The notes under the pieces are model-generated. The model was not told the DNA's origin and did no database searches. It saw only the letters and a list, made by a program, of their open reading frames with translations. The translations under genes and the position numbers were made by a program. Below, piece by piece: positions 1 to 64,000 of a stretch of 64,000 nt of DNA. This DNA comes from Eledone cirrhosa (taxonomy: Eukaryota), in NCBI GenBank assembly GCA_964016885.1, contig OZ024750.1:5766001-5830000 (forward strand), in the 5' to 3' direction. How positions within the stretch are numbered: position 1 is the first letter of the stretch; every line of letters starts with the position of its first letter.

Positions 1-280
1 ATATACCAACATATATATTGTGATATACCATCATATAGATGGAGATATACCATCATATAGATAGTGATATACCATCATATAGATGGAGATATCCCAACAT
101 ATAGATGGAGATATACCATCATATAGATAGTGATATACCATCATATAGATGGAGATATCCCAACATATAGATGGAGATATCCCAACATATAGATGGAGAT
201 ATACCATCATATAGTTACATATATACCATCATTAGGTATATATATCTATCATCATATAGATAGATATATACCATCATATA
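1..280. repeat. 22-bp minisatellite (ATATACCATCATATAGATGGAG and variants), decaying to the right
   Basis: Units ATATACCATC/ATATCCCAAC + ATATAGAT + GGAG/AGTG read directly from the sequence. Confidence 0.9.
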
Positions 281-392
281 TGTTCGTTCATATGATAAGA
301 TACCTAGATAGTCAGACATTAAACGTTGTCCCGTGAGCGAAGATATGCAAACTTTAGGCCGTTCTACAAGATATTTAGATTTGTGTGTGTGC

Positions 393-454
<62 letters not shown>

Positions 455-557
455 AAAAGAGAGCAGTATTGGAAAGGACTATAAATGCCATAAATGAGAG
501 GAAAAGGAGGGAAAGAGCAAGGACTACTAGACAAATGAAGAAAGAAAAGGAAAAAAA

Positions 558-623
<66 letters not shown>

Positions 624-769
624 AGACTCTACACCTAGGTCTGTTCATTCAATGGATAGTAGTAGGTGTAGCCATAGAAATAGGGTGGGATGCTCTCCAG
701 AAATAAAGTACCAGTCACGCACTGGGGTCGATTTAATCGGCTTTCCCCTTCTGACTGATAAAATGACAA

Positions 770-940
770 GGCGGGCAGAATGGAGAAGGCGCTTCCTCGG
801 AGGACGGCAAGGGAGACGCGCTGGAAAAGCCCTTCCAACTCGCGAGGCTCACACCTGCGGCGGCGGCGGGCCAGCTCAGCGCCTCAGAGCGGTGTTTCGT
901 TACTTTCGAGTGAAGAATATGTCACCAAAGGAAGGTACGC
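770..940. mobile_element. Fragment of GC-rich dispersed repeat family D
   Basis: GCGGGCAGAATGGAGAAGGCGCTTCCTCGGAGGA matches 54836-54870 and the reverse complement of 3060-3110 and 22800-22850. Confidence 0.75.
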
Positions 941-1116
941 AGTGAATTATCGAAATATTGAGGAAACGTGTGTTAGAGAAAGAACGAAATCTTTGATTTA
1001 TCGTCTTATCAAATTACAAAATATATGAGATTTCTTTAACTATTATTGGAAAAAAAGTAATCTTTGAACTATCGAAATATTTGATTTCATACGTTACTTG
1101 TAGTAGGAAAACTCTC

Positions 1117-1188
<72 letters not shown>

Positions 1189-1339
1189 GAGAATCAAACA
1201 CGAGTAGATATTTAATCTTCAACAATCTTCTTAAATATTCCAAAATTTTCCATTTGAATTCAAGATCCGACAAATATATTCTGATGAGAAATATTTGGCT
1301 TCAAATGATCGTACACACACACAGACACACACACACACA

Positions 1340-1484
<145 letters not shown>

Positions 1485-1992
1485 GAGTCGGGGTCCTCTT
1501 CTACACAATGTATTACATAAATACATTGTGTAGAAGTCCATATGGAGTTTGAAGGTGTCGCCGGTTGATTAACTGTCGTTGTTAGTGAAACTGCAGGAGT
1601 TTAAATTAACAGGTTTTAACGCCAGGGAGGAAATCCGCTGTCTCTTGTGTCATATTAACTGTTGTCATTCTTTATATTGGTATTTTTAACACAGAACCTC
1701 AACAATCAATTGTCTCTTTACAATTCAACACTGTCAACACCCCACCACAGTTAATTGATAGCATAATAATTGTTTTTACTGTTGGCACAAGGCCAACAAT
1801 TATCCCAGTGCATTACTGGTACTAACGCAATTTTATACCTCTCTTACACTTAAATTCTTAGTTCCTTTTTTTTTTCTTACATTGCTTTCATTCTTTCTTT
1901 ATTTCTCTCTGCATTATCAGGCAATGGCCATACTCGATAACGAGGGGACAGCCATCATGTATGTATGTATGCTTGTATATATCCCCTGATAA

Positions 1993-2137
<145 letters not shown>

Positions 2138-2420
2138 CGAATCAGAGATAGATATGTATGTGCTTGTATACACGTGTCTGTGCATATGTGTTCGTATGTT
2201 TATTTCAGGATATATCTGCCGAATATCAAAAATGAATAAACAAATAAAACACGTATCATATTTTAATTAAACTTCATTATCAAAGTAAATATATTAATGT
2301 TAAGACAAATTACATTCTCAAGTATTATATTTGACGTTTAATATTATTGATTATTGTTGATATAAAACTTTCCACTGTATAAATTGCACAGAACGAGTAT
2401 ACTGAAAAATACAATGAAAT

Positions 2421-2780
2421 GGGTCTCCGTCGGTTTCGGCGATGAGTGTTTCAGTTGTTCAATGAACGGAACGGCCTGTTTATGAAATTAACGTGTAATG
2501 TAAGTTAGTGACTGAGTATTTCGTAAGCACGTCCACACTTAATATAACTTCCGGTGAAATTCAGCAGGACGCAGTGACAGATAAAGTTCGGCCCTTTGAA
2601 TTTAAGTTAAAGTCCATCTGATGGGATTCCAAACACTTTCCATTTACCCCCAGTTTCACTCTCCAGTTTTAGCATGGCTCAACCCGAGGCTATATTGAAT
2701 TACAGTTGTTCAAGATGCCAAGCAATGGGATCGAATCCGAAATCTAAGGATTGTGAAGCAAACCCCTAAACTATTCGGCC
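2421..2780 (-). mobile_element. Decayed CORE-type tRNA SINE, tail type C
   Basis: CTCCGTCGGTT...GAAATTAACGTG...ATTCAGC is shared with 62180-62345 and is reverse-complementary to 40620-40805. Confidence 0.7.
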
Positions 2781-2819
2781 ATATTGTGGTCCACATCAGA
2801 ATCAGTCTGTCTCTCTCTG

Positions 2820-2968
2820 TCCCGACTGGTGCTTATCCCTGTTTCCTGGCATAAAGTGTGAAGCAACTGAGAGTAAAAGACAATTCCCTGGATAGGACAA
2901 CAATCGATCGCAGGGTTAAACCCCCAGTTATTACTGGTACTTATTTTCAACTGAGTATACTGGAGCAA
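2820..2968 (-). mobile_element. CORE-type SINE fragment, tail type D
   Basis: Ends in ...CAACTGAGTATACTGGAGCAA, the reverse CORE segment also seen at 14007-14026; its GATCGCAGGGTTAA tail recurs at 43039-43100. Confidence 0.6.
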
Positions 2969-3559
2969 ATTTAATGATTCACTTTTATATCAAATATAAA
3001 ATCTCTCAAAAGACATAAATCCGTAATTTAATCAATATTTTCCATAAGCTACACATTTGTCTCCCTTGCCATCCTCCGGGGAAACACCTTCTCCATTCTG
3101 TCCGCCGGGGTTGTCAGTCAGATACACACACATATATATATATACTGATTAATTTAACAAAAAATAAAGTTAGTTATTGTTTAGAAAAAAAAGAATCCTT
3201 TGATATACAGGAGATTTTCGACTTACAGCTACACATTTTCCTTCAATTAGCCCAGGAATCGAACCAATGATACTATGACTGTAAACCCCAAACCCTTACC
3301 AGTAGGCTACCATCAGAATTTCGAATGAACATATTGATTGGCCAAAGAAACCCGATGTCAAAGGGCAGACAATTTAATCTTATGATTCTGACGAGATTAA
3401 ATTTCAAATACAAACTAACAAGAAGCCATAAAACATTAATAAGAGCAAATAAAATAATTTGGTTGCAATGATAAGATCTGGAAATATTGAAATGGCGATG
3501 GATCTGAGAAATCTTCTCTAATCAAAATATGAATGAGTAATGGCGAAATGGGTGTTATA

Positions 3560-4570
<1,011 letters not shown>

Positions 4571-4875
4571 GAATTAACTGATGCTAAGATTTTCGTTTAC
4601 AACGTAAGATAACTTTCAACGACAATTAGTTGTCCAGGCTTTCCCAGTTCAACAATTCAAGACACACACACATATATACATATTTAATGTTATATTACAC
4701 TGGGATATCAGCCAAGTAAAAATTGTAGCTTATGGAGTGTATTGATTAAATTAAGGATTTATGTCAGTGGAGAGATTTTATATTTGATATAAAAATGAAT
4801 CATTAAATTTAGTCTGATTACGATTAACTATATTCTTCGCATATGTTGGACAGTTTATTTGGAGAGAAATATGTC

Positions 4876-4926
<51 letters not shown>

Positions 4927-4996
4927 AAATAATGAATAAAACATTGAGTTCTTCATACGGATTGGACACTACCGTAAACTCTTGGTAGATTTATCT

Positions 4997-5084
<88 letters not shown>

Positions 5085-5288
5085 ATATTTGGGGAGGGTC
5101 ATATTTGCGTAATATTGCCAGAATTAATAACAGAACACACTCACTGTTTGGTTGGTTTTCGCTTCTCGCTGTCTTTTATATATATATATCTGCGATCTAA
5201 CTTACTCGGTCCTCAATGTTGCCATTGACTGACCGGCGGTCAAAAATAATACAGATACAATATAGACAAACACATATATATATAGTTT

Positions 5289-5330
5289 ACATAAATCTTT
5301 CGTTGCACATCTGCAACATCGTCAGTGGTG
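5289..5330 (-). ncRNA. Minimal type-I hammerhead ribozyme candidate (weak stem I)
   Basis: Minus strand reads cca-CTGACGA-t-GTTGCA-gatg-TGCAAC-GAAA-gatt-TA-tg. Core is intact and stem II has 6 bp; stem III is AGATTT (near-palindrome) and stem I has only 2 bp. Confidence 0.55.
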
Positions 5331-5449
5331 TTATATTCATTGTTCCTCCTGTTGTGTTGTATGTCTACGCCATTTTTTTTGTTCAGTCTGTCTATATATT
5401 TATTTATTTATTTATTTATAAAAAACCTCGCAAAACTAATTCATCGCCG

Positions 5450-5502
<53 letters not shown>

Positions 5503-5504
<2 letters not shown>

Positions 5505-5615
5505 GTAATAATAATAAATTTGAAGACTAAAGTCCAAAGAGGGCTCGCAGATCCCGTTAAGGGTGAAAGCAGCGATTCTTTGCTTAAACTTTAATCTATT
5601 ATTTTAATAAATAAA
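5503..5615. mobile_element. Family F short insert in (TA)n, internally inverted
   Basis: Left part matches 27370-27412 and right part matches 27607-27656. Confidence 0.8.
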
Positions 5616-5820
5616 TATATATATATTTATTTAGGTTTGTTGGTTGACCACTGGATAGAACTGGTCATTCCGTATGGTCAATCTCGATGTAATATGATGG
5701 AGAACACTCAACGTAATGCAACTCACCCGTCTTCGTTTGTGTAGTTGTTGGTGCGAGTACGGAGTTAATTATTATAAAATAACAGGAGGCTGGACTGGTG
5801 TAATTCCTTAAAGGTTTATT

Positions 5821-5878
5821 ATACTATGAACATTTCAATGACCAGGTTCAGTATGAATCCGGTGATATCATCAGGTAT
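5821..5878 (-). ncRNA. Type-I hammerhead ribozyme (left arm)
   Basis: Minus strand reads ATAC-CTGATGA-stem II-GAAA-TGTTCA-TA-GTAT, with one change in the stem III palindrome. Confidence 0.7.
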
Positions 5879-6000
5879 TCAAAATATGACAAAAGAAAAT
5901 ATAACAGATAAAATCCATGGGGCTGAAAATCAGAGACAAGAGGACGACCGACTATTTAGCAGCTTCTACCTCAGTCGGCCGCCCTCGAGTTATATTTTGA

Positions 6001-6058
6001 ATACCTGATGATATCACCGGATTCATACTGAACCCGGTCATTGAAATGATCATAGTAT
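6001..6058 (+). ncRNA. Type-I hammerhead ribozyme (right arm)
   Basis: Stem I ATAC/GTAT; CTGATGA 6005-6011; stem II with ACCGG/CCGGT; GAAA 6043-6046; palindromic stem III ATGATCAT; predicted cleavage after A6054. Confidence 0.8.
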
Positions 6059-6099
6059 AATAAACCTTTCAAGGATTTACACCAGAACATGCCCCCTGT

Positions 6100-6159
<60 letters not shown>

Positions 6160-6161
<2 letters not shown>

Positions 6162-6322
6162 GTTGTATGTGGTGTATATATGTTGTATGTGGTGTATATA
6201 TGTTGTATGTGGTGTATATATATTGTATCTGGTGTATATATATTGTATGTGGTATATATATATTGTATGGGTTGTATATATATTGTATGTAGTGTATATA
6301 TGTTGTTTGTGGTGTATATATG
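6160..6322. repeat. 20-bp minisatellite TGTTGTATGTGGTGTATATA, about 8 copies
   Basis: Seen directly. Confidence 0.9.
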
Positions 6323-6926
6323 GTGCCGTCAAGAATGGTGTATATCTGTATGTCTATATATCTGTATATTTCTAGGTCATGGGCGATAGGGTATGTATGT
6401 ATATATGTATATATGTATGTGTGTTTATGTGTATATATTTATGTATGTTTGTGCGTATGTATGTATGTTCATAGATGCACAAACACATATATGTATATAT
6501 GTATGTGTTTCTGTGTGTATATGTATGTACGTATCTACGTACGTACTTATATATGTATGCAGTGGTGGACTGGCCAGGTTACCAGGTTGCCCAATGGCAA
6601 GTGGGCCCACTGTAGTATTTAGGGGCCAATGCTTTGCTTTCAAAAAATACTTGAACTCTAAGAGAAAGAATGAAATAAAAAAATAAATAAAACAGTTAAG
6701 CAAAGCATTTGGTCAACCAAGGAGGGGGGGGGGATGAGGTGGAACAGAAATGAAACATGGATTGCAGGTTAAAATATAGTCTAGATAAATGTGAAACAAA
6801 ACGAGGAATGATTTAGAAGTCGACCTTAAGTAGGAGCAATAACATTACGAAAGACATGAACGACACCACAACACTTTGTTTTGAAAGTAGGTTTATAAGT
6901 ATGAATTTTCATTAGATATTCATAGT

Positions 6927-6998
6927 ACTCTCTGTGGCCTAACGGTAAGTACTAGAGACGTTGGAGATCCTGGTCTTGGGTTCAATCCTGGTCAAGAG
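6927..6998 (+). other. tRNA-like sequence (Pol III A and B boxes) inside the hAT element
   Basis: A-box-like TGGCCTAACGG and B-box-like GGTTCAATCC at tRNA spacing, with a T-run downstream. Confidence 0.6.
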
Positions 6999-7070
6999 GT
7001 GTCTTTTTCAGTTTTTATTTTAAAACTCATAGAAAAAAAAAACCCCAGAAAAGTTCTACCGGGAACCCTA

Positions 7071-7144
7071 CTCCTGACCAGAACCGAACTTCAGACCAGG
7101 ATCGCCATCGTCTATGATCTCTCCCACTAGGCCACCGAGACAGC
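7071..7144 (-). other. Second, inverted tRNA-like sequence inside the hAT element
   Basis: Minus strand reads GGTGGCCTAGTGG...AAGTTCGGTTC and is homologous to 6927-6998. Confidence 0.55.
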
Positions 7145-8036
7145 TACGAAAGAATAATGAAAATTAATAATTATAAACCTACTTTCAAAATCAAAGTTAA
7201 AAAGATGTGTCGTTCATGGCTTTCCTAGAGCTATTAGTAATATTTAGGGTCGACTTCTGGTGATTATTCAAAGTCTCTGGATTTCGCAAAATACATAATA
7301 TTTTTTATTGGAGAAGGTAAGATATTTTTCCGCAAAAATTTGATTGCACTGTTTTGTTTCCACTTATGTACTTTTCGAAAATGGCATTTATTCATTATAA
7401 AAATCAAATGATAGCATTCTATATGTAGGTGGGCCCCCTTCATCTCCTGGCAACCAATACTTTTAGACCCAGTCCGCCACTGTATGTATGTGCTTTTGAT
7501 TGTAATTTTGACAACATAAGCAAGCATCTCTCTCTCTCTCTCTCTCATGGAAGATATCCACTGAGTTCAAAAATAGCTGTAGTCGAGTCCTGCCAACTTA
7601 TACTGCCAAAGACTACGGTACTCCTACGAATCAATCAGAAGTAATGGGCCTATACACCCTGTTAAAATTAGCGTGTAATGATAGATATTGCTTTATTTAC
7701 ACTTCCATCTTATTCTAGACGAGTGTTCCTACTTACATATGTTTCCAGTGAATAAACAACAGTAAGCCATGAAGATTTACAGCGGAAAAAAGTATTGATA
7801 ATATGGCAACATCTCTTAGGAAATTAATTACCTAGTCCAGTAAGGATCTAGAAACAAAGGCGCCGACAAATCAGTGGTATATATGTATATATATATGTTC
7901 ATACATACAATATATATATATATATATATATATGTGTTGCTTACACACACATACATATATATATGTATGTGTGTGTTGCCTACACACACATATATATATA
8001 TGTATGTGTGTTGCCCACACACACACACACACATAT

Positions 8037-8240
8037 ATAACGAAGGAAGTGTGGTAAGAAACCAGGTGGACCATAACGCACCAGAGTACTCAATACTTTT
8101 GGTAGTAGAGTGGGTAATAGGAAAATGTTCAAAACCCCGACGGCAGAGCTGAAGCCGTTTCGACAGCTATTTCTACGAGTCCAGAAATAGCCGTCGAAAC
8201 GGCTTGAGCTCTGCCGTCGGGGTCTTGATCATTTTCCTAT
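8037..8240. mobile_element. Family E microsatellite-embedded foldback insert (tail plus 58-bp inverted arms)
   Basis: Arms 8117-8174 and 8183-8240; the tail AACGAAGGAA..GGACCATAACGCACCA recurs at 30756 and 46551. Confidence 0.85.
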
Positions 8241-8241
8241 A

Positions 8242-8272
<31 letters not shown>

Positions 8273-8322
8273 GTTGCCTACACACACACACATATATATA
8301 TATGCGTATTGCTTACCGACAC

Positions 8323-8394
<72 letters not shown>

Positions 8395-8490
8395 ATGTAT
8401 ATACATACGTATACATACACGCACACACATACACACACACACACACACACGCACACGCACACACACATATATATGTGTCGGTAAGCAACA

Positions 8491-8535
<45 letters not shown>

Positions 8536-9297
8536 AGAGCCAACATATATATATATTACGTATATGTCTCACACACACACATATACGTAAGGGCATTCAC
8601 ACGCACATACACTCAAATATACATACGTATACATACGTATATTTGAGTGTACGTGTGCGTCAATGCCCTTACGTATATGTGTGTGTGTGAGACACACTCA
8701 TACATCATACGATGTAGAAATGAGTACGATATAAGAGAGGATCATTATGTCCATAATATATTTGAAATGTACCTGAATTTTATGTTCTTGGCATATGTTA
8801 CATATACAACATTTACTCATATATACAAGGTGTTGAGCAAAGTTAATGAAGCGCTAATATTTCCACATGTACATCCCTCATAGAATTTCGTCAGTGATGT
8901 TAGTCGGGGGGGGGGGGGGGGTTTAGTTTGTCTATCGAAAAAATAAGAAGTTCCCGCTGTAAATTAACGATCTGAGTAATCATATACGGCCTTTCTTTCT
9001 TTCTCTCGTTCTTGCTTTCTTTTTCTCTTTCTTTCTTTCACTCGTTCTTTCTTTCTTTCACTCTTTCTTTCTTTCTTTCTTTCTTTCTTTCACTCTTTCT
9101 TTCTTTCTCTCTCCCTTTCTCTCTTTCTTTCTCTCTCGTAGATGTCACATCTGTTTGTTGTTGACAGGGAAAGAGAACGTTAAGTAATGCTTTACAATAG
9201 ATGTAAGTACAATATCCACACAGCATGGAATATGTTAATAGCCATCAAGTGTTTAAGAAGAAACCGTAAGAGACGATGAGAGAGGGAGTGAGAGAGG

Positions 9298-9328
<31 letters not shown>

Positions 9329-9858
9329 AGGGGGAGAGCTGGAGGGTGAAGGGTGTAAACAAGACGGACAAAAGGAGATATATCGAAAGCTAATGTGTAT
9401 ATATATATATATATTTATGTTTATCTATTTCGTGTGTTATTTTGTTTATTTGTTTCCATCTGTTTCATCACGTTTCATCACTTTGTTATTGAGTTATTCT
9501 AGAAAGATCCATAAACAACTTACCTGTTTCTCATCAAGATCACTACTATTACTAAAGCTAATTTATATAAGGTGAGAGTTACAGTTTGGAAAGTCATTAA
9601 GGTAGAAGAAACAGGTAAAGTAAAATGTTCTGCATTTAGCTACAAACCGCTGCCATGCACTGAGTGAGTCCTTTGGCACGTTCCCTAGCTACAAAGAAGC
9701 TACAATGTTTTACCCAGTATATTTCAGGGCTAAAACTCTCTTTTCAAACGGGTCAAAACAAAAACAAACGATCGATGTGTTCTTCCTTAACATTATTTAT
9801 TTTTTATTTTTCTCGTCCTTCTTTTCTATTATTTTAATCCCTTCTTTAATACTTTCAT

Positions 9859-10040
9859 TTGGCAGTATCGGTAGAGGTTCGGACGCCATGCTTTGCAGCA
9901 TAGAGTTACGGCCCTTGTCATTCTGAGTTCAAATCCCGCCGAGGTTAACTTTGCTTTTCATCCTTACGGGGTCGATAAAATAAAGTACCAGTAATGTACT
10001 GGGGTAATTGCTGGCCTTGTGCCAATAGTAGAAACAATTT
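9859..10040 (+). mobile_element. tRNA-derived SINE, family A
   Basis: A box TGGCAGTATCGG, B box GAGTTCAAATCC, central TTTCATCCTTACGGGGTCGATAAAATAAAGTACC, tail GGCCTTGTGCC..AGAAACAATT. Confidence 0.9.
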
Positions 10041-10275
10041 GGTATCTAAATTTTCTTTTTCCATCCTTTTTTTTCCGTTCTTCTTTTCTGTTATTTTAAT
10101 CCCTCTTTTAATACTTTCATTATTGTATACCACTCTTTACTGATACATTATTTCACTCTTTTAACGCTTAGGGGTTTAACCTGAACCCCAATAGTATTAT
10201 AATATTAACCTCGTTTATTTCTCTAAAGACATCCAGTCATGGCCCTCCCCTTGCAACAAACCACTAAACACATTT

Positions 10276-10392
10276 ACACACACACATACAGGCAAGCGTA
10301 GACACACATACAGGCAAGCGTAGACACACACACATACAGGCAAGCGTAGACACATACACACATACAGGCAAGCTTAGACACATACACATACA
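10276..10392. repeat. Minisatellite (CA)n-TACAGGCAAGCGTAGA, 4 copies
   Basis: Seen directly. Confidence 0.85.
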
Positions 10393-10659
10393 AACAGGGT
10401 ATCACAGACATACGCATATTTTCAATCTCACCAACATCCGCATCACCATCACCTCCCTCCCACCACCACCACCACCACCACCACCACCACCATCATCATC
10501 ACCATCATTATCGTCATTTGCTCCACATCAAATATATTTAACGAATCCATTCAGGCGTATTATCCATAATGAAGTACAATACAATAACATCGTTAGTAGT
10601 TCCATTTTAAAGCTGTTATTGAATTACACACTGCTGACCTTTACATGTTTCTTTTGCTA

Positions 10660-11148
<489 letters not shown>

Positions 11149-11854
11149 TTTTATGTTTGTCCGTCCAAAAACATAAAAACTCTTTTCTTACAATATCAAG
11201 CGTCAAACTAATATATTTCTTCATAGTACTGTGTTGTTTGCTTTGTTGTTTCCGACTGTTTGCATACACACACACGCACACACACACACATACATACACA
11301 CATACACACATACATACACACATACACACATACACACAAACAAACGTCTGTATACACTTTTGCGAGTGTATGTCTACGTGAGTAGGAATAACAATGGATG
11401 GTAAATGTCAGCATTTAAGAAAAAAAAAACAAAAAAACCCAACCCCAAAACCTTATATTTGTGTTTGTATTTTCAATATTCATACCGCAAACCCGACGAG
11501 ACCTAAACAAATATCTTTAGCTATGACACCAAAACTGTTGCAGGTCAAATTGGTACTAGAACAAAACAAAAGAAACCTATATATCGTTGGTAGCTGGCAG
11601 AATTGAGGCACGTAAAATTATGTAAGTTTTTATTGATCTGGCGACACAAATCAATCTGTCTTCCAGGATATGAACACAGGAACTCTTAAGCTGCTTGTGC
11701 AATCCATCACTCACTCACTCGACCGATTTTGCATTTATACTCGCATGCACGCACACACACATGCCTGCACACACACATACACACACACACACTTGCACAT
11801 ATATAACCTGCAATTTAGGAACTGTATATCTTGATACACACACATATATATAAA

Positions 11855-11894
<40 letters not shown>

Positions 11895-12025
11895 TATATA
11901 TGCAAATATATATAAATATATGCATATATATATATAAATATATGCATATATATATATATGCATATATATATATATATATATGCATATATATATATATATG
12001 CATATATATATGCATATATATATGC

Positions 12026-12081
<56 letters not shown>

Positions 12082-12678
12082 ATTATATTAAAGAATCCAT
12101 ACATTGGTGAAATATTTTGTACTCGCTCACATCTATATCTGTTTCATTATTTAGTTCAGTTTAATTTCCACCAGGAATACAGCTACATATATATCATGTA
12201 GGAAAGAGAAAACGACTTTTGTGCTATCCATGTCTCTCTCAATAGAATTATCAATATATATTACATAAAATAAAAAAAAATATATATAAATATATATACG
12301 ACGTCTCACATGTGTAATAGAAAGAAATAACCCCCCCCCCAAAAGAAAAAACAAACAAACAAGCCAAAACAACCATTTATTAACCGAGACTATACAGGAA
12401 ATTAGTAGATAGTGTCTTCCTCTAAGGATTTGTAAAAATATAAAAACAACAAAAAAAGCTTAGCCCAGTAAAATTAATTATCTTAACTTTTGAAAGCTAT
12501 AGAAAATGCAGTATACTAGTGGATTTAGTTTTTATGTCAAATGGTGAAGAAATGGGCATGTTCAAGCTGTATAAGGCCTCATCAGAGAACTATATTTTAA
12601 TTTTCTTAAATAAAACAAGTATGTGTATTTAACAGTAAATATGGTGCAGTAAATATACATATATATATATATATACAC

Positions 12679-12787
12679 CTGGTCCGAACACAAAGGAACC
12701 AAACTCCCACTGTCACTTCCTCCGTCTCTCCCGCTCTCCACATCTCTTACTATTAAGAACAAATGGGGAGGGGACACGCGCTGGCCA
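12679..12787. mobile_element. Family D fragment (conserved GGTCCGAAC end)
   Basis: Matches 54721-54820. Confidence 0.75.
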
Positions 12788-12789
12788 TA

Positions 12790-13143
12790 AGTAATTGTTT
12801 CTACTTTTGGCACAAGGCCAGCAATTATTCCTGTGTATTACTGGTACTTTATTTTATCGACCCCGTAAGGACGAAAGGCAAAGTTAATCTCGGCGGGATT
12901 TGAGCCCAGAACGTAAAGGGCCATAACTCTATGCTTCAAAGCATGGTGTCTGATGCTCTACCGATACTGCCAAACCACCGCCCTAAATAATTGTTTCTAC
13001 TTTTGGCACAAGACTAGCAATTATCCCAGTGTATTACTGGTACTTTATTTTATCGACCTCGTAAGGATGAAAGGCAAAGTTAACCTCGGCGGAATTTGAG
13101 CCCAGAACGCAAAGGGCCATAACTCTATGCTGCAAAGCATGGT
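12790..13143 (-). mobile_element. Two head-to-tail family A SINEs
   Basis: Copies at 12790-12984 and 12987-13143 (the second is 5'-truncated). Confidence 0.9.
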
Positions 13144-13257
13144 ACTATCCAACAATCTTCCTTTATACTAGCTTTTCTAAAAAAAAAAAACTATTAAAAC
13201 CGAATATTAGAAACTGTATCATTGCTGTTGATGTCCACTTTCTCTTCTTTGGCTTTG

Positions 13258-14140
13258 GCCCCACTCGGTCACGGATGACCAGGGTTTTGCACCTAGAAAG
13301 TATCCCTCCGAGGCACAAGTCCAGGCTAGGTTGTTTGTAGAAGACCAGCAGTCACCCATTCATGAAAGCCTCCCCTCTCCACGCCACCGATGTTGTCCAA
13401 GGGAAAGGCAATGGCTGATACAGCTTGACACCAGAGACATCACAGCTCATATATACACTGTATATACACTATATATACATTATATATACACTATATATGA
13501 TGTTGTCCAAGGGAAAGGCAATGGCTGATACAGCTTGACACCAGAGACATCACAGCTCATATATACACTGTATATACACTATATATACATTATATATACA
13601 CTATATATGATGTTGTCCAAGGGAAAGGCAATGGCTGATACAGCTTGACACCAGAGACATCACAGCTCATATATACACTGTATATACACTATATATACAT
13701 TATATATACACTATATATGATGTTGTCCAAGGGAAAGGCAATGGCTGATACAGATTGACACCAGAGACATCACAGCTCATATATACACTGTATATACACT
13801 ATATACATATTATATATACACTATATATGATGTTGTCCAAGAGAAAGGCAATGGTCGATACAGCTTGGCACCAGAGACATCACTGCTCATATATACACTG
13901 TATATACACTATATATACATTATATATACACTATATATGATAATGTCCAAGAGAAAGGCAATGGTCGATACAGCTTGGCACCAGTGACGCCGCAACTCAT
14001 TTCTACAGCTGAGTAAACTGGAGCAACGTGAAATAAAGTGTCTTGCTCAAGGACACAACACATCACCCAGTCCGAGAATTGAACTCACAACCTCTCAATT
14101 GCAAGCCTAATGCTCTAACCACTAAGCCATGCGCCTTCAC
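13258..14140 (-). mobile_element. CORE-type tRNA SINE (tail type A) with an internal tandem expansion
   Basis: Minus strand has head GGCGCATGGCTTAGTGGTTAGAGC, B box GAGTTCAATTC and CORE-like TGTCCTTGAGCAAGACACTT...CTCAGCTGTAGAAATG. Confidence 0.85.
13389..13985. repeat. 110-bp tandem repeat, 5 units plus a partial unit
   Basis: TGTTGTCCAA starts at 13391, 13501, 13611, 13721 and 13831, with a variant at 13941. Confidence 0.95.
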
Positions 14141-14645
14141 ATTCTCTACTATATATACACTTACTTAGAGACTTAGAAAAAGTTTGATTTAGCTAAATAA
14201 AATTCATTTACAAAGACTAATATTTTCATTCGTTCTATTTTTCCCTATTCTTTCCGCAAGAAATAAAAATATTTGTCATATGGTTTGGAAACATATCTTA
14301 TATTTTCTTTTACAAAACATATGTTTTAGAAAAGACACGAAGTTATTTTGTATCACTATAACAATTGGTAAAAAGATAAACGAAAACAACAACAAAAAAT
14401 TGTATTTTTCTTCTCTTAATAATTGCATTTTAAACAAAATAAAAAAACACACTAACATAATCTATAACAAACCATTATTGTTGTCATTGTTATTATTATT
14501 ATCATCATCATCATCATCATTATTATTATTATTATTATTATTTAATAAATAAATAAAGAAATCATTATTATTATTGTTGTATATTTCTTTTCAATCTCGC
14601 CATTCTAGCTCTCATTGTTTCTTTAATTGTAATTACGTATATTCT

Positions 14646-14697
<52 letters not shown>

Positions 14698-15359
14698 TAT
14701 ATATGTGTGTATATATATATATATATATACACATACACACTCACACACATATATATATATATAATATTAATTATATAATATATATAATATATATATATGT
14801 AATATATATATAAAATGATATAATGCATACCCTTCAAGGCCAACTTATATAAACAACTATATTTGCCCCTCTCTTTCATTCTCGAGTTTCTGTTTCATAT
14901 AATAGTTATCTCTTTCGAAAACACTTTCTCTCTTCCTCCTACTCTCTTACATAGCTTCAGTCTTTTATTCTTTCTTTACTTTCCTTTCACGCTTTCCTTT
15001 CTTTTCCTCTCCCCCCTTCGTTAGTTTTTCTCTCTCCTACATTGAATCTTATGTCTTTTTTTCCTCCCCAAATTTCTCCCGCAACCACTTTGCCATTTCC
15101 TAATGCTAGTCTCAGCATTTTACTGTCAGAATCTGCCTCTTTCTCATCATTCTCTTACGTCAGGTTTTACTCCTATTTGTCCCCTTTTCGTTCTTTCATC
15201 ACTAGGGCTTTTTATTCACCCCATACGTCATTTTCCACAACAAACATCTGTATGCCATTAACACCCTGTCCATGTTGCAATGTCTCTATTCTCTATATTC
15301 AAGAGAATCAGAATATAGTAATTGCATCAAACATTACTACCTCTCGGTACACATTGGCT

Positions 15360-16105
15360 AGGTGGTGGTGGTGGTGGTGTGGTGTAGTTGTGTTGGTAGT
15401 GGTGGTGGTGGTGGTGTGGTGTAGTTGTGTTGGTAGTGGTGGTGGTGGTGGTGTGGTGTAGTTGTGTTGGTAGTGGTGGTGGTGGTGTGGTGTAGTTGTG
15501 TTGGTAGTGGTGGTGGTGGTGTGGTGTAGTTGTGTTGGTAGTGGTGTGGTGTAGTTGTGTTGGTAGTGGTGGTGGTGGTGTGGTGTAGTTGTGTTGGTGG
15601 TGGTGGTTGTGGTGTGGTGTAGTAGTGGTGGTGGTGGTGTGGTGTAGTTGTGTTGGTAGTGGTGGTGGTGGTTGTGGTTGTGTTGGTAGTGGTGGTGGTT
15701 GTGGTTGTGTTGGTGTGGCTGTGTTGGTAGTGGTGGTGGTGGTTGTGTGGTTGTGTTGGTAGTGGTGGTGGTGGTGTGGTGTAGTTGTGTTGGTGGTGGT
15801 GGTTGTGGTTGTGGTTGTGTTGGTAGTGGTGGTGGTTGTGGTTGTGTTGGTGTGGCTGTGTTGGTAGTGGTGGTGGTGGTGGTGGTTGTGTGGTTGTGTT
15901 GGTAGTGGTGTTGGTGTTGGTAGTGGTGGTGGTGGTGGTGGTGGTTGTGTGGTTGTGTTGGTAGTGGTGTTGGTGTTGGTGGTGGTGGTGTGGTGTAGTT
16001 GTGTTGGTAGTGGTGGTGGTGGTTGTGGTTGTGTTGGTGTGGTTGTGTTGGTAATGGTGGTGGTGGTGGTTGTGGTTGTGTGGTTGTGGTGTGGTACGGT
16101 TGTGG
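15360..16105. repeat. GT-rich minisatellite (GTGGTGTAGTTGTGTTGGTA + (GTG)n)
   Basis: Seen directly. Confidence 0.9.
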
Positions 16106-16154
16106 TCGACTCTAACAGGATCATTGACACACTGGGAATACAAAGTGTATACGC

Positions 16155-16185
<31 letters not shown>

Positions 16186-16396
16186 CATTATATATATATA
16201 TACATACATATACATATATATATACATATATATATGCGTCTGTGCGTGTGCGTGTGTGTTTATATATATGTATAATTTTATATATATATATGTACACAAA
16301 CACAAATATATGTATATAGGCGCAACATTTTAATTGGTGTGGTATAATGTCCTTATATATACATATATATACATATATATATATGTTTATACATGC

Positions 16397-16427
<31 letters not shown>

Positions 16428-16528
16428 CACTACCATACACACGTACATCACCTAACTGGGTTATTGCATTTTGTGTTGTGTTTCGGTTAGTTTAGTCTTG
16501 CTGTATGTTGTTGTTCGCTTGTGTACTG

Positions 16529-16597
<69 letters not shown>

Positions 16598-17349
16598 TAT
16601 AATGTCTCTGATACTATGTGGAATAAGATCGCCTTTCAAAGGTCCCTGGTACGAATAGTTTCTTCTGTTAATAGGATTAAGTATTTACTGCACTATAGAG
16701 TATATCGTATTAGTTTAACTGATATCCACAACTCAACACCAATGTTTTGTTTGTTTTGTTTTTGGATAGTTTTAGTTTGATGTATTTAATTGTTGGGGAT
16801 AGAGTTCTGTAAGGAATAATTATACATATATTATATCAAGCGTCTGATAATATGTGGAACGGTTGAAAGGTCTTCTTTAATCCTTTAAACCGAGTATTTA
16901 TTTGTACTTTGTGTAATGTGTTTTGGCTAGATTTAGCTTGTTATATGTGGTTGGTTGGGGTTGTGTAAGATAAATTATATTTATTTTATCATGCATTTGG
17001 TATCATGTGACTTTCATGTTATCTAAGATCCCCGTTGAAAGGTAGGAAGTGTTTTTTTAATTTCTATTTTGTTTCACTGAGTAATTGTATTTTGTGGAGT
17101 GTGGTTTGGCTGGGTTTAGGATGTTGTATTTCGTTGGATAGGGTTGTATACGTAAACATTATATATATTGTATCATGCCTCTGATACGGTATGAAGTAAG
17201 ATCCTGATGAAAGGTCTCTTTCTAGTATGAGGGATGTTTCTGGGGTATGATTTAGTGTACTACGGTGTATATCTTACCAAATGATCTTATCGCCACAACT
17301 CAATAGAAACCAGATATTTAAGTCAATTGCAGACCAAGTAAACAATGTT

Positions 17350-17602
17350 TGTGTGTGTGTGACAGCTTACATCTATACAGGTTTAGCTGACCTCCTCCAA
17401 GGTATATCTCGTTGGAGATGTCTTGGGTGAATTAATGATAGGGACCCCAGTCCTATCATCTCATTTCTACAGCTGAGTAAACTGGAGCAACGTGAAATAA
17501 AGTGTCTTGCTCAAGGAAACAACACATCACCCGGTTCGAGAATTGAACTCACAACCTTTCGATTTCAAGCCCAATGCTCCAACCACTAAGCCATGCGCCT
17601 AC
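17350..17602 (-). mobile_element. CORE-type tRNA SINE, tail type B
   Basis: Reverse complement of 59158-59405; short direct repeat ACAATGTTT on both flanks. Confidence 0.9.
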
Positions 17603-18262
17603 ACAAGACAATGTTTTCATTTACTTTTTTCACTGATGCTACTATCTGTTGGTTACAACCGACAGAAGGAACAACGTGAAGTAGATATTTTGACCAAGAA
17701 AACAAATCGAACATATGTCCTTATGATCGTGTGTTCAACACCCTAATCACCAAGCCGCATCTAGTTTTCTTTAACATACCCTAATTAAAATACAATGCCC
17801 TAGATTAATAAGATTGTGAAGAAACATACTTTTGAATAATAGGATAGGTATCGTGTATCATTCTGCATATTCTTACAGAACTAGGCACAGAAAAAATATA
17901 TCGTATATACAAGCAAAGGAAAACAGACGACTTCAGTGAAAAGGATTTTGCAAGTGGTCTAATGCTTCGGCCATTTTAAGTGTCCAATTGATGTTCTAAA
18001 ATAACACACAGTGCCAGAGATTAGACACGAACTAAAGAACAGAAACATACTTGTTTTATTCTGTCATCCATTACGTAATATTTTCTTCGTAAATAAACAT
18101 CTCAAAAGCGTTTGTAATATATATATATATATATATATGTGCGTGCGTGTGTATATCTAGATATATACATATATATACATATATATTTATATATATATGT
18201 ATATATACATATATAGCTAGATAGATGGATGCACACACATACATACACACACCTACACATAC

Positions 18263-18293
<31 letters not shown>

Positions 18294-18327
18294 TGTATGT
18301 ATGTATGTATGTATGTATGTATGTATG

Positions 18328-18409
<82 letters not shown>

Positions 18410-18822
18410 GAGACTCTTCTAATGTTATTCGCAGCTATAACGATTCCAGTCATTAATATTCCGATAAATATAGTGATTTCCCATGAAACAAATTCTTCTT
18501 TCATATTTTGTCATGCATAGAAAGAATCTCGATATCGGCGATCAGGTTTTAACATCAATATTTATCAATATCTTTCCCATGCCGATATTAGGACATAATC
18601 CTCCTTTAATCTATCTAACCATGCATCTATGGCGAGCATTTATATCTACACCCGCCTATATATCAATGTTCGATTTTCAATCTCCCTTTCTTTCAAAATA
18701 AACAATTATTCTACCGTTCCTTTAAACGACCACTAACCCTATTTTACGCTTTACATCCATTTCACCAATTATATATATATATATACGTACAAATGTCTTT
18801 CTCTCTGTCCACACACACACAC

Positions 18823-18873
<51 letters not shown>

Positions 18874-18940
18874 AAGAAAAAGCGAGATGTGTGCGAGTAA
18901 AAATGTATAATATATGATATATATGTATTTATCTATCAAT

Positions 18941-19155
18941 GCGGTGGATTGGCAGTATCGGTAGAGAGTCGGACGCCATGCTTTGCAGCAAAGAGTTACG
19001 GCCCTTTATGATCTGAGTTCAAATCCCGCCGAGGTTAACTTTGCCTTTCATCCTCATGGGGTCGATAAAATAAAGTACTAGTCAGTACTGGGGTCGATTT
19101 AATCGACTTTCCCCTCCCCCCAAATCACTGGCCTTGTGCCTATATAAGAAACCAT

Positions 19156-19158
<3 letters not shown>
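18941..19158 (+). mobile_element. Family A SINE, long-tail variant
   Basis: Full head and body plus a GTCGATTTAATCGAC palindrome insert; flanked by a ~70-bp direct duplication. Confidence 0.9.
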
Positions 19159-19187
<29 letters not shown>

Positions 19188-19336
19188 CACACACGCACAC
19201 TCACACACACATATATATATATATATATATAAAGAAAAAGAGAGATGTGTGCGAGTAAAAATGTATAATATATGATATATATGTATTTATCTATCAATAT
19301 ATATATATATATATACACACACATACACACACACAC

Positions 19337-19380
<44 letters not shown>

Positions 19381-19890
19381 GTGTGTGTGTTTGTGTTTTT
19401 GAGTGTGTGTGTCTGTCTCTCTCTCTCTCTGTATAATATATTTATATACTTGCATTCATACATATACACACACTAGCAGACACACACGCATATATATAAA
19501 TGTATATATAATATTTTCGTCATGCAAAATATACATATATGCAGGCGTGCAATCCGAGACGTCTGTGACATTTTCCATGAAAATATTTTATGGCGGCAAC
19601 TTAGAAATATCTCAGTCGAGAATAATGTTAAAATGTTTTAGAATATTGCTACATTCAACAGGTCACTATACATTCAAATACTTACATTCACATGCACACA
19701 CACACACATATATATATGTATGTATGTACGTATGTGTATACGTATGTATATATATATATATATGTATATATGTATATATGTGTATATATATATATATATA
19801 TGTGTATATATATATATATATGTGTATATATATATATATATATGTGTATATATATATATATGTGTATATATATATATATGTGTGTGTATG

Positions 19891-19923
<33 letters not shown>

Positions 19924-19942
19924 GTGTATATATATATATATA

Positions 19943-20047
<105 letters not shown>

Positions 20048-20541
20048 CCATCTGGAGAGAAATGAAAATTGATATATATATATTTATATATATATATTTA
20101 TATATATATATTTATATATATAGTCTATCCTTACATAACTTCTAGAATATAGTAGAACAACCAAGCGCAGCAAGCATGCACAATTTAAAACACCTCATAG
20201 GGATTAAGGGCAAAACATATTATCACAATCTGTTTGAAGTATATAATAAACACTGCCTACTGAATAGTGATTCATATACGTATATATATATATATAACTG
20301 CATGACTAAACACACACGTGATTTCCTCCAGTAAATTCTTTTTCTGCTTCTTTCTTTTATTGCTCTAGTCTAATCTTCTAGTTCTTATATCTCTCTAGCT
20401 CTCATGCTATCTTTCGATGAAAGAAACACATCCGAAACATTTAACCTTTTTCTTACTATATCAAGCGTTAAATTTAATATACAAATACCATCGTACTGTA
20501 TCGTTTGCCTGTGTTTTTTACCTTTTGACTTTTCGTGTTTG

Positions 20542-20573
<32 letters not shown>

Positions 20574-20584
20574 GAGTTTGCTTT

Positions 20585-20672
<88 letters not shown>

Positions 20673-20764
20673 ATATGAGTTCTTGTGTGATAGCCATTAT
20701 CTAAATAAAATGAGTATTAAAACTCTACTTCGGTATTAAGTACACTTTTCCCTCAGCTGTCATC

Positions 20765-20800
<36 letters not shown>

Positions 20801-20825
20801 AGCAGTAGTACTAACATAAAATGTT

Positions 20826-20943
20826 TAATAATTGTTTCTACTTTTGGCAGAAGGCCAGCAATTACCCAGTGCATTACTGGTACTTTATTTTATCTACCCC
20901 GTGGGGATGAAAGGCAAGTTAACCTCGGCGGGATTTGAACTCA
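20826..20943 (-). mobile_element. Family A SINE, 5'-truncated
   Basis: Matches family A from the B box to the tail. Confidence 0.85.
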
Positions 20944-21405
20944 TAAGTAAATATGTATATATCATACATGATCATTTAAAAATATCTAACCGGTTATTTT
21001 GACGTGCCCTATATTATTAAAAGGATGTTTTATTCTTTGGTGATTATCTCCTTTATAAAGTTAACATTATATGTGTTCTACCATTTCAGAAACAAGAAGT
21101 AAACAAAGATTTTTAGATTGAAAAGATGACTTTTAAAATGATGACATTATCTTAAACTTTGTTTACCGAAGCTGGCATAAACTTCTATAGAGACTTTAAA
21201 AAAGCGAAATAAGAGCCACAAGGACAATATTTTCTATTTTGCGATGTTATAAAGATATTTTATATAGTTGTTCGAATATTAGAAAATATCAGCCATTACA
21301 GAACTTTTAAGTGTTTACGGTACTTGCTAAAAGTAGCAACCAAATATTACTAAAACTTTACCGTGTATTAAAAATAGTTGAGAATACGTTATAATCGAGA
21401 CCTTG

Positions 21406-21436
<31 letters not shown>

Positions 21437-22799
21437 ATTAGTATTTTACCATTGAATAGCACAAATTTACAGTTCAAGGGATAACATCATTTAGTTAAAT
21501 AGTTGATCACGAACTACTGCCAAAAAACATCTTTATTTCAGAGGGATTACTGGCAGTCCTCAACATCTTGCAATATATTGAGGTAGAAACAATCAATTTT
21601 AACTGTTTCTTCTTACTAAGAAACATTGATAAGAAAGAAAACAGTTAATACACTTTGTCTTTGTCTACACAAAGCTGTCATTCTGTCATGCTACTTTCAT
21701 TTGTAGTATAAAGTCCTTGATTATGATAAATATCTTTAAATCAACCCCCTTCAATGAGTTTACCACAAAGGATATATTTAGCCTGTATCACCAGAATATA
21801 TCCATGAATCAACATTGAATAATATAAATGTTGACTTTGATATGACAATAGTATATAACTGAAGTCAATATTACAGAGATTGTGAGTCGCCGTAGTTATT
21901 TATGTGGGAAGGAAAGAAAGGATCCAATAGCAAACAAACAATATATATGAATAACAACAGAATTAATCATCCGCAATACTTCAATATCAATGATTATTGT
22001 TTGTTTTATCAGCACAGTTTACAAGCTGAAAGTGTTTAAAATAGAGATAATACTGCATAGATAAAATATCGTTAACTTCATTGAAAGGTCGGCTTTTCTG
22101 GCAATATTTTCGTATTTGCAAACTTAATTAACACTTTACAAAAAGGTTTCCTTTTCCAATCATTCGAGCAATTATCAAACCGTGAACTCGGTTTCTATCA
22201 TCTTTTTTTTTTCAATATTTATATTTAACTATATAATGAATATAATTACAAAAAGAAAAATTAATAATTATCAAATAATAGCAATATTTTCTAATCTAGT
22301 CAGAAAACTGCACATTTTTGTGAGAATTCTTGACTACTTATTTTATGGATTCCAAACGGATGAATGGCAAAGTCAGTCGTGCCAGGATTTTAACTCAGAA
22401 CGTAAAGTAAAGTTATTAAAACAACTATTTCGGCGCTCTACTGATTTTGCCAATTCACACATTTTATAACAACGAGTACAACAATAATAATTCTTTCTAC
22501 TTTTGGCACAAGGCCAGCAATTATCCCAGTGCATTACTGGTACTTTATTTTATTGACCCCGTAAATCGCTTCTAATTTTTGCATAAGACCAGTAATCTAG
22601 CTAGAACCTAATTAGTTAAAGAACTCGCCCAGCTACACTAGTTTGGGCTGACCCTTCTAAATATCTACTTTTCTCGGCCGGACATATGCTTTCTTGTAAT
22701 CCACTCACTGTTACGGGGTACACTCAAGAAGTTTTGAGACTTTTTTCTTTACAGACCCAGGTAATTGTCACTCCAGTACATCCTTGATATAGTTAGAAT

Positions 22800-23036
22800 C
22801 TCCCTTACATCCTCCGGGGAAACGCCTTCTCCATTCTGTCCGCCGGGGCTGTGGGGAGGCCAGCACATGGGACCCCATTTGCTCACCATACGGAGAGATG
22901 GGGAGGCCAGCACGTGGGACCCCATTTGCTCACCATACGGAGAGATGGGGAGGCCAGCACGTGGGACCCCATTCGCTCACCATACGGAGAGATGGAGAGG
23001 GCCAGAGAGATGGAGGCGATGACAGTGGGAGTTCGA
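22800..23036. mobile_element. Family D fragment with an internal 47-bp x3 tandem
   Basis: Units start at 22852, 22899 and 22946; a single-unit copy lies at 59468-59598. Confidence 0.85.
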
Positions 23037-23789
23037 CTGACTGATCCTGGGAACATTCATTTGCCGTTGCCATAATTTCAATAAAATCAAATTAAACTCC
23101 TCTAAAACCACAGGTAACAAGGCTGTAATGTTACCATCGTCTTTTTCTTAATATTTTCCAGTACCTGCAATTTCTTCGATATCAACCGATACATTTATTT
23201 TAATAAGCTAACATGCCAAATCTTTTGTTTCTAGGTTGAAGACTCGGGCCGTCACAGCACCATCATACATGTCTTGTCACAGGTGACTGAATCCACAATA
23301 CAGTCGGGACGTGAGGACAACTAGTTGTTCTTCTCTTGTAGTTTTACTCTTATTTGCACGAGAATATAGATTAATATGCCGAAGAAGCTTCTACGGGGCG
23401 ACAGCATATCAAGTATTCCCGCTACAATTCAACTAGTTAAATAACTCGCCTACATTGCTTTTGTCGGCCTTTGAGTGATGTTATGTATGGCTGACATTTA
23501 AGGATCTGAACACCGACTGTAGAGTTATGTAACTATTCCACTTACTCTGGTCATTTAACATTTCTGCCGATCCTTACACTTCACCTTAAATTATTATAAA
23601 GTTAACAACAACAAATAACATATTTAAGTATACAGTAAAAGGAAAGAGAAACGGTGATCTATATCTTAAGATATTTCGATAAAAAGCTGACATTAAATTT
23701 GTCAGTATTTTCTGTATGTGTAGCCATGAATGTATAGCTATGAATGTGCCTAGGTTTGAATATAAACATACGTATATAATTACGTAGGA

Positions 23790-24102
23790 TGGGTATACAT
23801 ATATATACATGTATGCACGTACACACATATATATATCTACATATACATACATACACACATATCCATATATACAAATATATATGTGTGTGTGTGTATATAT
23901 ATATATATACATACATATGTGTATATATATATACATATGTGTATATATATATATATACATACATACGTGTATATATATATATATATACATACAAACATAC
24001 ATATGTGTATATATATATTTATATATATACATACAAACATACATACATATGTGTATATATATATTTATACATACATACATACATACATATATATATATAT
24101 TC

Positions 24103-24136
<34 letters not shown>

Positions 24137-24148
24137 ACATATATATAT

Positions 24149-24213
<65 letters not shown>

Positions 24214-24270
24214 TACATATATACATATATATATATATATACATATATATATACATATATATATATATAC

Positions 24271-24320
<50 letters not shown>

Positions 24321-24326
24321 ATATAC

Positions 24327-24374
<48 letters not shown>

Positions 24375-24475
24375 ATATATATATATATACATAGGAATAC
24401 ACACACACACATATATATTATATCAATACAAACATAAATAGATTCATAGATACATACATATATACACACATACAT
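23790..24475. repeat. (TA)n/(TACA)n microsatellite
   Basis: Seen directly. Confidence 0.95.
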
Positions 24476-24601
24476 GCAAATCACATTCTATGTTTTTCTG
24501 CTGATATGGCAGTACTTCTCTCATAGACAAACTAAGAACATGACAATAGCTGAAGAAAACATACAAACGCATCTCTCTTTCTCCCTTTCTCTCTATCTAT
24601 A

Positions 24602-24645
<44 letters not shown>

Positions 24646-24759
24646 CACATATATATATGTATATATATACATATAAATATATATGTGTATATATATATAT
24701 GTATATATGTATATATCTATATTTGCCTATGTTTGTATATGTGTCTGTGTCTATGCATG

Positions 24760-24826
<67 letters not shown>

Positions 24827-25429
24827 ATGCATGTATGTGTGTGTGTGTGCGTATGCGTCTGGATAGTCTCTCACACGCATCAATCATCTGTTGAAAGAAA
24901 GAAATAAGAAAGCAACAAGCAAATAAATAAACCAAGAAAGTAATAAACCAAGAAAATAATAATAATAAAAATAACAATAATAAAATCTGGCAGTAAACCA
25001 AGATAATATCTTGAGACCATTGTTTTCTCTTTTCAATTTAAGCAACACCATCATAATGATGGCAATTCACCAGGACGATACTGTTTCCAAAATTGTGATT
25101 GAAAATAATTATGATCAGTTCTCAGTGAAAATATATTGGGAGAATGCGTGAAATAAATATCTTGTAAGAGAATTCACTTTGAAATATTTACTACGTTGCT
25201 GCTCCGGTGAATATTTTTAACTCACAAATCTTGTGTCTATGGTTTTCTTAATGGTTTAATACATTGGTAAAGACGAGGGAAAGAAAAATATACAGAGAGG
25301 CTTTAGCATAAGTGTTTTATTATAACTACTTCTGTAAATCTACTGTTCGGAGTTCAAATTATACCATTAGAAGCTAGTTTTCATAATTTCAAAGCGAATG
25401 AGGCATGTACCAGTAATATATTGGATTCT

Positions 25430-25568
25430 TATAAAGGCACAAGGCCAGCAATTTTGGGGGAGGGAAAAGTCGATTAAATCGACTCCAGTGCGTGACTGGT
25501 ACTTTATTTTATCGACCTCGTAAGGATGAAAGGCAAAGTTAACCTGGGTGGGATTTGAACTCAGATCA
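25430..25568 (-). mobile_element. Family A SINE long-tail variant, truncated
   Basis: Sequence match to the other family A copies. Confidence 0.85.
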
Positions 25569-25892
25569 TTAAATTGATTGATTCAATTGATTATATTCAA
25601 TTTATTCATTATCAGCGACCTAAAATTAGTTGGAAATTGCTACTCTGGTCTCAGAAGTATTTTGGTTTTTGACCAGTGCTATAGCTTCTTGGAAATAGAG
25701 ATTGCTTTTATGTCCCAGAGAAAGTTTAATACTGTTAGCGATATGTGACTCAGTTTCTTGGTGGTGGATTAGCAGAATCGGTAAAGCGTCGGACGACATG
25801 CTTTACTGTTTATAGTTACGTTCTGAGTTCAAATCCCGCTTTTCATCAATACATGGCCGATATATAACCTTATGTTTAATTGTAATACTCAA

Positions 25893-25936
25893 CATTTGAT
25901 AAGACGAATTTTACTAATACATCGAAACCGGTAATA
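25893..25936 (+). ncRNA. Decayed hammerhead candidate with a U3:A8 core
   Basis: TTGATAA 25896-25902, imperfect stem II, GAAA-CCGG-TA (palindrome ACCGGT); stem I has only 2 bp. Confidence 0.35.
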
Positions 25937-26049
25937 CTTTATATACTTTATATATTTTATAAAACTCTTATTTTAAAAGAATTGTCCCTCTCATTTTTTC
26001 AATAATGTCACTTTGACGAATCAAAGGTAGGGGAAAAAATCTCTCTCTC

Positions 26050-26096
26050 TATATATATATGATATATATATATATATATATATCATATCTTATATA

Positions 26097-26170
<74 letters not shown>

Positions 26171-26251
26171 TATCTTATATATGCATATATATATATATAT
26201 ATATATCATATCTTATATATGCATATATATATATATATCATATCTTATATA

Positions 26252-26316
<65 letters not shown>

Positions 26317-26403
26317 TATCTTATATATGCATATATATATATATATCATATCTTATATATGTATATGCATATATATATCATATCTTATATATGTATATGC
26401 ATG

Positions 26404-26450
<47 letters not shown>

Positions 26451-26646
26451 GCATATATATATATACATATATATATATATGTATATGCATATATATATAT
26501 ATATATACATATATAAGATATGATATATATAATTATATATATGCCTATACATATATAAGATATGATATATATAATTATATATATGCCTATACATATATAA
26601 GATATGATATATATAATTATATATATGCCTATACATATATAAGATA

Positions 26647-26694
<48 letters not shown>

Positions 26695-26743
26695 TATCTT
26701 ATATATGTATATGCATATATATAATTATATATATCATATCTTA

Positions 26744-26792
<49 letters not shown>
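26050..26792. repeat. (TA)n-based minisatellite with TCATATCTTA units in both orientations
   Basis: TCATATCTTA units on either side of a block of TAAGATATGA units at 26512-26650. Confidence 0.9.
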
Positions 26793-26798
<6 letters not shown>

Positions 26799-27285
26799 CT
26801 AGTTCAGAAAATATATTAATGTGTATGGATGTATAGAGCGGCGGGTTGGATAATTTAAAATTATTTATTTATCAGTTAATCATTTCCCAATACACATTAT
26901 CGAAGCTTATATAGCTGTTACGACACTGGGTTTCTTTCTCTTTTTTTTTTACTGTTCCAGCCATATTAGTGATAAGATTTATAACACTTTTAGAAGCTTC
27001 AACAGAAGTCTTTGAAAACACCTGGTACTTTCTACAAAGTAATTTTTGGCATTTACTTTGCCAATTGAAATATTTGTTCAACGGTAAAGTTTGCATCTAT
27101 GCGAATAAACTAAAACATGTGTTGAAATATGGCTTCTCTGTCTGGCTGTGATCTACTTGTTGGGCTTCCATATAAACCCACACATGGTGTTCAAACGAAA
27201 ATATTCCTTTTATTATTCTGGTCTGTATTTTCTCTGTACCATACCAGAAGCATACACGTTCGAACATACACACGTGTACACACGG

Positions 27286-27369
<84 letters not shown>

Positions 27370-27373
<4 letters not shown>

Positions 27374-27653
27374 ATAATAATAAATTTGAAGACTAAAATC
27401 CAAAGAGGGCTCGATAAGGATAAATATATATCAAATATATGAGAACCATAGAGCAAATATTTATTAAAATAACAGATTAAAGTTTAAGCAAAGAATCGCT
27501 GCTTTCACCCTTAACGGGGTCTTCTGAAACTAACAAAGTCAATCTGTAAACGCAGAAGTGAATATTTCAAAAAACGTTGCAACCGGAGGATCCGGTTGCA
27601 ACGTTTAGGGTGAAAGCAGCGATTCTTTGCTTAAACTTTAATCTGTTATTTTA

Positions 27654-27657
<4 letters not shown>
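27370..27657. mobile_element. Family F foldback insert in (TA)n (tail plus 50-bp perfect inverted arms)
   Basis: Arms 27462-27511 and 27607-27656; nested 16-bp hairpin at 27572-27606. Confidence 0.85.
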
Positions 27658-27730
<73 letters not shown>

Positions 27731-27823
27731 CAAGATCCCAGACCTCATTCGCTTAACGAGTAGGGTGGAGCTCGTCAAATTGGACCGAGGAAACAATGTT
27801 TCCATTGGTCTTTCTAATTGGTA

Positions 27824-27864
<41 letters not shown>

Positions 27865-28709
27865 AAAGTGGTCTCTCTCTCTCTCTCTCTCTCTCTCTCC
27901 TTAACTTTCCAAACGTATCTTACTTTTAGCTTTACTATTTCACAATGAAAGACCAACGTTCGATACGTTGAAACATTCCCTTTCCTTTTCCAACAAACAA
28001 GACAACTTTAGCTGAAATATCCTCTCTATTCTGTCCGCCGGAACCGCGTGGGCCACCATTTGCTCATAATAGTGGGAGATGGCGAGAGTAAGAGAGACGG
28101 AGGTAGTGACAGTGGGAGTTTGGTTCCATTGTGTTTATTTACTACACCACATCTTAATACTCTTCTCAATTAAAGTTGACATGGGGTTAAAGAACAACAC
28201 CAAAATACTCAACATTTAAATACAAATATTGGTGTAATTTGTTTACTAAAAAAGGAAATAACAATTAAATAAAAACAAAAATAACAAACAAGCCCACACA
28301 CTAATAAAACAAAACAAAAGCAAAAATAAATAAATCAATAGATAAATAAACGGTCATCCGAGACTATATTTTTTTCTCCACACCACAAATACATATATGA
28401 TGATAAACAGTTTATCATATAAAAACAAAAGGACTATCTTTCTATAATATAGACCTGTCAACAATGTAGAAAATGTTAATTAGATCTGTCAAGAGAATGA
28501 AACGGAGAATTTACATGACTTCCACTAAGAGTACACTACTAAATACTATAAAATTTATCGAGAGAAACACGCAAGGTGTAAACTGTCATATTTTCCCAGT
28601 AATTTCTTTGATAGTAAATAAGCCAAAATTCCACACACCCAGACAAACACATACATTCATATGTCTATTCAATTTTATACATTCATTTGAAACTAGATTA
28701 CTTACATAC

Positions 28710-28756
28710 ATTATATATATATATATATATATATATACATACACATATGTATGTAG

Positions 28757-28833
<77 letters not shown>

Positions 28834-28997
28834 CATATATATATATTTATATATATATGTATATACATATATATATATTTATAAATATATATATATGTAT
28901 ATACATATATATATATTTATAAATATATATATATGTATATACATATATATATATGTATATAAATATATATATATATATGTATATAAATATATATGTG

Positions 28998-29045
<48 letters not shown>

Positions 29046-29460
29046 AATATATATGTGTATATAAATATATATATATATATCTGTGTATATAAATATATAT
29101 ATATATATTTATATATGTATATATATATATATGTATATAAATATATATATATATGTATATAAATATATATATATTTATAAAAATATATATATATATATAT
29201 AAATATATATATATATGTGTATATAAATATATATATATTTATAAAAATATATATATATATATGTGTATATAAATATATATATATATGTGTATATAAATAT
29301 ATATATATATGTGTATATAAATATATATATATATGTGTATATAAATATATATATATATATTTGTGTATATAAATATATATATATAAATATATATATAAAT
29401 ATATATATATATGCGTGTATATAAATATATATATATATGTGTGTGTGTATGTATATGTGT
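28710..29460. repeat. (TA)n microsatellite with TAAA/TGTA interruptions
   Basis: Seen directly. Confidence 0.95.
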
Positions 29461-30299
29461 ATACTTATTAGTGTCTACGTATCTATATATGTAGCTGAGT
29501 ATTGTTATTTGTTTTTTAGTGTTAGTGTTTGTGCATCAGGAACCTGTAGCGGAGTTTTTTTTATATATTTGTGTGAAATGTATTATATTTCTTTTCAGAT
29601 TGGCCGACAAGTTATCAAGTGACATAGTAAATTTGTGCTTTATTATGTTCATGTTTCGTGTTGGTGACACTAATTGTATCTGGCATAAAACATTAACGTT
29701 TCTTTGGGACTTGTGCTGCTACAGTAATACCGTGGTTAAACTATACACAGGAACGTATGTAGAATCGAGATTTAACTGTTTTGTTTAAAGCAGTATAATG
29801 AATGTTTATGCCAACTATGTAAGAATATATACCTGTCTATATCCTCAGAAAGTCAGAGGAAGAGTATTATTTATTCATTCATTTATTTATTCAATTTAAA
29901 GGTTCGTATAGAGCTAGTAAGACATGTCAGACTAGGAGAAGAGTCAAGTACTCCTTATAGTTGGTAATTAAAAAGAGCTAGTGAGACAAGTAATAAAAAA
30001 AAAAATTAAAAAGGGAAGAAGAAATAAAAATAAAAATTTCAAATATTGAACGGAAATGGGAGTTCGATTATGCATAAGAAAACGAAAAGGAAAAGAGGAA
30101 AGAAGGGAAGCTGCAAAACATCTAGAAGTTTCTATTGAATCATTTCGTAGCTTACATATACTCAAAGATTTTGTAATCATATATTGAACTTCCAATCTTG
30201 GTAGTTTGTTAAAGATTGGTTTCAATATGACCTCTCTCTCAGACTGATAGTTTCTACATTGGAACAAATAGTGCCAAAGAGTTTGTGGGGAGTCAGCAC

Positions 30300-30500
30300 A
30301 AGAACATAAAGGTGAATCTCTACATGTTTATTAGCAATGGTTGAACCTGTCTTTTTATATCCTTGTGAGGCATGAACACTCACACACAAGTTTGAAGATC
30401 AGCTATATAGAATGTTTCCATATGTAACAGATGTTCCTTAACGTTACTTGGAAGAGACCAGAACCACCAACCTAACATACAGATTCTGTGTGGACCATCT
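30300..30500 (+). pseudogene. Decayed RTE-clade LINE fragment (region C-terminal to the RT domain)
   Basis: Hand translation across stops and frameshifts gives VEPVFLYPCEA*TLTHKFEDQL...LNVTWK, resembling the RTE motif VESVLLYGCEAWTLT...LNVSW. Confidence 0.6.
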
Positions 30501-30754
30501 GTACTTTTAGCCCAAATTATAGATGATCTGTATTTTTAGCCAAAAATATAGATGGCCTTTGAATAATCAAACCGTGCATCTCTCGTAATAACATGTACAT
30601 AAATTGTACAAATAGATGTGTGTTTTGGTAGTTTGGGGAGAAAAATATAAGTATTGGGGCTCCATGGCCCCCTGCTACCCCCCATTTCCAACGCTCCTGA
30701 TATATACATATATATTTATGTATATATCTCTCTCTCTCTCTCACTATATATATA

Positions 30755-30886
30755 TAACGAAGGAAATGTGGTAAGGAACCAGGTGGACCATAACGCACCA
30801 AAGTACTCAATACTTAGGGTAGTAGAGTGGGTAATATATATATAGTAATAATAATAAATGTGAAGACTAAAATCTGTTATTTTAAT
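30755..30886. mobile_element. Adjacent family E tail (30755-30835) and family F deletion derivative (30843-30886)
   Basis: Matches 8037-8118 and both ends of 27370-27657. Confidence 0.8.
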
Positions 30887-30976
30887 ATATATATATAAGA
30901 AACTGAGGGTTTTTTTTAAATGAAAAAAAAAGACGAGATGTTTTACACGAGTGAAAGTATCAGGAAAAGAAATCCA

Positions 30977-31071
<95 letters not shown>

Positions 31072-33174
31072 CTGAAATTCATTAATAAATAAATTAAACA
31101 TTTTATCTTCTAACTTGAACAAATTCTGTCAGCTATAGTGTTTATTGCCGACCAGTATAATTTGATATGATTAGACATAACTTCCTCCATGTCTTGTCTA
31201 GAATATTTCTTCATTATGATTCCCCCCGCACCAGCTTAAATTGTAAATCTAAATTTTCTGGCTTGCTTTCGAAGAGTGGTTTTATTAATGCATTATTTGC
31301 GATAGAAGTTATTGAAAAAAATATGAGTGTCAAGAACCTTTTATTAGCGTGCGTTGTCTAAATGATATGTTTGTGTTCCACTAAAAGCGCATTCATCTTA
31401 TGATAAGTGCTATATGTTGTTCTAACTGCCATAGATGGAAATGTTAACATAAAATGCTTTGTTTCTCATTGTTTGTATTCTTCGTCTCTTCGGTGTTACG
31501 TTGGTATGATATTTCATAAACATGGGACTATTGAAACTAAAAGCATAATGGTAAAAATTAGCGGCTCTAAGTTCAATTGAAAGGGCCAGGAAATGACAAT
31601 AAATACCAATTATTATGATAATTAATACAGTATCAACGGAAATGACATTTGTTGGTGTGTTCTGATAATGGAACTGTGTAATTTGTCATTTGCCTGAGAG
31701 GAAATGAGAGAAAAATTTCAATGTTGTTTCTATAGAATCAATCAGTCCTGTCTAAAGAAGAATGTTCTACATTTCAATGTCTACTATATTCTTATCCATG
31801 TTGAAAAAAAAAACATGGGTCTCAGTGCTTTTAAAAATACAAATATAACTAAAAAGGAGAGAAATATTTGCTAAGATTAAAGCAAAGTACAAGGATAGGG
31901 ATTTTAGACGGATTTTAGAAGACGGATGATCTTCTATAGAAATAGTACCAAATATATGTCTCATGTTTCATTCATTATTCATTTTTTTTATCTTCGAAAC
32001 CGAAAGAAGATTATTGATATTTCTGATATATTTCTAAATTTAAAATATTTCTATAATATTAGTTCTTTTGTATTGTTTTTCAGTTAGTTTTTTGCCTGAA
32101 ATTAGGTCATGTCTGCCTAATAGGATCTATTGTTAAACAGAGCTGTGGACTTGTATGAGTGACGTCATCTCAATTGTGTGACACACTAACATTTATCTAG
32201 AGATAGACACTAATAAAGACTGAATGTTATTAACCCTTTAGCATTTACATTACTCTCTATATACTATTATATTTTTATGGTAAAGGCTTATCTCACATAA
32301 TATCAAATCTATGAGATTTTGATATTATTTATTTTGAGAACAATACCTTGACATCAGTATGAGTGGCCAGTTATTACTAATTTGAACAGAAAGAGGTGAG
32401 AGAATTCTGGCCGGATACAGCTAGTTTAAATGCTAGAGAGTTTAATATGGTTGCAGTTCCGAGAAGATTAACAACATCATTTTTCTTCTTATCCCAAAAT
32501 AGCCATAAACAACTCCAACAACAGCACTAACAACAATGATTCTCATACTTTACCACTAAATATAGGTTGAAGGAAAAGTAGATTATAATATACCCCAGTA
32601 CTTCGTTTCGGAAGGATGACTTGACCGGGATTTGAACTTAGAGAGAAAAGAGTCGGAATGAAACACTGCTAACCATGTCACTCTCTATCCTTCTCTGGAA
32701 GAAACCTGCTATATTTAGACCTGGAAAGGGATTGGCCTCACCAGGTTTAGAAGTTCCCTAGACGTCAAGAAGGAGACCCTACATCCAACCATCCATCCAA
32801 ATTACATTTTATTACATTAAGTTTCTTCAGTTACAAATAAAGTATTTTACTCGTGAAAGAATAAAGTTCGATCAATAACGAACATATATCAGCCGATTGA
32901 CTAATCGGAAAGAAAATATTTTCAGGAGCAATAAAATCTCCATAATTGGATAATGATGCAGGCCACTAGAATCTATCTAGATAAGACACAGACTTAACAA
33001 GTCAACACTAAATGGGAAATAGAAACATTGAATTTAAAACTGACACATCATAAGAAAAACAGATGTGAAAGCCAGTTCTAATTATTGATCAGACCCTTAT
33101 AAGTAAATCAAAACTTAAATCCAAGTCTCGTTTGATTTAGTGTTGCGAAAATCAACAGATGATCATGATTTTCA

Positions 33175-33342
33175 AAGAAAAGAAAAGAAAAGAAAAGAAA
33201 AGAAAAGAAAAGAAAAGAAAAGAAAAGAAAAGAAAAGAAAAGAAAAGAAAAGAAAAGAAAAGAAAAGAAAAGAAAAGAAAAGAAAAGAAAAGAAAAGAAA
33301 AGAAAAAAAAAGAAAAGAAAAGAAAAGAAAAGAAAAGAAAAG

Positions 33343-33376
<34 letters not shown>

Positions 33377-33390
33377 GAAAAAAAAAGAAG
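33175..33390. repeat. (AAAAG)n pentanucleotide repeat
   Basis: Seen directly. Confidence 0.95.
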
Positions 33391-33696
33391 GAGATAATGA
33401 ATATTTAGAAAGCAGAATCTACCAAATCAAATTGTTCTAGAAATGGTTCCATACTAAACAACTAAAGTGGTGCCAATGTCAGGCATTAACTGATTATAAA
33501 AGTTGACAAACCAATAACTAATTAATCATTTGAAAAGTAACTCATTTTCCATGTGTTAAAAACATATTTAGTGGTGATGTAGAATCTGTTTCATTTTTAT
33601 GTGACACTGGCAGCCGAATGATCGGAATATCACTATATTATAACGTGTTAGTGTTCAAATCCAGGCAATATATATATATATTGCCTGGATGATTTG

Positions 33697-34562
<866 letters not shown>

Positions 34563-35292
34563 GACATCAACTAAGCAAAATTAATTTAAGCAATATATGT
34601 ATGCTTCTGTATATTTACATAAATATATACATATATGTATATATTTACATAAATATATACATATATGTATGTGTCTAAACACACGTAGGCGTGGAACAGT
34701 CGAATAAATCGAGCTAATACTTAGAGTCTACATGACTGAAAAGCAATGCTGATCCCCATAGGGTTTGAACGTAAATAGATAGAACTAGATAAGTATAAAG
34801 AAAGTGCTCAGGCGCAGAAATGCTGTAAAGATATCTTTCTTTATTTGCCACAAGGACGTACAAAAATGGAACATTACAAGACCTGACGGCGGGGGGGGGG
34901 GGGACATTACAAGACGTAACGGCGGGGGCTTTACATAAAAATCAATCAACTTTAACATTAATAAATAACAATAAACTATATATAATAAAATAACAATTGA
35001 AATCCCCAATAGGGGGAACGTTACTGCAGGGTTGTTTTACATCCCGTGGATAGAACAATCCTCAACACCAGGAACACGTTTTGTAGGTGTTCCCGTCTCC
35101 CCTCTGTTTATCTTCCTCAACCTACAGGCTGTAAAGATAGCTTATAAAATAGGCTGAAGCCCCCAAAAGGACGGAAAAAAGTAGCCATCAGCTGCTATGA
35201 GGAATTGAACTGCATATCTTCCAGATATTGGCCAGAACTGGATAGCGGCAGCTACTTTGTACCACAAGACATATTCCAATACTCCACCATCA

Positions 35293-35835
35293 ATCATTGT
35301 TTCTACTTTTGGTACAAGGCCAGCAATTACCCAGTGCATTACTGGTACTTTATTTTATCGACCCCCGTAAGGATGAAAGGTAAAATTAACCTCGGCAGGA
35401 TTTGAACTCAGACAGTATATAATAATTGTTTCTACATTTAGCACAAGGCCAGTAATTATCCCAGTGCATTACTGGTACTTTATTTTATCGACCCCGTAAG
35501 GATGAAAGGCAAAGTTAACTGCGGCGCAATTTGAACTCAGATCATAAAGCGGCGTAACTCTGTGCTACAAAGCATAACGTCCGACCCTCTTCCGATACTG
35601 CCAATCCAATGTTTTCTGCTTTAGGCATAAGATCCGCAATTTTAGGGAAAGGGGGAAATTAACCTTCAATATTTAATTAAATCAGACCCAGTACATGACT
35701 GCTACCATATTTTATCGAGCCCTAAGGATGAAATATAAAGTTGACTTCGGTAGGATTTGAACTCAGAACGTAAATATTATAGCTTGAAGAAATACTACGT
35801 AGTATTTACTCCGATACTTTGCCGATTCGACCAGT
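35293..35835 (-). mobile_element. Three head-to-tail family A SINEs
   Basis: Copies at about 35293-35412, 35420-35610 and 35612-35835 (older, more diverged). Confidence 0.85.
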
Positions 35836-36499
35836 CCATTACACTATCAACTTGACAATAATAATAATGCTATTTCAAATTACAAGAACTGTCCGTATGT
35901 GTGTTATGTTTAACATTTCAAAGTAATTCTTAAAATTGACAGTAATGACATGAAGTTCAAGTTATATAAATAATAAGCAAACCAGTCTATGTCACTATTT
36001 GTATATGATTTAACCAATTTCTCTTAATATGGTTGCTAACTACACTGTATAAATGTAAATCTATAAAGTACTATAATCGTACAAGGATATGAAACTGTCC
36101 CAACGAAAGCTGGTGTTAATCTCGGCAAAGTAATTGAAATGATTCAGCAGTGTCTTAAATTATATTTGAAGTGAAGACTTAATACTGTAAACGAAATACT
36201 ATCAAAGCCGATGGTTATTCATTACCATACAGTTTGCTGTCAGGAGATGTTTATTCGGATATAAGTAGATTAGTAGAGATGTTCAACCTGTATAAATACA
36301 TCGATTGATCAAACCTGGCTTTCTTTGACTATCTAATCTAAGCTTAGCACTCACTACAAAATGTGCAGATATTGCTTATATACAATTCGGTGCAGAATTT
36401 AGGTTTAAATATGTGCAAGCATGACTAACTTCATCATATCTTTTCTTGATACATTTAAATTCATTTCAATGGGCTAAGCATTAACATGAGCTGTATTTT

Positions 36500-37160
36500 A
36501 ATAATAATTGTTTCTACTTTTGGCACAAGGCCAGCAATTACCCAGTACATTACTGGTACTTTATTTTATCGACCCCGCAAGGATGAAAGGCAAAGTTAAC
36601 TTCGACAATAATAATAACACTAATGGTTTCTACTACAGGCACAAGGCCAGCAATTTAGGGGAGGTGAAAGTCGATTAAAATCGATCTCCTGCGTGACTGG
36701 TACTTTATTTTAGTCCAACACCTCCGCTTATTAAATTTTGCTAATCTATATCGAAATTTTATTGTAAGTGATTCAGCAGCTGGAGAATCTAATAATTGTT
36801 TCTACTTTTGGCACAAGGCCAGCAACTCTCCCAGTGTATTACTGGTACTTTATTTTATCGACCCCCGTAAGGATGAAAGGTAAAGTTAAACTCGGCGGGA
36901 TTTGAACTCAGATCATAAAGGGCCATAACTCTATGCTGCAAAGTATGGCGTCTGACCCTCTACCGATACTGCCAATCCACCCCCCCTGAGCTATATTATG
37001 ATAACAACAACAATAATGATTTCCACTATAGGCACAAGTCCAGCTTTTTAGGAGAGGAGAAAGTAGATTAAATCGTCCCCAGTGCATTACTGGTGCTTTA
37101 TCGACACCGTAAGGATGAAAGGCAAAGCAAACGTCGGTGGGATTTGAACTCAGAACGTAA
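36500..37160 (-). mobile_element. Cluster of four same-orientation family A SINE copies or fragments
   Basis: Copies at about 36500-36603, 36620-36712, 36790-36980 and 37010-37160. Confidence 0.85.
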
Positions 37161-37300
37161 AGTTTCTGTTTGCAAAATCCCACTCACAATTGTTTTAAGC
37201 CTTGGGATCGAATTAGGGGCCACGGGCGTACAAAGTTAATTTTTTAATCAAATGATTATAATTATTTTTGACAACTATATTTGACAACTCTGAATTACAC

Positions 37301-40300
37301 GTGGTTAGGGTGTTCAGTGTGGTTAGGGTGTTCAGTGTGGTTAGGGTGTTCAGGGTGGTTAGGGTGTTCAGTGTGGTTAGGGTGTTCAGTGTGGTTAGGG
37401 TGTTCAGTGTGGTTAGGGTGTTCAGTGTGGTTAGGGTGTTCAGTGTGGTTAGGGTGTTCAGGGTGGTTAGGGTGTTCAGTGTGGTTAGGGTGTTCAGTGT
37501 GGTTAGGGTGTTCAGTGTGGTTAGGGTGTTCAGTGTGGTTAGGGTGTTCAGTGTGGTTAGGGTGTTCAGTGTGGTTAGGGTGTTCAGGGTGGTTAGGGTG
37601 TTCAGTGTGGTTAGGGTGTTCAGGGTGGTTAGGGTGTTCAGTGTGGTTAGGGTGTTCAGTGTGGTTAGGGTGTTCAGTGTGGTTAGGGTGTTCAGTGTGG
37701 TTAGGGTGTTCAGGGTGGTTAGGGTGTTCAGTGTGGTTAGGGTGTTCAGTGTGGTTAGGGTGTTCAGTGTGGTTAGGGTGTTCAGGGTGGTTAGGGTGTT
37801 CAGTGTGGTTAGGGTGTTCAGTGTGGTTAGGGTTAGGGTTAGGGTGTTCAGTGTGGTTAGGGTGTTCAGTGTGGTTAGGGTGTTCAGTGTGGTTAGGGTG
37901 TTCAGTGTGGTTAGGGTGTTCAGGGTGGTTAGGGTGTTCAGTGTGGTTAGGGTGTTCAGTGTGGTTAGGGTTAGGGTTAGGGTGTTCAGTGTGGTTAGGG
38001 TGTTCAGTGTGGTTAGGGTGTTCAGTGTGGTTAGGGTGTTCAGGGTGGTTAGGGTGTTCAGTGTGGTTAGGGTGTTCAGGGTGGTTAGGGTGTTCAGGGT
38101 GGTTAGGGTGTTCAGTGTGGTTAGGGTGTTCAGGGTGGTTAGGGTGTTCAGTGTGGTTAGGGTGTTCAGGGTGGTTAGGGTGTTCAGTGTGGTTAGGGTG
38201 TTCAGGGTGGTTAGGGTGTTCAGGGTGGTTAGGGTGTTCAGTGTGGTTAGGGTGTTCAGTGTGGTTAGGGTGTTCAGTGTGGTTAGGGTGTTCAGTGTGG
38301 TTAGGGTGTTCAGGGTGGTTAGGGTGTTCAGGGTGGTTAGGGTGTTCAGTGTGGTTAGGGTGTTCAGGGTGGTTAGGGTGTTCAGGGTGGTTAGGGTGTT
38401 CAGGGTGGTTAGGGTGTTCAGTGTGGTTAGGGTGTTCAGGGTGGTTAGGGTGTTCAGTGTGGTTAGGGTGTTCAGGGTGGTTAGGGTGTTCAGTGTGGTT
38501 AGGGTGTTCAGGGTGGTTAGGGTGTTCAGTGTGGTTAGGGTGTTCAGGGTGGTTAGGGTGTTCAGTGTGGTTAGGGTGTTCAGGGTGGTTAGGGTGTTCA
38601 GTGTGGTTAGGGTGTTCAGGGTGGTTAGGGTGTTCAGTGTGGTTAGGGTGTTCAGGGTGGTTAGGGTGTTCAGGGTGGTTAGGGCGTTCAGTGTGGTTAG
38701 GGTGTTCAGGGTGGTTAGGGTGTTCAGTGTGGTTAGGGTGTTCAGTGTGGTTAGGGTGTTCAGGGTGGTTAGGGTGTTCAGTGTGGTTAGGGTGTTCAGG
38801 GTGGTTAGGGTGTTCAGTGTGGTTAGGGTGTTCAGTGTGGTTAGGGTGTTCAGTGTGGTTAGGGTGTTCAGGGTGGTTAGGGTGTTCAGTGTGGTTAGGG
38901 TGTTCAGTGTGGTTAGGGTGTTCAGTGTGGTTAGGGTGTTCAGTGTGGTTAGGGTGTTCAGTGTGGTTAGGGTGTTCAGTGTGGTTAGGGTGTTCAGGGT
39001 GGTTAGGGTGTTCAGTGTGGTTAGGGTGTTCAGTGTGGTTAGGGTGTTCAGTGTGGTTAGGGTGTTCAGTGTGGTTAGGGTGTTCAGTGTGGTTAGGGTG
39101 TTCAGGGTGGTTAGGGTGTTCAGTGTGGTTAGGGTGTTCAGTGTGGTTAGGGTGTTCAGGGTGGTTAGGGTGTTCAGGGTGGTTAGGGTGTTCAGGGTGG
39201 TTAGGGTGTTCAGGGTGGTTAGGGTGTTCAGGGTGGTTAGGGTGTTCAGTGTGGTTAGGGTGTTCAGGGTGGTTAGGGTGTTCAGTGTGGTTAGGGTGTT
39301 CAGGGTGGTTAGGGTGTTCAGGGTGGTTAGGGTGTTCAGTGTGGTTAGGGTGTTCAGGGTGGTTAGGGTGTTCAGTGTGGTTAGGGTGTTCAGGGTGGTT
39401 AGGGTGTTCAGGGTGGTTAGGGTGTTCAGTGTGGTTAGGGTGTTCAGGGTGGTTAGGGTGTTCAGTGTGGTTAGGGTGTTCAGGGTGGTTAGGGTGTTCA
39501 GGGTGGTTAGGGTGTTCAGGGTGGTTAGGGTGTTCAGGGTGGTTAGGGTGTTCAGGGTGGTTAGGGTGTTCAGGGTGGTTAGGGTGTTCAGGGTGGTTAG
39601 GGTGTTCAGTGTGGTTAGGGTGTTCAGGGTGGTTAGGGTGTTCAGGGTGGTTAGGGTGTTCAGGGTGGTTAGGGTGTTCAGGGTGGTTAGGGTGTTCAGG
39701 GTGGTTAGGGTGTTCAGGGTGGTTAGGGTGTTCAGGGTGGTTAGGGTGTTCAGGGTGGTTAGGGCGTTCAGGGTGGTTAGGGCGTTCAGTGTGGTTAGGG
39801 TGTTCAGTGTGGTTAGGGTGTTCAGTGTGGTTAGGGTGTTCAGTGTGGTTAGGGTGTTCAGGGTGGTTAGGGTGTTCAGGGTGGTTAGGGTGTTCAGGGT
39901 GGTTAGGGTGTTCAGGGTGGTTAGGGTGTTCAGGGTGGTTAGGGTGTTCAGGGTGGTTAGGGCGTTCAGTGTGGTTAGGGTGTTCAGTGTGGTTAGGGTG
40001 TTCAGGGTGGTTAGGGTGTTCAGGGTGGTTAGGGTGTTCAGGGTGGTTAGGGTGTTCAGGGTGGTTAGGGTGTTCAGGGTGGTTAGGGTGTTCAGGGTGG
40101 TTAGGGTGTTCAGGGTGGTTAGGGTGTTCAGGGTGGTTAGGGTGTTCAGGGTGGTTAGGGTGTTCAGTGTGGTTAGGGTGTTCAGGGTGGTTAGGGTGTT
40201 CAGTGTGGTTAGGGTGTTCAGGGTGGTTAGGGTGTTCAGTGTGGTTAGGGTGTTCAGGGTGGTTAGGGTGTTCAGGGTGGTTAGGGTGTTCAGGGTGGTT

Positions 40301-40528
40301 AGGGTGTTCAGGGTGGTTAGGGTGTTCAGGGTGGTTAGGGTGTTCAGGGTGGTTAGGGTGTTCAGGGTGGTTAGGGTGTTCAGGGTGGTTAGGGTGTTCA
40401 GGGTGGTTAGGGTGTTCAGGGTGGTTAGGGTGTTCAGGGTGGTTAGGGTGTTCAGTGTGGTTAGGGTGTTCAGGGTGGTTAGGGTGTTCAGTGTGGTTAG
40501 GGTTAGGGTTAGGGTTAGGGTGTTCAGT
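37301..40528. repeat. 18-bp satellite GTGGTTAGGGTGTTCAG(T/G), about 177 units, each containing telomeric TTAGGG
   Basis: Seen directly; pure (TTAGGG)3 at 37827-37844 and 37965-37982 and (TTAGGG)4 at 40497-40520. Confidence 0.97.
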
Positions 40529-40805
40529 TGAGGAGGTCAGGTAGCAAGTTCGATGCTTTGTATCCTTGATCAAGACACCTTTTTTTAAAGTTATTTCTGC
40601 TGTTATAAAGAGTTGTGTCCGTAATTCAAAAGACAGGCCTTGTTACATGCTGTGACACGCTGAATCTCCCTAAGAACCGAATAACTACATCAAGAGTACA
40701 CGTGTCTGTTGACTGCTCAACCATTTACACATTAATTTCAAAAGCAGCCGGTTCCGGTGATCAAACAGCTGGTTTACACAATTCGTCGTAATTGACGGAG
40801 GTCCA
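40529..40805 (+). mobile_element. Body of a CORE-type SINE (tail type C) directly after the satellite
   Basis: B-box-like CAAGTTCGAT, CORE-like TGTATCCTTGATCAAGACAC and tail ...GCTGAATCTCCC...GACGGAG. Confidence 0.75.
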
Positions 40806-41149
40806 ATAATGGTTTATGAGAACTATCATAGATTTTTCTGGGAATGTTTATTTACGATAGACTTTCTTTCTACCCAGGGGTAGATTTATCTTTCATCCAC
40901 TTCACCCCTCTATAAAACCCAAGTAGAAGCAACTGTTAAGAACCCCCCGGGAGCAACAAATGGATTTATATAAAAAGTAATGAGAATTACAGTTGAAGTT
41001 CAATATGTTAAAGTCATTTTAATAATTTATAAGATTTATAACATACATAATTGTATAATAGAAGCTTCTTGTGAACTAAATCAGTAGCCTGTGTGCATTT
41101 CTAACTGTTTTCATTCAATTTATGTCCTCATGTGTTTATTGGGGGAGAG

Positions 41150-41430
41150 GGACATCCGTCGCTTCCGACGAGAGCCCGCACTCGAAAAGAAACCGAGTAT
41201 TCTACAGACACGGGGTCGGTCACCGTAGTTCTAAAGGAGAACAATCATGACACAATGTGTGATAAAGATGGTCTGGATTATTACAGATACAACTAATTTT
41301 TGTCAGATATGTTGATTATAGCCACAGGAAATATAGTATCTTATTCAAACACACACACACTGCCGGCTATCGAACAAACGACCATACGATTGTAAACCAA
41401 ACATCTTAACCATTAAGCCACGCGCCTTCG
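41150..41430 (-). mobile_element. Decayed CORE-type SINE (tail type C)
   Basis: Head CTTAACCATTAAGCCACGCGCCTTC at 41405-41429 and tail CCGTCGCTTCCGACGA. Confidence 0.65.
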
Positions 41431-42326
41431 TGCTTCTCTCCTTAATGTCCAAGTCGAAATCATGACTGACACAAATTCTCAATTTTTCTTCTCAATAAAT
41501 ATGAAGACTTCTGCATATGGAAGAAATCAATACGCAATATGTATAATGGCGTGACAACAAAACAGTGACAACACTGCATCTCCCATTAACTCTATGCCCC
41601 ATATCATCGAAATGTGTAGCGACTACACTTCACCCCCAGCTGCGACCAAATGCTTTAATTTTTCTGCTTCACTGAGTACATATGTGTTGGTAACATGTTC
41701 TCGATGACAGACGTTTAAAGTACTTGTATATGAAACATATTGCTGACATCCCAATCATGCATATAGCATACATCCATTAGAAAGGAAGAGTTTGACAGCA
41801 ACAAAATAAACAGCCATACATACATTTTGGAAAGCTCATATGGGATTCTATTTATAAATCAAAGTATGTACATAGTATTCACATAAACGTTTACTGAGTT
41901 TAAACAATGGATTTATTGCTATCAAATGATATTATATGTCTGAGTAGTAAAATGATGTTTATTATCATGAAGTCATAATAATTATGGTCAGTATTATTAT
42001 ATCTCTTTTACTCGTAAAAGATCTCCAAGAATACGGAATAATTATCTATTACCATCGCTTGATACTCGGTCAGTTCACACAAAATGTCTGACATTAGCCG
42101 AAGAATAATATTTTCTTTAGAAGGTGACATCATAGGATAAATTTACAACTTTCTCACGTACCTTTGAAATATTATTCTCAATATGTTCCTTACCCAATCA
42201 TTACCAAAGTGCTAGGTTCTCGTATCCAACGGTGAAAAACACACTTCTGTTGTTGAAATTGCTATAATATACATTAATATGTGTGTGTGTGTGGATGTAA
42301 ATGTACCCCTCTCTGTATTCATTGTG

Positions 42327-42397
<71 letters not shown>

Positions 42398-42405
42398 GTG
42401 TGTAC

Positions 42406-42457
<52 letters not shown>

Positions 42458-43469
42458 CGAGAGAGAGAGAGAGAGAGAAACATAAATACATACATATTTA
42501 TATATTATACATAGAAGTGTGTGCACAGACATATGTACATATGTACGTGGTAGAAGCGGGTCAATTTAAGTCATATTGCTGTATCCTGTTACATGTAAAT
42601 ATCCAACATATGCGTCTTTCAGTGTAAAGTTAGAATCTTGTTTGTCAATCACAAATTACTAACCACCGTATATTTTCTTAAAGTGCCATCATGTTACTTG
42701 AAATTTATTTACTTCTAATCTTTTCCAACGAGTTTTGAAATCATACATATGTATATGTGTATATGTATATATTTGCTACTAGAAACAATCTGTCAGCATG
42801 CAAGCCTTCCACCTATTCATACTTGGACTGGTGAATCGACCCATTATTGGACTGCTACAATATTTATTGACCTCTAAAGATGAAAGGAAAATTTGACCTC
42901 GGTAAGATTTGAACTCGAATAACGCGCGGCATTTTATCAGAAGTTCTAACGACTCATCTCGCATCTTCGTATTTCAGTCTTTGTATCTTATGTATACTAC
43001 TTGGTTATTTAAAATTGTAGAGTTTCATACAATGAAACGATCGCAGGGTTAACCCTCCAGCTATTGCTGGTACTCATTTTCAGCTGAGTATACTAGAGTA
43101 ACATGATAGCTTATGATTTAAACCCGACGAAGTAGGGATGTATATGTTCCATCGCAGTGCGTTAATTGTAGGGAGGCCAGCACGTGGGACACCATTTGCT
43201 CACCATACGGATTAATAGGCAAAGTTATAAACTATTGTAAATGGCATTTGTTCCTGTGTTTCATATAAACAAGAAAAAAAAAAAATTTCAGAAAAAAAAA
43301 AGAATTGTTTGGTAGTAAGTTTCGAAGTTTTATTACCATAAACTAGGATTGGTTATATTGTAACTTGGAAGACATTTACTGTTTTATAAATGTGTTGAAG
43401 ATAGTTAAGAATGTCCGGAGAATATAATACATTGTTCCCTTTTGTTTTAGCATGGGTTTCCTGCTTTCA

Positions 43470-43578
43470 TTGGTAAACTACTTTTAGTTCCAACTATTGG
43501 TAAATTACTTGTAGTTACAACTATTGGTAGGTTACTAGTAGTTCCAACTATTGGTAAATTACTTGTAGTTCCAACTAA
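43470..43578. repeat. 27-bp minisatellite TTCCAACTATTGGTAAATTACTTGTAG, about 4 copies
   Basis: Seen directly. Confidence 0.85.
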
Positions 43579-44304
43579 CATCATACACTGAAATATTTTC
43601 CATTACACTCCATTTCAGGTTACAGAAACAGAATATTCCCTACAGTCAAATGTACTTTAGAAATTCGTGATATTTAAAACATATTTCTCTATATGATATT
43701 AAAACAAACTAAATTAGAATCCATTTATAGATGTACAATTGAGTTGATATTTGGCATTCTTAACATAAAATACATAGTAAATGTTTGTTATACTTTTCAA
43801 CCACTAGATTAAATGTTTGCTGTAGCACACAAACATTCAGATTACTATATTCTTAGAATTATCCTACTTGTGGTTTAGTCGACTAAATTGGGAAGGTTTC
43901 TTCTTGTACAACTTCAGGCTATATATTCAGCGAAAATCTATCGAATCAATACGGATGGCATTTCTTTCTTAAAGTAATTGTATCATATAGAGTATGATAA
44001 TAGAGATGACGCATCTATATTATCATAAACCTATTCTACTTTGATGTTTCACATCAAAAGAAATCCCTATTGAAGTGATTTTTTTAAAAAAGCAATCAGA
44101 TAATCACATTAAGTGGTATAACATACCATAATCGAAAACAATTCGAATTGAGTTAATGCAACGAATGTATAAATACCTTTTCTGCTATAAACAAAACCGT
44201 TTTCTACAATGGATCTTGTTCATCCATCTTTAAGTAGGAGCTGAATTCTTTAATGATTTCGTTCTTTCTACTTCACTCTCCAGGGCCGACAATTTCATTT
44301 TTCC

Positions 44305-44450
44305 TGTATATATGTATGTATATATGTATGTATGTATATATATGTGTATGTATATATATATATATATATATGTGTATGTATGTATATATATGTGTATGTA
44401 TATATATATATATATATATATGTGTATGTATGTATATATATATATATGTG

Positions 44451-44485
<35 letters not shown>

Positions 44486-44498
44486 ATGTATATATATG

Positions 44499-44571
<73 letters not shown>

Positions 44572-44586
44572 ATGTATATATATGTA

Positions 44587-44651
<65 letters not shown>

Positions 44652-44672
44652 ATGTATATATATGTATATATG

Positions 44673-44725
<53 letters not shown>

Positions 44726-44734
44726 GTATATATG

Positions 44735-44773
<39 letters not shown>

Positions 44774-45032
44774 GTATATATATATATGTATATATATATA
44801 AGTATATATATATATAAGTATATATATATATAAGTATATATATATATATGTATATATATATATAAGTATATATATATATATGTATATATATATAAGTATA
44901 TATATGTATATATATATATGTATATATATATATGTATATATATATGTATATATATATGTATATATATATGTATATATATATGTATATATATATGTATATA
45001 TATATTATATATATGTATATATATGTATATAC

Positions 45033-45079
<47 letters not shown>

Positions 45080-45107
45080 GTATATATATACGTATATATA
45101 TATATAC

Positions 45108-45170
<63 letters not shown>

Positions 45171-45198
45171 CATATATATATATATATACATACATATA
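44305..45198. repeat. (TA)n/(TATG)n microsatellite
   Basis: Seen directly. Confidence 0.95.
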
Positions 45199-45223
45199 AA
45201 ACCACAGACCCTCCATCTCAACT

Positions 45224-45264
45224 CTACTTTTGAAAAGCAGAAGAACTGCGAAACCGGTAAAGGA
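45224..45264 (+). ncRNA. Minimal hammerhead candidate with compensatory U3:A8 core
   Basis: CTT-TTGAAAA-GCAG-aagaa-CTGC-GAAA-CCGG-TA-AAG, followed by AATAAA; lies between TA tracts. Confidence 0.6.
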
Positions 45265-45534
45265 ACCAAATAAATATATATATTTAAAAAAAAATAAGAC
45301 TCCAGTTGCATTTTCGATTTCATCTTTTTTTCTTTATACTTTCACTCGTGTAGGACACCTCGGTTATTTTTCATTTTGTAGAAAAACCCCTCACTTTCTA
45401 ATATATATATATATATATGAAATAATACAAAACATCAAAGCTATATCATTTTATTTCTAACTATTGTCTCAGCAAACATACACGGTCTCGTCACTCATGT
45501 GTGTTAACTCACTCGGAGAAATGTATATATTAAT

Positions 45535-46548
<1,014 letters not shown>

Positions 46549-46550
<2 letters not shown>

Positions 46551-46652
46551 AACGAAGGAAATGTGGTAAGGAACCAGGTGGACCATAACGCACCAAGTCC
46601 AGAATTAGCCGTCGAAACGGCTTGAGCTCAGCCGTCGGGGTCCTACTCGTTC

Positions 46653-46656
<4 letters not shown>
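46549..46656. mobile_element. Family E insert in (TA)n (tail fused to the inverted arm)
   Basis: Matches 8037-8084 and 8178-8240. Confidence 0.85.
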
Positions 46657-46699
<43 letters not shown>

Positions 46700-47032
46700 G
46701 AGAGGAAAATGATTTTTTTCAGTAGAAAATGCTGAAGAGATTCTTTCAGTATAATATCAAAACATTTATTTATTTATAAAACGGACATTTCTGCATTTAA
46801 TAATGGGACTGGTTGCATCATTATCTACTGATGCAGCTGCAGCTGCGGTTATGCATAATGCAGTTATGTTGCATATTTATACGAATAATAAAAAGAGGAA
46901 GAAAAATTATTATTAGTTTTTACATACATATTTAGAGAGGAAAGTTCATATCTCTGACCGTGGTTGTCCTTCCTTCTCTGTTAGTTGGCTGCCAGAAGTA
47001 GTATATATATATATATTCACATACACGCACGC

Positions 47033-47143
<111 letters not shown>

Positions 47144-47175
47144 TATTAATATATAATATCAACAATACAATAATA

Positions 47176-47358
47176 TAATTGTTTCTACTTTAGGCACAAG
47201 GCCAGCAATTATCCAGTACATTACTGGTACTTTATTTTATCGACCCCGTAAAGATGAAAGGCAAAGTTAACCTCGGCGGGATTTGAACTCAGACTGTAAA
47301 GGGACGTAACTATGCTAGAAAGCATGGCGTCCAACCCTCTACCGATAATGCCAATTCA
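47176..47358 (-). mobile_element. Family A SINE
   Basis: Full-length match to the other copies. Confidence 0.9.
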
Positions 47359-47985
47359 CAATGTCAGTGTGTTGCAGATGTTCCTTCTCTGTTGCAAGAA
47401 TCGTCATTACAATATGAATCATCATCGTGGGGGGTAAAACAAAAATAAAGCAAGTAAATGAAAAAAGTCAGTGAGCGTGAAAATTTGTTACACTCACTGA
47501 CCGAGCATGGTTCAAGGAAGACGAAGGAGAGAAATATCAGAAACTGGTTACGGATCATGACACTAATGTATAATATGAGTGATTTTCGTTTTGTAAATAT
47601 ATAAATGGAGTTTATTTCACAATTTATCACTAATGTTAATCCACGCAGTAGAAAATAATATGATAAATTGATTGGCCGGAGTAATTTTCTACAAAGATTT
47701 CAAAACAACAATAAGAAGAGAAACGACAACCGGTACCAATCTATTGTTTTTTAACACTTTCTTCCTCCGCGCACACATACACTTCCTCTTTAACACACAG
47801 ATACACACTCTCTAACACACACACATACACACTCTCTAATACACACACATACACACTCTCTAATACACACTGCCGAATTCGCAAAAGATATCCAATCCAC
47901 AGCTCATAAAGGGAAGATGCCGCATTGCAAGTTGCACACACACATACATATATATATACACACACACACAAACACACACATACAA

Positions 47986-48018
<33 letters not shown>

Positions 48019-48089
48019 TACACAAACACACGCACGCACATACACAAACACACACACACATATACATATGTATGTATGACTTTTTGGTG

Positions 48090-48310
48090 GAGCGGGAGAC
48101 TCCTGGTCTTCATTAAGACATCTCTCTAGGAGAAGGTCACTCTGATATAAAACCTGCGACTTCATTTGCATCCAATGATGTAGACCAGTTCTACTTTTGG
48201 GGTAAATGCAATCGATGTTCAGAGAGTGGGATTGGCCCCATGCAAATCCTTTCCTCACTTAAAAATATTCAAGCACAGGCATCACTTGGAATGTGACATT
48301 TTTTGAGATG
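48090..48310 (+). mobile_element. Possible 5' UTR and endonuclease start of an RTE-clade LINE
   Basis: TCTAGGAGAAGG...CTCTGA..TAAAACC resembles RTE 5'UTR motifs from memory; ATCACTTGGAATGTGACA encodes ITWNVT (APE start motif TWNVRT). Confidence 0.45.
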
Positions 48311-48715
48311 CAATATATTGCTGGCCACAGGCAGGACCCTAGCAGGACTAAAACGCCACGTCCTTGATGTCCATGGTTAACTATCAAGCGATGGCATTAC
48401 TCGAAATCGAATTGCAGCCATCATCACGTATATGTGTATATGTGCATTTATAATCGTGAGCGAGAATTTGTGTCAATCTCTATATGATTTCTAATTCCAT
48501 AACACGACTTGATGCTGGCCTCCAAAATCGTGCTAAGGTTTCTTTAGTTTCTTAGAATATTTATTTCATCTTCCAACATCTACCTGAAACCTTTGTAGAG
48601 ATTCTCTTCTGTCATTATCTCTATACAACACACCTTACATCAAGTCTCACAAGCACCAAATAGAGAATTGCAATGTTTACACAAATAACATGGAAAGTAC
48701 TTCATCTTGGCATAT

Positions 48716-48913
48716 ATGATGATGTTGATGATGATGATGGCGTGGCGGTGGTGGTGCGGATGATGACGATGATGATGGCGGTGATGAGGATGATGACAAT
48801 GATGATGATGATGATGATGATGATGATGGTGACGATGATGATGATGACGATGATGATGGTGAGGATGATGATGATGATAACGCTGGTGATGAGGATGATG
48901 ATGATGGCGGTGT

Positions 48914-48951
<38 letters not shown>

Positions 48952-48985
48952 GCGGCGATGCGACGGCGGCGGTGTGCGGCGGCGG
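48716..48985. repeat. (GAT)n trinucleotide repeat with GGC/GGT variants
   Basis: Seen directly. Confidence 0.95.
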
Positions 48986-49382
48986 CCCCTCCACCTCCAC
49001 CACCATCATATCCGATAATGAACATTTACTTCGCTACACAATCTTTCTATTAAGGTGACCCGCTAATAAAAGTGTTTCATACGATATATGACAAGTTGGA
49101 AATTAGAATACCTCTCAGTCTTTTGGATGGGTTGGATGGAGTATTTACATAATTCAAGCGGATCACCTTGTCACATCGTGTCACATCGTGTCACATCGTG
49201 TCACTATAATTCTACTTGAGAATCACACCAAGAGTAGACATGATTGTGGAATATTCAGCCACATCGTACACTAATTCAAATAGATTGTTTGTTTAATTGA
49301 ACAACTGCTCCTCCCAGATTGAAATCGACAAAGGAGTCACCATCTTTTTCTCAAACACATTCACCCACCCACACACTCATAC

Positions 49383-49467
<85 letters not shown>

Positions 49468-49615
49468 AATATACACGGGTGTGTATGATTGTGTATAGAA
49501 GATTATATTAATAAAAGGAATTCCAACTTTGTCTGATTTACTCGTTTTATTTACAATCCTTAAACATTAAAATGATATTATAATGAAATAGTATGGTAGA
49601 ATATTAAATGTTAAT

Positions 49616-49654
49616 TGAACAAGTACTTTCATGCTTTCGCAATCTTCAGGTTCA
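49616..49654 (-). ncRNA. Minimal type-I hammerhead ribozyme (39 nt)
   Basis: Minus strand reads TGAAC-CTGAAGA-t-TGC-GAAA-GCA-t-GAAA-GTAC-TT-GTTCA: 5-bp stem I, GNRA-capped stem II, palindromic stem III AGTACT. Confidence 0.8.
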
Positions 49655-49754
49655 TATTCAGTGGTGACAGTCAAGTGTGCAATTTTCAACAGTAGAAAAA
49701 CAAATATATTTCCAAGTTTCAAATTTCTTAGTGCTTAGCTTTATATGTCAACCA

Positions 49755-49811
<57 letters not shown>

Positions 49812-49815
<4 letters not shown>

Positions 49816-49874
49816 TCGGATCTAGCTGTCGAAACGGCCGTAGCTCAGCCGTCGGGGTCCTGACTCTTTTCCTA
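49812..49874 (+). mobile_element. Family E arm containing the 3' half of a hammerhead
   Basis: GAAA-CGGCCG-TA (palindrome ACGGCCGT 49834-49841); CTGANGA is absent. Confidence 0.65.
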
Positions 49875-50613
49875 CACACACATATATATATATATATATA
49901 CATGTTTATACACACGTATAAACATACACACACATGCATATAATATATAAGTGTATAATTATTAGGGAGCAACTTTTCTTTCAAGCATAACTCGGATTAT
50001 AGTGTCACATAAGCACAACAGTTTCCTGTCGGTTAACCACGCTGTTAATGAGAAGGTACCATCACTACATGCATCGTAATTAGATGCACCTACATTAGTT
50101 GATAACACTGTAATTATATATAGAATTTCACAGAAAACAAAGGCGAGAAACTATCAAATCTTTACTAATAACAAAATATAATATAAACCAAACATTTATA
50201 TACAGATGTAGCACACATGAAACCAAATACCGCCATGCTTCAACTGTTGAGAAATTTTAAATGAGGCGTCCATGGTGTTCTTCCCCCGCCATGATTGTTT
50301 ACCACTACTCTTAAGCACGTGACCATACGCCATTAGTATGACCATTCTAATTGTGAAGTTAGAGCTGTGAATGTTTCGAAACTTTAATACACACATTGCA
50401 TTGAGGAACAGAAGTTCTTTAAACTAAGCCTAAAGTACAAATATGGCTGTATGTGAAAAAAAAAAAAAATGAAAATCATCATATGTTTTCCATATAAAAC
50501 ACACATATATACACACACACACACACACACACCCACTCACACACCCACACATCCATCCATACCCACTCATACACCCATCCACACACAAACAAACAACAAC
50601 GACAACAACAACA

Positions 50614-50804
50614 ATAATTATTTCTACTTTTTGGCACAAGGCCAGCAATTATCCCAGTGTATTACTGGTACTTTATTTTATCGACCCCGTAAGGATGAAA
50701 GGCAAAGTTAACCTCGGCGGGATTTGAACTCAGAATGGCAAGGGTCGTAACTCTATGCGTCAAAGCATGGCGTCCGACCTTTTACCGATACTGCCAATCC
50801 ACCA
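50614..50804 (-). mobile_element. Family A SINE
   Basis: Full-length match. Confidence 0.9.
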
Positions 50805-51064
50805 CAATAATAATAATGTATGTGTAGCTGCGTTTGTGGGGGTTTTGTGTGTAACCAATTAGACCATTACAACGACAGGATATATTTAAAAAAAGGGGAT
50901 ATGTTCGTTTATCGTCAGAAGAATGAAATATATTAATGTTTTGGGTGGGGTCTTTTGGCAATGCACATTAGACGTACTTGGAAGTTGTTTCTGCACCTCG
51001 GGGGGATTCATATCCACACATGAGTGCGCAAGCGCACATCTATCACACGTACGTCCGCGCACGG

Positions 51065-51180
<116 letters not shown>

Positions 51181-52783
51181 ATATTTATTTATTCAAAAAG
51201 CACAAATAGACGTTCCAATGACTGATCCCGTTCGATCTGCTACAAATAGAAGCCAAATTGTCCATAAATTGCATTCTACTCTCTTGTAAAATGGAAATAC
51301 GTATTAGGTAAAGTAGTTCAATATAAGAAAAGGAAATAGAATAAGGGACAAAAAGAACTACAACTACAATAACAACAACTTGTATATAAAGATGCACCTT
51401 GAGTACATTTGGTTTCAGTGTATAATTCCAGAAGAGTAATAAGTAAGGTCTTGTATAAATCTATTGTTGGCAACATACTGTCAAGTTGGTGTAGCATGGA
51501 ATTCGAATTTATCAAACTTACCTTCATTTAGAAATGTAGTTTGAATGGCTGATGGATTCTAGGTCGCATAATTGCACCTAAGACCGTGTCAATTACACCT
51601 GAGATACTTCATGATTAAGGGTGTATGGAGCAAGGGTGCTGATGTTTCTCAACATCTAACACTCCCGGGTGTAATACAATCACAGTGTAACTGTATTTCA
51701 CACTCCAACCATCCGGCAATATATTATAACGGTATATCTCACATTTTATCCATTAGCATGATATATTAAGCTGCATTTAAAAATTCTTCTTTCCAATGTT
51801 ATACATAATAATATCTCCAGTACAACTCAACACAATCTCCAGTAATCTAATGCAATATATCAGCTCTAAATACACCACCCTCCACACAATTGAATAACAT
51901 AATATATCAGCGTATTTAACAAGCTAGGCTTTCAATTTATTCAATCCTATTATGAGTGCATTTCGCCATTTAATGTAAGTTCTTCTAATTTAATGCATCT
52001 GACTATCTTTAGCTTCAGTGAATCAATACAGTTGACATTGACAAAGTAGCCATCTTTAATGAATTTAAGCAAGACGATGGAACAGCTCTGGTACAAATAA
52101 ACATTTCCTCAACTTATTGAAATTAAAGAAATGTTAGCTGGCCTTGGATTCCGTTTAATGCTAATCGTTCAATTTACTCCTTCTCCATGACATCTACTCT
52201 ATCCCCTCCTCTCTCTCTCACACACACGCATAAACACCAAAATCTCTCGCTATATATGTATGTATGCATCTATCTATCTATCTTTGTGTATATATACACG
52301 CATACACGCATACACGCACACACACACACACACTCTCTCTCACATACATATATACACACTCACTCTCTCTCACACACACACATATATGTTCAGACACACA
52401 GGGTAACCGACGTTAAATGACAACGATGATGATAATGATGATTACCACACGCATAAATGGAGCAATGATCAAATAGCTATGCTAATTAACTTTATAATTA
52501 AGGATCACTCCAAAATAAACAAGTTGAATCACCAACATGATGCCAATCTCAGAAATATTGGTTCTCCGCTCACATCTTACAACCTCACACTGACCTACTC
52601 TAACACGTTGAATGCTATAACTAAGAAGAACAAATTAATTAATACTGTCAGATTTAAATCCCTGTTCTAAATGTGTTCTATAAATATTTTCCTATACCAG
52701 ATCTCATTGGAAAGTCTCAAAGAAATTGAACATATATTACCATTTGTTTTTTAGTTGTCAATTCTATTGTTATTGCTTCTTAG

Positions 52784-52975
52784 TCACCTGAGATCTGCCC
52801 TGGTGATATCCAGACATCTAGTGCAGGGCCTGCCGCGAGGCCTATTCCAGCCTGCAGCTGTTGCGTCGAATGAGAGTAAGGAGCTGTTAGGATGATGCGG
52901 CGGAAAGCGGAGGACATGTTCATACCAGCGCATGCGGCGGATAGCTATGAGGTGGGATGCTGTGGACTTATGCAT
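52784..52975 (-). pseudogene. RTE-clade LINE C-terminal fragment
   Basis: ORF track IRRMRWYEHVLR...RPRGRPCTRCLDITRADL matches the RTE motif RRLRWFGHV.R...RPRGRP..RW.D....DL. Confidence 0.8.
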
Positions 52976-53074
52976 GCGCCACGGTAGAGAGAATGGTGAA
53001 AGGTGTTACATGGGAGGATGGCGAGGGAGATGAACTGAGAGAGCTTGTCCAGGTATAGTAAGTGGAAAAGTGGT

Positions 53075-53400
53075 TCGGAGAACCAGAACAACAGATGTTT
53101 CCTCTGGTATACCTTCGACTATAAACCTATCGGAGAGAGGCTGCTAGTTTGTCACCTTGCGATTTTTTAGCATGCCGGGTAAAGGAGCATGGGTCTGACG
53201 CTGATTTCACAAGATTGCCGCTTGAGAAAGCATCGTTTATGTAGCGTCAAAGATAAGGAGTTTACCCCCCCCCCCCGGAACGAGAAGATTGTCACCCTGT
53301 CCAGCCTCTTGCCATCAACTCGATCTATGTCCGTCGGTGACAACTGTGCTTTCAACGATCTCAAAGTATCTTCATATTTTGACATTGCATTCCCAGCTAG
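53075..53400 (-). pseudogene. Decayed CRE-like non-LTR retrotransposon fragment (restriction-like endonuclease domain)
   Basis: PTDIDRVDGKRLDRVTIFSF, then after a frameshift DAFSSGNLVKSA..AKNRK..LSDRF..EETSVV; resembles P.GL.R.DGKRPDG.T..P...D.T..D...AE..K..KY...ET.G. Confidence 0.7.
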
Positions 53401-53433
53401 CAAAAGTTACTGCCAATAATGTCAGAGCAAACA

Positions 53434-53644
53434 AATAATGGTTTCTGATTTAGGCACAAGGCCAGCAATTTTGAGGGGAGGGGAAGTCGATAAAATCGAC
53501 CTCAGTGCGCGACTGGTACTTTATTTTATCGACCTCGTAAGAATGAAAGGCAAAAGTAATATCAGAGAGATTTGAACTCAGAATGTAAAGAGCAGTAACT
53601 CTATGCTGTAAAGCATGGCGTCCAACCCTCTACCGATACTGCCA
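53434..53644 (-). mobile_element. Family A SINE long-tail variant
   Basis: Sequence match; TSD CAAACAAATAAT. Confidence 0.9.
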
Positions 53645-54330
53645 CAAACAAATAATACTGACAGAATGTTTCCATAAATTCCGTTTTACTGTTGCTGCTA
53701 AAAAAAGAAAATCTCTTCCACAAATCTTCGTATTGATGTGGAAAAAACGTCAGTATGATTTTGTTATTATAATTGTCAATATCACTTAGCTTGTAAAGGG
53801 TATGTTGTGATATGTATGATATATTCCTGCCGTTTTCGCACCCGGCAAACCGGCTAAGATGTAAATAATACCCGGTTTGTTAGTAAATCTTACAAACTAA
53901 GTAAGCTGTGTTGGCAATATATCGTGAGATTGTTGAAAAATCTGGATGGTAAAGATTTATATAAGTCTTTAATAACAAAAGACTTTAGCTGGGAAAATAT
54001 TTTCTCTCCTCTCAATCAACATAGCATATAATTTGGTTACACCCCATCGTGGAACAGTTTTAGCGCTTATAGTTACTGGGTTCGCATGCTGGTTTAAAAT
54101 AAATAAGAATATATTTTAATAACGCCCCACGGGAAAAAGTTATGTTTCTGTGTAAAATGTTATAACATTGATGTAATTATGTCATAAAACAAATACACGA
54201 GCTTCTGTCATTCTTCTCCCTTATTTCTATTTATTCCCGTCTCTGCCTCACTGTTTATCTCTCCAACATTAAGACTATTCTCTCCCTTTCATTTATTACC
54301 AACTCTCTCACATTATCTCTTCTCGTCTCT

Positions 54331-54522
54331 GGTGGTGGATTGGCAGTATCGGTAGAGGGTCGGACGCCATGCTTTCCACCATAGAGTTACGTCCCTTTAC
54401 GATCTGAGTTCAAATCCTGCCAAGGTTGACTTTGCCTTTCATCCTTACGGGGTCGATAAAATAAAGTACCAGTAATGTACTGGGATAATTGCTGGCATTG
54501 TGCCTAAAGTAGAAACAATTAT
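54331..54522 (+). mobile_element. Family A SINE with a 19-bp TSD
   Basis: ATTATCTCTTCTCGTCTCT on both sides. Confidence 0.92.
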
Positions 54523-54719
54523 CTCTTCTCGTCTCTCTTCAAACGTATTTCTCAGTCTTATGTTTTGATTCCTTAATGATCTTCTCCTCCTCCTCCTCTT
54601 TCCAATTCCTCCCCTTCTCTTCTACCTTCTCCTCTTCCTTTTCCACCTTTACAGTACAGTATATTGGAATACCGATAAAACAGCAACAACAACAACAACA
54701 ACGATATAAACATATATAT

Positions 54720-55076
54720 CAGGTCCGAACACAAAAGAACCAAACTCCCACTGTCACTACCCCCCCCCCCGCTCTCCCCCTCTCTAACTATTATGATCAA
54801 ATGGGGACCCACGGGCTGGTCGCCTCACGGTCCCGGCGGACAGAATAGAGAAGGCGTTTCCCCAGAGGATCGTGAGGAAGGCTCGCTAGAAGAACCATTC
54901 CAGCTAGCGAGGCTCTATACCTGTGGGTAACAAACTCTTTGCCGATGATGGCGAACAGGGAGGTTGTCGTAGGGCCAAGGACACCAGAAGTCTCCACTGC
55001 TACGGGTTCGACCTCAAACCTACCCGAGAGCCACCGATATTTGGAGAGTTTACTCTTCTCGGCCCAAAGTGCAGCA
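54720..55076. mobile_element. Longest family D copy (GC-rich)
   Basis: Shares blocks with 770-860, 3060-3112, 12679-12787, 22800-23036, 28020-28135 and 59468-59598. Confidence 0.7.
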
Positions 55077-55297
55077 ATACTTTTATTTGATAGTAATGCT
55101 ATCCATATATCCTTTCTTTCTTTCGTTACATCTTTTGCTTTGCTTAAGTGGAAGTTGTTATGACAGAAGGAAATGTTATGGAGAGATAGAAATGCCGTGA
55201 TATTAGTTTAAAGCCTCCAGATATTTAGTTTCATCTTCCTACATTTTGAGTTCAATTGACGTTTCCTTTCTGCACTTCAGGGACAATAAATATAGTA

Positions 55298-55351
<54 letters not shown>

Positions 55352-56103
55352 CTGCTGTCTACTTTATCGATTATATCGTTCCCTATGAAAAATTTGTGCC
55401 ATTGTACCACAAACATATCAAATAAGGAGGCAACACAAGAAATAGTAGATACCACCACCACCACCACCACCACCACTACTACTACTACTACTAAAGAACA
55501 TTTCTGCTATTTCACACGAGATGACAATGGCAATAACAAATGTAACAACATTGGTAAGAAATCCAACGAATAAAATCCAACTTTACTCCATATACTATCT
55601 CTCTCTCGTTCACCCTCCCTCAGTCTCTCTCTCTCTTTCTCCCTTCCTCTCTCTCTTCCTCCCCCTCTTTCCCTCCCTATAAAGAGGTACTAAAACGTTA
55701 TCTCTGAAAGTGCTGGACAATAGAGTTTATAAGAAACTGAATTGCCTCGTTAAAGTGTTCGTTCTATTTAACCTTTGGGCGGTCTCAAAAGATTGTAACA
55801 CGGCCAATATACCTCTTAACTTTCTCCTTTGTTATTGGGTGACTTTCTAAAATGTAAGTCGAAAAGATGAAAAAAATGGCGATTTTTCATCAGATAACAT
55901 ATCTTCATTGATGACATTCATTGATCTTCTGCTAGTGTCAAAATGGCGGCCGAAGAAACTGTATTTCACGTTTCCGTGTTTTCTGTAAATGTTTTCGCTA
56001 CTTTTCTTTCTTGCCTTCCTTTCTGCATGCATACATACAATACACATATATATACACACATATACACATATATACACACGCACATGTATATATTAATATC
56101 CCT

Positions 56104-56145
<42 letters not shown>

Positions 56146-56188
56146 ATAGATGCATATATACATCCATATATATACAGTACAGAAATAT

Positions 56189-56261
<73 letters not shown>

Positions 56262-56404
56262 TTTATGCCCTTGTTCTCTAAATATAGTTTTTAAAGAATT
56301 CCCTTTTCTTTAAACCCATCAACCAATGACCTCCACCCATCCCAATCACCACCCACTCCTACCACGAGAAAATATATAAATACCACCATATTACTTGGAC
56401 AGTC

Positions 56405-56455
56405 GGCTTCTTGATGATTTCTCTCGAATGAAACAGTTCTAGTCCGGTAGAAGCC
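56405..56455 (+). ncRNA. Type-I hammerhead ribozyme, partly decayed
   Basis: 6-bp stem I GGCTTC/GAAGCC; TTGATGA (C3 to U); stem II TTC-tctc-GAA; GAAA; 16-nt imperfect palindrome ACAGTTCTAGTCCGGT; GUA site; AATAAA downstream. Confidence 0.65.
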
Positions 56456-56542
56456 ATTTCTGTATTAAATAAACATATATAAATATGCATATAATATGTA
56501 TGTGTATGAGTGCGACTGCGTGTGTGTATAGATATATGAGCA

Positions 56543-56596
<54 letters not shown>

Positions 56597-56744
56597 TTTT
56601 GAGTATATGTTGGTTGTATACCAACACCTCAGTATGCAGGCTGGAGCACTCGACGAAGTGCGCAGGTTGGTTTGGTTACTCCGGAGTAATGTAAAATAAA
56701 GTAAATTAAATAAGTCAAATGTTTAGAATTTAGCTTCGTTTATT

Positions 56745-56800
56745 ACTGCTATATATATTTCGGTGACAGCCATCTTTGGCTGTGACCTCTTCAGGCAGTC
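56745..56800 (-). ncRNA. Type-I hammerhead ribozyme (left arm)
   Basis: Exact reverse complement of 56919-56974. Confidence 0.85.
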
Positions 56801-56918
56801 ATATATGATTCCAATTCCTCAGTGAAATAACAACCCAACTAGGAACTGGGCATATCAGAGTATTGACAAAATTATACACCTCAACAACATATGTACTTGT
56901 CTATACCACACTAATTCG

Positions 56919-56974
56919 GACTGCCTGAAGAGGTCACAGCCAAAGATGGCTGTCACCGAAATATATATAGCAGT
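56919..56974 (+). ncRNA. Type-I hammerhead ribozyme (right arm)
   Basis: Stem I ACTGC/GCAGT; CTGAAGA 56925-56931; 10-bp stem II with one C.C mismatch; GAAA 56958-56961; palindromic stem III ATATATAT; predicted cleavage after A56969; AATAAA follows. Confidence 0.88.
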
Positions 56975-57020
56975 AATAAACGAAGCTAAATTTTAAACAT
57001 TTGACTTATTTATTTTACTT

Positions 57021-57171
<151 letters not shown>

Positions 57172-57734
57172 AAAGAGAGAAATTGGGAGTTACTAGTTGT
57201 TTAGACTAGTAAAACGAAGTTCAACTCTATTTTGGGTTAATATTGGGTCAAAAGATTCTTATGACTGTCAGCAGGCTGCCATCACACGGTGTGTGTAGGT
57301 GTGTGTGTGTGTGTGTAGGTGTGTGTGTGTGTATAGGTGTGTGTATGTATGTATGTATGTGTGTGTGTATATACATATATATGTGTGTGTGTGTGTATGT
57401 GTCTGTGCGTGTGTGTGCATATTTGTTGGTTTTCTGTATGTTTAAATGTATTTATTTTTGCGAAAGAATTCTGTCTTTCGCTTTGTACGTAAACCTTTAT
57501 ACGTTTCGTCAAAGTACGAAACCTCACCTATAAATCTACCAGATGTACAAATGTTTATCTAGTTTGCATATTTTATCACATGTGGCTATAATTATTGTAG
57601 ATGTCTTTGTTTGAACAAGGCGGGAGACGCGTGTTTATATATATATACACACACATGTATATATAGAGAGAGAGGGAGAGAGTACATGTATGTATACTGA
57701 CATGCACATATGCACCGACAAATGTACACGCATT

Positions 57735-58345
<611 letters not shown>

Positions 58346-58399
58346 AACTTGTTTGTATAAATTATAAATAAATATTTGATATAACATGTGTGTGTGTGT

Positions 58400-58465
<66 letters not shown>

Positions 58466-59157
58466 TGCAGACAACTGTGAAACAAAAGCTGGTGAACTGA
58501 AAATCCCTTTAAAAAATAGTTTCCCCCAAACGTGTGCCTGTTGTATTACCAATGTTGCGGCCCTCTTTATATATCCTGAAACTGTTTTACAGAATATTTC
58601 ATCATATCAAATTCTGTTTGGTTTGTGAAGAAAAATCTTAAGTTATGAGAATTATTAAAACACGATATTATTAGTATTTTTAAACACTTTAAGTTATAAT
58701 ATAGTGGATCTATTTCTACGAAGTTCAAATCCAGCCGTATGTAACTCCACCATCAAAACACGTATTATGGTTCAACTTAAGTCTAACCCCAACCGATAGT
58801 TTGTACTTAGATCCATTTTTGTTTCCTAAACGGGAAGTATGAACATTGATTAAATCGATCGGAATATCATTATTGGTATTTATATTATCGATTTTTGGTA
58901 GAAAGTTGTAAGATGTAAACAAGTCTAGCAGTCTTCAAAAATATAAAATTCGATAAACTTTTTTTTCACTCATTTTTCTTATATTCTTCGATATTTTCAT
59001 GAGTTCCGGGACTTATTGTTTGTCATTTTATTGCTCCAAGAAAAATGAATTAAGTTTATGAGTTGCGTATATACAAATAAGTGAAACATCGAATTTGATA
59101 CGCTAAAAGATTCTGGTTTGATTAGATTCCTAATACAACATTTTCACTACCATAAGT

Positions 59158-59412
59158 GTGAAGGCACATGGTTTAGTGGTTAGAGCATTGGGCTTGCAAT
59201 TGAAAGGTTGTGAGTTCAATTCTCGGACCGGGTGATGTGTTGTTTCCTTGAGCAAGGCACTTTATTTCACGTTGCTCCAGTTTACTCAGCTGTAGAAATG
59301 AGATGATAGGACTGGGGTCCCTATCATTAAATCACCCAAGACACCTCCAACGAGATATACCTTGGAGGAGGCCAGCTAAAACCTGCATAGGTGTGAGCTG
59401 TCACAACAACAG
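59158..59412 (+). mobile_element. CORE-type tRNA SINE, tail type B, with a 53-bp flanking duplication
   Basis: A box TGGTTTAGTGG, B box GAGTTCAATTC, CORE-like block; duplication at 59105-59157 and 59414-59466. Confidence 0.92.
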
Positions 59413-60013
59413 CAAAAGATTCTGCTTTGATTAGTTTCCTTATACAACAGTTTCACTACCATAAGTACCATTCTGTTCGCCGGAGCTGTGGGGAGGCCAG
59501 CACGTGGGACCCCATTTGCTCACCATATAGAGAGATGGGGGAGGATGAGTGAGATGGAGGCGTTGACAGTGGGAGTTCGGCTCTTCCACGTTCGGACCAT
59601 ATGCTTGTGGTTGTGTTCATTGTGTATAGAGTTCATTCTAATATACAGTTGTCCACTGGAACAAACATTCATTTTTATTTTATTTGTCTCCTGATCAGCA
59701 AAAGTACCATAAAGAAGGCATGCTGTTCTTACTTTGTAGCACCAGGTTATCTCTATCCTCAAATCTGGAGTGTTTCAGTCGACATTGCTACAACATACAC
59801 AGTGAGTCCCCTACCTTGCCATTGCCACAGCGTACCAAGGTTCCCATCAAAGCTACATAGACTACGTTTTCTTCTGTATTTAAAATTTCAGTTTGATGAA
59901 GATTTAGCTGCTATTTCTAGAATGCATTTTATTGCTTGAATATTTGTGTCTAACACTGGTATAGTGTTCATTAAAACCTTTTGTTTTTACGATTCATTAT
60001 TATACTGTCTTAG

Positions 60014-60197
60014 GTTGGCAGTATCGGTAGAGGGTCGGACGACATGCTTTGACGCATTGAGTTACGGCCCTTGCCATTCTGAGTTCAAATCCCGCCGAGG
60101 TTAACTTTGCCTTTCATCCTTACGGGGTCGATAAAATAAAGTACCAGTAATACACTGCATTAATTGCTGGCCTTGCGCCAAAAGTAGAAACAATTAT
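60014..60197 (+). mobile_element. Family A SINE
   Basis: Sequence match; TSD ATTATTATACTGT. Confidence 0.9.
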
Positions 60198-60243
60198 TAT
60201 ACTGTGTTTATCAAATCAACTCCATATCGTGTACAGAACTTGC

Positions 60244-60377
60244 TTCGATATATCTTAGGACATACAATATATTCGATATATCTTAGGACATACAATATAT
60301 TCGATATATCTTAGGACATACAATATATTCCATATATCTTAGGACATACAATATATTCCATATATCTTAGGACATAG
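60244..60377. repeat. 28-bp minisatellite TTCGATATATCTTAGGACATACAATATA, about 5 copies
   Basis: Unit starts at 60244, 60272, 60300, 60328 and 60356. Confidence 0.92.
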
Positions 60378-61446
60378 AATATTATAGAAATAAAGTTTAA
60401 CGTTGTTTAGTTTCATTTGAGCAAACATTTAATATGATAAAATTTAGTTTCGTTGATAGTTTAGAGTAGACAAAATGTATCAGAATAGTTAAGTGTTAGT
60501 ATAGATTTCGTTAACACATTAGCTACCACATTGTATTTGACTATTAAACAGAGTTTGTAATGTGGAGCATAATCGCTATAATCAAACAGTTTGCTCAGTT
60601 GGTTATCGGTTATTATTTTATCGACCCTGGGAATTACACTTCCTCAGGATTTTATAATTCAGTTATGTGAGACGTGAAACTAAACAGCGTAAAAAGCATA
60701 CAGAATGATTTATGCAGTTACAACTAAAATAGTCTCTCTACTCATATTAACTTTTCTGCTACAAACTGTTGCACACATCATGTACGTATAGTTAAATGTT
60801 AGGACCCAGGAGCGACAAAATGAAGTAGATAAAAACAAAAGTCCAATTTATTGATACATTCGAAATGCTGTAAGTAATAAAAGACAGGTAGGAAACACAT
60901 GGGAAGTTGATGTCTGCCAAATATTAATGGTAAGAGAATGAAACACAATGATGCTAATAGAAAAGTTGCAGCTCTTTCGTGCAATATCAATACTTTTGAG
61001 GATAATGATTGAATTAAATATATATTGTATTTAACAGCTATTGGTCAATATCGTAAACTAATATTCCCATCTCTCCCTCCCTCCCTCCCTCCCTCCATCC
61101 CTCTCTATCTCTCACTATCTATCTATCTACCTACCTGTGTATCTATCTATCCATCTCTCTCTCTATATTCATTTATCTTCCTCCACTCTCTTTACATATA
61201 TGTATGTTTATATATATGTATGCCTGTTTTATATTATATATATATATATACACACACACACATGTATACATATATATATATATATACACATGTATGCATA
61301 TATATATGTATATATATTCATATATATACACATGTATGCATATATATATATGTATATATATTCATATGTATATTTATATGTATATATATATATATATATA
61401 TACATATATGTATGTATATATCTATGCATATATATGTATGTATGTG

Positions 61447-61492
<46 letters not shown>

Positions 61493-61591
61493 TGTTTCTG
61501 TTTCCTTCTACTGACATATTTAGCATAACTTCCATTTTACATTAACATTTAGACATAATAAACATAAGTACAATTTAAATGTAGAATACTG

Positions 61592-61679
<88 letters not shown>

Positions 61680-62179
61680 GCAAGAACACATGTCTGTGTG
61701 TATGTGTACATATGAGTGAGTTAATATGTAATATGTGTGTAGGTACAAACACACCCTGTATCGTATGCTGTGTTATTGCGTTAGTTAAATTTCCCAACTG
61801 GAATGTAATTGTATAAACTGGCAACTGAGCCGAATGGCGTTCTTCGACAAAATGGAAGAGAAGCAATTGCTATACAAACTGTTATTCTATGCTGCTGTAA
61901 AAAACCGGAAACATATATACAATATGCCAGTCGTTGTGATGTAAGTAGGTGAGTGTCAATATATATATATATGGTGTCAATATATATTTACGTCTGAGAA
62001 ACTAGGCATCTTGAATCATCTCTTTAAATAATTATCAAGAGTGAAGGTGAAACATATTGTCAAGGACCAAACATAAAACAAAAAAAAGATGTTCCAGTTC
62101 GTGGAAGCAACGAAAAGATTCAGCAACAAAAACATTTAGCTGTTTGATAGCTGTCATTGTTTTCCCACGGCTAAATGGA

Positions 62180-62445
62180 ATGGACGTCCATCGGTTCTAA
62201 CAACGAGTGTCCCAGTTGTTCGATCAACAGAACAGCCTGCTCATGAAATTAACTTGTAAGTGACTAAGCATGCCGCACAAACGTGTACTCTTGACATCAA
62301 TTTCAGGGAGATTCAGCATGACAAAGTGTATGACAAGGATGGTTTTTTAAATGACAGAAACAATCCATTCGACAAGCTTCCAAGTTTTCATCTACCCAAT
62401 GTCATTGAGATGGAGAGGCCATGGTAGGTAACACTTGCACAAGAT
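62180..62445 (-). mobile_element. Decayed CORE-type SINE (tail type C)
   Basis: Homologous to 2421-2600. Confidence 0.7.
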
Positions 62446-62461
62446 ACACGACAAAATGTAT

Positions 62462-62641
62462 AATAATTGTTTCTACTTTCGGCACAAGGCCAGCAATTAC
62501 CCAGTACATTACTGGTACTTTATTTTATCGACCTCGTGAGGATGAAAGGCAAAGTTAACCTTGGCGGGATTTGAACTCAGATCGTAAAGGGACGTAACTA
62601 TGCTGGAAAGCATGTCAACCCTCTACCAATTATGCCAATCC
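62462..62641 (-). mobile_element. Family A SINE
   Basis: Sequence match. Confidence 0.9.
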
Positions 62642-63090
62642 AAGAACCCACAAGAAGGCCAGCTTCACATGAAAGCTAACATGTAGAAAAACAATTCAAT
62701 GGTTTCTATCTGCCACTTCTCACATAGAAATGTCTATGATTCAATTAGAATATTTTAGCCAGCACCAAGCTGCACTGAAGCATAAAAATATCAAATCCAG
62801 TCACATGGGAGTAGAGTGAATACGTAACAATAAGGATTGAAAATAATCTTACACAAACATGTATTACGTTACCAAATATCAGCTTGCAATAAGTGGTAAA
62901 ACGGAGAAGTTCCATTGAAGATCAACATTATAAATGTTAATTCATTCACATGCAATGAACTTGTCTCTCGCCCCCAAAACATGTCTTAAAAACACACGGT
63001 GGCGTATAAACGTACTGGAACATGTGTACTAAATCACACACACGCATAAACACGCACACATACACACATATTTATAAGCACACACATACA

Positions 63091-63156
<66 letters not shown>

Positions 63157-63221
63157 GTGTGTGTGTGGTGTGTGTGTGGTGTGTGTGTGGTGTGTGTGTG
63201 GTGTGTGTGTGGTGTGTGTGT

Positions 63222-63288
<67 letters not shown>

Positions 63289-63494
63289 CTGCGTGTGTGT
63301 GTAAAGATTGATAAATCCAGTCTGAAATAAGACTGGCAAATTTAAAAATTAAAAACTAATACATCTGTTACCTTACATCCATTTGAAGTCAATAAAATAA
63401 GTACCAGTCAAGTACTGGGGTCGATTCATCCTATATATCTCTTTCTCACTTCCAATCCCTCAAGAAAGAAAAGGAGCCGATCGTCAGATCGAAC

Positions 63495-64000
63495 CAAGGA
63501 ATGGACATTTCCATTCATCTTTTTGCTGTTGATATATCTGTTAGTCGACGAAAGAATGGAAATTTCCATTCGACTTTCTACAGTTGATACTATCTGTTAG
63601 TCGACGAAAGAATGGAAATTTCCATTCGACTTTCTACAGTTGATACTATCTGTTAGTCGACGAAAGAATGGAAATTTCCATTCGACTTTCTACAGTTGAT
63701 ACTATCTGTTAGTCGACGAAAGAATGGAAATTTCCATTCGACTTTCTACAGTTGATACTATCTGTTAGTCGACGAAAGAATGGAAATTTCCATTCGACTT
63801 TCTACAGTTGATACTATCTGTTAGTCGACGAAAGAATGGAAATTTCCATTCGACTTTCTACAGCTGATACTATCTGTTAGTCGACGAAAGAATGGAAATT
63901 TCCATTCGACTTTCTACAGTTGATACTATCTGTTGGTCGACGAAAGAATGGAAATTTCCATTCGACTTTCTACAGTTGATACTATCTGTTAGTCGACCAA
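63495..64000. repeat. 56-bp tandem repeat with an internal 18-bp perfect palindrome, running to the window end
   Basis: TTAGTCGACG starts at 63541, 63597 and onward; GAATGGAAATTTCCATTC in each unit. Confidence 0.95.

Follow-up and report, generated by a model that had tools for sequence, protein, structure and literature searches.

The array and its setting

A minisatellite of 177 units occupies 3.2 kb of the forward strand and runs directly into the body of a SINE (Table 1). Each unit is an 18-nt sequence, GTGGTTAGGGTGTTCAG(T/G). The window, that is, the whole 64 kb of DNA analysed, is animal DNA of high AT content in which microsatellites and SINEs abound; it has no N. TRF described the array with a period of 18, 96% matches and a score of 5692. 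The unit pattern was searched in the window with up to 3 mismatches and gave 178 matches, 177 in the array and one elsewhere, versus 0.13 by chance; no further copy of the array was found within the 64 kb. The parse gave 89 units ending in G, 81 ending in T, four with a T>C change and three with an expanded hexamer. At the 2958 non-dimorphic unit positions there were 4 mismatches, all the same T>C change, and the units are 99.9% identical.

The preliminary description had reported an 18-mer telomere-like array with one TTAGGG per unit and three sites of (TTAGGG)3-4, and the parse recovered all of this (expanded units at 37823, 37961 and 40493). The two (TTAGGG)3 units were both preceded by the same five unit types and are probably copies of one event. 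Neither (TTAGGG)2 nor any other tandem TTAGGG was present outside the array in the window.

The share of the G variant rose along the array, being 0.20 over units 1–25 and 0.84 over units 151–175 (Spearman 0.38, the units not being independent), as expected for local copying. No higher-order structure above the null was detected in the array, the longest repeated string of units being 13 versus a null mean of 13.8. The two halves of the unit (9+9) are degenerate copies of each other, and the T>G variant lifts their identity from 6/9 to 7/9; this greater likeness of the half-units suggests out-of-register repair. Folding of the array end was uninformative (z -1.1). Four frames stay open for about 1100 codons across 37201–40541 but contain no Met, and a coding function was rejected because such frames are expected with units of 18 and 6 bp. 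They would matter only if the locus were transcribed and translated without a start codon.

Table 1. Features of the array, of the SINE around it and of the two old copies used for comparison.
Feature	Position	Strand	Basis
Candidate TSD, left copy, 21 bp	37258..37278	+	17/21 identical to 40806–40826
Local duplication of TSD end, then probable decayed SINE 5′ leader (37289–37300)	37279..37300	+	leader alignment
Minisatellite, 177 units	37301..40528	+	parse, TRF, pattern search
Unit expanded to (TTAGGG)3	37823..37852	+	parse
Second (TTAGGG)3 unit, seven units further on	37961..37990	+	parse
Last unit, (TTAGGG)4, running on into the SINE body	40493..40528	+	parse, alignment
Rest of inter-box spacer and B box (40548–40556)	40529..40556	+	B-box pattern match, spacing
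CORE domain, decayed, with shortened B-box-to-CORE linker	40552..40614	+	identity, shuffles, nhmmer
3′ tail, common to copies at 62363 (-), 2576 (-), 49128 (+) and 41297 (-)	40600..40805	+	pairwise alignment
Candidate TSD, right copy, beginning exactly at the tail end	40806..40826	+	17/21 identical to 37258–37278
Old full-length sister SINE (head, CORE, same tail), inverted, about 350 bp downstream	41150..41429	-	nhmmer
Old SINE head, B box present, CORE decayed	17660..17760	-	unit match, B-box offset

Other tandem repeats lie in the window. A second SINE-derived array, 110 bp × 5.5 (97%) at 13389–13988 (-), comes from the tail of the young CORE SINE at 14141 (-), and each of its units includes an AT-rich 11-mer sub-repeat. 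A perfect 10 bp × 3.6 repeat inside a sister SINE tail, at 49169–49204 (+), is a small seed of a like process, and another interspersed family has a 47 bp × 3.3 repeat at 22852. Tandem amplification inside SINEs has occurred more than once in the window, and the 18-mer array stands at the long end of an ordinary local process. A 56 bp × 8.9 minisatellite (97%) at 63499–63997 (+), running to the window end, has no interspersed relative in the window.

Among the interspersed families the most abundant (a 22-mer exact in 14 copies) is found at 36499–37162 and about 20 other sites; its copies crowd immediately to the left of the array, and tandem pairs of it occur at 12784–13143 and 35292–35541. 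Two inverted tRNA-like heads with A-box-like motifs, at 6935 (+) and 7134 (-), lie in a self-complementary stretch of about 440 bp (6815–7258) and are possibly a tail-to-tail SINE pair or a MITE. The open frames at 54800–55207 (-) and 29971–30327 (-) we take, by eye, to resemble the decayed C-terminal portions of proteins of non-LTR retrotransposons. Pfam gave nothing significant for either, and the former had no homologue.

A relic CORE SINE around the array

The preliminary description had placed a B-box-like motif, a CORE block and a SINE tail on the same strand directly after the array, and all three were recovered (at 40548, 40552–40585 and 40613–40772). The distance from the unit start to the B box, with the hexamer run counted once, is 37 nt versus 38 in three young and two old heads of the window; a hand count gave 38 for the published consensus sequences of Pami and Cgi_CORE_1 as well. 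Spacer and B box together matched the young heads at P=0.005–0.04. The CORE block at 40552–40585 was 82% identical to two young copies, with a score reached by none of 2000 shuffles and an nhmmer E=0.001 against a model made from three young copies only, and by eye it looks like the published CORE blocks of Pami, Lipo and Cgi_CORE_1. The linker between B box and CORE is 16 nt shorter than in the young copies; a shortened linker was also seen in the old copy at 17660–17760 (-). The tail aligned to its four sister copies at 64–74% pairwise identity, each alignment beating all 500 shuffles (40613–40772 being 70% identical to 62363–62212), and differed from the sister majority at 37 of 168 columns, a divergence of about 22%. 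The terminal unit is thus colinear into a SINE, through a B box at offset 37 versus 38 to CORE and tail, and the element has the CORE domain after a tRNA head that marks a CORE SINE.

A search for a target site duplication (TSD) enclosing array and body together, which had been proposed at the outset, succeeded in part. A candidate repeat, identical at 17 of 21 positions, does enclose both; its P values (0.002–0.006 under four nulls) are post hoc, the repeat having been spotted by eye before testing. The left copy allows a gapped extension to about 37296, and the 19% divergence of the two copies fits the 22% of the tail. The 12-nt leader match is weak (P=0.01, 0.04, 0.15 and 0.35 against four local leaders). 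The element carrying the array probably spans about 37258 to about 40826, more than was first described, and one SINE insertion with the array inside its head is the simplest reading. Among four other copies taken as controls, one had a 48/52 duplication, the only clearly significant one, another had 9/9 near its ends (hardly more than the null mean score of 6.8) and two had none; no TSD was seen at 41429 (-) or at 14141 (-), for which the downstream search interval was guessed. The 48/52 duplication, at 59105–59156 and 59414–59465, is an unusually long 52-bp TSD of the young CORE SINE at 59157, indicating that CORE SINEs in the window make TSDs. Long TSDs would fit an RTE-type partner LINE.

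The unit itself had been likened to the SINE head at 59176. Some likeness is there (12/17), but that head belongs to a younger subfamily, and closer relatives, overlooked before, were found in the heads at 41413 (-) and 17750 (-). The former is the head of the old sister SINE (head and CORE, nhmmer E=2.3e-9; tail, E=2.8e-6), which joins a unit-type head to the same tail as the array's SINE; its head matches the unit at 12/17, and all 5 differences are transitions. A (GT)n slip lies in the linker between its B box and CORE. The other old head matches the unit at 14/17 with a B box at offset 38, a joint match found in 0 of 300 shuffles. The CORE of this copy is weak when taken alone (nhmmer E=1.4; score 35 against a young copy, shuffle maximum 40), and no tail was seen there. 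A young CORE SINE with the same orientation (17605–17350) follows this copy after about 50 bp.

Three bases of the unit, at positions 9, 11 and 12, are shared by both old heads and by none of the three young ones, and at 16 of the 17 positions at least one old head has the base of the unit (n=2). With matches of 14/17 and 12/17 and three diagnostic positions, the unit is homologous to a SINE segment, as judged on two old heads. Some observations speak against this origin. The C at unit position 15 occurs in no local head, which CpG decay would account for, and the full A-to-B stretch hardly separates the old heads (29/45) from the young ones (28/45). Decay has left the head of the sister at 49128 with too little signal for this comparison (6/17 at the offset used). 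The head of the published sea-star CORE-SINE consensus Pami opens with the same 11 bases as the unit, so that the TTAGGG here is an ordinary variant of a tRNA-derived D-arm. Given the spacing to the B box, the diagnostic bases and the candidate TSD, the alignments support growth of the array from the head of the SINE whose body adjoins it 3′, as the preliminary description had proposed.

Further copies of the SINE family were sought outside the window. Scans of genome contigs for stray animal DNA gave 0 loci, plasmids 0, and phages a single partial tRNA-like match; protein searches with the open frames of SINE copies gave no junk translations showing other heads. Two long proteins from a representative protein search, with 19 and 5 repeated stretches (37% and 31% identity), were judged chance repeat matches. 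ARAGORN found 0 tRNAs in the window, and the Rfam matches listed (150 of 449) were all microsatellite-driven miRNA below the gathering score.

The relation of the unit to the Pol III promoter differs from that first proposed, in which the unit was the A box itself. The unit begins with GTGG, the bases that close the A box in the local heads, and therefore consists of the last 4 nt of the A box plus 14 nt of inter-box spacer. Two A-box consensus patterns matched all three young heads but had 0 matches in 37250–40600, indicating that no working Pol III promoter was amplified. Birth of the array from a Pol III promoter, as had been suggested, does not apply to it as a promoter, the A-box core being gone. 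A functional type-2 promoter has an A box upstream of the B box; this arrangement was not found here and, judged from sequence, the promoter of the array's SINE is dead.

Telomere likeness and growth of the array

TTAGGG is the telomere motif of molluscs, and the array looks telomere-like mainly because the SINE head already had it. Tandem TTAGGG occurs in only 3 of 177 units, and those three alone would count as short interstitial telomeric sequences. YTAGGGTTR, the human TRF1 motif, which may not match the specificity of the host protein, occurred 7 times, and only within the three expanded units. Two such sites are required by a human TRF1 dimer (PMC3241663). With 174 of 177 units having no site, the proposed stabilisation of the array by telomere proteins found no support. 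The G-quadruplex (G4) potential ascribed to its dense GGG runs was borne out in part: 29 canonical matches were predicted, the potential being confined to G-variant runs and only moderate. The G4Hunter mean was 0.83 in a T-rich stretch, 1.22 in a G run and 1.04 over the whole array; 27% of 25-nt windows reached 1.2 in the array versus 0.8% outside it, and almost none reached 1.5.

We read the array as a single-locus minisatellite grown within an old CORE SINE of tRNA origin, with a probability of about 0.8. The SINE would have inserted with a TSD of about 21 bp, to which the candidate repeat points moderately well, and it has since decayed, by about 22% in its tail. The core of its A box was lost, plausibly when 8 bp dropped out between two GTGG motifs in the head. 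The 18-bp head stretch, already a degenerate dimer, would then have duplicated; its boundaries share only about 2 bp of microhomology. Growth to 177 units is recent. It may have proceeded by replication slippage and by exchange or conversion between sisters out of register, perhaps with some help from G4-prone runs, and the T>G variant would have spread mainly in the 3′ part. The microhomology in GGT-TAG-GGT could have let the hexamer slip to 3–4 copies, probably in one or two events. Slippage is the simplest explanation of the (TTAGGG)3-4 runs, although it should pass through (TTAGGG)2 intermediates, and no such unit exists among the 177.

The contrast between a tail diverged by about 22% and units with 4 mismatches in 2958 positions indicates that expansion or homogenisation is far younger than the insertion and took place in a dead relic. 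On a published scale a distance of 0.2 corresponds to about 56 My (PMC13282606). If the host is an octopus and this scale applies, the array's SINE would be tens of My old, with the divergence figure likely an overestimate.

Telomerase could also have taken part: starting from the same SINE head, it would have added hexamers at breaks within a unit, and such breaking and healing would have helped to start or drive the array. We consider this unlikely, with several observations in its favour. Nine nt of each unit stand in perfect TTAGGG register, the expanded units gained +2, +2 and +3 hexamers while none of the 177 shows +1, and the longest hexamer run is in the terminal unit, next to the SINE body. 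PMC6410037 attributes short interstitial telomeric sequences to break repair, possibly with recruitment of telomerase. However, the gains probably represent only one or two independent events, the 18-mer itself would not be a telomerase product, and a 3-bp microhomology at 6-bp spacing (GGT) is enough for slippage in a window with 149 TRF rows. A wider form of the idea is that an abundant CORE-SINE family with a head in telomere register provides dispersed primers for telomerase, so that TTAGGG-healed breaks recurrently bear telomere-like minisatellites and interstitial telomeric seeds. This is a long shot; if it were true, the present locus (+2/+2/+3, no +1) would have been caught in the act, and such sites could seed telomeres at chromosome fission.

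The 18-mer might instead be an independent telomere-associated or dispersed satellite that inserted into the SINE head, or converted it, through the shared GTGGTTAGGG. The missing A-box core and the weak match of the 5′ leader would agree with this. Nevertheless, the old SINE heads also match the second half of the unit, without which the A-to-B spacing would not be kept, and no second copy of the array exists in the 64 kb, which leaves an independent satellite very improbable. Least credible is that the array, or most of its length, is an artefact of assembly or base calling. Its very high homogeneity, the lack of significant higher-order structure and the position of the T/G dimorphism at the border of a G run could be taken that way. 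Such an artefact would hardly give a regional gradient of the G variant, with only four other changes, all the same T>C; moreover, both flanks fit one SINE insertion and the window has no N.

Expansion inside the old CORE SINE would leave the array most likely as neutral, length-unstable DNA with no promoter and little binding of telomere proteins. The locus is then a legible record of the birth of a minisatellite, with seed, parent element, probable insertion boundaries and age contrast in one place. It would mean that a telomere-like repeat can come from the head of a tRNA-derived SINE with no involvement of telomeres, and that TTAGGG matches or FISH signals need not be traces of chromosome fusions. 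Should this head have produced such arrays or gains of hexamers throughout the genome, they would allow telomerase and slippage to be tested against each other for short interstitial repeats, with a known ancestral state.

Comparison with known systems

The literature searched (titles and abstract starts, with few subscription papers) showed neither this repeat nor a telomere-like minisatellite derived from a SINE head, which is weak evidence of novelty. The array's SINE presumably belongs to the octopus families OR1/OR2; no octopus SINE consensus was found in the literature supplements searched. The CORE-SINE superfamily, which includes OR1/OR2, has a tRNA-type head, B box, CORE block and family-specific tail in the available text of PMC4824008 and PMC4758252, and these parts are shared here. 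In contrast to it, the array's SINE is a decayed relic that has lost its A box.

In the accessible part of PMC6410037, short interstitial telomeric sequences have 2–25 copies, a range within which the three (TTAGGG)3-4 runs fall. The array as a whole differs from them: 174 of 177 units carry a single hexamer that comes from the SINE head and not from a telomeric insertion. The Haber-Louis model of minisatellite origin needs flanking repeats of 5–10 bp, more than the 2 bp or so at the boundaries of the 18-bp stretch.

B1 and Alu are 7SL-derived mammalian SINEs, unlike the tRNA-derived CORE SINE. The likeness of the array to minisatellites that arose from them is that a short G-rich unit was amplified in place from part of a SINE. 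The available text of PMC6947457 and PMC3389668 describes a mouse B1-derived (GGCAGA)n family and Alu-derived minisatellites, and at least 23% of human mini- and satellites are given there as TE-derived (PMC3389668).

The nearest layout is that of the squamate sSats, in which, as the available text of PMC10702118 describes them, a SINE segment is repeated in tandem and the terminal unit continues to the SINE end, a minority keeping both termini. Their longer arrays are more homogeneous and can hold locus-specific variants. The array resembles them in its extended terminal unit and in its head-to-tail repetition, 177 units where at least four middle units define a SINE-derived tandem repeat. 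It differs in unit and in distribution. The squamate units described in that text measure about 67–290 nt and often include box B, whereas the unit here is 18 nt from the A-box end and spacer, with TTAGGG; the major sSats recur at many, often subtelomeric, loci, whereas one locus was found here in 64 kb. By the features tested, the array belongs to the SINE-derived tandem repeats, and it is a tidy example of a known process, not a new telomere system.
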